A DNA stretch of 61,401 nucleotides, filler included, from Circinaria calcarea (taxonomy: Eukaryota), in assembly GCA_051942165.1 (NCBI GenBank). It is 9 parts of 9 records of this genome, joined end to end, with 100 filler letters (N's around TTAATTAATTAA, not from the genome) between each part and the next. Parts side by side here need not be neighbours in the genome. Positions count along the whole stretch, not along the records: positions 1 to 6,750 come from JAVECS010001501.1; 8 more parts are not named here. The stretch is one strand, 5' to 3'. Position 1 is the stretch's first letter; every line of letters begins with the position of its first letter. A model generated the notes under the pieces. That model made no database searches. It saw only the letters and a program-made list of their open reading frames with translations, and had not been told where the DNA came from. Below, one piece after another: positions 1 through 61,401 of the stretch. The translations under genes and the position numbers were made by a program.

Positions 1-476
1 TCCCACGTTTCGAAGGTGTGCGGCCCATGTTCAGCAAGAAGCCGGTAGGCCTCAATGCATCCCGTACGATGGTCATAACGTGCAAGTACCACCTGCCCAA
101 CCAAAGTGCTTCCGGTATGTGCCTTGTCCGAATACCAGATTTTGTGCTTCGGGAGGAACCAGTAGGGATGATGGGCTTTGTAAAGCTCCCGCCACGTATT
201 GTAATGAAACGGCTGTCTTGGAAGCACAAACAGGTTCTGCGCAACGAACGCAGCCCATAAAAGGTCGTTTTCCGTATGAGAGCGCAGGAGGTGACAGGTT
301 GCCGACGTTGCAAGGAGCGCAGAGGGTGGTAGGTTCCTGAGGATCTGATCAATGATCTCACTGGGCAGCTTCAGCAACGCGGAAATATCCGGGGTCGACT
401 TGGGCATTGCGAGCTGTGGTTCCGGGGGAATACTCGTGGCGGAGGAGAGGGTTAAATAGTTGAGGAGCCTCTCCAT
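1..476 (-). CDS. F-box protein (FBXO31-like fungal family), 3'-truncated at the window edge
   Basis: Manual minus-strand translation from ATG 476 (not in the ORF track): MERLLNY...LLKLPSEIIDQILRNLPPSALLATSATCHLLRSHTENDLLWAAF (F-box), then HHPYWFLPKHKIWYSD and ARYDHRTGCIEAYRL. The frame is open to base 1. An alternative in-frame start lies at 407. Confidence 0.8.
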   Translation of the reverse strand, partial: MERLLNYLTLSSATSIPPEPQLAMPKSTPDISALLKLPSEIIDQILRNLPPSALLATSATCHLLRSHTENDLLWAAFVAQNLFVLPRQPFHYNTWRELYKAHHPYWFLPKHKIWYSDKAHTGSTLVGQVVLARYDHRTGCIEAYRLLAEHGPHTFETW

Positions 477-1757
477 CGTGCCGACCGAACGCTCCACCTG
501 CTGATCTTGGAGCTCCCGCCGTAACTCCGTATGGCGGCAACGATGATGATGAGTAGACTGGCCTCGGCTTATCTTAGCGTATGCTTGTTCATGGGGGTGT
601 TTTTCGAGCAGATGCAATTGGGAAGGTCGAGATTGAAGGGAACTTCCATCTTGAGTTCTACTAGGCGCATTGGGCGTATGGGCCTTCTGCGAAGAGACTG
701 GATGTTGTGGTCGAGCGTCTATGAATGGTGCTGGAGGAGAGCAGTCGGGACGGTTGGTTGGTTCTCTTTCGGAAGGTGAGAGCAAGTGAGGTTGAACGAG
801 AACGATTCCAATCAGATTCCCTTTACGCTCGCACCGATATCGGGCGGAATGGCAAAAGCTCGAGGGACTGGTTTTATTCACTCTGCTCGTACGAACTATA
901 CAAGTTTCGACATAGGTACGCTCGCTAGCCCCTCTTACATTCCGCCCTCACCTTCTTCTTGGGGGATACTGCAGCCTGACTGCATAACGGCTCGGTAACA
1001 TGATTCAGCCTATGGGACCAGCACCCGACATGTTTCTGGGGAGCAGGTCAGACTACACTCAAGAAACTCATTCACATGCTTATGACGGCAGCGACCAGAG
1101 CATAGTTTCTTGCAATGTAGCATGAGGCTAAAGGCAGTGTTTGCATGAGCGGAAAACTGTGCCCGATTTCCAGGCTCTAAAGCCAGCCCTATGATAAACG
1201 AAAACCTCATATCCGCTGTTCCCGTGCAGCTTCGGATGCCATAACAACCCTTGCATAACATAGGTAAAAAAAAAGACTCTAATAGGCGGGAGATGGCTAG
1301 TAGCTTGGCTAGATGTTGCCCTTAAAAACGTGTGAAGCGGACATAGATCCTCCCAAAGGCGCTGTCCGTCATAACCGTTGCGGCTTGTTGACCATATGAA
1401 CCATACTGAAGCTCAAATAAGTAAAAACCCCTGAACCAGACTCCCCTTTCCAGTCACATTTCGTCTAACAGACGTCCAACGCCCTAACTATCCGGATGAT
1501 CCAATATTTGTTAAAATAGTTATGATAATAAATAAGAAAAATTTAATAAAACGTGAATATTTAATGTGAGGCCGTAGGATACTTTATTTGGAAATTACCT
1601 AAGGCGAAGGTATATGGTAATGAGAGGCAGGAAAAGTATATACGAGAACCTATCATTATAGAAGAAGAAATGTGTGCGAGAAAGGTTTTCACTATACGCC
1701 AAGACGCCAACTAAGCGAGGTATCGCCCACCTAAGCGTAGGGCATGACAAAAATAGG

Positions 1758-4700
1758 CTATATACCGGTAGATGTGCTTGTCTGGCTGCGGGACCATGCC
1801 CTAAGCAGTTGCACCACGGCCTCATGCCCCCTCGTAGTTGCCCAATCCAGCGCTGTCCGTCCCTTTATATCTTTAGCCTCGATATCTGCCCCTTTCTCCA
1901 GCAGCAGCCGCACTACGGCCTCGTGCCCGTTAGAAGCTGCCGTATGTAACGCTGTCCATTCCCATTTATTTTTAGCCTTGATATCTGCCCCGTTTTCCAG
2001 CAGCAGCCGCACCACGGCATCATGCCCTTTCAAAACTGCCTTATCCAGCGCTGTTCGTCCCTGTATATTTTTAGCCTCGATATCCGCCCCTTTCTCCAGT
2101 AGCAGCCGCACTACGGCCTCGTGCCCAAAAAAGGCTGCCGTATGCATTATTGTCCATTCATTTTCATTTTTAGCCTCGATATCTGCCCCGTTTTCCAGCA
2201 GCAGCCGCACTACGGCCTCATGCCCCCTTAAAGCTGCCCTATATAACGCTGTCTGTCCGTCTTTATCTTTAGCCTCGATATCTGCCCCGTTTTTCAACAG
2301 CAGCCGCACTACGGCCTCGTGCTCAAAAGAAGCTGCCATATGCAGCGCTGTCCATTTATCTTTATCTTTAGCCTCGATATCTGCTCCTTTCTCCAGCAGC
2401 AGCCGTATTACGGCCTCGTGCCCAGAAGAAGCTGCCTGATATAATACTGTCTGTCCGTCTTCATCTTTAGCATCGATATCTGCTCCTTTCTCCAGCAGTA
2501 GCTGTATTATAGCCTCGTGTCCAGACAAAGCTGCCGCATGCATCGCTGTCCATTTATCTTTATCTTTAACCTTAATATCTGCTCCCTTCTCCAGCAGCAG
2601 CCGTATTACGGCTTTATTCCCCTTAAAAGCTGCCTCATGCAGCGCTGTATGTCCGTTTTCATCTTTAGCATCGACATCTGCTCCTTTCTCCAGCAGCAGC
2701 TGTATTATGGCCTCGTGCCCACCCTCAGCCGCCCAGATCAGCGCCGTCTTTTTCCTGTTGTCGATTTTATTCAGATAAAAAAAGCGCTTCACTTTATTTA
2801 TCGAACCATTTTTAAGAAGAAGATTCTCAGCAAGCGGCAGAATGCCCAGCCACGAAGCTATATGCAATAATGTAAATGAATGTGGTAGAATATAATATTC
2901 TTTTTCAGCCCAATACGTTTTTAGCCAAGACTCTCGAACTGGAGACCTCTTATGGTAGAAGGGAAGTGATAAATCAAAAATGCTTTCGGAACGAGCTAGA
3001 GATCTTGCATGTTCGGGCCAATGGAGTACAGCATACGAAAGCAGTGGGAAGGCTTTCAAATGTGAGGCGTCCGTCTTCAGATTGACCTGACCAGCTGCAA
3101 GAGCGCCGTTTTGCAGGTAGTCCAAACATTTTCTTGCAATCTCAAGGTTCGAAACCTCTTCTTTGACACGGAAAAATTCTAGCTCAGGATTTGAATCACA
3201 GGATTTGCGCAGAAGATAATCCTTAGCCGATTGATGGATAAGGTCGATTTTGTTATCTTTGATTTTTAGAAAGTATCCACAATATGACACTTGGTCTGTT
3301 ATTACTTTATCTCGACTGAAAATACCAGGAGTTCCGACATTGGTCTCAATCGCAACGCTCAGCTCCGAGAGGGTCAAAGGGCGAACAGCCATAACAACCC
3401 AGCGTAATATCCTAGCAGCAATTTCTCGTCGATTGATATCAATCCGGAGTAGCATGCGGGCATATAGTTCATCCAACCCTGATGGGAAAAGGTCCAAGCC
3501 ATTTTCGACTTCGGTCGCTTTGTATTTCTGCAGCGCTTTGGCTACAATTCCTATCCAAAGGAATGTACCTTGCGCACGATTCTGGAAAATTTCTTTCACA
3601 AGTACACGTAATGGGTCCGGGTATTGTTTGCGTGCAGAGAGCTCGTCAACCTTCATCTCGATGAATCGATGAATATCGTTGTTGACATCAGCCTCCGCAT
3701 CCGGATCTAAACGAATGCGAGGGAAGCTTGATAGTAACTCTGGTATAAATTCTGGAAGATCTCGGCTGACAACAATCAAGTTGAGGCGGCAGGCCGACGA
3801 TTCATTGGTTTTCGCAGATAAGAGAGCCGCGAATTTCCCAAGAAGCACTTCTAACAAATCTGCGTCGCATTCGTCGAGACCATCCAGAATGCAATATGTA
3901 GTACCAAGAATAGGATCACAGACCATACTCTCGAATATTTTCCAAAGCGTAGGGAATGATGAACCAGTAAATAGAGATTCCTTTTGTATCTTGAAGCTTG
4001 GTAGGATGTGATTGATTAGTTTCGGGCGTGATTGTAAAAGCTGGAAAATCAGTCCTCTGATAACAGTGACAGCTGTCTTACGTTTCTCGTCCTTGCTATC
4101 GCAGAAGTATTGTAGGAACAATACGTTTTGAGAGTTCTTCGCGGTTCGCTCAAGCTCTTCAGCGAGGAAGATCGAAAGCATGGTTTTACCTTTACCAGGG
4201 CCACCAGACAGCCATAGTAGCTGAGAATGAGAGTGAAGCCACGAAATATATAACTTGTTAGATTTAACCCATTTGCATGTGCCGCTAACTCTTGAGCCTT
4301 TTGCTTGTATAAGCTGCTCTCGGTCGACCTTTGGGTCGGTTAGGAATAGTGCAGTCAAGCAAGTCCCAGGTTCATCTTCCATCAAGCCTTTAAGTATTTT
4401 AATTAGCATTGTATACTAAGTATAGAAACAAAAATATAATAAAAGCTTTAATTTTGATGTAAGAAGCAATCCCATAAAACGTAGATAGCTCGTAAATTGG
4501 CAAAGAAAAAAATTCGCGCTATTGAAACTCAGCGCGTACCGAAGGACATCGCGCCACCACCAGAGTTGTATTGTTGCGCATTACCCTGAGCGACATATTC
4601 CCCCTGAGCATTGTATTGGGTACCCGATCCACTATTTGTATTCGTGAAACCAGTCTCCTGAAACTCATGCTCGGGGACGGAAGGTTGGATAGCCGACACT

Positions 4701-5170
4701 TCTGTAATAGCCTTGACAATCTGCTCTTGTTGATCCTTGGTCGCGGTTTTCATGCCACGTTCACAGGCCAAGAGTTGTACGTCCTCCAGCATTCCTTTCA
4801 TCAAGTTCTCCACTTCATTTCCTTTCCCATATGCCTTGACTGCCTTATAGTATCGCTTTAACCCCGAGGCACCGTCTGTAGAGATGGCCTTGCGGAACAG
4901 ATCATCCAGCTGCTTGGCCTTCTTTTCGCAAGCCTCAACAACGTGCTTCACTCCCTCACACGAATCTCCATCGACATCTCCCCTATTAATATGTTGCTGT
5001 GTTGAACCCAAGATATTGTCGACGATTGGAAGTCGACCTGCGACTCCGCGAAAAGCTTCAGGAAGGCCTTGCGCATTTGTTGCGGCGTCGTAGACTTGCT
5101 TGATCCCATCGACAACTGCAATGATAGACGAAATCACCCCCAATACGGCGATAGCTTCAGCGCCTGACAT
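1758..5170 (-). CDS. Fungal NLR: SesA (HeLo-like) - sigma amyloid motif - NACHT - ankyrin repeats; 2 exons (5170-4540, 4387-1758), 1086 aa when spliced
   Basis: Exon 1 begins MSGAEAIAVLGVISSIIAVVD...GLPEAFRGVAGRLPIV (SesA-type N-terminus). Intron 4539-4388 has donor GTACGC, branch GCTAAT and acceptor AAG, and rejoins in frame (G|GC). Exon 2 has Walker A GGPGKGKT, Walker B YCILDGLDEC, AQGTFLW, LIHQSAKDYL and 10 ANK repeats. Confidence 0.88.
1790..2766 (-). repeat. Ten 99-bp (33-aa) highly similar ankyrin repeat units
   Basis: Repeated GHEAVVRLLLEKGADIEAK with near-identical DNA (tttagcctcgatatctgcccc...ttctccagcagcagccg) at 99-bp spacing. Confidence 0.95.
4538..4651 (-). other. Sigma-type amyloid signalling motif
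   Basis: GFTNTNSGSGTQYNAQGEYVAQGNAQQYNSGGGAMSFG: N/G/Q/S-rich, with a repeated Q-Y-N pseudo-repeat and a terminal FG, directly after the SesA domain. Confidence 0.8.
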
Positions 5171-5932
5171 AATGTGGTTGTGAGAAAATGGTCCAAAGAG
5201 GACGTCCTAGACAGTCCGATTAGCACTAAAAAGAAACACTTGAATGGGTACCTTTACAGGAAATGTCTGAGACTATTATAGATGCGAAGGTGTTGAGACT
5301 GAATACTGAAAGATCAGCGGTAGCGGCCTCGTCCGCCACCAACTTAGATCTAAAAAAGCGGGAAAAGTTGTCGCTTTATGCTTCAAGGACTAGTAAAAGA
5401 GGTAGAAATATTGCAGTGACATCAATACAAATTGGTAGTGCTTCATATATAATATAAAGAGGAAAATCAATGTGGGCATAGCTCTACATAACATAATAGT
5501 AGTAATTCGTGCAAATACTATGGGTGTTGAACCCCTGTAGACCTTGCATACTCTATATGCGTGCTGTGTGTGCGCCAAGTCATAGTAGCTTGAATTGAAT
5601 AGCATGAGGCTGGATCGTGACAGTAAAAGGGTGATAAGGTGTCAGAGAGGATGGGGGATAGCCAATCAGCTTGCTTGTGGGCCAAGGCTGAAGGTGCCAG
5701 CCAAGCTTGAGATGTTGACTGATTGGCACGTAAGCGAGCCAATGAACTGCCAAGTGAAGCGCAAAATATGTGGCTTATGAGTTTTTTATTTACAGAGTAA
5801 AGAATAGACTATCACGTGCTCTTTGAAAGCTGATGGGGGGAGTCCTAAAGGGGACTAGAATAGACCACAATGGCTGTAAAATGAAAGTAAGTTCTTCGTA
5901 CGCCCCGCATACTCAGATCCGCCCTGTATTAA

Positions 5933-5972
5933 CCGTACCCGACTAAGCTTCCGGAGGCTTAGTCGGGTACGG
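5933..5972. repeat. 40-bp near-perfect palindrome
   Basis: CCGTACCCGACTAAGC-TTCCGGAG-GCTTAGTCGGGTACGG: perfect 16-bp arms, and the centre contains the palindrome TCCGGA. Confidence 0.9.
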
Positions 5973-6603
5973 GTATGGTATGTTGTCTCTGTGAATGGAG
6001 ATAATACAGAGTAGCGCAAGTAAACCCACAACCTCCTGCAATGTCTTCAAGACGGAACCCCAAACAGCCGTCAGGCGCGCTGTCACGTGGGGACGCTCCT
6101 CCCGACCAAATCGACTCAGCTTCTCATCCTTCTTTCAACCCATGCCCCCAATACAGTAAAATTGTCGCTCGGTCATGAACTTGGATCAGGTAAACCATCT
6201 GACCTATTGAAATGACAAAATCCCTCGAAAATGATTCTTGTCGAGGGAGTAGCTGCCTGGAGTTTGAAACCACAAGATCCAATTAATCTTGTTTTCTCGG
6301 CGCGAAGATCGCGTTTTCTTATCTTAGCGCTAACTGGGGAGGGTTTTGGACCGGGGTGCTTCTGTTTGTTTACACTGTGTTGAGTTTTATATGGTAGCCT
6401 GCTGCCTACCACAAACACATGATTTGAGTCACGTATCATCACCGTGTTTCTCTCATATCCAATTCTTCTTCAATGAGAATTCTCTCAATTCTCCTACAAC
6501 AGTCGAACTACGTGACTGGAATTATTCCTCTTCAAGCTTGAATGTAAACAAGCAGCAACGCTTTATTACGTCCAATCTCTTCAACATATATATTGGTTTG
6601 GAG

Positions 6604-6750
6604 ATGACTAAATCTATGCACCAGCTCACCCAAGACGACTTGGACGATGATAGACCCATCGCGGTGCGTCGAAAGAGGCGCATGAGCACAGCACTGGCGA
6701 GCCCCCATCGAGAAACTCAAGCCAACTCTTCTGATCGAGGAGCACCAAAT
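6604..6750 (+). CDS. Probable 5' end of a hypothetical protein, cut by the contig end
   Basis: MTKSMHQLTQDDLDDDRPIAVRRKRRMST..., open up to the gap. Confidence 0.4.
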
Positions 6751-6850
6751 NNNNNNNNNNNNNNNNNNNNNNNNNNNNNNNNNNNNNNNNNNNNTTAATT
6801 AATTAANNNNNNNNNNNNNNNNNNNNNNNNNNNNNNNNNNNNNNNNNNNN
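6751..6850. other. Artificial contig-joining spacer
   Basis: N44-TTAATTAATTAA-N44 (stops in all six frames). Confidence 0.98.
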
Positions 6851-7463
6851 CCCCCCCCCCCCCCCCCCCTCTTCCTCTAAAACCGCGTAAAAACGGACGA
6901 TAGACATCTAATCTCATCTTCTTCGTCCCCACACCCTATGACGCCAAGTAAACCAGATCTCCCCATACCCAATGTCCCTCAGATCTGATCAATTTCTCTA
7001 CCAGCCGGGCGATGATGGGGGAGAGGTGAAGCTGGCGGGCAATGAATAAAGCTCTGATATTGGTCACAAGGCTTCCCGCCTGCGTAGCCGGGGAGGTTGT
7101 TAGGTTTCTGGGGTTGAGAAGGAAGCGCGGGTGGTTTTGCAATTGGATGAGGTTACGGTTCCCATGCTGCGTCTTGGTACTGGGAAGGCTCGTTTGCGTG
7201 TGTCGGGGTGAGCAGGGTTTTGCTGATGGGAGGGGGATATGGAAGGGGGGCCGGTTGGAGAGGTGGTGGATTTGTGGAGATGGTTCTATGGGGGTCTTAG
7301 CTTTTCCTGTGTAGAGTAGAGCGGGTCTGGATGTTATTGGCGTGCTTACCGTGGATGTGTGACTCAGTGTGAAGAAAAGATTTACGCAAGGATATCAAGG
7401 AATTCCTTGCCGATCAGGGGCAACCAAGGATCCTGTCGAGAGATGTGCAGCGATATCCTTTCC

Positions 7464-8346
7464 TCATCTCCTCCGGTCATCTCTTCTATCGCTGTGTCTG
7501 TCTCTCCGTTGAGGATCTGGCGAATAGCTGCGACGACGGGGCCTCCTGGATGAGTATTCGTCTTCTCGACGTCGTTCGTAGCTCCGCGATCTTAATCGCC
7601 TCTTTGTGATTCTGTCCCTCGACCTCGAACGATGCCGCCGATGTAATCGATGATGATCTTCGTCATGCCTCCGGCGATGGCGCCTACTCGATTCTCTCTC
7701 CCGACTAGTATCAGCCCTCCTCTTTGCCCGCTTCGCCGCTCCGCCTTCCAACCCTCCCTTCTCCCCGACATAGCCCATCAATCTCTCGCTGGTGTCTGCT
7801 TCCGCTTTTGCCGGACCGACGTACGCTCCAAACCCAACCCCTTTTCCCCCTTCTTCCTCATCTTCTCCCGTCTCCCTGATAGCTTTCTCCACCTCCTTTG
7901 GTCCCGCCAACTGGTTATCCCTGATTCGTGGTTCTACAGTGAAACCGAGAGCGGCACTTAGAGCATCCTGTTCGGCCTCCTTGATCCTTTTGATTTCCTC
8001 AGCGCGCGCTTTGGCGGCGTCTTGGGCGGCTTGCGAATCGTCGCCTTTGGCGTACCAGGAGAGGTCTTTGTTCTTTTGCCAACGACCGACGGCTAGAAGT
8101 TCAGGACCGAGTCAGCTTCTGCTTCGATTGTGATTCCTCGGATAGGAGCAGCGAGAGTAACGTACGGGCCATGAGGGAGTGGCCGAGGTAATTCTCGCGG
8201 TGCTGGTCATCTTTGACATCTTCCCACTTGAATTCGGCGCGGCCTCCACTGTTTGTTGAAGCAGGTTAGCAGGAGTGGTTTGGACGATCACCGGACAAGA
8301 GTACATACCGGCTACCCTCCTTTCGCACACCAGCTACCAGATCCAT
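7464..8346 (-). CDS. MMTAG2-like protein; 3 exons (8346-8309, 8248-8166, 8092-7464)
   Basis: Spliced translation [56 protein letters not shown]..., with an RS/RD-rich tail. Introns GTATGT..CAG and GTACGT..TAG. Confidence 0.9.
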
Positions 8347-8785
8347 GGCTTGTAATCACCGCTTTTCTTTAACGTACAATATCCAATGCAAATATAGAAA
8401 GTACAATCCCTGTACTCTTCGTACCGTCTTTAAGCGCGCTTGGAAATACTACTGAAGAGGCGTGTTTATGGAATACGACGTAGTAACGTCTTTTTCTAGT
8501 AGCACTACGGAGCACTGAGCCAGATGAGGAACCCTAAGCGATAAAAACTATTCTAAGCATCTGTCTAGCGCTTATCTCGGGAAAAGCTGCCGCGATAAAC
8601 TCGATGACCCAAAATTCGCCGAACCAAATCTCATCAACGTGACAAAACCTCGCAAAGGGCAATCACCAAAGCGACAGTAGACGAGCCGTGAGATGATAGC
8701 CTAACCTGCTACGGAATTTGGAAGCAATTACGAGGTACCGGGACCATCGTCACTTCGTCCTCGACCCACAGTAGGCTTTAGCAGC

Positions 8786-9846
8786 ATGGCTTCAGACGAG
8801 ATTGTGTGGCAAGGTACCTTTGAGTTCCACCTTTTTGCTTTTCATGCTGATACCAATACGCGCTCATAGTGATCAATCAATCTTTTTGTTCATTTAAGCT
8901 CAAGACTACGAAACTGCAAACTTTTTGTCGCAACGAACACAATGTCACCGGCCTTTGCAATCGACAGTCATGTCCTCTTGCAAATTCCAGATACGCTACT
9001 ATCCGCTCTAACCCCGAAAGCGGCACACTTTATCTTTACATGAAGACGATCGAGCGAGCGCACATGCCGTCGAAACTGTGGGAACGTGTCAAGTTATCCC
9101 AGAACTATGGCAAAGCGTTGGAACAGATTGACGAGAAGTTGATCTACTGGCCAAAGTTCCTTGTTCACAAATGCAAGCAACGCCTCACGAGGCTTACCCA
9201 AGTGGCGATCAGGATGAGGAGGCTAGCCAAGGAGGAGGAGAGGCTAGGAGAGAAAACCGTACCAAGGCTTGCGCCGAAGATCCGCAGGCGAGAGGAGACA
9301 AGGGAGAGGAAGGCAGAAGCGGCGGCAAAGGTGGAAAGGGCAATTGAAAGGGAACTCATTGAGAGGCTAAGGAGTGGGGCGTATGGAGACAGGCCGTTGA
9401 ACGTGGAAGAGGGGGTTTGGAAAAAGGTGCTGAGGGGCTTAGAGCGTGGGGGCGAAGGAGTGCGGGATGAGGACCTGGATGACGGTATTGAAGAAGACGA
9501 GGAGGAAAAGGAAATTGAAATGGAAGAAGAGGGCATTGGTGAAGTGGAGTATGTTAGTGACCTGGACGAAGAAGAAGAAGAGGATTTGGGTGATCTAGAA
9601 GAGTGGTTAGGGGGAGAAAGTGAAGACGGGGAGGGGACAAGTAATGACGATGAGGAGGAGGATGATGAGAGCGGGAACAGTGACGAGGACAGCGCCAAGG
9701 ATGACTCCACCCGGAAGAAGCTAACGGCCGGTGCGAAGAGGAAGCGTGGAGCAGCTCCGGCCATAGCGAAGAAGAAAGGCCCTCGGATGGAAATCGAGTA
9801 CGAAGAAGAGAATGCGGCACCTGTTCGGGAGGCACTGTATGCCTAG
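8786..9846 (+). CDS. MAK16: 60S ribosome biogenesis protein Mak16; intron 8814-8869
   Basis: [19 protein letters not shown]...[26 protein letters not shown]...[11 protein letters not shown]...[15 protein letters not shown], followed by an acidic tail. Confidence 0.96.
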
Positions 9847-10874
9847 AGGGTTCCCGTCTGTCAAGCTTTCTGCTGCATTGTGAGACACAAGGCATCCGGA
9901 TCGACTGTAGGGCATAGCTGGGCACAGCTGGCCATCTCTGGCAAGTGCAAAATTCTCGGGCTTTGGGGCTTGCATGAAAATAGAAGAAGAATCGAAGGAA
10001 AATAGAACGTCTCGCTTCGATCACATCATGCTTATCGCGTAATCATGCAAGAATGGAAAGTGCAACAATCTGGTGAAGTCGCATCGCACGCCTTGGCGAG
10101 AAAAGGCGGTAATGGGGCATGCCCGGGGCCTTTGATCGGTCAGAACAAGATGAACGAACCATGCCCCTGTTGATCGGTTTCAGCCAATCTGATATAAGCA
10201 TCATCTTTCCAAAACGTGCTCATCCTTGCGTCTTACCCTCCCGCTAAGCCGGATCCGAGCAAGATCGAGCTCAGCCCCGATCAGCCTCCACCAAAGGAAA
10301 GCGTAGCTCCCCCCCCCTCCTCCAAAAATAGGCGAAGCGGAGCTGACCAGAGCCGGAAGCCCAATGGTCCATTGTTTCACAGCTGCAGAGTCGGTGCATC
10401 ATCTCGTCTCTGCCTTCGTGTTTTCTGCACTGCTGTACCTTAGATAGGTACCTGAGGCATGCAAGGGGAGCCAATCCCCGCCCTCTCCGTTGACCCTTCC
10501 ACTTCCACCCAGACCGCAACCACGCCGCCGAGAGAACCAGGTACCGGGTCTCCACCAGGCACTGCTCGTGGTGCGGTGAGACTGACATTGGGTGTGTCAT
10601 GCCGGCGGGTTGCCCTAGCTGCCCTAGAGAGCTCATGCTGCCTGGCTTCTCGTCTGTATATATCCATCCTCTTGAGTCCTCCTCAATGGTCCATATCTCA
10701 GTTTCATCGCATCTTGTCTATCGCATTGGCATTTTCTCATTATCTAGCGATCTCGTCCTTTTCCTTGCTCATCTAACTGTCTCAACTACACTTTTCCTAC
10801 ATCCCACCTAGCCGTTCAACTGAAGCATTTCATATCGTCCAATTCGTTTATCGCATCTCCCCACATCCATTACA

Positions 10875-12389
10875 ATGTCGACCAACCCTACAAACCCGTC
10901 AGTTACAAGCCCAGACCCCAGTGGCCGTGGTTCGGGGTACCAGCATATCACAGCTGCAGCGCAGCCCCAGTCCCTGGCCAAGAGGACTCCCACATTCGCC
11001 GTCCTTGATGCCGACGATACACCGACAACCCAATCCGGTGATGGCCGTGGAAGCGGCTATGAACCCAAGGAGGTCGCAGAGGAAAAGCCAGCTGTCGCGG
11101 AAAGAGATACAACTCAAGGAAGGCTTTCGCCAATCCCAACTCCCATTATCGCACATTCAAGGGAACACTCCCCTGAGCGGGAGTCTCGGCGAGAGGGCGG
11201 AAGTCCGGGATTCGGAGGCCGAGGCAGCGGTTATCAGGCCGTACAAAGAGACCTGAGTCCACACGGAAGCCTAAGAGAAAAGGAGAACCAGAGTCCAGGA
11301 TTCGGAGGCAGAGGCTCGGGATATCAGCAAACTCCATCAGGCAGAAGCTCGAGGGCAACAAGTCCAGCAAGGGCAGAGTCGAAAGGGCGCGAGCATTCTC
11401 ATGACTATCCTACTTTCTCCGACAACGGAGGCTATGGCGGCAGAGGTAGTGGCTACCAATCTCTTCCGACTGGGAAGAACTCGAGGGACGTGAGTCCGGC
11501 AAGGCAAGAGTTGAAGGTACACGAGCATTCCTACGATTACCCCAGTTCTTCCGACAATGGTGGTTATGGCGGCAGAGGCAGTGGATACCAATCCCTTCCT
11601 ACTGGGAGATCATCTTCCCCGGGATTCGGTGGTAGAGGATCCGGGTATCAACACACTCCCACCGGCGGAAGCCGAGGCACTAGTCCGGCAAGGTCTGAAC
11701 GTCACAGCCGTGAACACTCACACGATTATCCTCGCGAAGCAGGAGATGGGGGTTATGGCGGACGTGGAAGCGGTTACCAATCCACTCCTCCCTCCGCAGA
11801 ACACCGCAGGTCACACTCACCGGGGTATGGTGGAAGAGGAAGCGGATACCAGCACACTCCAACAGCTGGAAGCAGAGGCACAAGTCCAGCAAGATCCGAG
11901 CGTCATGGCCGCGAACACCACCATGACTATCCTCGTGAAGGAGGAAATGGTGGCTACGGCGGACGTGGGAGTGGGTACCAATCGACACCCACGTCAGACC
12001 ACCGCCGATCACCCTCGCCGGGGTATGGAGGAAGGGGAAGCGGATATCAGCACTCCCCTCCTATCGGAGGTAGTTCTCGAGGTGTCAGTCCAGCAAGATC
12101 CGAGCATCACTCGCATGACCATTCTCACGGCTATCCCCGGAGCGGTGGTAGCGATGGTGGTTTCGGGGGTCGAGGCAGTGGATACCAAACCACTCCTCCT
12201 TCCCGACGATCGCCTTCGCCGGCCCATAGTGGACATCAGCATAGTCCTAAAAGTAACAGCTCGAGGGAAAGGAGTCCGGATCCACGTCACCGTGCGCATG
12301 AGCACGAGCATTCACATGGCTATCCAAGAAGTGATGGGAGTGATGGTGGATTCGGAGGCAGAGGAAGCGGTTACCAAGCTCCCGAGTAG
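10875..12389 (+). CDS. 504-aa low-complexity protein with 13 GRGSGY repeats (function unknown)
   Basis: Long intronless ORF with good start context (ACAATGT). The motif is conserved in protein but not in codons, which supports a real coding frame. Confidence 0.85.
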   Translation: MSTNPTNPSVTSPDPSGRGSGYQHITAAAQPQSLAKRTPTFAVLDADDTPTTQSGDGRGSGYEPKEVAEEKPAVAERDTTQGRLSPIPTPIIAHSREHSPERESRREGGSPGFGGRGSGYQAVQRDLSPHGSLREKENQSPGFGGRGSGYQQTPSGRSSRATSPARAESKGREHSHDYPTFSDNGGYGGRGSGYQSLPTGKNSRDVSPARQELKVHEHSYDYPSSSDNGGYGGRGSGYQSLPTGRSSSPGFGGRGSGYQHTPTGGSRGTSPARSERHSREHSHDYPREAGDGGYGGRGSGYQSTPPSAEHRRSHSPGYGGRGSGYQHTPTAGSRGTSPARSERHGREHHHDYPREGGNGGYGGRGSGYQSTPTSDHRRSPSPGYGGRGSGYQHSPPIGGSSRGVSPARSEHHSHDHSHGYPRSGGSDGGFGGRGSGYQTTPPSRRSPSPAHSGHQHSPKSNSSRERSPDPRHRAHEHEHSHGYPRSDGSDGGFGGRGSGYQAPE

Positions 12390-13341
12390 AGAAGAAAGCT
12401 CGACAGCAGGAGTGTACGATTAAGATGAGATGTGGATATGAACACGGGTTACATGAACAAAAGCAAGAAAGAGTGTAAGAGTATGATCGAGGTCATTGTA
12501 AGATTAGGATTTAGAAAGAGCAATCTGCGTTTTCTTCATATTACCTTTGTTATTCTTATCGTCGGTGGCAATCAAGATCTTTCTAATGCTTTTGTATGAG
12601 TACTATCGATTGGCTTTTAGCGAGCGAAGAGAGGGACTGTCTGCCCTTGTTGTCTTTTGTACATTGATAGCGCTGGAAGCCAAAGATACAATGTCTGATT
12701 AGTCGCAAGATGAATTTCAACAGAAGCTTATTCTTTGTCCTTATTCGTACGGTCGCATAACTTTATTGGTCTATTGTTTTGACTGAGATGTTGTTTCAAG
12801 TGAAGGGGTGACTCTCTATACATTGCTCTTTAGAATTTCCAACAACTATGAAACAACAACTTTTTTCAATTCATTCAAACCAACGATTCATCCAGTTACA
12901 GGGTATTCTATACGTATTTCCACGGGGCACCTCGAGATTCGATATCTAAACCAGTTGGATCTATCTCCCTTTCCCAACCTTGGAAAAATCCAACAACTTC
13001 AAACATCCACATGCCCAATAACAAACCCAACATCAAGAACCCAACCATGGCCGACACGGAAACAGCTATATACTCTCTACGAGCTAGGCAAAATAATCTT
13101 CCTTACCAGAAGACATCCCAAAAAAAAAGAAAAACTAAGAACCATCACTTCACATTCCCCAAACTACCCGAACCATTCCAAAATCTAAAAGGAGATTCCC
13201 AGATCCGCAGATCTCAAAATCGCACAATCCAGCAGAAAACCCCCACCGCCAGGCTCCCAAAGGAAGGTCCCGCCCCGACGGCCAGAAAGGAAAGAAGAAG
13301 AAAAAAAAACCACTAGCCAAATCAAATCAAAATCAAACCAA

Positions 13342-13545
13342 ATGTCTATCCCCCGCTCTCGCTCTCAACCTCGCTCTCAATCTCGCTCCCACTCCCGCAC
13401 AAGCTCCCGCACAAACAAAAGCGCACACAGCAGCAGCAGCAGTAGCAGCAGCCGCCGAAAACCAAACACCCTCCCCACCCTCACTCTCATCCTCCTCGTC
13501 GTCGGTATCGCCATACTGGCAAAGGTGTGGATTGATAGTTTATAA
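13342..13545 (+). CDS. Possible small SR-rich protein with a C-terminal transmembrane helix
   Basis: MSIPRSRSQPRSQSRSHS...LTLILLVVGIAILAKVWIDSL; lies in low-complexity sequence at the contig end. Confidence 0.3.
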   Translation: MSIPRSRSQPRSQSRSHSRTSSRTNKSAHSSSSSSSSRRKPNTLPTLTLILLVVGIAILAKVWIDSL

Positions 13546-13590
13546 GTGTGTGTGTGTTGGGGATTTTTTTTTTGGTGGGGTGGGGAAGGG

Positions 13591-13690
13591 NNNNNNNNNN
13601 NNNNNNNNNNNNNNNNNNNNNNNNNNNNNNNNNNTTAATTAATTAANNNNNNNNNNNNNNNNNNNNNNNNNNNNNNNNNNNNNNNNNNNN
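13591..13690. other. Artificial contig-joining spacer
   Basis: N44-TTAATTAATTAA-N44. Confidence 0.98.
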
Positions 13691-14618
13691 TATGAAAGAC
13701 GTCGGATTCGAGGAAGTGGCATGGTCTGATGGCGATGCGCCAGAGTCACAAATGATCCGTGTTATTGCTGGTTTCAATTCAGCACGCGCCTAATATGGGG
13801 CCACCTATCCAGTCATTTCATATTAAATGCACGTATCCCAAACAAGGTTACTGTACCCCATTCGAAGCAGTTGTCCAGAAACAGACCAAATATGAAAAAG
13901 CATAGGGCTTCAAGTATAACCTACGTGTCGTACGGGGTCTACCATGTTTCATGCTCAACATTCCCCACAGATTTGTTTTCCGCGGAATGGTCATTTGGAT
14001 AAATACACACATGGCAATAAAGACATGCCACCATACATAGCTGCTCCACACCATTCCTCTGATGAAGTCGAGGGGGGGTTTGGAACATGTCATCATCATC
14101 ACACTTTGCAAATCTGACTCTGTAGTGTGGCACGCGGTTCCACGGGGGTTATGGTGAGGTGCACCTCGCTTCTGCGAGGTGTTTATGGCCGCCTTTGGAG
14201 GCTTTTTCATCGCCACCAGAAAGAAACAATTGCCGCTTTGAACAAGAACTTTAAAGCAGCATGATACTATTTTAAATAGTATCATAATCTAGACTGTATC
14301 AGTAGCCAATAAGCATAATATCATTGCCGCCGGCATAGTCCCTGCATATTGAGCATCATGCGACTTGCCCATTTTATCCTAGTACTCAGCCGAGTTTAGC
14401 TCAGACAAGCCCTCCTTGTCTCAGAAACCTCAGACTGCTTTTGCTTCGCTGCCGCGTATTTTTCGGAATGGCTGTATGTAGTTAGTAGATGCTAAAAATA
14501 GCGTGCGCGCGAAGCGCAGTCTGAGGGAATTGTCCAGCCTTTTTGGTGAGGGGAACAACATTTTTGTATGAGAGGTGATTTTTTCAAATTAATCAACAAC
14601 CAATAAATAAACTTAAAC

Positions 14619-17257
14619 ATGGCTTTCAGTACTCGTTCCAATCATCCTTTCGAACAAATTGTCAGAGCGGATTGTTCTATTACGCCCGCATCGAGGCCTC
14701 AGAAGCGCCGCCGTTCTGGCTTAGCTCCTCTTTCTCCCACTTCCACCCCCTATCAGCCTGCCTCCACCCCTTACCAGCGACCTCAAACTAAGCCGTATTG
14801 GACTGCTAGGCAGAAGGCGGATGATATATTAGAGTATATGAGAGACCGGTATCGATGGGGTATTAAAGATTTAATTCGAAGCCTCGCCTGTGACCCGTTA
14901 GAAAACTCGCAAAGAAACACTGGCAATAATAGCAAGGAGGACAGAACGGGCAGAATCATTGAAGCCATATGGGGCCATACAGAAGTTTTGAATGAGTTTG
15001 AAAACCATACCACTTTTCCTGGGCTGAGCACGTACAGAAGAGAATTAGATGCGTTGGAAAGCACCACTCTATTCAATAAATGGAGTAACACAATTGAAAT
15101 CGATCAATTAGATCTTTCTCATGCCTTTCGATATATTGAACGCCTTGCTCCTATGCTTCTGCAATTGTTGAAAGCTCTTGGTGCTCCTACCCGTGAGCGG
15201 AAAGATCGGCCAGGTCGCCAGTTTGAATCTACAGAAGGTCGATTTGTTCTTATATTTTCAACCCTTTGCTTTACCCGCCGTCGAAACACCTGCACTAATA
15301 TCCCAAAATTACTCGGGTTATACTTTCAATCAATGGGTGTTAAAAGACGGGTTCTGCAAGTTCTAGCTGGGTTGGGTGTTTGCGAGAGCTACCATACCAT
15401 GAACCATTTAAACGAGGGTATCGCCACTGAAGCTAAGACTCGTTTGGCCGATGCAGGCGTTCTGATACAGTCATTGTATACGACAACTTCGATTATGAGG
15501 AGCGTGTTCGACATCAACGAGTTGGTGACCATGGGGTAATGAGGAACGTTACCAGTGGGTTGCTTCTACACGGAACCTTACCTCCGGAAGGGCTACGGCA
15601 AGATATGCTACGTGAGGAGGTCCCGTTGAAGCTGAAGGATATCATCAATGCGCCTGGCAATCAGTATGATGATATTCAGAAGAAGGTATGCTGAGAATAT
15701 GGATCTTCTGTATGGCACATGCTAACAATAATTAGTAGATTTCTATTTATTTCATTGCTTAAGCGCTTCAAAAGCAGCACCTAAAAGCTATCAACCGGTT
15801 ATTCGCAGATACCGAATACCTGCAATGCCTTGCCTCGATGTGCTGGAAGCTCGCCAAACACATCACTTTTCCCTCGGTCCTATACTGAGTAACGAAGGGA
15901 CTATTCAGGGGACCTATGAGGTGCTTGAAACGATTTTCAAAGACCAGCTGCATTGCAGGACTGGGAATTTTGGCAATAGGCTATGGCTAGTGTATGGAGA
16001 TCAGAAAACCGTATCCAATATCCGGAGCGTGATCAATCAACGAAGGGAGGCATTATATGGGTTTGAGCGTCACGGTTGGGTATTGCCTCTTTCGGCATTC
16101 TTCCACCTTCGTCAAACATACCTATAGATGATGCAGGCGGCTCATTTTAGCGGTGAGAATCAGAACTCGCCATCAACGTTATATCATAACATAAACTTCT
16201 GGAATCGGCATCATATTCCTGCAGTCAAGGGGTCATTCCATCACGTGGAGGAGCTCGTTATGCATAGCTTTGAGGCCCGTATTATAGCATTCTTCTACAC
16301 CGTCATACAAAAGGCTAATGTTGGTATCGATTCTGCTGAAACCATTGAAGGATACCTTAAAACGGTGACTACCGAACGGTATTTGGAAATAGTTAAAAAA
16401 GTATATCGCATAGCGTTTAATAAAGAGGTACAACAACCGGCCATTCGGAAAGATACCGCGCATGAAGATGAGGAGTTCTCGAATCATATTCGATACCTCC
16501 AGCACGCCGAAACCTATGCCGTTCTGAAATACGCTATAAAATATGGCGATATTGACCTTATAGAGCGTGCAATTGATCGATGCTGCATATATTTTCATGG
16601 ATCCAATCAAATTAAATACGCCTATGAAATGCTTCTATACAAACGACTTCTTGCTACCGATACGGCTACTCCGGAGCTAAAACGAGCCATTCTAGCCAAT
16701 GGTCTTATCAATACACGAGGCAAAAAGGATAGCTTCGTGGCGATCGATTTAATCAACGAACAGCTAAATCTTACGTTGAAAGAAATCCTTTGGGCACGTC
16801 GAACATCTACATATGGTATAGACAAGCTATTCAGTCGTACCGCCTTAACATCTAGCTACTGCGGCTCCTTGAAAGAATGCCTGAAGGCGGAATTTGGTGA
16901 ACATACCAATACAGAACATACGACCAAGGCATCAAGCATTGACGTACGGGATCTTGCCTATGAAATGGCCAAAGGCTCAATCAAACGCCAGCCCAATGGT
17001 AGAACTGTCACGTTCAAAGCCCCGCATCTCGTGGTGCTTGGAAGTCGTCGGCTCATAACCAAATCGTTGGCGGAGTTCAATCAGAGGGTTGTGTATATAA
17101 CCGATCAATTGGCGCCTATTCTAATGATGAAATCGAAGATGCTGGGGCAGGAGAGTTACCAGATGGTAGCTTTCCTTTAGATCTACAGGTAAGTTAATCC
17201 GTATATGCCATATTATATGCCATATTCTAATAAACGAATTAGCCAGAAGAAGGATAA
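14619..17257 (+). pseudogene. DUF6589-like putative DDE transposase, disrupted
   Basis: Motifs across frames: LGLYFQSMGVKRRVLQVLAGLGVCESY, IVYDNFDY, LVYGDQKT, PLSAFFHL, AIKYGDI..YFHGSNQIKYAYEML, LINTRGKKDSFVAIDLINEQLN. Frameshifts near 15460, 15820 and 17110; stops TAA 15760 and TAG 16125; two GT-AG introns. Confidence 0.72.
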
Positions 17258-18058
17258 TGCGGGTTATTACAGAGGTTCTGATAATGGGTTTGAGGTGTTA
17301 AATGGCAATTTACTGCGAGGAGGGTCGTGTAATAGGTAGTTGTAGGCGTTCACACCAAACCGTGATCTTCGATTATTAGCTTTTTGGTCAACAACCACTG
17401 GGCGGAATTAATTACTTCAAAGGTTATATAATAGAGCAGAGCATTTAGCATAGATTATCAGAGCGGATTTAATCAATTATGCGTGGTGGTTACGTGTACT
17501 GAAGTTGTTTTTATATACGCCTTTCGATAAACCCTTGACGCACGTAAAGCCACTTTGGCCCTTTCAATTGCATGTATAATAAGGGTTAGTGTGTGAGCGA
17601 GTGATTATTGAACGAAATTTTCGACTAACCATACTGCCACCTCCATTTCGGCTTCTAAACTGCGCGCGACTTGGCGCGAGAGCGACGGCGATTAATATAA
17701 CAACCCCGGAACTTCCTTATTATACGTTCTTATGAGTACTGGTCTTCTGCACTATATAAAGGTGGTTACCGCGCTGGAGTCAGTTCTTTATTTCAGATTA
17801 GAACTTGGTTTGACTGGGCAGGGAAAACATCTACTTTACCCACTTGAACACCTGCCATTAACGAGGAATGACGTATTTTCACATGCAGCAAGGCAACTCA
17901 GATCCATGGGCCGAGGTTGATAGAAAGTGTAGAGTAGTGAGCTTCGCGTATATATTTTAACATTTATGTTTTGCATTCTGCACTCCTTAACTCTTGTATC
18001 TAAGTAAGATCGTAAATATCCAACGCACGATACCGAACAATTAAATCCATAAATCGCC

Positions 18059-19283
18059 ATGGCTGAATGTCCGCTAAATTCACAGCCGGAAGTTATGCAA
18101 GCGCACAAAATCATCCCCCAGGCGAACATTCCTGCTTTCCTACTCACGCCTCCTTTGACCAATGGAAAAAGTTCTCTCCCAATAACACCCGAGAAAAGAA
18201 CTGTCCAAGAAGTCCTAGAGATTTTCAAGAGACATCAACAAGGTCTTTTAAAGGATCAAGACTTAATATTATTACCATTACGATCTTCGTCCTACACCAA
18301 ATTACGGGAACAACTCAAGGCCGATGATTCTCTCCGAGAATACGTGGATAATACTATCAGGTAGAGATAATTATTCTTTTAAACGTTTTTAACTAAGTTA
18401 TTTAGACTTGACTACGATCCGGTATCAGAATTGTTAACCATCAAGATGACCGCTAGCCCTGCGCACGAAACAGTCACTGCGGCAATTACCCAATCCGTCT
18501 CTCTACAACTAGAAAATCATACAACGGGAGATGGTCCGGTGGCCACATATGCTCGAAAAATCTACTGCATGGGTACTTCTCGTATCTATCTTCTATATAA
18601 TGAAGTAGAATTTGAAAAGTCCCCTGATAATCAGTTCATACATTTAGAGGCGTCTTACCCTGGAGTAGTATTCGAGATTTCATACTCTCAGGAAGGAGCA
18701 AACCTGGAAAGCTTAGCCGAGACTTATATATTATGCTCCAATGGAGATATTCGAGTTGTTGTCGGAATAGATATGGATTATCCATCTATTTCATCAGCCT
18801 CAGTATCTCTTTGGCAAGCAAAATATATAGAAGAACCTGATACGACGATGCCTACCGTAATGGTCGATACGGTAGTAAAAAATCAGGTGAGAATCATATA
18901 GATATTAATACACATTGGTTAACGCGATATAGGTTATCTCAGAATCTATTAATCATCCTTTCAAACTTGACATCACTCTAGACAAGTTTGGGCCTGAGGA
19001 ATTCGCCATAAATTTGAAAGAAACGCCTATACCAGTAATCACTATTACTATGACGGATTTGGCTCGAGCTATTCAACGAGCGAGAATAGGTCGGATCAGA
19101 GAAAGTCGTCGACAGATTGATAGAGCTGTTTCCAAGGTGAGGCGCCCATCAGGTTTACTCTCGGAGGATAAAAATCCGCCGAGAACGGATGATTCGAATA
19201 ACGAGGCGGAGGACCGGCAAGAAAACCGGGAAACAGATCAGGATTCTGATGACAAGGATCAGGATTGTGATTACGAGGATTAG
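18059..19283 (+). CDS. Fungal Uma2-like PD-(D/E)XK nuclease-fold protein; introns 18361-18405 and 18887-18932; probably truncated by a premature stop (older end at 19373)
   Basis: Spliced frame reads LDYDP..IKMTASPAHE..KSPDNQF..YPGVVFEISYSQ..LAETYILCSNGDIRVVVGIDMDY. Both introns rejoin in frame. Confidence 0.65.
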
Positions 19284-19307
19284 GATTCTGATTACGAGGA
19301 TCAGGAT
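19236..19307 (+). repeat. 21-bp tandem repeat, about 3.4 copies (DQDSDYE-like)
   Basis: gatcaggattctgatgacaag / gatcaggattgtgattacgag / gattaggattctgattacgag / gatcaggat. Confidence 0.9.
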
Positions 19308-19483
19308 CCCAAACGATCTTACGAGCCAAGTGAAGGAAACCCCCATCCATTAAAGAGAAGACGAAGAAACTGAACATTATCTTTTCTAATGTGGTGGAGC
19401 CAGAAGCAGTCAGTCTGGAAGGTATGGGTTTCGGTACTTCTTTTGGCGCAAGAATAGAAGGATATGCTGCAAGAAAAGTTGCC

Positions 19484-19486
<3 letters not shown>

Positions 19487-19567
<81 letters not shown>
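19487..19567 (+). repeat. Perfect (CAA)27 microsatellite
   Basis: Read directly from the sequence. Confidence 0.97.
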
Positions 19568-19568
19568 C

Positions 19569-19946
19569 GATAATGGGAGTAAGGCCGCGGTCATTTAAAT
19601 GGGCAAGTCACTCGACGCCGAATAGGCCCGCCACAAGATCCGCGTCAACTCCATCTCGCCGGGCTACATGGGCACGGCCCTGAACCGGGTCCCAGCCCTG
19701 GACGCGCAGAAGAAGGTCTAGACCAGCATAATACTCCAGACCCCGCTGGGCAATGTGGATGAGCTGAACAACCTGGCCATCTATCTGGCCAGTGATGCGA
19801 GCTCGTTTATCACGGGCAGCAACTACATCATTGATGTAGATGATCACCACCTCTCTTTGCTGTTTTGGTTCTGGCCTTGCTCCCTGTACTGATTCATTGC
19901 TTTGGTTTTTTCTTATTCATCACAGGGCGGTTACTCAGCCTATTAG
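19569..19946 (+). pseudogene. C-terminal fragment of a short-chain dehydrogenase/reductase (polyol/sorbose reductase-like) with 3 stops
   Basis: NGSKAAVI*MGKSLDAE*ARHKIRVNSISPGYMGTALN...KKV*T...LAIYLASDASSFITGSNYIID|GGYSAY, with the last intron retained. Not in the ORF track. Confidence 0.88.
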
Positions 19947-20430
19947 GCTTCGTTTTCTGATTCCAACGGGCTTCGTTTGAGTGGGTGGGGGTGCCGGAGG
20001 CAGTTCTCCTTGGCTGACTGATGGATGGTGGAGTTCCGGGGTTTCCTATGGGGAGATGGATAGGATAGCCTCTTTGTGTGCTATGGCTCATGGCTCATGG
20101 CTCGGTGGAACGGGAAAAAGGGTATTACGGGATAAGTTCCGTCGTGGCTCACGTTTTCCTCTATTCTGCATGCATTGCTGCATTGATGACGATGTACATG
20201 AATGCCGAAAACCAAACAGCATAGAACATGTTCGACAAGTCCCCTGGGACATTCATTACCATCCATCGAATCACCATAGCCAAAGTTCCCACCATACGTA
20301 CCATCGCCAGCACATCGCCAGCATATCGCCAGCACAATCCAATCCTTGGACCTTTCCGATTATCAAAATCAGCCCATCCCGAAATCTTCCCTTGACCTTG
20401 AAAAATCCTCAAATCCTCAAATATTACCTC

Positions 20431-20530
20431 NNNNNNNNNNNNNNNNNNNNNNNNNNNNNNNNNNNNNNNNNNNNTTAATTAATTAANNNNNNNNNNNNNN
20501 NNNNNNNNNNNNNNNNNNNNNNNNNNNNNN
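20431..20530. other. Artificial contig-joining spacer
   Basis: N44-TTAATTAATTAA-N44. Confidence 0.98.
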
Positions 20531-21127
20531 CCCAATCTCCCCCCCAACTTCGCCTCCTTCATCACCCCCCTCTCCTTCAACAAGCTCGACCTCAAAGACT
20601 ACCTTTACAACGCCTACGACATCCCCGTGCTCTCCGTCCGGAGTTACATCCAGCAGCAAAGCGTGACGCAGGATCGGCCGGGGGCGAAGCTGCCGAAGCA
20701 GAGGAGGTGGTTCCGCGGGCGGAGTATCAAGAAGATGACGGTGGAGATGGCGCCGGAGGGTGTGGGTGGGGGGAGAGGGGGAGCGTTTGTGTGGCCGGAG
20801 GAGGAGGCCGATTTGGATGCGTGAGTTTCTTCCCGCACCTAATTCTCTTTTTTTTAAGGGAGAGGACCCTAGATTGACTGGATGATGGGACAATATATGC
20901 TGACTGGCGTCTTTGGGGAATTCAGATGGGATAAAGAAATCTACGACAAAGCGAAAAAAGCGCAAGAGGAGCAAATGGAACTCATGAGCCCTAAAGGCCC
21001 AAGGATACCGAAGAAAGATGGGATGACAATCGCTGAGCAGGCGAAAGCACTACTGCAAGGGAAAGAGGTTTGGAGGCCAAGTTGGAAGGATTATGGAGTG
21101 GCGAGGGAGGTGGAGGTAGGAAGGTAA
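20531..21127 (+). CDS. MRP20: Mitochondrial ribosomal protein uL23m, 5'-partial; intron 20821-20925
   Basis: PLSFNKLDLKDYLYNAYDIPVLSVRSYIQQ...RWFR..SIKKMTVEM..FVWPEE..DLDA|WDKE. Confidence 0.85.
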
Positions 21128-21436
21128 ATGCAATGAGGAGATAATGGGCCGTGAGAATGGACCAGATGGTAAGCCGGTAATGTTATATAGAGCTCTGGCC
21201 ATGAGTGGGGAGTACCGCGGTGCAAGCAGCTTACTTGGTTGGCTCATATATATATATTATCACAGGTGCATGATCAGGTTATAAAGATATATAGACGCGA
21301 ATGTCCAAAGGGTTTGAAAGTTCCATATGCTTGAATTTTAAATATAATGAACGCTGATTCCTGCACGCCACCCGCTATGTGATCAGACTCTCAGACCCAG
21401 ACGCAACGCTATCCAAGGACAACATACACAATTCCC

Positions 21437-24280
21437 TTATAGCCTACTCTCGATTCCAGCCAAGGGTTGTTCGCCAGGCCAGTGGACCTCGGGCCAGATG
21501 TGTCGCATCGCTTCCCAAATATGGTTGACATGGATGATCTCCAGTCCGTCCTTGACCTCTTGCGGCAAATCCTTGACATCCTTCTTGTTGTTCATGGGAA
21601 GCAACACCGTTCTGACCCCAGCTCTCAGAGCACCAATGAGTTTCTCCTTAATTCCGCCCACCGGCATAACCCGCCCTCGGAGACTAACCTCCCCTGTCAT
21701 AGCGATCTGCGGCGGCACAGCTTTGCCGGAGAAGAGGGAGATGAGGGCGATGGTATGGGCAAGACCTGCAGATGGCCCATCTTTGGGTATTGCTCCCGAA
21801 GGGCAATGGACATGAATGCTTCGATTCTTCATGATGTCCTCATTGTGATCATGCGTAAGGCCAAGCTCATATGCATGAGCCTTGACCCAAGTCAAAGCCA
21901 CCTCAACCGACTCTTTTAGCACATCTCCCAATTTACCAGTGAGCTGTACACGACCTGTACCCGGCATATCTGCGACCTCGATGAACAAGATACTGCCTTG
22001 ACCGCCGTAAGAATATGCCACTAATCCAGTGACGATGCCAGGAACGGATTTCTTTTCGGCAATTTCCTCGTCGAAACGCTCAATACCAAGAATATCCTCA
22101 AGATCTTCAACCGAGACATGTGGCTTGTAGCTATCTATGTTTGAACTATCTTTGGCGTCCGCATATTGGACGGCCTTGAAACGGCACACAGAACCGATTT
22201 CACGCTCGAGATTCCGAACCCCGGATTCACGAGTGTAGGATGTAATGATTGTATCCACAACATCATCAGTGAATTTCACCTGACCCTCACCCATACCATT
22301 GGTCGTGATCTGCTTCGGTATGAGATGCTGATTGGCGATGTGCCTTTTCTCCACAGTGGTATAGCCCGAGAGGCTGATTGTTTCCATCCTATCCAAAAGT
22401 GGGGGTGGAATAGTGTCTAACGAATTGGCAGTGGCGATGAAGAGGACCTTACTGAGGTCGATAGGGATGTTAACATAGTGATCCGTAAATGTATGGTTCT
22501 GCTCCGGATCGAGGACTTCAAGCATAGCGGCGGAAGGATCACCGTGGAAATTCGATCCGCCGACTTTGTCTATCTCGTCAAGTAGAAAAACAGGGTTAGC
22601 AACACCGACTTTCTTCAATCCATTGACGATAAGGCCTGGCATAGCGGCTACATATGTTCTTCGATGCCCTCTAATTTCTGCTTCATCCCGAACACCACCA
22701 AGGGAGATTCGATGGAATTTGCGGCCGAGTGCAGTAGCCACGGATTTCGCTAGACTTGTTTTGCCAGTTCCTGGAGGTCCGACGAGTAACAATATCGGCG
22801 ACTTATCTACCATGCGCTTACTCTTGAGTGTTTGAACCTTGGTAATTTCTGTATCTGATTGTCCAGTGCTTGGGGGATCTTGTTCCTCATCTTTCCTCTC
22901 GATGGAGACAGCTTCAGTGCTAGCTTGCTTGAGTTGCGCTTCCAAATCGGCATTTATCGCCTGCTTCAGCTTCAACACGGCTAGGTACTCCAGTAACCGT
23001 TTCTTGATCTTCTCGAGGCCATAGTGATCATCGTCGAGTTGCTTGCGAGCCCGCTTAAGGGTCTCAATACCAAGCTGGTCCTCGGTCATCCTTGTCCATG
23101 GTATTTCTGACAGGTTCTCCAAGTAGGTCCTGCAAACACCGTACTCTGCCTGTGCAGGATTCATCTTTTTAAGTCTCTTGAGCTCCTTGTCCGCCACTTT
23201 CCGAGCTTCTGGTGTAAGCTTTGCGTCGTCCAACTTCTGCTTGAGCTCTTCGATCTCATTCGGTTCCTCTTCCCCTCCGTTGTCGTCACCACCCTTACCC
23301 GACAGACCCGGTGGTAGTTGGCTAGGACCGAATCCACCCATAGCCCGCCGTATTAGGGCCTCTCTTTGCTGCTGTGGTATGCTGTTGATATCTAGGCCTT
23401 GCGAAGGAACGGTGGTACTCATGATGGAGGTAATCTTCATGCCACCTTTGATACTCTGGACTTGGCGAGATAGTAGCTCAATCACTCGGTCAAGGCGGTC
23501 TGTAACCTTGGTAGCGGACAGAACACGTAATCTCTCCTCAAAAGATGCTTCGACCACGTTTGCCATGAAGTCTGCTAGCACACCCGCCTCTTGAAAGTCC
23601 TTTCTCGATATGAAGAGCTCCATCCGGCGTGCTAAGACTGGCGAAAGCGTCGTTGAGGAGCGTGGTAATAGGGATGATAATCTTATAAGAGTGAGTAGCT
23701 CCCGCGAGAGTTGCTTCAGTTGGTCGAATAGGTTCTGTATTTCCTCATCGGCAGAGTCGATAACTAATGTAGCATCTTGTCAGCGTATGACCTAGTGATG
23801 CCTGTTGCTTCACTTGCCATCATCATCCAAGTACGTTACTTCAGCATTAAAGTATGGCTTTTCCTGCGTTATCCTTTCCACTCGAAACCGCCGGATACCC
23901 TCAACGATCAGAGACAATTCCGAGCGACGCCCCTGCACACCGGATATTTTGGCCACAGTGCCATAAGTAAACAGGTCCTCCTTAGCAGCCTTGCCTGGAT
24001 TTATTTCTGACCTTCCTGCTCTCCTCCGACTGCTTCCTTCTCCGTCATCCAACAGATTCTGACCATCGGGGCTCAAAAGGGGCGAGTTCAGAGGTATGCA
24101 CCCGATAGAGATAGTTGTTGTATCTGGCTTGGGCGTTGACGCTCTAGTATATACCGCAGACAGGAGCGCTGGAATATCCGGGCGACTCTGTACCGGTACT
24201 CGCATTGTAATCCCCGGTAGCAGGACCGCATCCTTTGCGAGAGGGAGAAGAGGGAGGTTCTTAGATTTCGAGAAACCCAT
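21437..24280 (-). CDS. LONP2: Peroxisomal Lon protease (LONP2-type), 929 aa; GC-AG intron 23817-23764
   Basis: Lon N-domain (LPLLPL..VLLPG), AAA+ motifs GPPGTGKTS and LLDEIDK, protease PKDGPSAG and GGIKEK, and a C-terminal PTS1 (-SRL). Confidence 0.96.
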
Positions 24281-24479
24281 GATTCAAAGTCGGCGGTCAG
24301 AGCTGGCTTAAGAAAATTCGGGCGGGATAATCGTTGTCTTCGCTGAACGAGAGATTAGGGAATATGACAGAGAGAAAGTGAGAGTCGATTAGTTTATTAT
24401 AGGGTGTTTCTGGTGGGGGACCTGCTGGAGTACTTGCAGATCAGCGTGCCAAACGCTGTCCACTACATCATCACCGTAG

Positions 24480-24884
24480 CCGAGGCTCAGCCCTAAGTTA
24501 GAGTATAGAATCCGGGGTAATTGGCACGAGTCTCGGGGCCCACTACCTACTTGTGATTTCCCATTTCCTACTATTGTATCTATCTGCTCAAGGTAATATC
24601 AGTTCAAGTGTCCTCTTATGTCTTTTTACGAATTCATCTTTTTTCATGCCAGAAAGCCATGAGCACCTGTGGGTTAATTTCCTGACCGACGGATGAATAT
24701 CCTACGTGTTAAAGCTACGTCGTATTCGTAAGAACAGGCATTGCCTAGAGATCCTTCCACAGCAATCTGCATAATCGTCACTGTTATCCAAAGGCCGACC
24801 CCAGAGTTTAAGCTTTCTCAGCCCATTGATGACAGTCGCCTGGACCTTGAATCAGTGCACTCGGATCAGAAGGTGCATCCTCGG
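24480..24884. promoter_or_regulatory. Two FarA/FarB-type CCTCGG sites upstream of peroxisomal Lon
   Basis: CCGAGG at 24480-24485 and CCTCGG at 24879-24884. CCTCGG is the known site in fatty-acid and peroxisomal gene promoters of filamentous fungi, but it is a short motif. Confidence 0.4.
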
Positions 24885-25158
24885 TTCAAAAGTCTGGTTT
24901 AATCATCCCCTTTTACTTTCCTTTCCCTTTTATTCTCGCAAGACTAAAACCCGAGTTGGGCGGATTCTGAAGAGACGTATGCTAAACTAGACTTGAAATT
25001 TTGCCGGACAACAGAGGAAGGTTGGTAGTTTTTGGTGATTGAGGGGTAACTCGGAAAGGGGGAATCTCGTAGAAATATTGGATTTTTAGTGTTATGAAGG
25101 GGTTAGAAAGGATATAAGAGCATTTTTAACAGTCGAAAGGCGGCTTTGCTTATAACCA

Positions 25159-27267
25159 TCACCCCCTCCCCCTTCTCCCTGGTCGCGCATTTTTCATCCG
25201 TCTCTTCTCCTTCGCCGCCTCCACCATTTTCTTCTTCTTGTGATAGTCATCCCTATACCGATCCGGCTCCTTCGGTGCTTTCTCGGACTTGTGTCTGAAT
25301 CTCTTGCCGTGCATTCCTCCTCGATGCGATGAACTAGCGTTGGTGTTTTCTGTTTCGCCGACGCGAGGTAGACGGTCGATTTTATTGGATTTGCGCCAGG
25401 CGTCGAATCTCCCGCTCTTGAAACTGGCGGCGATTTTCTGGCCGCTCTCGCCTTTGATCATTTTGGCGCCCTTGGAGCCGTCCTCGTCGTTGGCGCGAGC
25501 AACGTACTTTTTGTTCTTTTTGTCCCAGCGGAGACCTCGAGCGCGACTGGGTTCGGCAAAGGCTTTGGCGCCGTCGTCGTTTGCGAGGTCCATAGTTGCG
25601 CCACGGGCGGCTTGGACGAAGTTGGAGTTTTGGGAGGCAGTGTTGTAGGATCCTGAGTGCACGCCGTAGCCGCGGTCTTCTGCGAGGTTGAGGGAGGACG
25701 GGGTGTAGGCCATGAAGTGTTCCGAATCTTGGAAGCTGGCATTTTTCTTATTCGAACGGGTCCCTTCAGGGTGAGAGAAAGTTATTTCGAGCTCATCTTC
25801 GCTTGCAGAGTCCATGTTTGTATTATCCGGCAATCCATTCTCCAGCTCGATATCTTCGGTGTCTTCCATCCTACCTGAACCCGAGATGTTTGGTTCAGGC
25901 TGTGAATCTTCTTGAATGGGTCTCCTAGCGTCTTCGCGACTTCTCTTGGCTGATATTGTTACCCTGCGCTTCTTCATTACCTCTGCTGCCTCTGTGGTAG
26001 GGCCACGTTTTCCAATTTCGAAAACCGTCTCTTGCGGTCTAAAACCGCTCACACGTGCAAGCATCTTTTCCCGTTCAATCTCTAAATGATCTGAATCATT
26101 ACTGAATAATGGATGCAATTCTATCCATCCTTTCGATGTCACCACATCCTTTGATCGTTTGGCACTTTCGCTCGAAGCAGCATTCCTAGTCCTCAAGTAC
26201 AGTTTTTCGCCCTTACCCGCCACCGAACGTAGTGCCTGTATGTCTACGTCTTCATCTAACAACTTCGTAACCCATTCGCAGCTCCGTTCAAGACGATCTC
26301 TCATTAGACTGCCAACCACAACATCCTCAGCATAATTTACCATTCCTCCGTGGTCACGTCCAAGGATCAGAGGTTTACCTAAGAACAGCTGGAGATCTAG
26401 CAGGTAAGGTGCATCGGATTCTCTGGTAAGACTGTAGCTCCAGCCTTTTTGGCCGGCTCGAGCGGTTCTTCCAACACGGTGCACAAAGATCTTTGGCTGA
26501 GCAGGGAAATCGTAATTGATTACATTAGCTAGGACAGGTATATCGATTCCTCGTGCGGCAACATCTGTAACCACCAGAATATTGGTCATTCCTGTTCTGA
26601 AGTCCTGGACTTGCATCTTGCGGGCTGTCTGATCAAGTGATCCATAAGCATGCGATACAGCAAATCCCGAAAGCCGTAGTAGAGCTGCAAGGTAGTCTAC
26701 ATGATGTTTGGTTGCAGCAAAGATAATGGTTGAATGGGCGGTAGGCGATTCATGTGGCTTCACTCTGTCGAATTCACTACGCTTCCGCTTCTTGCTGGTC
26801 TTGGCCGCATCTTCGATCGCCCGTTTCGCGGCCTCTGTCTGTCCGGTTGGAACCTTGATAACGTCGTTTAATAAGTGGAGAAGAGCGCCCTCCTTTTCGG
26901 CGCTCTTTACAGTAAAAAAAGCACTTTGAAGGTCGGGTGAAATCTTGCTTTCCGCGTCTAGACGAATCAAGCTTGGCTCCTGTAGACCAGCCCTTGCGAA
27001 TTCCACCAAAGACTTTGGTAAAGTTGCAGAAAATAGGAGTGTCTGCCTTGACTGTGGTAAGGCATGTAGAATTTCTGTCAGCTGGGCAGCGAAACCCATT
27101 TCAAACAACCGATCGGCCTCGTCAAAAACAACGTAACGCATGGATGACAGGTCCAGGCCCATCTCAACTTGAAGATGCAGGAACCTTCCTGGGGTGGCAA
27201 TGACGATATCTGGATTGCCTGCCATGAAACTGAATTGTTCTTCAAGACTGTCTCCTCCAACAAGCAA
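25159..27267 (-). CDS. DBP10: DEAD-box RNA helicase Dbp10, 5'-partial
   Basis: [41 protein letters not shown], plus the Dbp10 C-terminal region [29 protein letters not shown]. Confidence 0.96.
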
Positions 27268-27367
27268 NNNNNNNNNNNNNNNNNNNNNNNNNNNNNNNNN
27301 NNNNNNNNNNNTTAATTAATTAANNNNNNNNNNNNNNNNNNNNNNNNNNNNNNNNNNNNNNNNNNNN
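27268..27367. other. Artificial contig-joining spacer
   Basis: N44-TTAATTAATTAA-N44. Confidence 0.98.
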
Positions 27368-28832
27368 AAATATATGCGGATAGACTATGGCGGGAAATAG
27401 CGCTCCTCAAACAGTGGCTTGCTATGAGTGGAAAAGAAAACAGGAAGAATGCGCAATGGACTGCGAGACACGAAGAGGACGTCTCTCATGCTTACTTCCA
27501 TTACTATACTAGTCACTTTGATCAGCCGTACTTGAGGGAAGCTTTTGCGCAGATACCACATGTTTTACAGATTGATGATCATGATATGTGAGTCTCCGGT
27601 TATTCAACGAGACTCACAAGCTAATGTGGTGCAGATTTGATGGATTCGGCTCTTATCCCGAGTACATGCAGTTTTCCAACATGTTCAAAAATATAGGCCG
27701 TATCGGTATAGAAATGTATCTTCTATTCCAGCATCACACGTCACTCGAGATACTCCGAAACGTCAGTACCGACGTCGATATCTTCACGATCACGGGCACT
27801 GGTTGGCACTTCATCAAGTTTCTAGGACCGGCAGTAGTTGTCGTTGGACCTGATTGTCGTTCAGAGAGAAATCCACACCAAGTTATGGCAGGACCAACAT
27901 ATCAAGGCTTGTTCCCAAAAGTTGCTACGCTGCCCCCTAGTGTGCAGCATTGTATTTGGATGATCTCAGTTCCAGTCATCTATCCAAGATTGGAAGCAGC
28001 CGAGCAAGTTGCCCATACAATAGCCACAGGCAAGAAAGCGGTTACCGGGGCTTACAATCTCATGGGCAAAATGACAAGTTCAGTGGCAGGCGTCGTCGGG
28101 GCGAAAGGGGTAGTTGGTAGTGGCTTTGACTCAGTCAAGAGAGCTGTTGGCAAGACCGGATTGATGGGCGGGATATTGAGTCCATTTGGTGACATTGACG
28201 TGCTTGATGAGCTGAGAGACCAGTGGACCCACGAATCTAAAGTGGGTTGATAAAATTCTAAACGTTCATCTCCTTTCTAACGCGCATGGCAGGATCTCGA
28301 GAGGACTTATCTAATCCGGACTCTGCAAGGGATCGCACGTCAAAGGTCCATCCGTATGACCTTTCTTTCTGGCGCTGTCGATTGCTGTGGTGCTGGCCTT
28401 GTGCATGATCCCAGTCGGCCATCTGACCACAAGACAATGTACCAACTCATATCGTCCTCAGTTGTCAATACCCCTCCGCCATCTTATGTCCTGAAAATTC
28501 TGCATAACCAAAAGCAACTTTACGTCCCAGCCAACGGGCACAGGTCGACCAACCAGCCGAGCGACACGAAAGAAGACATGATGGAGATCTTCCCCGAAGA
28601 ACCGGATGGCAGGCCCAGGGAGAACAAGAAGCTCATGGGCAGGAGGAACTACGTGGCCATTGTGGCCTACGATCCCGAAGTCGTCCAGGGGACGTTTGGA
28701 AGGACTGATATGAGCCATGGGGGCGGCATGCTCAGCCTAGCAGCCGACTTTATGGTTCAGGGAGAAGCAGCTTATGGAGGGGTGCGTAAATATGGGCCGG
28801 TGATAATTAACGCAGTGGCGGGGAGAATTTGA
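27368..28832 (+). CDS. Fungal PhoD-like metallophosphatase-domain protein, 5'-partial, two introns
   Basis: FAQIPHVLQIDDHDI|FDGFGSYP, GPDCRSER, VPVIYPRL, DELRDQWTH, MTFLSGAVDCCGAG, MYQLISS. Confidence 0.8.
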
Positions 28833-28918
28833 TTCAAATGTACGGTTCGAGGGATGTCTTTTCCATAGGAGAAGGGAAATTGGAATCTCATTATTTTTAT
28901 ATTTATAGAAAATAAATT

Positions 28919-29052
28919 CGACCGGAAAGTCGAGCCAAGACTTCCGGACTCACTGGAACCCTATGTCTCCCCGGACCGGGGTCACCGACCCGAATGAGAG
29001 AATGGGGTTCAGGTGAGTCGGGGTCGGGATTTTCGGCTCGACTTTCCGATCG
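28919..29052. repeat. 134-bp imperfect fold-back (MITE-like or element terminus)
   Basis: Outer arms CGACCGGAAAGTCGAGCC vs reverse complement CGATCGGAAAGTCGAGCC (17/18). Inner arms GACTCACTGGAACCC vs GACTCACCTGAACCC. Confidence 0.75.
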
Positions 29053-29459
29053 TTTCTCATGAATGAATACCGACGGCGAGATTCATTTTCTTTTAGTCAC
29101 CCCGCTTTTCCTGATTCCATATTCGGTTCTCTCTGGTATAACCCGCCATGCATCATCCAGCTGAAAGAACGGCAACGATTTATGAAGCCGGGAGGTGTCC
29201 TTGAGAACCGGCAGACACTCCGGCAGACACGTTCCAGTATATCGCGGGTAGCTCAGACAGAGTGGGACTGTATTCCTCTATTGAGTTGGCTCCCCGGAGG
29301 ATGATTCCCAAGCCACTATAGTCGACACCAGTACTGCCGCCGGTAAGTTGGACACTTGAAGTTCTTGTCGGCGTTTCTTTCTGATATCTCCTTTCCAGGC
29401 ATCGATAGTATCGATTGGTCGAACGTTGCCGATTGATATCTTCTTGGCCGATATTAGTC

Positions 29460-29960
29460 ATGGACTCCGAAGCCCGAATCATGAACGAAAATGATGGCGA
29501 CTTCAACTCGTCCGATGTGGAATTCCAGCCTCCGCCGCCCAAGCACGCAACGTTACCAGGCAAGGCCTCTATTGACTTGTTGATTCAGCATGCCGCATCC
29601 GATCGGCTGACCACGAAACAAACCGTCAAGCAGCTCCAGTTCGGCCATGGAGCGCCGAGCACCCAAGCCAAACAAGCCTTGTGGGTGGCACGCTTCAACG
29701 CGTTCCGTGAATACACCTTGAAGCAATCCGTCACCGTGCCCTTTACGGGGAATGACCTGCTGCGTTTTTTTGATGCCATTATTGGTATGTCCTTCTCTTT
29801 TCGTCGGAGGTGTGCTGACGGTGCGAATCGATGCCGTCGATTCGCTTGAGCTGCTCGTTTTGGAGGAGGTAATACGTGCATATATCGAATCCCTCTATAA
29901 GCTAGCTCAGCATGTTTACCTTTCCCGGGCACGAATATTACTATACAATACTTTACTAGA
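29460..29960 (+). pseudogene. Truncated N-terminal fragment of a probable tyrosine-recombinase-like gene
   Basis: HGAPSTQAKQALWVARFNAFREYTLKQSVTVPFTGNDLLRFFDAII fits the T..(Y/W)..F..F....T..D+..F helix pattern of YR core-binding domains. An intron donor (GTATGT, 29785) and branch (GCTGAC) follow, with no productive downstream exon, then AT-rich decay. Confidence 0.45.
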
Positions 29961-31327
29961 CTAGCAACACAATATGAAAAAATAATATAAAAATTGCCGT
30001 AAAAAATTAATAGCCTATTACTTTCTTATATCGTATACTTGAAATGCCTCGAAATGAAGTGAAACGAAATTAATTAAAAAATAATTTATAAAACAAATAA
30101 ATAGCTTTTTTTTAGCTTAGAAAACTATGATTTATACACTCGCAATAAGCTGGCAGGAATATATTCCTTCTGGCTGGGTGAGGACTACGGGAGATGACCA
30201 CCATGGAGGGTGTTGCAACGTAGGACACAATTACGAGGGGGGTAATCCCCACTGACGGCCACATGATATTTAGCGGTGGAGCAGGGTCGCGATTGAACGG
30301 TCCCACTGTTCTCTATTAAGTATTATCTCGAGTGTCAGATGAAAGATCAACGATCCACCCATCAGCAGCATACGTGTTCAATATGCATGCGCTCTATACG
30401 GAGTATATGACGAAAAGCCAAGTATGTCTGGTTTCGGTGTCCGAAAGTGAAGCCTGTCCCCTGCACGAACGCTCCATATTTTGGGACAAGTCTCCAGGCT
30501 CCCGCAGTGAATTGCATTTATTCTAGTACAAGACCTCCACGATCTCCGTCGCGGCCTGAGCCGAATCGTAACTGCATCCGGTGGCATCCTCTGGTCTCCA
30601 GCCGTCATTGGCATCACATGGCATTATCATCTCGCGTGACCGATTCTGCAGGTTGGCTCACTAGAGACTGTGAGAGAGCACCGTTCCCTTTTGCTCAGCT
30701 GCAGGTGGTGTTCCATGGGCGGTCAAGGCAAGCCTTTAATAGTAAAGCATTAACTCCAACAATCGGTGGTGGACGAGTCAATCAGCCGCCGCCGGTGACT
30801 TGCTGGTTGTCCATGACTCATTGAGATTAGGCGGCGATAATGCTGTAAGCGACGGAAGTGACTTGTCCCGTAACTCCGTGTCACCGGCATCGTAAATGGG
30901 CAGAAAAGTTCCCGAAAACACACGTGTGAATGGGACCGGGCGGATTCTCATCTTATCAGACATTGGCCGGGTCGAATAGAGTAACCGCTAAGCAGGGGAT
31001 GAAGGAGTCTTCTTCCAAGGCTAGCGCGGCTCAGCTCAGATTGCTGGGCCAATTCACCATGGGTGCGACGTTGAGTTTCCCGGGCATGGCACAGCCATTC
31101 TTCATCCTTTCCGCTTCCATGATGGTTTCGGCGCACGGAAATCTCTTAAGGCCGAAGGACGAACCGGGCTAGAGCCGCATGCGTACTGGTAACTAATCGG
31201 GTCTGAATCGACGCATCATAATAGATGCCTTGAATAAAGTCAAGACACCTTCTCCTATCACTCCTTTGTTTACTGGTACTACTTTCTTTTCTGCAATCTT
31301 CACGTGTCCCTGCCTAACTCCTCCCTC

Positions 31328-33390
31328 ATGTTGTCCAAACCTTCTCCAACCATGGAACCTCCCGGTTACGGCCTTGCTGTGGGTGATATTGAGTTGACGC
31401 CGGCTACCACTGCAGTCCCTAGTCGAAATAGCTCCAAGCATCTTGCAGACAAAGATAAAGAGGCTGGCGTTGCTGTCTCCAATCCTCCATCGACGTACAG
31501 TACCCCTTCGGTCAAGGATATGGACAAAGAAACAGCTGCAGTATCATCAGAGAGCAGTCTGCCTCACGTCAAGGATCTGGCTGGAGACCCGGCCGCGGTG
31601 TCGGCGGACCAAAATCCAGCCCTTGAACGGAGCATCGAGGCAAATTACCCAAAAGGCATCAAGCTTGCAGTCATCGTGCTCGCCCTCTGTCTTGCGGTTT
31701 TCCTTGTCGCCTTGGTAGGTTTTGGGAAGATCATTGGCAGCTCAACGACCCATTGCTTACCCTTGGGTAGGATAATACCATCATAGCCACCGCTATTCCA
31801 AGGATAACAGATCAGTTCAAGGCGCTGGAGGACGTGGGATGGTACGCATCGGCATATCTTCTCACGACGTGCGCCTTACAACTGTTATTCGGCAAATTTT
31901 ACACGTTCTTTAGCATCAAATGGGTGTTTCTTATCGCAATTATAATCTTCGAGCTCGGCTCCCTGATCTGCGGTGTTGCGCCTAATTCGATAGCTTTGAT
32001 CATTGGCCGAGCGGTCGCTGGTTTAGGATCTGCCGGCATATTCCAAGGTGCCCTAACTATCATTTCATACAGCGTCGCTCTCGAGGAGAGACCAACCTAT
32101 CTGAGTGAGTGGATATTAATATTGCTAAAGGACTTATGCTAAAGGATGACCCTAGGTTTGATAGGCGGAATGTATGGAATTGCCTCAGTTGCTGGACCCT
32201 TAATGGGGGGTGCCTTTACCGACCACGTAAGCTGGAGGTGGTGTAAGTCAGACTTCTACAACCCTGTATTGATAATTGCTCATAGCCCGTTAAGGCTTTT
32301 ATATAAACCTCCCAATCGGTGCTTTGACTTTCGGAATTATAACGATCTTTTTCAAGTCTCCACCTAGAGCAAAGGAAGCCGCAGTAGGATTCAATGCACG
32401 CCTCAAGCAGTTTGACCCCATTGGAACAGTCCTTTTCATTCCCGCAATTATCTGCCTACTACTCGCATTGCAATGGGGTGGAACCACATATGCTTGGTCG
32501 AATGGTAGAATCATTGCTCTGTTCATCATGACCGGCTTACTTCTGATTGGATTTTTGGCTGTTCAAGTCTGGAAAGGGGAGAACGCGACGGTACCACTTC
32601 GGATCATGAACCAACGTACCATGATAGGCGGGGCATGGTTTGCTGTTACTCTAGGTGGTGCTTTTTTCATATTGGTTTACTACCTCCCGATTTGGTGCGT
32701 ACAGCTGAAATGTTTATCTATTATGAGTACGGTGTTTACTTACGATTTTCCAGGTTCCAAGCGATCCAGGGAACATCTGCGACAGGTTCTGGGATTAGAA
32801 ACCTTCCTCTCATCCTCGGACAGGTTATCATGGTGATCGGCTCCGGTGTCTTGACAACTAAACTCGGATATTATACGCCTTTCGTATACGGCTCTGTGGT
32901 GCTTATGTCTATCGGCGCAGGCCTCCTCACAACGCTCACTCCTGAATCTGGTCCCGGCAAGTGGATCGGGTACCAGGTTTTGTTTGGATTCGGAACAGGT
33001 CTTGGGTTTCAGCAGCCTGTCATTGCTGCTCAGACCGTCCTGAAGCATGAGGATATTCCAATCGGGACAGCAGCACTTCTGTTCATTCAGCTCTTGGGTG
33101 GTGCTTTGTTCGTATCTGTTGGCTCGAATATTTTCAACAACAAGTTGGTCTCGAATCTAGCTGCTGCACTTCCCGACGTAAGACCAGATAAAATTGTCTC
33201 CGCTGGTGCAACGGGCTTGAAGAACATAGTACGCCCTCAAGACCTTCCGACCGTATTGGTTGCCTACAATGCAGCCCTTACAAAGACCTTCCAAATCGCG
33301 CTTGTTCTGGCGTGTCTAAGCGCTCTTGGCGCCGTGCTTTTCGAGTGGAAATCTGTCAAAGGAAAGAAAATTGAAGCAGCCGCAGCTTGA
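31328..33390 (+). CDS. MFS DHA2 (14-TMS) toxin/drug efflux pump, AflT/GliA-like; multi-exon (start may be 31352)
   Basis: [94 protein letters not shown]. Confidence 0.95.
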
Positions 33391-34102
33391 AAGGGTTAGC
33401 AGGGTATCATGGTGACGTATGCTATCACCTTGCATAACAGTCTTCTAATCTCTTGGCCTGGGGGAGTGCATAAAAGAACGGCGTTGGCAGGACATCTGTA
33501 GCGTTTCGGGGTTCCAGTTGTACATATCAACTATTTCCTATGAGCTGTATATACCCCATCAGCACTCTTCTCAATGTGCTCCAAGAGTTATTGCGCAAGC
33601 AGCAATTACCCTAATTAGACGTCCTAATAAATTAGTCCAAGCAATATGCGCTCAATGTGTTAGGATTATATAGTATAGTTTTACCAAGATAGCGCTTCAG
33701 GTTCCTCGGAGATTTTCCATGTCTAAATCACCACGTGGCCGAGATGTGGCCTTCAGAGGCACATTTGTGAGTATAAACTTTCCCCTCCTTTGGGATGTGT
33801 TGGCAGCCTCCCAGATTTGTTGGAGGAGATGATCGTAAGGGACATGCAAAGATCAAATTGAGGGAAACGAACAAAGTATTTACATGCATTTCATTTTATT
33901 TATAGTACCTAACCCTTAAATATCCCGCGCTAGGCCCCCCATAGGTTCCACAGTTCTAACGGCCATCTCGTGGCTCCCTCCACTCCCGTTTATCAAAAAA
34001 AAACTGATACACATTCCAATCCCATAGACCAATTATTCGTCAAAGTCAACCACTTCAAGCTTCCCTTTTTCATAATATCCTTTTAACCCACCCCGCCCGT
34101 CA

Positions 34103-34202
34103 NNNNNNNNNNNNNNNNNNNNNNNNNNNNNNNNNNNNNNNNNNNNTTAATTAATTAANNNNNNNNNNNNNNNNNNNNNNNNNNNNNNNNNNNNNNNNNN
34201 NN
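34103..34202. other. Artificial contig-joining spacer
   Basis: N44-TTAATTAATTAA-N44. Confidence 0.98.
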
Positions 34203-37200
34203 GGGGTAAATAGATGTGATATGTTTTCCGTTGCCCTTTTCCCCTTTCCTCTTTCCTCTATCCAACTCCAATCCTTATTCGCCTTTCTCCCTTCCTACCT
34301 CCATTCGCTTTCCTTTCCTTCCCGGTTCTGACTCCTTTTTTAGCTCTACTTTTTCCTTCCTCAGTTTTTTTATCATCCGGGGGGGGTGGGCTAATTTTTG
34401 TCCGCATCAGGGAATAAGCTCTTTTTCCATTTTCCCCGTATCCCCCCATTCTCTCCCCCTCGAAACTTCCAACCCCCAACCCCAAAGCAGGCCCAAATTC
34501 AACTCGCGACAGAGAGCTAGACCCAATGGAAAAGGGGGGGGAAAAGGTCGGGAGAGAGTGGAAAATAGGGACCCCGTTTACGGAACTTATGAACCGGTAA
34601 TTGGTACTCCCCCGGCTCGCGTTGGAGCAAGCGAGTGGGGGGGAGGATGTGGGGGTTTAAATTTTTTTCGAAGTTCGTAACGTCTTCCGCACCCCGCTCT
34701 CCGGCGAATTTCCTCGTCGTCGTCGTACCTCCCGGAAGGCAAGGGTTCTCGTTCTCGGAATATCTCTATGCCAGTTACTGCGGGGGAAAAGGCCAATCGG
34801 AACTTCGCAAGGGGTTTCTTCGTCATCTAAAGGTCGAGAGTGTCAAAGGGTGAGGTTGAATGAAAGCGCGCCTCTGCATTAGAATCCACCTTGGGAACAA
34901 CTTTTTACCCAATTGTAAAACCACATCACCGCCCGAATTTAAAATCAAAACTCCCCAATTGATTTTGTTGTTTTTCATCGATTTTCAATTCTCATGTGTT
35001 TCCGTTCCTACTTTCTTCTCTTCTTCTTGGAGTTGTTACAAACCTAGACCTAGGCCCGGTACTCGTCCTTTCCGCTTTTCCGCCCATGTTTAACTTCCCT
35101 CCTCTCCCTCTCTCTCCTTCTATTCTCCCAATCGAGGCATCCTTTCGTCCCTCGTCTCTGAAATCAGCGGAGATTCCGAAACCCGGCCGTCTCCACAACA
35201 TACCTAAGCGCCAGAATAAAAGGCTGAAGATTACTTACGGAACTGTATGGTTTCGTTTTTCTACGGGGAGAGATCTGCCCCGCTCTCCACATCCACCATC
35301 CGCCCATTTCCCTCCCCTCCCCGCGCTTACCGCCATTTTCTCCGCAGAATTTTCCCCGTCTTTCGCTTCTGTTTTTTTTCTCCTTTGGCTTGGGATTTAG
35401 AGGTTTAGCTGATAAAAAGTGGTAACGAACCCTTATGCCCCTTTTCTCCCCCTGAAGCCGTAGAAGTCCTTTCCCTTTTGTTCCTCGGCCGGTTTTTTCT
35501 GCGTGGGGCGGGGAAGGGAGGGCAGGGGCTCTGATAGGTCTCTCGTTTCCTTTCCTTTCCTTTTTTTTCCCCCGGGTTTTAATGCCTTATACTTGATACC
35601 CTTAGCCAAACAGCTGACTCTTTCAACTCCCTTTTCATACTTTCCTCCTGTTGGATACTTGGAAGAAGCTTTATTTGGATACATCTGGGAGGATGGAACT
35701 CTGGGTTGGTATACCTATGCGTGAGTTAGGTGACGGAGGACCCCAGGGGAGAGCGGGATGGGAGTAGAGGGGTTACTGGTAGGAGTGTAACCCACTGGGC
35801 GGAGGGTAGCGATTTATTAACGCTTAATAACCCTTAGTGAGTCTCAGATCCTAGAACCATCTATGGATAACCCCTTTCTATGTTTTTTCCCGTATTATGT
35901 AGCAGGACACTCGTCATCTACTTGTAAACTCACCGACCAATAAGCCTGGGATATAGTGATGGAAAGCTCGTCCTTAACATCACATCCCCGAGAAAAACGA
36001 AGATCTTGAGGCGGAAGCGTATCCGAAAGCGTAGGATAGCGTGGACAGTTCTGCTCTGATTTCGTTGCATGGTGAGGCGAGATAGAAGAGAGATGAAAGA
36101 AGAGTCAGGGGTAGTGACGGATGAAAGATTGATCAGGTAATATCTAGTTGCGGGTAGGAATTACGTTGGCGAGTGTAAGGGCGGTAGACAGAGAGGTGTA
36201 TATGGGGGATATTAAGTGTATGAGTCCGAAATCCGATATGATTTGTACTACTACTTAAATGCTCCTGGTTATAATGTCTTTCGTCTCCTCCTTAAGCTTT
36301 TGAATCCCTCGATGCCTTATAGCTTCCTGATTCTCAATGTGGGGAAAGCTTGAAGTTTGTTTTGGAAAAGTAGAGACAAGAGACGATGAACTCGATTTGC
36401 ATCTGAATTTTCCGGGCATCGCCACTGTGAAAATTTCTCGTGGTTATGCTAAGGGTGAAGTAGCGAGGTGTAATATTATCGTTTCAGTCCGGTTTAAAGG
36501 AACGTGGTCTTCACAAGCAGATGAAATTGGAAGCTCCGTTCTTGCGGGGCGCTGGGGGGAGATTTTCGGGGTTGGCGGAAGGAAAAGGGGCGTGTGTGCG
36601 GGAAGAAGAATGGCTGTGGGTTTTCAGGATTTGGTAGGGGAAAGAGGAGGCAAATGGGGCAAGGAGAAAGGGGAAAAGGGAAAAACATCTGGAAAAGATG
36701 TTGTTAGAGAGTTATGGGTGTATATAGTTAAAGGGTATAAGAGTCAGGCAGGAGAGGTGAGAAAGATAGAAGTAGGAATCCGTTGGTGGATTTGTAAGAG
36801 GGGTGGAGAGGAGGTGATTGTTGTGTTTGAGTAGAGAGAAGCAAGCAACGTACATCGCATGGGCGGGCGTCTTGATATCCGATTCACTGGTGGTTTAGGT
36901 GACATCTGTTGAAAAGATATTTGCAGGGTATATGCGATATAATGATTGGAGACTGCTGAAATTGTGGAAGTGGTGACTCTGGGTTTTCTGGCGGATGATT
37001 CGAGAGATCTAGGAAGTTTGCGGGCCGAATGGATGTATCGACTCTATGCTTTGACGGGAGACTCTGGGAGTTTGGGTAAGTATGATTTGTATAAATGTCG
37101 GGAATAGAGTTCCTAGGTGTAAGGATTGCTTCAAGTACTCTGTGATTAATGTTCGTATCTTGAGCCATTAAAGTGTCAAAGCTGTAGTATATGCAACTCG

Positions 37201-37501
37201 ATGCTTCTTGGGGGAGGTAGAAGAGTAGGGTTGGAAAGTCAGAGAGCATGAATCACCTCATCTTTAGCTTGAGAGTTCTGGCGTCGGGTATGAGTGTGAA
37301 CTGAATACAGAGAGTTTTGACTGCTGAATGTATAACACCCTCTCCATCCTAATTAAGAAACCCTGTCAAATATCCTGCCTCTCCTTCTTTCGCCTTGACA
37401 TTTTCTCAGTATCCCAATGTCTGAGGACCTCCTCTACCAACCCCCTTCAAGCACTCCCATCTCATATGCCGTCCTCCTCAACCAGGAAGCTCCCAGTAGA
37501 C

Positions 37502-39850
37502 TCATTCACCGTTCTCCTCAACCGGGAAACTCCCCGGTAAACTCCTCGAGCTTTCTTGCGCTTCTTGCCCTGAGTCCTGTTCCTGATCCCAGTCCAAATC
37601 GCCGTTGCTCAAGGCAACGAAGTCTGAAAAATGCTCTGCGGCATCCGCAGCTCTGATGGAGTCGAGTAAGTCCTCGAAGACATTAAACCACTTCACAGGG
37701 TCTTTGTCCTTAGGCCTGTTAAACCTTTTAGACCACTCTGCATTGAAGTCCCTTCTCCATTTAGCCAATTCCATGGCCGTCCAGCCCCATTTATCCAACA
37801 GATCAATGTTCAGACCGTGTAATGCTGCTTGTCGCATCGTGGATAAGATCGGCAAGCTTCCATACAGCGCCGTCATATGAAGCAAACTTTGTCCACTCAT
37901 ATCTATGGATAAATTTTCAGCCCCACTATCGAGTAGAAACTTCGTTGACTTAGGTTCATCGTAGTGAATCGAGTGATCTAGAGCTATGTCACCCAAAGAA
38001 TCAAAAGCATCTATATTGGCACCTCCCTGAAGTAATAAATCCAGACATTGCACAGCTAGACAGCCGCCTGCATGTACGGCTAAATGAAGAGGTGTTTTCC
38101 CTTCGAGATCTCCTATATTTGGATCCGCACCTCGTTGCAATAGCTTTTTTACGGCTTCAAACTTGCCATGATAAGCCGCCCATGCCAAAGGAGTTCTTCC
38201 TCGACTATCTCGTTGATCAATCACTATCCTTGGTGTTGCAAGTAACTCGGCATCGAATCCCTTGGCTTGTTGCAATTCGAGGATTGCAAGATGCAACTTA
38301 GAGAATTCAAAGTGTTCTATTGGGTCTTCCTGACAGAAGGTTGTTGCCACCCAGACCCGGTCGGATTTGCTATTAAGGCCTGGGCTGAATGCCGATGACC
38401 AATAGTTTTGATATGGAGAGCTATCAAATTAGCCTAGACAATCGCGCTGTGGTTGGCCTTACTCTTACATCATATCGTTATTTACCTGAAGTGGATCGGC
38501 TCCCAACTGTAACAACAGTTCTACAAGGGTTCTTCTTAGAGGTTCAGGGCAGTAAGGACTATACTAGTGATGTTAATTAAATTTTTGATTAAGGACATAG
38601 CCCTACATACATGAAGTGGTGAATATCCTCTATAGTTGACATCAATGATTGATGCCTCGCCATTGACAAGCAAGTTTTTCACTTCAGACAGGTTTCCTGC
38701 CCTGACTGCTTCAAAGATAGGTGATTCCTCAGGACGGACCCGTAAGCAACGCAGAAGCAATTCCGGTCCCTTCATCTTTGAACACGCCATCATCATGCAC
38801 AATGTTTTTTTAAGAATCCATCCTGGAAATGTATACTGCAGGATGACTCCACCTTTAGATGCGCCTTTTTTGCAATCACGGTCGCATGTCTGCCGATAAC
38901 AGGGTAGTCCGCTGTAACCAATGAGGAGAGAACCGAGTATATCGTTCAACAGTCGAGGACTCCGTACTCGGTTTTGATGATGACAGGAGCAGAGGCATGA
39001 GGAACAACATCTTTGATACTTGGTGAACTCCATATGAAGTGCACCTTTACATCCAGAGTTATCCTGATATTGTTCTTCAAGGAAACCTGTACCTGACCGT
39101 GGTTCGTCGGAAACGCTCGGCAGCTGCTCTTCCACGACCGAGAGCTCATCTGTCGCTATGATAGCTTCGGCTCGGGTCAGATTGAGGATGACACCTGAAT
39201 TGGTAGGCCGATGAACAATAGTTTGCAGGACTGCTTCCATTGATTGACCTTGACGTAGTATAGATCCGCCAGTTGAATGGATAAGATTCTCCAGTTCGAG
39301 ACAACGCGAACTTGTTCCTTCAGAGGCGATATGTAATTCGCTGAGCTGTAATTGAATACGTTTCGATGTTGCTCTGTTAAGGTTAGCAAACATTCTTCAG
39401 CCGATGAATATATAGACCTGCATACAAGCTGGCAATACTAGAGGCCGTAAGAAGATCGTTCTTGGCATTTCGTATCTTCTCTTTCAAATTCTGAACCTTC
39501 TTTCCCTGACGGAGCCATGCAACATGGTCAATCTTAGTCCCAGCATCCGTGATCTTCGTCAATGTGTATTCTATCAGCCCCTCGAGCTCTAGTGCCACAT
39601 CTTTGACCCTTTCAAGGGCATTGTGAACAAGCTCATGCTGAGCTGCCGCCGCAGAACAAACAGCAGAGTTGTTAGAAGTATTGTCATCGACAGCTTGGAC
39701 GACAAGTTGTAGCTCAGTCACTTCGTTGTTGAGCTGTAAGAGGCTGTCTGGGGCATTCCGAAGCTCAACAAGCTTGCGTAGGCCAGTACCAACTTTTCCA
39801 CCCGCTCCAACAATAGCAATGATAGCAGCTGTAATAGATAGCGGGTCCAT
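37502..39850 (-). CDS. HeLo-like N-terminal domain - Cys/His module - ankyrin repeat protein with no NTPase; 4 exons
   Basis: MDPLSITAAIIAIVGAGGKV..LRNAPDSLLQLNNEVTEL, intron 39425-39374, CCSSCLCSCH..SPRLL..LGSLLIGYSGLPC..C..C..YTFPGW, intron 38610-38564, a third intron near 38470-38420, then ANK repeats (GRTPLAWAA, GKTPLHLA). All junctions are in frame. Confidence 0.82.
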
Positions 39851-40935
39851 AGGGATTATGTGCAACCGACCAGTTTAGCCGTAGGAATACTCTTACATAC
39901 AACTTGACGATATTGCTCCGTTTGTAGATGCGCACCGAGCTTTGTGAACGGGCTTCAATCACGATACTAGAAAATGTAATGCACACCGTTGAAAAGATCT
40001 GTCATTCAACGAGTCCCAGGACTCATCCTCGGTAAGTCGCTGACATGAAGACAGTTGACAGCGCAATACGATAAGAGAGCAGTAGAATCGAAAACCGAAT
40101 CAACTTCCAAAGATGCTCAGCCTCATACCTGTGCAGCGCCGCAGCCTTCGCCAAGCCTCATTGGCCAAGCACTATCCATTATGCAGCCAGTAACATGCAA
40201 CTGTCGATGCGGGGCTCCCACCATAGCATCGCCTGCTTGTTCGGCTGAAGATTATTCTGTCAACCAGCCTCAGGGATATTGATTGATTGCGCAGCAGAGG
40301 CGGAATCATCTATCGTAACGTAGCTGGTAGTTGGTGTTTTCCTGAAGGATGAAAAATGCCTGGGCTAAATTCGCAGAGGGAGCTATTGGTCAGGTAAGGG
40401 ATCCAGGCCCGCTGGGCCGAGCTTGAAATGCTGGCCTAATACTAAGGAGTGAGCGCCTAGAAACCTCATTTCTAAGGCCTGTAGTTTACGATTCACACCA
40501 GTAACACTTGAGAGCTCCAAATGGTTGGTCATCCATTTTAAAAGCAGCCCACCGAGTTTTCACCATAGAGTCCGTTATTCCCTCCGTTTGGCTCCCAAGG
40601 TCTGGTCTTAGCCAGAGTGCTACTGGATACTTCGTAGAGACGCGTCCTAAAATTTACCAATCCAAAGACCTGTCTTTCGCCCGTGGCGTTGGAGCTCCTC
40701 AATTGAACTAGTACATACTCTAGTTAGCATGACGAAACTCGAGACAAAGAAGGAGGATAATATACCTGTCTGACCAGCGATCTATCTTCCCATCCAACCC
40801 CGTCTCCATCTACCCCCTACACCCCATGCGCAACAACCAATTTCTTTCAACTCAAACAGAACCCTCTTCTACTAAGCCGCGCATATTCCTCTTCCTAAAC
40901 CCCTCTCCTCCCCTCCGTATCCCTCTTCCTAACTC

Positions 40936-41035
40936 NNNNNNNNNNNNNNNNNNNNNNNNNNNNNNNNNNNNNNNNNNNNTTAATTAATTAANNNNNNNNN
41001 NNNNNNNNNNNNNNNNNNNNNNNNNNNNNNNNNNN
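40936..41035. other. Artificial contig-joining spacer
   Basis: N44-TTAATTAATTAA-N44. Confidence 0.98.
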
Positions 41036-41304
41036 AAACTTCCCCCCGGGGAAGAAATGATTAGCTTATTGGGATACCGGTGGAAGGAGGTTGAGAGGGT
41101 AGTGGAAACTTTGAGGTCCCGATGCTTTTCTTTCTTTTCTTTCTTTCCGTTGGACGAGAGGTGGCAATAGGACCCAGTGGGACCTAAAGCGAAATTGAGA
41201 AGTTGTTGGAGGCTAAAGGAAAAATGGGTTAAAAGTCAAATATAAATAATGAAATAAGCGATATATTCCCCAAAAAGAAGTGACGGCGCAGTGGGGCAAG
41301 CCAA

Positions 41305-42810
41305 GTGGAAAATTCCAAGGGAATCAGGGGCATTTCTCTTCCTCTCAAGGTCTCTGTGTACTCTGTTGGAAGCGAGGAGGTAGCGGCTTCTGTGGCTTTG
41401 AAGGGACGCCGGGAGGTGGCGATCTCTGTGGCTTTGAAGAAACGCCCCCGGTTGGCGGCCTCTGTGCCCTCCGCAGAGCACTGGTGAGGATCATGCCTGG
41501 CAACCTGTGGAGATTGAAGAAGTTGCTGCACGCTGAGAAATTTGGGGGCTAACATATCCCTCAAAATCCGTGATAATTCATGTCCTCCCGCAGAGAACTA
41601 TCGTGCCAATGATACAACAGGTACGAATGTTGAGGGTGAAAGGGTTGCTGGAAGTGTCTATGCGCCAATGGATGAGAGACAACGAGCCCTTTTGACACAA
41701 CTTCCTTCCTGGGGCTCCCCAGATGCATATCTTTCGGCAGAGACCTCGGAGGGCCTTAGCAGCAACGGTCGAGTGGTGCAGGCCGTGGCAGGAATGCCGG
41801 GGGTATATGATCGAGAAACCGGAACTCACGGGAAGACTTTCACTCTTCAACTCTCCTTCACAACTCCCGCACCTGAACCTCAGCAGACAGCGCCGATGAC
41901 TGGCAGCGCAGAGTCTCCTTGGGATCTCAATCTACCTGGCAACACCGACGAACTCGATCCCCGTTTAGCCATTCCGCCAGGAAGCCAGCCGGCACATGAA
42001 CCAGCGGCGGCGGACCCCCCTTCAATGGTTTCTCCAGCAGACCAGCCAGGACAGGAACCAGCGGCGGCGGACCGCCCTTCCAAGGTTTTCCCCAGCAAGA
42101 CAGATTGTCTATATGGTGCTGGAAAATAACCCCCAGCTCGAAGATAGGTACGACGCGACGATGGCAATAGCGAGATCATCCGAGGAAACCGATTACAGGG
42201 CCAGACGAGGAACCGGACAGGAGATCTTACCGACAAGGGCGAGCCGAGATGAGGAGGCGGCTCAGGGAAAGTCTGGACATGTGTTTTGCCACGGTCCATT
42301 ATAGGAGACCAGAAAGGGGAAGCACTATATGTGTGGACCGATCGCCCGGCCACCGAGATGTTCCCTCAGACCCGATCTCTGCTCCCCGAGGGAAACGGAT
42401 GACGACGCCAACTTCGGAATATTTCTTGATATATTATACCACCGGAATCCTCACGCACGAGTGCTTATAGCTTTGTATGGGGACCGACGGCTCGTTGTGT
42501 AACCTAAGAGCATGGGAGCATCTTTCCAAGACATATGCGACATTCACAATCAATTTATCGATTATCTGTGATCAACCGTGAGAGGGTAATACCGACGCAG
42601 AGGATCGGACCCATTATGGGAAAATTCATTTGCCGTTACTCCGGACTCGCAATAGTAATTGGTATCGAGGCAGAGAACGTTGACGACCATCATTTCGAGC
42701 TGATACACTTATGGTACCAGCAGTACCTTCGGAAGGGTGTCATCGGAGCAGCTATCAGCCGGTTCGCCAGGACGGTGGGGACGCGTGGTCGGAATTCGGA
42801 GCCCTAACGG
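41305..42810 (+). pseudogene. Fragmented or frameshifted unknown gene with internal tandem repeats
   Basis: Chain of overlapping short plus-strand ORFs; 36-bp repeat x2.5 (41376-41467) and 57-bp repeat x2 (from 41985 and 42042), both multiples of 3. Confidence 0.35.
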
Positions 42811-45800
42811 GATCTGCGAGTGTGGAGGGCACACCATGGCCGAGTAGAGGAGGAACAGAACGTGGAACTTGTTGTCTCGATCTGTTGTTTGAGCTAACTT
42901 GAAGTCTCGGAGCGGAAAACTCGAAAAATATGGAAATTTGAGCTCCCCGAGTGTTAGCCTTGCTAATTTTTAGCCAGGTGTATTGGGGATTAATATGTTT
43001 ATACTATCCCGTTTCATACATAGCTAGCTTATGCTTACCGAGTTGCCCATGACGAAATAAATGCTGCACAAAAAACGATAACAGAAACTAAAAATGGAAT
43101 TAAACCCTAGTGCCAAGATTTTTGGCTGGCGTAAATAAAAACTTCGCGATACCGAGTTCGCTACATCGACTTAAAATAAATCTTCACGTTACTTGCCCCA
43201 TCCCTCACCTTCTCACTTCAGTTCCGAAGATATTGCCGAAACCTCTTTCCGATACAAGACTCACATTTCACCGAATCGACCTAGCGGTTATCTGTGAATC
43301 AAAAGGGCGAGAGAGGGAGAGAGAGTTGATCAATCTCGAATCCCAAGGACAGTCTTGCCATTTTGCAAAAAAAGCAACACCACACTCTTGTAGCATTGGA
43401 GGAACCCGACCGAGCGTATGGCCGGAAATTTCTGTGGAAGATGAGAGAGTGAAGAAAAAGATCAGAGAACCCGGATCCCTGGGGTTAATGGGAGGGTTCG
43501 GTTATATTTCGACATTCGTATTCTTCATTCAGGTGTTTGATACAAATCGGACGAACCGGTTCCATCTGCATTTTTCCTTATTGGCGAACGACTTATCGTC
43601 CGGGCGTGGGCGTTTTCATGGAGGAGAGGATAAGGGAAGGAAGGAAGGTACAGAGGAGGGGTGGCGAGTTCCATGATCCAAAATACCATCCATGGTTACC
43701 TGATAGGAATTACGAGTCATGAAGCGTTAAAACTGCTCACGGGAGAGAAGGATTCCTCGGTGGCGAAGTCGAAATTTCAATGTTTGGATGCAAGTCACGC
43801 ATGAAGGTGATAATAAAGGAACTGGGAGGTCTCGGAACCAAAAATCTATATATGTAAATAAACCTGTTACTCAGCCCTTGGGTCGTTTTGATCTACAAAG
43901 GGCAAATTGATCGTCGTTGGAACGGATAAGAATAGGACTTTCTGATGGATTCCCGGGTCTAACGTCCGATCTGCGGTTCTAGAAGAGCGAATGGGATTCG
44001 GGTTGTCGGGGAAATATATCTTTAGATTTTGCTGATCTACTCACTACCGCTTTTGCACCGAGTCTTGTGCTTTTCTCGAAACCTTCCATCTTTAAGCATA
44101 TTCGCCGGATAGATTCTCGTGCTTCGGCTGGTGGTATGATGCACTCGGTAGGGCTCGCACATTGATGCAAGCCACAACGGTTGCAGTCGCCACTACGACA
44201 TCGAATGTCCACCCCACCCAAGTAATGTGCATGTTTCTTGGTTGATTGACTAATTGGATAGTAGTGTGGAAGAATATCCGTTCCCGATCCCGCTCGTTTG
44301 AGTACCAGGCTCAATATCGGATGAGTAAGCCCTTGATCACTGTCGTCGTCGTAGTACCTGGTAAGGCGCGCGCTCCGCTGATTGGTCTGTATCCCCCATT
44401 GGCTTGCTGTCACACGTATTCCGATACCCTGACGTCACGCCTCCGCCCACATTTTAGTGGCGATGCTTGGCCTCGTCTCAGATCACACACCACTCCCAAA
44501 CTTTGGAAATTCGCAAAACGGCACTTGCCGTCATCCCGCTTAATGACATCGCCACCCTTTTCGACAATGCGCTGCGGGGGAGCGGCCTAAACAAGGTTAT
44601 GGCGTTTTCAATCTGCGCCATGTTACCCTCCACCATGCCCCGGAAGATAGCGAGATAAGCCTAGTCGTTCACATTTGAGTTTAGTCGAAACTCCACGGGC
44701 ATAGTGCGAAATGCAGGGCAGATATCCTATGTCGACCATGACTGACAACGGGATTCATGTTCTCCGTGCTCTTTACCAAATCAACGAATGGAATAGATTT
44801 CATGTTCGGCCTGATGGCGTCCGACAACACAGTTCGCCGATGTAATGGTTGAATCCGAACAAGGCGACCATTGAACGTCGTGAAGTACATTTGTACGGAG
44901 ATTCGTGAGCAAGCACCTAGCAATTGGCAATGAGAGCGTCGGTCAAGAAATCACTGTCCAATAGGTGGTTCAGGGTAAGGCTGGATTCACCAATCACCAT
45001 TCCAAAGGGAGGAGGCTTCCTGCAGGTAATGTCGTGGGCCGACTGCACTGCAAACGTCAACCACGAGATGGTTGTGCAGTGAATACTTGAGCGGCCTCGA
45101 GGCTCGAGCCGATCTCACTCGTGGACAAGACCTTATTAGCCAACTATAATAGGAACAAGGCAAGAGGTTGATCCGGCTGCCCCGAGGTACAGTAGAAGAG
45201 TACCAGTGCAGTTGCTGATCTTCCGAGGCGATATAAATAAAAGATGCTTAAATCAACAGCGCGAAGATCTACGAGAAATCGACTGCGGCAGTGCCCCATA
45301 AGGTCACTGGCAAGCTTTGGACCTTTGGAGCCGGCAAGGGTGTCGGAATGTAGTTTATGGCTGCTTGAGTGGTTAGTTTGTACTGGTCGCCTTTTTGAAG
45401 TTGGTGGTCCCAAACAAAAAGCTGATGCTGTCTTTCGTCTGTGGCCCCGATAGATAAGTGAAGGAGGGGGAGGGGGACGGGTTGTTTCGGGTCTTTGGAT
45501 CCTCTCAAACTGGTGCTCATGGTGTAGAGTACTCTATTCTCCGACTCTCTTTTGGTATCCATCTTGTGCCTCTCTGTTCGACTGGGTACCCACCATCATT
45601 TTTGATACTTGATAGATCCGAGTCCCTTAGCGCAAGCCACGAAGGGTCCAACCGCAGGGGACCCTGGCCCGAATTTCCGCCGCTGATGTCAGTCGTCTGC
45701 ACGCTAGCAAGCCTTGAACGCTATTCGGTTCAAGGCTGCCTCCCTTTGGGCGAGCTCTATCACATCTACTCGTCCCCGCTCCTCCATGATCTACAAATTC

Positions 45801-46046
45801 TGACACATTCCCGACCGTTTCTTCGAATTTGATCATTCACCTGAACCGATCATCCCACTTCCGAAGAATTGTATCGTACCTGTATCATTGTACCAATATC
45901 CATTCCGTCTACTCGCCAGTATAGTTTGCCTCGGAGAACATTGACCCAACGCCTGTGCAAAGCCCGCTCTCTTCCCGTCGCACTTTGCATACATATCACG
46001 ACAACCCCAGGCATCTCGCAGTGCTACACCAATCTCATCCACCATC

Positions 46047-47253
46047 ATGATGGCCATTGATAGTCAGCAACGCCAGCACCTGGGCTCAATGGGTTATGAC
46101 CACATCCCCTATTCTGCCGGCCCCCCTCAATTCACAAATCCCTGGCCCTCAGCACCTTCATCAACCAACACGTCGCAATTCTTCCCTTCGCTGTCGGCAA
46201 GCAATCTTGGGTATGACGGCCTTACCAAAACCAACGTAACGCGGTCGAGTACCATGTCGATGCCCTACACCTCCCTTCCAGCTGCTGCACCGTCCATTAA
46301 CACTGGCGACTACTCCGGCATACCATACAATCAGTCAGACTTATTGAGCGCCCCTCAAGGTCTGATGAACAGCTCGCGATCCGCCTATGACTCGTCATAT
46401 GCCGGTACGCAACCACAGACTCTCAACTCATATGCTCCGGCTACTGCTTCCTATGTCCCAATGGGTTCATATGGTCAATCTCTTGCGCCGCAACAACAGC
46501 AGCATGACAACACTCGGCGGCTTTCTCAATCGTAAGTTACCTTGAACACATTCAATTCGTCTGGTCAGTGCTAGAGACTAACGCTGCCATAGAAGTACAG
46601 CATCTGTACCTCAATCGCAAACTTCTTTCGGAGACGTTCTCGACGCGGGGAGGGGTATGGTCGCCATGAGCCAGGACATGACGACACCCAGGAACATCTA
46701 TGGCAATACAAGGACTGATCGCGATACTTCAGACTCTTATGGGTTTCCATCGACACACTCTGCGCACTCGTCTATTTCATCTGGTAGTACGTATCCATCT
46801 TACTATGCCGATTCGACTGCATCATCGGTTAGCGACTACAGCTCTACCGCCGAGTCTGTGGATTCAGTCAGTTCCCGCACTCTTCCAAGACCATCGGGCT
46901 TGAATCTTCCCCCTGCGCCACAATCTATGATGGGTCAGTTCAACTCAAAGGTCTCATCGAGCACTCAAAAGAAGCACAAGTGCAAGGTCTGCCCGAAGCG
47001 ATTTACCCGCCCGAGTTCATTGCAAACTCACATGTATAGCCACACTGGGGAAAAACGTAAGTCATGATAAAGATACCGACACTTCAGGGATTTCAATGCT
47101 AACGTAATTTTAGCATTCGCTTGTGAAGTCCAAGGTTGTGGTCGCAATTTCTCTGTTGTCTCCAACTTACGGAGGCATCGCAAAGTCCATAAGACCGATC
47201 ATTCTTCAGACCATGGCTCCCCAGAGGGGTCATGGGCATCTTCGGAGATGTGA
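46047..47253 (+). CDS. flbC: C2H2 zinc-finger transcription factor FlbC/FLE1; two introns
   Basis: PPAPQSMMGQFNSKVSSSTQKKHKCKVCPKRFTRPSSLQTHMYSHTGEK|PFACEVQGCGRNFSVVSNLRRHRKVH; also GRGMVAMSQD..TPRNIY. Confidence 0.9.
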
Positions 47254-47758
47254 TTGCCATTACCATTGGTGACCTATCACGATTGCATTTTGAGAATACA
47301 CTTCGAACCCGTCGAGCGATTTAGCATGCATGTTGTCACTTGTATTATCACCATCGTCATACTAGATACCACCCAAAAAGATCTTCAACTATTTACGGGC
47401 GTTTTTTTCTCAAAGAACTGGTTATGATTCCGACGAGGGATTGGGGATCGAGGATTCATGGGGTTACAACGGCATCGGAGTTTTGACGGTGGGAATCACT
47501 GGGGGTCATGATCATTGTACAGTTGGCTATACCCTCTACATCGCTGATCGCGGTGTTTCTTTTTCGATCTTGCGCAAAAGAATTAAAACAATCTACTTTA
47601 CCCATGTTTTCGATGCTGAGTCCCTGGAGAGGTCCCTGCAAAGGTTCCTGGAAATCGTAAAACATGCATCGAACGTCATACCCTCCCGTACCCTTGCAGT
47701 AAACCCCCCGCCCTTCCCGGGAGATGGGGGGGCTCGTGGCTTCCACAATCGTCATGGG

Positions 47759-47858
47759 NNNNNNNNNNNNNNNNNNNNNNNNNNNNNNNNNNNNNNNNNN
47801 NNTTAATTAATTAANNNNNNNNNNNNNNNNNNNNNNNNNNNNNNNNNNNNNNNNNNNN
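47759..47858. other. Artificial contig-joining spacer
   Basis: N44-TTAATTAATTAA-N44. Confidence 0.98.
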
Positions 47859-48599
47859 CGCAAAGACCCCTTCCCGCCCCCCTACTACCAAGGCTTCCTC
47901 AACCGCCACTGGGTCCAGCGCCGCCTCGGCGTCCCCCTCAACTACTCGGCAATCTCCCTGGCCGTCAACCTCGGCTTCCACGCGTCGGGCGACCAAGCCC
48001 GCGGCGGCATGCTCCCAGACCTCGCCTACATCCTCTCGCGCGGCGTCAAGGTCACCCTGATGTACGGCGACCGCGACGTCGCATGCAACTGGGTCGGCGG
48101 CGAGCGCGCCTCCCTCGCGATCCCGTATTCCGACAACGAGTCCTTTGGCGCGGCGGGGTATGCCCCGATTCGAGTGGATGGATCCTACGTGGGAGGACAA
48201 GTCCGCCAGTACGGCAATCTGTCCTTCTCGCGCGTCTATCAAGCTGGCCATATGGTGTCGAGCTACCAGCCCGAAACGGCCTATCGGATCTTCATGCGCG
48301 CCATGTTCAACCGGGATATCGCGACGGGGACGTTGCCGTTGTCGGATACTCTCCGCACGGTGGGCCCGAGCGATGTTCAGCATATCAAGAATGAAGTGCT
48401 CCAGGCGCCGGAGCCGGAGTGCTATATTCTGGATCCGGGGTTCAGGTGCGAGCAGGAGGCGTGGGAGAGGGTGAGGAATGGGACGGCGATTGTGAAGGAT
48501 TGGGTTGTTGTGGGGAAAGCAGAATCGGTGGGAGTGGGTGGCGCTTTTGAGAAGGAGGGGGGGCAGAAGGTGCTGGGGAGTGGAGATGGAAAGATTTAA
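47859..48599 (+). CDS. Serine carboxypeptidase (S10), 5'-partial
   Basis: GVKVTLMYGDRDVACNWVGGE (catalytic Asp) and GGQVRQYGNLSFSRVYQAGHMV (catalytic His). Confidence 0.93.
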   Translation, partial: RKDPFPPPYYQGFLNRHWVQRRLGVPLNYSAISLAVNLGFHASGDQARGGMLPDLAYILSRGVKVTLMYGDRDVACNWVGGERASLAIPYSDNESFGAAGYAPIRVDGSYVGGQVRQYGNLSFSRVYQAGHMVSSYQPETAYRIFMRAMFNRDIATGTLPLSDTLRTVGPSDVQHIKNEVLQAPEPECYILDPGFRCEQEAWERVRNGTAIVKDWVVVGKAESVGVGGAFEKEGGQKVLGSGDGKI

Positions 48600-49507
48600 T
48601 GGGAGTCGTAGGAGTAAGGGGACCTGGGCAAAGGGTATTGAAGCAAAAACCATCAGGATGGAAAATGGTAGTACGCTCTTGTAGAATATCCATGACTATA
48701 AAGTCCGTGGAATCACAATATCTCCTTTCCTCCTCTTTGATCCAAACCCTTCCATTCTCCTTCCTTAGTTCTCAGTCGCAATTGCCACAGACACCAACCC
48801 GGATCTCATAACGGTGCACTGGAAATAAAAGAACCCCCAATCATATCCCTATCTCCCTACGTTTGGTAAGAAAGATTGCAAGGAGGACGAAAGGGGAGAG
48901 GGTATAGATGAGTGGGATGACGGGGAAGTTGAATATCTCTAGGTAAAGGATTGATATGATGGTGTAACTACGGATGGTTTGGAGGAAATGGGGCGAAGTA
49001 AATGGAGGGCATTCCAGCTTTGAAGGAGGGAGGCGGGTTCGATATCTGGATTGAGACTGAGTCTAGAGGTTGGGTTGGCGGTGCGCAACTAAGAAATGGT
49101 TTGGAGGGGGTTGGACGGAGTAAGCGGGATAAGTTGTTCACTGTGATGAATGATAGGAGAGTAATGGGTCGCAGAGAGGAACGGATGGAAGAGGGTGCAG
49201 CTGTCTTGGTAGGTAGAGGTGGTTGAGGGTTGGATCGGTATGCTGTAGTACTGTAAAGAGGGAGAGATAGTGATACCCTGATTCAATTGGAGGAAAACTA
49301 GAGGAACATGCTTGTGGAGTCGTGGTACTCGTGCTCGAATCTTGCTATGGGGTATTGTTATAGCTAGACTGTTGCCTCGCTCTCCAAGATTGAAGTTTGT
49401 TGAGGTTTGCTGCACTGTTTCCAACACTCGTAGATCGCAATGCCAATACCCAAGACACCCGTGCCACGACAATTTCAGGCTTCGGAAGTAGAGGACCAGT
49501 CTGTATC

Positions 49508-51046
49508 TTATGGTGATTCGATCGGTTCGACCGGCTCTAAGCCTGCCGGTTTAAAAAGAGGTCTCATAAGCTTCAGCCTCTCTTCTGCTGTTGGCTCTCT
49601 GTTTCTTGACCTGCCAGGAACTTCGCTGCTCTTGACTTCTTGTGGACTATATCACAAGAGGTCAGCATCTTGTGCAAGGAATAGTACGCACGGCTGGGAA
49701 CGGACATACCTCTTACTTAGAATCTTCGAAGCTCCCAATCTAGAGCTGTCCCAAAACACGAAACCCCAATCTCGTAATCTGCTTCCTTGTTCGAAATCCC
49801 ATATTGCGTGTTCCGTCTTTATGAGCCATGACCATGCCTCATTCGGTCCGAGAACATTGTCTCCAGTGAATTCATATTCTAAGCTGCGCTGTGGGCCTGT
49901 TGCGCAGGCAGGAAATATAGACTGCTTCGGATGATAGACTTTTAGCGCCTCTGTCAGGAAATCGGCGCACAGAAGACCATTAGAGACGACCAGTCGCATC
50001 CGCTCTTCTCCTTCGGCTTCGAACAATTTGCGTAAGAAAGGCAGACCTAAATGCAACATGTATTCCATATATCTACTATGATCGTCGTCTTTGGCATATT
50101 GGCTGAAAAAGTAATCGTCGAATTCGAAGCGATCGGGTTCTCCATAATCCTCGTCTTCATCTTCATCATCCTCATCCCCATTCTCAAGTTCATAGTTGTT
50201 TTCATTGGAAGAACCACCCGGTACACCGTCATCTTTGAAGTCGTGGTCTCGGTAACAGAACGTGTCGTAAGGACAAGTAGCGGCGACACCCTTGAACCTC
50301 TCAGCAATTACTGACTTGACGTAGTCGTCCTCCACACGATCAAAGAGATTTTCCAGACGGCGAACAAGGTAGTCGCGAACACAAGCTACCTCCTCGACAC
50401 GCCATGGCACAAGTCGATTAAAGAAAAGGTTGGCTTGTTCCAATGCAGTCAGCTGCGACATACCATTGAAGTGGATGTGTCCATATTCATCTTCCACCTT
50501 TGTACAGAAAAGATGACCATAGAGCTCGAATTGGCAGAGGGCTCTTTGGAGCCTTGACTCCTCAGTGGTAGACAGAGTTAGTGATGCCCCTTCCGAATCT
50601 TGTGCTGGTGCCAAGCCCAAAGCCAGCGTGCGCTTCCGCAAGGCTGGAATCGATTGTCGAGCGAAGTCGTGGGTGAAATAGTCTAGCGATCGATGAAGTT
50701 GAAGTAGTAGGATCGATGTGGGTAGAGGGATTAAGGTCTCCAGATTATCAAATAAAGCATCGTCCTCAATAGTCTTCACGAATTGTAGCACTTGCTGTCT
50801 TGGCGGTCCGCGGGTGTCGAAGCGTGACGCTTCAACGACATGGTAGGCTTCTCTCAATACATCAGGTGAGAATACGTGATGCACCAGAGACGAGAGTATC
50901 CTCCTCTTCAAAAGTACAAAGACCCGGTAACACTGGGCTGATGCTTGAATGAGGCTATGGAGATCGCGAATCGAGGGAATTTGGAGTAAGATAAGATTCA
51001 ACAGTTCTGGTGCGAGTCCATCCAAGAAAATGCTGGTTGGCTCCAT
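49508..51046 (-). CDS. Fungal hypothetical protein with an F-box-like N-terminus; probable short last exon
   Basis: LDGLAPELLNLILLQIPSIRDLHSLIQAS, LSTTEESRLQRALCQFELY, PWRVEEVACVRDYL, LRDWGFVFWDSSRL. A GTATGT..GCTGAC..TAG intron extends the frame to TAA at 49508. Confidence 0.72.
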
Positions 51047-51523
51047 CTTCGAAAGGGTAAATTTTGAATTGTTCAGCTATGAGCTTCTTGCGAAGTTGGT
51101 AAGGTTAGGTCGAACTGGTAATCTCACCTTAAAACGCGAAAGGGTTACGCGTTTGGTTACTGAAGGTGAGTGAAGGCTCAAGTGAGTCCAAGGTAAAGCT
51201 ATCTCGTTCGGCCACCCTTACTATGTGAATATTGAACTATTCAGATTCATCCGAATTAGATGCCTTAAGTCAGAGTAACGTAAAAAGAGGAACATTCTAC
51301 TCCCCCATAGCTAAGACTTTTGGTATTACGCATCCCATTAAACGCTTCCTAAATTTGCCTACTTAGAAGCTTGCGAAAGGAATCACCAGGTCCAGGGATC
51401 AAATCCGTCCTATACTCTACTTTGCATTAGTCATTTCAATCTTCACATCTTAGCTCGCTGTAGATCTATCTTGGTCTAAATTTTCACGGCTTACCTAGGC
51501 CTTTGGTATTGATACATTTTACG

Positions 51524-52377
51524 ATGGCACCTCCCAACCAACTTCACCGCCAGCGAACCAAAGAGACTTTCAAGAATGATGTGCCTAAGGCCACGATGTC
51601 GGACCAGGAATATAGAATACAGCATGAAGAAGAATATGGGAGGAACCAACGTCCCCATTGGCGATCGAATTCGCCCGAGAATAAAGACTGCAAGCAATAC
51701 AAAACCCACCAAAAACAGAGTCAGATGGCGAGGAGAGCATATGAGGGAGCTAGGGAGGAGGCAAAGGAAGACTATCGGGGGCTAACTAGAGAGAAGAAGC
51801 ATATGGAAGAATACTACGAGGCCACTTCGGATGGTCTTCTACCCTTACAACATAGAGAACTCCAACCCAGTGCAGCCGAATGGGAGGATAAGGCCTACAA
51901 ACATGCCAATGGAAGGGCGGATCATCTGAAACAATATCCGTTCGCTCTTCCTGATCCTAAAAGTTTCAATGGTCATCGGGGGGCCGCCATCAAAGCTTAT
52001 GACACCCATCAGACTGCGCTAGGTACTACCAATAGACATCAAAGATATGCTTCGTAAGTGACCCTCAGAGCCAGGTCCCAACAGCAATAATAACACTCTC
52101 CAGTGATGCAAATGATACTCGTCGGGACCTCTACGGGCAAGAAGTTACCAGGGGCTACCAGCCGTCTCCCTTTCCGTATCCGTCTTTCCAACCTCAACCG
52201 GGAGAATATTCCAAGCACCTGAGCAGCAATGTACCGTCGGGTAGCGCAGCAGAGCATCCGGCTACTGATGAACAAGCAGGACCAGCCCCAGTGCCACCGA
52301 CGCTCCCCCGTGGTTTCGTTATACCTCGAGCTGAAGTCCCAGTAAAGCGCCAAAATCCCCTTGATCCGGGGTGCTGA
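51524..52377 (+). CDS. Orphan hydrophilic protein, probably 2 exons
   Basis: ATG 51524 opens about 177 codons. A GTAAGT donor overlaps the apparent stop, and a CAG acceptor near 52102 continues in frame to TGA 52377. No family recognised. Confidence 0.45.
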
Positions 52378-54580
52378 AGGTACCAAAATCGAGGCCCTCG
52401 ATTACTTGGATGTGTACTAAAAGTCTAAATACAGGCTACTTCCTTAAGTATAATTGATTTCTTTGTTTCTCTTTCTTTTGGATTCTCATAGGTATTTTTG
52501 ATGATACATTGGCCTAAGATTTGCTTACAGTTTTACTGGTCAGTAGTCTGTATAGGTGAAGGAAGGGTTTGTACCATATTCTCCTAGATAACTCTAAACT
52601 CTCAAGGCTTAGCAATTAAAACCAAGTTGAGAACCTAAAGTGGCGCATATGCCTTCCACATTCTGCTTATAAGCCAAGCCCAGGCCACTTCCCCACCGTT
52701 TGACAGACATCTGAGTGTTGAACTGAATGCGTGAAATCAACAAGGCGTAATTGAAAATCGTATGGGCTAAGTACTAGTAGTATAATAATATATAGAGATA
52801 CAATTGAAAATAGCGTCATGCCACTTACAGAACGTTCTCCGTTAGCATGATTATTTGAGAGATGAGTTGCTTTGCTGACGACTTATATATGATCCATAAA
52901 GGGAAAAGCTTTGAAGTGAAGAAAGGGAGGGGGAAATCGTAATTAATGTGAGTCTCTTACGTCTTGTCCTTAGTCAGCCGCATACACGTGGATGACATTC
53001 TCTCTGTAGAGGCCATTTAAGCTAATAAATTTAAAACTTCCTTAAAAGTATTATGCCGCAATGGATAGATGAAGAGGTCGAGAGGCGTCACGCTGCACAA
53101 TTCCCCTTCGGCGACTGGCTCGAAACCCTCGCAAGTTGCAAAGTTCTATCGAAACTATAAGGACCTCCAAGTCGAGAGCAAAGAAGAAAAGAAAGTTTAT
53201 AAGGTCAAACATCAAGAAGAGACGGTAACCTTCAAAACAATGTCTGATGACGGTTATCACGAGGAGTCTAGGTACTACCAGTAGACCGCTGGGGGCCTCC
53301 TCTTTACAACATGTAAACCTTCTCCCCACGGCGAAAGAAATGTAAAGGACCTAGCTATGGGTCCGTTCCCATATCTAAATGTTCTCTGTGATATAGAGCC
53401 AGTTATAGTACGTCACTCTAGGCATATCACAAAAAGGAGGGTCATCTCCTTCAACATCCCTTTGCATTACTTAATATTACCTCCCGAGAAAGACACCGCA
53501 AGGATACCTTTATGGCATATGATGACTATACCCCTTTGCAGGCAAGCTTGAATATGCATAAGCATCATACTCCGTAAGCTTCCTTCCCAACTACGCTAAT
53601 ATACAAAGATGCTGATCCTCACAGTTTGTGACCCACGGGAGAAAAAAATGTGACCTCTAGTCCCGGCGGGTTCGAAGCCTCGCCATCGCAACTTTCCATC
53701 TGATATGCCTTCGCCGGACTGCTACTCCGAGCACAAAACTCGAGAATCAGATGACTGCCCAGGCTGCTGGCTGCCGAGGAGTCTTTCGACTGGGCCGATG
53801 AGGCCGAGGAGCAAGTGAATGGAGCTCTCTCCGGCGACGCAGGTCGTCGATGATCAGATGAACCCAGGGTGCAGTATCGCCAACCCCCCCGAAACGGGCC
53901 TTGCAATCCTTTTACGATTGGCTCCGAAGCAGCAAGCTAAGGTCTCTAAAAAGGTGTTTAAGTTTTTTCTGATTTTCTAAGGAAAAATACATCAAAATTG
54001 CAAACCCTCTCGATTTCTCAGACATTTATAAAACTATCACTATAAGATTACTACCTTCCCGGGTCATATCCCTAACCAAAAATCCCCATCCCCATTTGAA
54101 GGCCCATTCATTGGGCTTTTCGCTCGGTGAAGCCGTTTCCAAAAATCCTCCCAACCCCCTTTCTAATCCATTATTATGTTTTTCTTAACATGCTAGAGAG
54201 AATTTCCATTTTTTTTCCACCATAAATCAGCTTTTTCTTGGAAAAGCTATTCGTTAGAGACCACACACAACATGCCAAGCAGACTACAGACCACTAAATA
54301 ACCGTACCGTATTCCCTGCTCTATTTCTCTTTTTTTTAAAAAATAAAATTCCAGATTTTCCAGACACCGCACGTTTAGCACGCCGTGCATGCATCCCCAA
54401 GCTCTCACTACCAATCTTCCGAGCTGGCAGTCTTTCACAGGACGAGAAAGGCAGGGCTCATGCTGCCTCCCCCTTTTTTTTAAAAAAAAAAGAAAGAAAA
54501 GCTATATTCTTAAGCTATCAGGGTCAGGGCTTAAGTACCAGATAGATAACCAAGTTTTTTTTTTTAAGAAACCCCCCCAC

Positions 54581-54680
54581 NNNNNNNNNNNNNNNNNNNN
54601 NNNNNNNNNNNNNNNNNNNNNNNNTTAATTAATTAANNNNNNNNNNNNNNNNNNNNNNNNNNNNNNNNNNNNNNNNNNNN
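54581..54680. other. Artificial contig-joining spacer
   Basis: N44-TTAATTAATTAA-N44. Confidence 0.98.
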
Positions 54681-55853
54681 CGCCCACTCCACCTCCTTCC
54701 TCCTCCCCTTCTCCCTCCCCATCCGCCTCCCTCTCCATCTCCCTCTCCAGCTCGGCCTCCAAATCGCCCGCGTCCTCGTCATCTTCCTCCTCCTCCATCT
54801 CCTCCTCCATTACCCCCTGCATCGGCGTCGTCGCCGCTTTCGCAAGCGGAGAAGGTAATTTCACGTCATCCGGCACATCTTCATCGCTCTCCTCCTCATC
54901 TTCCTCTTCGTCTTCTTCTTCGTTCTGGCTGCTTTCGTGGCCAAAGTCGATTTCCAACCCGCCCGCCGGACTTACAGAACTGGCCGCCGAGCGGAGAGAA
55001 ATGGGTCCATCGCCGGAAATGTTGCTGAAGGCGTTCCCGAAACGATGACGCGGTTTGGTGACGGGATCCATTTCAATGGTCAAGCCACCGTCGTCCGAGT
55101 CTTCGTTGTCTGCATCGACTTCGTCCCTGGGCGGAGTAGACGCACGTTTAGGCTGCGGTCGATGGTGGTGCGGGCGTTGTTTTACCTTGGTTCTAGATTG
55201 ACGGCGTACGGGAGGGGCGATGCTGGGTTGTGGTACCGGAGCTTCCTCGACGACGGCGGGGGGCTCCGGAGAAGAGGATCTGCGATTGAGGAAATGGCGC
55301 CAATCGTAGGGATTATCCGGATCTCCGACTTCCTCTGGGGCGTCAAAAGATTGCTCATCTTCGTCGGAGGAAGTCGGGTCTGGGGCTGTGGTTTCGAGTT
55401 GAGGGTATTGGGCCGCCAGGGCTTTGGCGCTTTTGTTGGTGGGGGTTGAGCGGAGGTTGAAGGTAAAGTCCGTGTCTATTTTATCGAGGGTGAAGGTTTG
55501 AGTGACGGGGTCAAAGATGAGGGCGCATGTTTCCGAGGCTTGCTGGCTTCCGGCGTAGGTGTAGGCGTCTCGGTCATTGTCTTCGACGAGGTGTAGATTG
55601 CAAATGTCTCCTCCCGATTCAGCGGGCGTGATGGTGGTTTTCTTGAATGGCTGCGAGGGCTTGGGTTGGTGATTGACTAACTTCTGATGAGAATAGTACC
55701 ATTCTTCATGTCACAATGTGACTTACCTTGAACGGTTGCAAGGTTCCAACTGGATCTCTGGCTGTCATTGAGAAGCCGCTCACTGATGATGACGGGATAT
55801 TTTGCATTTTTGGCGGGGTCGACAGGCAATGGATTGACATTCGAGGTAGCCAT
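54681..55853 (-). CDS. EAF (ELL-associated factor) family transcription elongation factor, 3'-partial, one intron
   Basis: Manual translation: DPAKNAKYPVII..VQ|VNHQP..YTYAGS..CALIFDPVTQTFTLDKIDTDFTFNLRSTP..LAAQYPQL..DGGLTIEMDP, then an acidic tail. Confidence 0.8.
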
Positions 55854-56615
55854 GACTACTCAATCTTCAAGGATGAGAGACTATATATATCGAGTTGAAC
55901 AGCAAAAGGTCGGTAGGAAGTTCTCCTACCCAGTCAAAGCCAGTGCATTGAATATGTAGAGTACCTACCTCAGTACGAAGTTGGAAGCCAAATCCGGGGA
56001 AGCCTTGCCCCGGCGCTAGGCTGCAATTAGTGAGCCAGTACTTTCGTGAATACCATGTGGGCATACATAATAAAACTTACCGACTACCCAAGTATACCTA
56101 TTCCTTTCTCACCTAATGGATCCGTCATGACGGTGAAAAGCTGCTATCGCACTCAACACAGCACCTACAGTACCGTCTATAAGCAGTGATGTAAACTACC
56201 CGTCCCGTTCTCTACTCCGTACACATATATCATGGACCATCCTAACAGCCTGGAATGTAGTAAAATGGAAATGTGCAGTCAGGCGAGATATCAATCGGTT
56301 TTGATGTATACATGGTTCTAGTTAGATAACCAAATCCAAAGCTTGACCAAACTATCATGGCAGTCTAGCTAAGCCACCCGAATGATGAGCTGCACGTGTA
56401 TTTGGCCAAATTCTCCATTTGGTCGTTGGCTCGGGATATTCCTTCATGTGTAATCTATTCGACTTCATCTTGACTCCCTAATAATATACTGCTCTATGTA
56501 TCCCGTTTCCTATCAACAGCGAACCAGCTATCCAGGCCACCCTAGCCATTTCTATCTGTCCGTCCGATCGAGCGGCGCTTGGCGTAGAAGTATGTACAAC
56601 CGTTCCTGTCGGGAG

Positions 56616-58793
<2,178 letters not shown>

Positions 58794-58873
58794 GGTGAGC
58801 GACGAGCCGAATGTAAGAAAGATCTCAATCCTTCAAGACCGAAGATACAAAGGTACGAGGGAAACCCGAGGAA

Positions 58874-59362
58874 TTTATAGCAGGTACCGGCGGCCATTAT
58901 GATCTCCACTGCGCCCGTGCAGAGAGAGGTACTTGCTCCAGTCAGCTGGTCTCCACCGTCTCCACCGTCTCCACCCTTGCTGTCTGTGCATTTCGTAATT
59001 CACCGTCGGCCAGGCAAGTATCACCGAGGAAACTGTGCTGGTGCATGCTGGCGCTAGAGCCTGCAGAACATCAGAGGGAGATGAAGGCATGGAATGGTAA
59101 GGAGGACACCAAAACGGGCTGGTGACACACGCACTATGTGCTACATCCTAGTCTCATCGTTATTGCGGGGAAGAAGGTGGAGAAGATCTGCCGGGGCTAG
59201 CCAAGCGGACCAACGGTCGGGTGGCTAATAGGTTCTGGCAGCCACACTTTTCCAAGAAAACCTGGAGAGAAAGCGGATTGTTGCTCCGCGCACTTTACCT
59301 TAATCTTCGTCATTGGCTTTGATGCATGCGTGATCATCTGTAGGTGCAGAGAAAATGCGGAG
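58874..59362 (-). promoter_or_regulatory. Glucoamylase promoter: TATA box plus 11 CreA-type SYGGRG sites
   Basis: TATAAA at 58879-58874. SYGGRG on either strand at 58904, 58936, 58951, 58960, 58969, 59165, 59177, 59191, 59262, 59284 and 59357. Confidence 0.6.
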
Positions 59363-59634
59363 CTAAGGTACTGGATGAGCCGCAGGTGATCATAGGGTCG
59401 CTCATCTGCCTGCAGGCTGCTTGGACTTGATACCTGCGCATATCAGATGAAACGCACCGGCAAACAGCTAGGTATCGAAAGTGGATTGTATTTCAGGCTG
59501 GGTATATAGCTTTCGTAAACGGCCCATTTGGAGTACTCCGTAACTTGAAGACTTCCTGTCCTCATCAAGTCTTCGTTCTCCAGACTCCGTCGCTAAGATC
59601 AAATACAAATGTGCAAACTCCCGGGTCGAACCGG

Positions 59635-61401
59635 CTACCCTTGCTTCGGTTGAACGCTGAACACGGCGAGGGGAAGAGACACCTTGAGACCACCTTCTTC
59701 GATCTCCTTCTGCAGAACATCCAGCCGACTCCATTTCCGGACCCCCTTCCATGCCGGCACACCGTTGTCAAACACGTCATCCATCTCTTCCAGCGTCTTG
59801 CCCTTGGTTTCCGGTGCGGTGAGGAACATGTGCACAAAGGCCATGGCGTTGAAGACTGCAAATACCATGTACAGCTTCCAATTGATACTCAAGGTCAGAG
59901 GAGGCACCGCGAACGCTAATGCCGTGTTCCATACCCAGTTGGACGCGGTAGACAGCGAGACGGCCTTGGCTCGGATTTGCGATGGAAAGATCTCCGAAGG
60001 ATACGTCCAAGATGTCTGAGATCGAATCAGCAGGGAATGCTTGCAAGAACCATGACTTATCATACCGGTCCCCAGGTGACTGCAAACGTGCCTACGAATA
60101 AGTATGAACAGGCAATTATTGCTTTTGAAATTTTCGGCTGTCCACGAATGATCCAAGAGATGGCGGATTCGGGTCCGCTGTCAGCGTGGAACGGTTCCCC
60201 ATAGGCTCCTTCCAAGGCCCCAACAGTAAGGAGTAGGACCATCATGGCCAACGAACCTAGGAGAAGGGAGGGGCGACGACCCCACTTATCAAGGAAGAGG
60301 ATAGCCGGAAGAGTAAGCACGACATTCAGTATGTACTGGATCGATGCCGCGAGTAGTGGATCACCGATCCCTGCAGCCTGCATCACATAGACAACGTAGT
60401 ACATCCTGTAGACTGATCAGCAAAGCGATTCATCAAATGGCAGATGTAGGAGTTCGAACATTACGTTCACACCGCCTGTCGCATATTAGCCTTCGATAAC
60501 TCCACGAAAACAAAGATAATGTAACTTACTTAATTGGGACCACATTTGAATCGACATACCCAGGATAACACGCCTGGCCATCCTCGGTTCAGTAAGAGCT
60601 GCCTGCAAGTGATGTTAGCTGACGCGGTAAACAGTATTGGGGACAAGTGGGATTGATATACAAAGCTTGTCATCGCATCATCTCTTTCGAACCGGAGAGC
60701 CTCCTCGATTTCCTGGTATTGCGCCAAGACTTTCGGGGAGTTTAGATCCCCCTTGCCATGAAGCTTGGCTAAGACTCTGATGGCTTCATCCCACCTATCT
60801 TTACTAGCGAGCCAACGAGGCGAGCTGGGGAAGAAAAACAAGCCTACGAAGAGGATTGCTGCAGGTACAATTTGGATTCCCCACGGAATGCGAAACGCGG
60901 CTGCGCCTTGTACGGGATTGTCTGGACCCCCGCCAGAGAATGAAGCTCCGTATTGAATGAAGTACTGAATCAGGATGCCCCACGTGATTGCCCACTGCTG
61001 CAGAGAGACAACACGACCACGGATTTCCTTTGGAGCAATCTCAGCTTGGTAGATGGGCACGACTGTCGAGGCGATTCCGACGCAAATACCTGAAATGACC
61101 CGGCCGGTGATGAGGAGAGGAATCCCATTTGCAGCGGCCTGGAGACTAAACTTCCATCAGACGATTGCCTACATCAAGAGAGTAGAATGGTGTCTCACAT
61201 GGAACCGATGATCCAGAGAATGCTGGCAAACATGATGGCCACTTTACGAGAGTACTTGTCGGCAATGAATGATGATATAAGAGCACCAACGATTGATCCC
61301 GCAGGCATTGCGCCGGTAATTCCTCCTTGGCGGTAGCCGCCGTGCACGTCGAAATAATTCGTATAAGCCGACGTTCCTAAAACTCCAGACATTGAACTTA
61401 T
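59635..61401 (-). CDS. Sugar porter (HGT1-like high-affinity hexose transporter), 5'-partial, multi-exon
   Basis: ISSMSGVLG, PIYQAEIAPKEIRGRVVSLQQWAITWGILIQY, PSSPRWL, DKWGRR, WTYPSEIFP..RAKA, PETKGKTLEEMD. Confidence 0.93.

Follow-up and report, generated by a model that had tools for sequence, protein, structure and literature searches.

A stop codon just inside the intron of an NLR gene of Circinaria calcarea is, on sequence comparison, conserved in position across the gene's family, a finding new to this work. Since relatives keep the stop at this place, one gene may yield both a receptor and an effector. We hold it an even call that the gene does serve as both, as a variant of fungal NLR amyloid signalling with two predicted isoforms and a putative amyloid motif. 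The gene itself is a fungal NLR (STAND), with a NACHT NOD carrying a Walker A motif and C-terminal superstructure-forming repeats.

Organization of a SesA, sigma-like, NACHT and ankyrin gene

The window analysed here is a stretch of 61,401 nucleotides made of contigs of roughly 6.75 kb joined via runs of N, and the physical linkage of the gene is limited to window positions 1-6750. The sole other gene on this contig is an F-box ORF. The ORF list contains both ORFs that an earlier note on this DNA had described, a SesA ORF (5170..4529, minus strand, 213 aa) and a NACHT-ANK ORF (4409..1758, minus strand, 883 aa). The 152-nt intron proposed there (4539-4388) does fuse them in frame when the coordinates are spliced by script, giving 1086 aa with 0 internal stops. 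This translation matches P0001, the deposited protein model of the Circinaria calcarea sequence, at every residue. The features of the locus are as follows.

4540..5170, minus strand: exon 1, with the start codon, SesA domain, linker and sigma-like motif, ending after base 1 of Gly211 (ORF list, Pfam, splice identical to P0001)
4769..5134, minus strand: SesA domain (residues 13-134), a HeLo-like, putative membrane-targeting cell-death domain (PF17107, 3.5e-38, model positions 1-122 of 122)
4540..4630, minus strand: sigma-like G/N/Q/aromatic motif GSGTQYN...GGGAMSFG, running up to the exon boundary (motif scan)
4388..4539, minus strand: phase-1 intron, 152 nt, 28.9% G+C against 47.2% in the exons (sole GT-AG solution preserving the conserved NACHT N-terminus)
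4534..4539, minus strand: 5' splice site GTACGC, with C at +6 (sequence reading)
4529..4531, minus strand: in-frame TGA two codons past the split Gly, followed by a purine, ending the 213-aa unspliced reading (translation)
4447..4452, minus strand: ATTAAA hexamer within the intron, a speculative poly(A) signal for a short transcript (regex)
4402..4406, minus strand: branch-point-like CTAAT, 15 nt before the acceptor (read off the sequence)
4398-4403, minus strand: second ATTAAA within the intron, a speculative poly(A) signal (regex)
4388..4389, minus strand: 3' splice site AG, the first AG past the branch-like site (sequence reading)
1758..4387, minus strand: exon 2, with the NACHT NOD, winged helix, ankyrin repeats and stop codon (ORF list, Pfam)
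3762..4283, minus strand: NACHT-type NOD containing GGPGKGKT, the P-loop being assigned by eye (PF24883 NPHP3_N, 3.3e-35; PF05729 NACHT, 29.4 bits, cut-off 26.7 bits)
3189..3428, minus strand: winged-helix domain GPIID_WHD (PF22939, 9.2e-09)
1869..2867, minus strand: nine ankyrin repeats, highly similar to one another in DNA (Pfam; Tandem Repeats Finder: 99-nt period, 8.8 copies, 76% matches)

The donor sits in the final codon of the sigma-like motif, as had been claimed, with G (4540) and GC (4387-4386) making up the split Gly codon. An unspliced transcript would be read as Gly-Thr-Arg-TGA, terminating at 4531-4529, which bears out the claim that an effector-type protein is left intact with the motif at its C-terminal end. 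At 213 aa, this unspliced product has the size of a canonical free SesA: the available text of PMC516043 describes N. haematococca SesA as a 210-codon ORF in which a Gly-to-Glu change near the end abolishes function. The AlphaFold model of the SesA protein is a helical bundle over residues 1-160 (pLDDT 65.6). A Foldseek comparison of this model with the PDB returned nothing at E<=0.001, and the scores from a VIA wide search (MLKL, Z 9.1 and 8.6; plant CC, 6.8-9.3; HET-S, 6.3) lie within noise for helical bundles.

An alternative in-frame acceptor lies 12 nt downstream and would give a 164-nt intron, but another AG comes before it. A mini-exon inside the window's intron, of the kind seen in relatives, was rejected, as all two-intron solutions delete the conserved NACHT N-terminus. 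A hairpin masking the donor (GCGCG / CGCGC) was likewise discarded, its MFE being -16.2 kcal/mol (z +0.45) with 134 of 200 shuffles folding at least equally well.

The view that this is a single SesA / sigma-like / NACHT / ANK gene, put forward by the earlier note, is upheld by the NOD exons and by an ATG-less mini-exon in relatives. NACHT exons follow exon 1 on the same strand in L002, L006 and L009 (tblastn E<=1e-139), and in L001 an NB-ARC domain (2.2e-08) and ankyrin repeats lie downstream, again on the same strand; L003, L005 and L007 end at a contig edge and appear consistent with a one-gene layout. Between motif and NOD, relatives carry an in-frame mini-exon of 45-54 nt (L002: 57/45/87 nt), also found in the annotated proteins P0006, P0010, P0014 and P0015; lacking an ATG, it is translatable only within the fusion. 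The exon-1 cassettes of the window, which leads into NACHT, and of L001, which leads into NB-ARC-ANK, are 82% identical, and a phase-1 intron joins this same cassette to both kinds of receptor. Annotators model loci of this type either as a 213-aa gene (P0085, P0114) or as the fusion. Some copies are degenerate: in L004 the SesA ORF is broken and both donor and NOD are absent; L011 and L012 hold broken NACHT remnants; and P0002, a paralogue from the same source, has a truncated motif followed by an unrelated tail.

The intron-embedded stop is conserved in position

A survey of homologues for a conserved intron position and an early in-frame stop, as the earlier note had suggested, finds the stop exactly two residues past the split Gly in 113 of the best 120 of 447 small homologues found (117-373 aa), whose models we assume to come from intron-blind gene callers. 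This count combines 111 proteins identified by regex with P0127 and P0147, which were added by eye; clustering of the 111 gives 34 groups at 80% identity and 14 at 70%. Among the same 111, the first tail residue is K in 87, T in 10, R in 8, M in 5 and E in 1, and codons compatible with a GTANG donor exist for K, T and M and, on one reading, for R. The next residue is D in 96, E in 8, N in 5 and H in 2. The Thr-Arg tail of the window departs from the Lys/Thr-Asp of the family, with Arg in second place in none of the 111 tails, and this counts against a two-product reading of the window gene.

At the nucleotide level, the stop position is kept in all ten distinct loci that carry this donor, a small sample (the window, L001, L002, L003, L005-L009 and L011; some are related, and L012 duplicates L011). 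All of them read T, then G or A, then A, then a purine at intron positions +9 to +12. The bases at +6 to +8 vary (GAC, AAA, CGT, CGC), and past +12 the commonest base drops to about half. In L011 the motif is two residues longer, and the stop is still the third codon past its donor. The first-intron donor has T at +6 in 0 of the 10 family loci, against 7 of 8 donors of downstream introns. The Lys codon after the donor is AAG in six loci and AAA in three; in these three, the +5 G of the donor is sacrificed while Lys is kept. The homologues sampled hint that every locus with an intact motif has the stop and that fusions lacking the intron lack an intact motif as well, subject to the gene callers behind the models.

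The immediate stop is not universal, since a more distant clade with canonical sigma motifs and the same intron position stops later, 8 residues past the Gly in L014 and 6 in L024. The Gly-Lys-acid tail is, moreover, partly an inherited protein feature, because the free SesA-sigma protein L010 ends in FGKEDD, encoded with GGC-AAG, and has no donor.

A diverged sigma-like motif

The available text of PMC3321046 defines the sigma motif by motif A (GxGxQFNxx) and/or motif B (GGTQNINT), repeated three times. By eye, the window motif contains one clean copy of motif A, GSGTQYNAQ, with the degenerate GNAQQYNSG and GGGAMSFG. The canonical sigma motifs in L014 and L024 occupy the same place and end at the same phase-1 intron. 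The Pfam scan that the earlier note had called for matched SesA (PF17107), NACHT and ankyrin repeats, but NACHT_sigma (PF17106, threshold 27.6 bits) found no match in the window motif even at E<=10. Close homologues are all below threshold, at 11-18 bits in six of eight and with no match in L006 and L011, and canonical controls pass (L014, 39 bits; L010, 35.7; L020, 34.8; the neighbour of L024, 32.2). The label "sigma motif" used in that note is an interpretation and only partly right. We interpret the motif as a sigma-like, diverged variant, not a Pfam-grade sigma, with a putative capacity to form amyloid. The stretch that includes the motif, residues 166-213, looks disordered in the AlphaFold model (pLDDT <50).

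In relatives, the motif may signal in trans. L024 comprises a fused SesA-sigma-NACHT-ANK gene and a divergent SesB-like esterase that ends in a Pfam-grade sigma motif (PF17106, 1.2e-07), so that one relative has the two-gene arrangement of adjacent genes with the motif at the effector C-terminus and the NLR N-terminus. P0056 and P0057 are NACHT-ANK proteins that carry a sigma-like motif at the N-terminus without a SesA domain; like the conserved stop, such receptor-type relatives favour the idea put forward in the earlier note. The window has one gene and one motif copy: the 6.75-kb contig linked to the gene holds no second sigma-like motif, no separate effector gene and no adjacent effector/NLR pair, and the 10.6-kb locus L002 likewise holds no second sigma-like motif.

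One gene as a proposed receptor and effector, and the alternatives

In the arrangement we propose, exon 1 of a single NLR gene doubles as the complete ORF of a free effector. The conserved stop, whose context favours efficient termination, lies two codons into the intron after the motif. Spliced mRNA would give the 1086-aa receptor, and unspliced or early-polyadenylated mRNA the 213-aa SesA with the same motif at its C-terminus, like a canonical free SesA. Ligand sensing by the ankyrin repeats would lead to NACHT oligomerisation and gather the motifs of the long form; the cross-beta nucleus formed in this way would act as a template for short-form tails and amplify the membrane damage done by SesA. 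The sequences establish the gene structure, its domains, the match to the deposited model and the conserved place of the stop, whereas the making of both products, an amyloid fold of the motif and templating of the short form by the long are inferred. More tentatively, at a little under even, we suggest a selected stop-in-intron switch family-wide in Pezizomycotina NLR genes, with the ratio of products set by splicing or early polyadenylation. It counts against two products that an intron-retaining mRNA would have a 3' UTR of ~2.8 kb and that relatives would also have a spliced intron past the stop; mRNAs with a long 3' UTR or an intron spliced downstream of the stop are typical NMD substrates.

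We give a minority but substantial weight to an ordinary all-in-one NLR whose intron is constitutively spliced and of which only the 1086-aa protein matters; the motif would then recruit effectors encoded elsewhere or be a relic, and the stop would only keep the products of occasional unspliced transcripts short and harmless, or lead to degradation of such transcripts, and would not serve to supply a signalling partner. In favour are well-formed splice signals and a deposited model that is the fusion. Fused homologues are annotated across many genera, including in Pseudogymnoascus, Venustampulla echinocandica, Alternaria alternata and Xylographa/Lobaria, and NMD is generally expected to clear retained-intron mRNA. 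The fused gene of L024 has a separate sigma-bearing effector adjoining it, the Thr-Arg tail of the window is atypical, and effector-motif-NOD combinations are in print, as '4 HeLo-like + NLR28' (sigma) in the available text of PMC9815663. Quality control, however, needs a stop anywhere in the intron, whereas the position is fixed in the 113 of the best 120 small homologues and in the ten loci while its neighbours vary, and the +6 position of the donor is suboptimal throughout, as is +5 in three loci. No other motif carrier is present in the linked DNA (only 6.75 kb), and even this reading would imply that unspliced mRNA is translated often enough for selection to act.

It is improbable, in our judgement, that the locus is two genes, a free SesA ending at 4529 and a bare NACHT-ANK starting at ATG 4409 or 4382, with the 1086-aa fusion a prediction artefact. 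Each ORF is indeed complete with its own ATG and stop, the 213-aa form is annotated as a gene in the two proteins named above, and a free SesA with its own poly(A) site exists, that of N. haematococca lying 141 bp past the stop (available text of PMC516043). The gap from the stop to the candidate ATGs is just 120-147 nt, however, and the Met of the NOD exon is not conserved in relatives, L002 having none before the conserved Cys-Leu segment. The conserved mini-exon without an ATG and the phase-1 join kept across NACHT and NB-ARC partners also argue for one gene, and a NACHT-ANK protein with neither motif nor effector would lack an output domain. Decay or inactivity of the window copy, its features being inherited leftovers, is very improbable. 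The atypical tail, the lack of a PF17106 match where six close homologues score weakly, the degenerate family copies L004, L011 and L012 and the truncated motif of P0002 would fit it, but the exons are open over 1086 codons, the domains score well and the splice signals are intact.

The proposed pairing of receptor and effector in one gene has a close parallel in the Nectria haematococca ses locus (SesA, SesB, HET-eN), where a ~210-aa SesA effector also ends in a G/N/Q/aromatic motif and the same kind of motif adjoins a NACHT-ANK receptor. There, effector and receptor are separate genes with their own motif copies, whereas here there is one copy in one gene, the effector stop lies inside an intron and the motif is missed by NACHT_sigma. 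By analogy, the logic would be that of HET-S/NWD2 in Podospora anserina, where NLR oligomerisation nucleates an amyloid on which the C-terminal motif of a HeLo-type pore former is templated (available text of PMC5485727); that system, however, was shown experimentally and uses the HRAM motif family, two genes and an effector with two repeats, while ours is argued from sequence. All-in-one HeLo-like/SesA-NOD receptors, among which combinations of effector, sigma and NOD are rare, share the architecture of the long product, but the available portions of PMC9815663, PMC3321046 and PMC5485727, the last two of which discuss such receptors, treat them as single proteins and make no mention of an intron-embedded stop or short isoform. 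Splicing choice also alters the product of the NACHT-ANK receptors of Tuber melanosporum, which have codon-sized mini-exons (cited in the available text of PMC9815663 and PMC4986451), but it diversifies the C-terminal repeat domain and not the effector-receptor junction. We found no account of a one-gene receptor-plus-effector arrangement in the full texts searched; the supplements of PMC9815663, with their lists of effector + motif + NOD proteins, may bear on this claim. There is none in the available portions of PMC4518210, PMC12258605, PMC12881547, PMC4986451 and PMC13449251. The phrase 'intron retention' has 0 occurrences in the fungal NLR/amyloid papers searched.

Intron retention gives truncated N-terminal isoforms of tobacco N and Arabidopsis RPS4. 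To our knowledge, no conserved stop lies directly at the donor in such plant short forms. The available text of PMC8116057 reports that FPA controls premature termination in plant NLR genes, and the likeness to the window gene lies in a full receptor accompanied by a short N-terminal product via retained introns or early polyadenylation. The plant short forms differ in being TIR or CC(-NB) fragments without an amyloid templating motif.

In the prevailing view, fungal amyloid signalling takes two genes whose receptor and effector motifs must co-evolve, with the all-in-one protein as an alternative design. If true, the production of both forms from one motif copy would bridge these designs and remove the co-evolution problem, receptor and effector motifs being necessarily identical, and a cell-death pathway would gain a point of post-transcriptional control. 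Annotation of such loci is inconsistent, being either a 213-aa gene or a fusion, and any tally of free effectors or NLR architectures is blurred by this. In evolution, effector and receptor genes could fuse or split via a splice site in the last codons of the effector.

Gene structure at the SesA-NACHT-ANK locus

The two reading frames of the gene and the intron that joins them lie as follows.

5170 (ATG) to 4531-4529 (TGA), minus strand, SesA ORF of 213 codons
4409-1758, minus strand, NACHT-ANK ORF from the ORF list
4539-4388, minus strand, intron of 152 nt, phase 1, donor GTACGC

The first ORF carries a full-length SesA domain (PF17107, 3.5e-38, residues 13-134), followed by a linker and a C-terminal segment rich in G, N, Q and aromatic residues (GSGTQYN...GGGAMSFG). 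The second encodes a NACHT-type NOD (NPHP3_N 3.3e-35; NACHT 29.4 bits, where the cut-off is 26.7), then a winged helix and a run of nine ankyrin stretches. The intron is 28.9% G+C against 47.2% for the exons, and a CTAAT lies 15 nt upstream of the first following AG. Splicing by coordinates gives 1086 codons with no stop, identical to the deposited protein model P0001 (attributed by its source to a lichen-fungus MAG), which bears out the fusion of two ORFs through an in-frame intron proposed in an earlier note. When the intron is kept, the reading runs Gly-Thr-Arg-stop, and translation confirms the two added residues described there.

A second in-frame AG, 12 nt 3′ of the acceptor (window 4376-4387), might serve as a minor alternative acceptor, giving a 164-nt intron and removing Gly-Leu-Met-Glu. 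In the ankyrin region the repeats make up a tandem array of 99-nt units (window 1804-2721; 8.8 copies, 76% matches, 82% at period 198) with the high internal conservation typical of fungal NLRs, and a 231-aa antisense ORF (window 1744-2439, plus strand) is a by-product of this array. Because paired 44-N runs (6751-6850, 13591-13690, 20431-20530, about every 6.84 kb) divide the window into ~6.75-kb contigs, only positions 1-6750 are linked to the gene, and genes beyond 6750 are not its neighbours. The sole other gene on this contig, downstream of the NLR gene, is an F-box ORF (3-947, minus strand; F-box-like 1.7e-08) that runs off the contig end. A second carrier of the motif was found neither on this 6.75-kb contig nor on the 10.6-kb homologous locus L002, a small sample.

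Metagenome contigs scanned with an alignment of small homologues yielded 29 loci, and wherever enough DNA follows the SesA exon, a NOD exon lies 3′ of it on the same strand. This NOD is NACHT in L002, L006 and L009 (tblastn E≤1e-139) and NB-ARC (2.2e-08), with ankyrin repeats after it, in L001; L003, L005 and L007 are cut by contig ends and look consistent with fusion, and L008 is uninformative. At the junction most relatives have two introns that enclose an in-frame, ATG-less mini-exon of 45-54 nt (intron/mini-exon/intron of 57/45/87 nt at L002:5632-5820). The mini-exon, flanked by two phase-1 introns, recurs in L005, L006, L007, L009, L014 and L024, and its strand-like peptide, in which polar and hydrophobic residues alternate and which is confined to the long product, is also found in the annotated proteins P0006, P0010, P0014 and P0015. 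Without an ATG it is translatable only within the fusion, and the relatives' NOD exon has no conserved start codon either; together with the same-strand NOD exons, these features make two separate genes quite improbable. Many ascomycete genera have annotated SesA-motif-NOD fusions, at 64-82% identity across the whole 213-residue query, and the locus is best read as one receptor gene. In the annotated lichen relatives P0003, P0004 and P0012 the NOD follows the motif directly, and the mini-exon has been lost in the window's lineage. A mini-exon sought within the window's intron was rejected, as every two-intron solution loses the NACHT N terminus.

A stop codon at a fixed position within the intron

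Homologues of similar length number 447, and the tail, meaning the residues read past the donor-split glycine codon when the intron is kept, was examined in the best 120 of these. Most of the 120 are exactly 213 aa long, and 113 end two residues past the split Gly (111 by regular expression, P0127 and P0147 by eye); the other seven comprise one with a three-residue tail, three that continue for 6-18 residues, and three truncated, diverged or spliced forms. Clustered at 80% identity the 111 give 34 groups, and at 70% they give 14. Their first tail residue is K in 87, T in 10, R in 8, M in 5 and E in 1, and codons readable as GTANG donors would account for K, T, M and one reading of R; the second is D in 96, E in 8, N in 5 and H in 2. 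In the wider family, sampled as representatives of 50%-identity clusters (best 150 of 1172 matches, 85 of them 185-300 aa), 22 of the 85 have a C terminus of Gly-Lys followed by one or two residues, with ~2 expected from dipeptide frequency.

At the DNA level, ten distinct loci have this donor (L012 duplicates L011). All ten have T at +9, G or A at +10, A at +11 and a purine at +12, while +6 to +8 vary (GAC, AAA, CGT, CGC) and the commonest base reaches about half from +13 on. The motif of L011 is two residues longer, yet its stop is again the third codon past its own donor. We read this pattern as the signature of a stop codon in good termination context rather than a nucleotide motif; from base composition, a stop at a given codon of such an intron has an estimated chance of ~7%. 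The Lys codon is AAG in six loci and AAA in three, so that the donor's usually well-kept +5 G is given up, and T at +6 occurs in 0/10 first introns versus 7/8 downstream introns; both observations point the same way as the stop pattern. The early in-frame stop for which a homologue survey had been proposed is kept in both samples, the best 120 of 447 (113) and the loci (10/10).

A diverged motif and its relatives

The segment preceding the intron had been labelled a sigma motif, and the label holds in part: its place, and the phase-1 intron at its end, are those of the canonical sigma motif in L014 and L024, but Pfam NACHT_sigma does not match it even at E≤10. Six of eight close homologues tested match that model weakly (11-18 bits against a cut-off of 27.6), two over nearly its whole length, and canonical motifs of distant family members pass it (L014 39 bits, L010 35.7, L020 34.8). 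Relative to the published definition of three copies of GxGxQFNxx and/or GGTQNINT (PMC3321046), the window has one clean and two degenerate copies, and we call it a putative diverged sigma-like motif. Residues 166-213 are predicted to be disordered (pLDDT <50), C-terminal to a helical SesA bundle. A relation of SesA to HeLo/MLKL is reported in the literature, and fold searches with the SesA model neither confirmed nor excluded it.

Locus L024 places the motif on two divergent genes.

L024:2909-4254, minus strand, SesB-like esterase (DUF676 2.3e-06) with a separate last exon ending in a sigma motif
L024:5001-8754, plus strand, fused SesA-sigma-mini-exon-NACHT-ANK gene, divergent from the esterase

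The esterase motif is Pfam-grade (1.2e-07) and has the same Gln-Asn-Leu-Tyr-Phe ending, and the locus is a textbook ses-like cluster. Two annotated NACHT-ANK proteins of a lichen fungus, P0056 and P0057, pass from the first few SesA residues to the clade's sigma-like motif with no SesA domain, and may represent either relatives of the receptor type or gene models from which the domain was skipped; a receptor with the motif and no SesA needs a free effector. Together with L024, they suggest that the motif inside a fused receptor can signal in trans. Separate effectors exist in the canonical clade, where the intron stop is further from the Gly, at 8 residues in L014 and 6 in L024.

The SesA-motif exon of L001 (L001:1309-4227) is 82% identical to the window's, but the body it joins is NB-ARC-ankyrin in place of NACHT; L005 likewise has the appearance of the NB-ARC type, and the two loci suggest shuffling of an exon-1 cassette at the phase-1 intron. 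A paralogue from the organism of P0001, P0002 (586 aa), has SesA and roughly the first two thirds of the motif, then an unrelated C-terminal part that lacks a NOD. An intact motif was absent from all one-ORF SesA-to-NOD predicted proteins examined: the motif of P0005 and P0007 stops where that of P0002 does, with NB-ARC beyond it, that of P0170 breaks after one third, and P0016, P0017, P0019, P0021, P0024, P0029, P0030 and P0032 have no motif. This association of one-ORF fusion with loss of the intact motif is only a lead, depending as it does on the gene callers behind the models. In P0170 (373 aa), the first third of the motif runs into an ..IFKGLM.. peptide corresponding to ..ILKGLM.., the window's intron 3′ end and exon 2 start; P0170 may represent either a deletion allele or an alternatively spliced form. 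Degenerate copies also occur, L004 (L004:5001-5654) with a stop inside SesA and neither donor nor NOD, and L011 and L012 (5001-6300) with only broken NACHT remnants downstream.

A possible free SesA-motif product

On sequence evidence, the case is evenly balanced that the locus also yields a free 213-aa SesA-motif protein from unspliced or early-terminated mRNA. Retained-intron mRNA is a typical NMD target, and its expected decay weighs against this short form, as do the window's atypical Thr-Arg tail and the motif's invisibility to Pfam. L010, a free relative, has the ending Phe-Gly-Lys-Glu-Asp-Asp and no donor, so tail conservation is partly an inherited protein feature, a further count against it. 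From L010, we infer that a donor could have arisen from the Gly-Lys codons (GGT AAG) of a free effector and captured the exons of the receptor next to it. The main rival, that splicing is constitutive and the stop is kept only to limit damage from unspliced transcripts, is plausible but less likely: it fits the fixed stop position poorly and concedes that unspliced mRNA is translated. The short product resembles canonical free SesA in size and design, the latter being an ORF of 210 codons, polyadenylated at a site of its own 141 bp past the stop, in which a Gly-to-Glu change near the end abolishes function (PMC516043).

The effector-sigma-NOD architecture is in print as '4 HeLo-like + NLR28' (PMC9815663), and all-in-one and two-gene designs have been treated as alternatives (PMC3321046, PMC5485727). 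A stop within the intron, or a splice switch, at the effector/receptor junction was not described in the literature searched by full text. What appears to be new is the conserved position of the stop within the intron after the motif. Mechanistically, the closest parallel lies in plant NLR genes, among them N and RPS4, which produce truncated N-terminal isoforms. FPA has been linked to such truncated isoforms (PMC8116057). If the short form is made, the long form would oligomerise through NACHT and template it.
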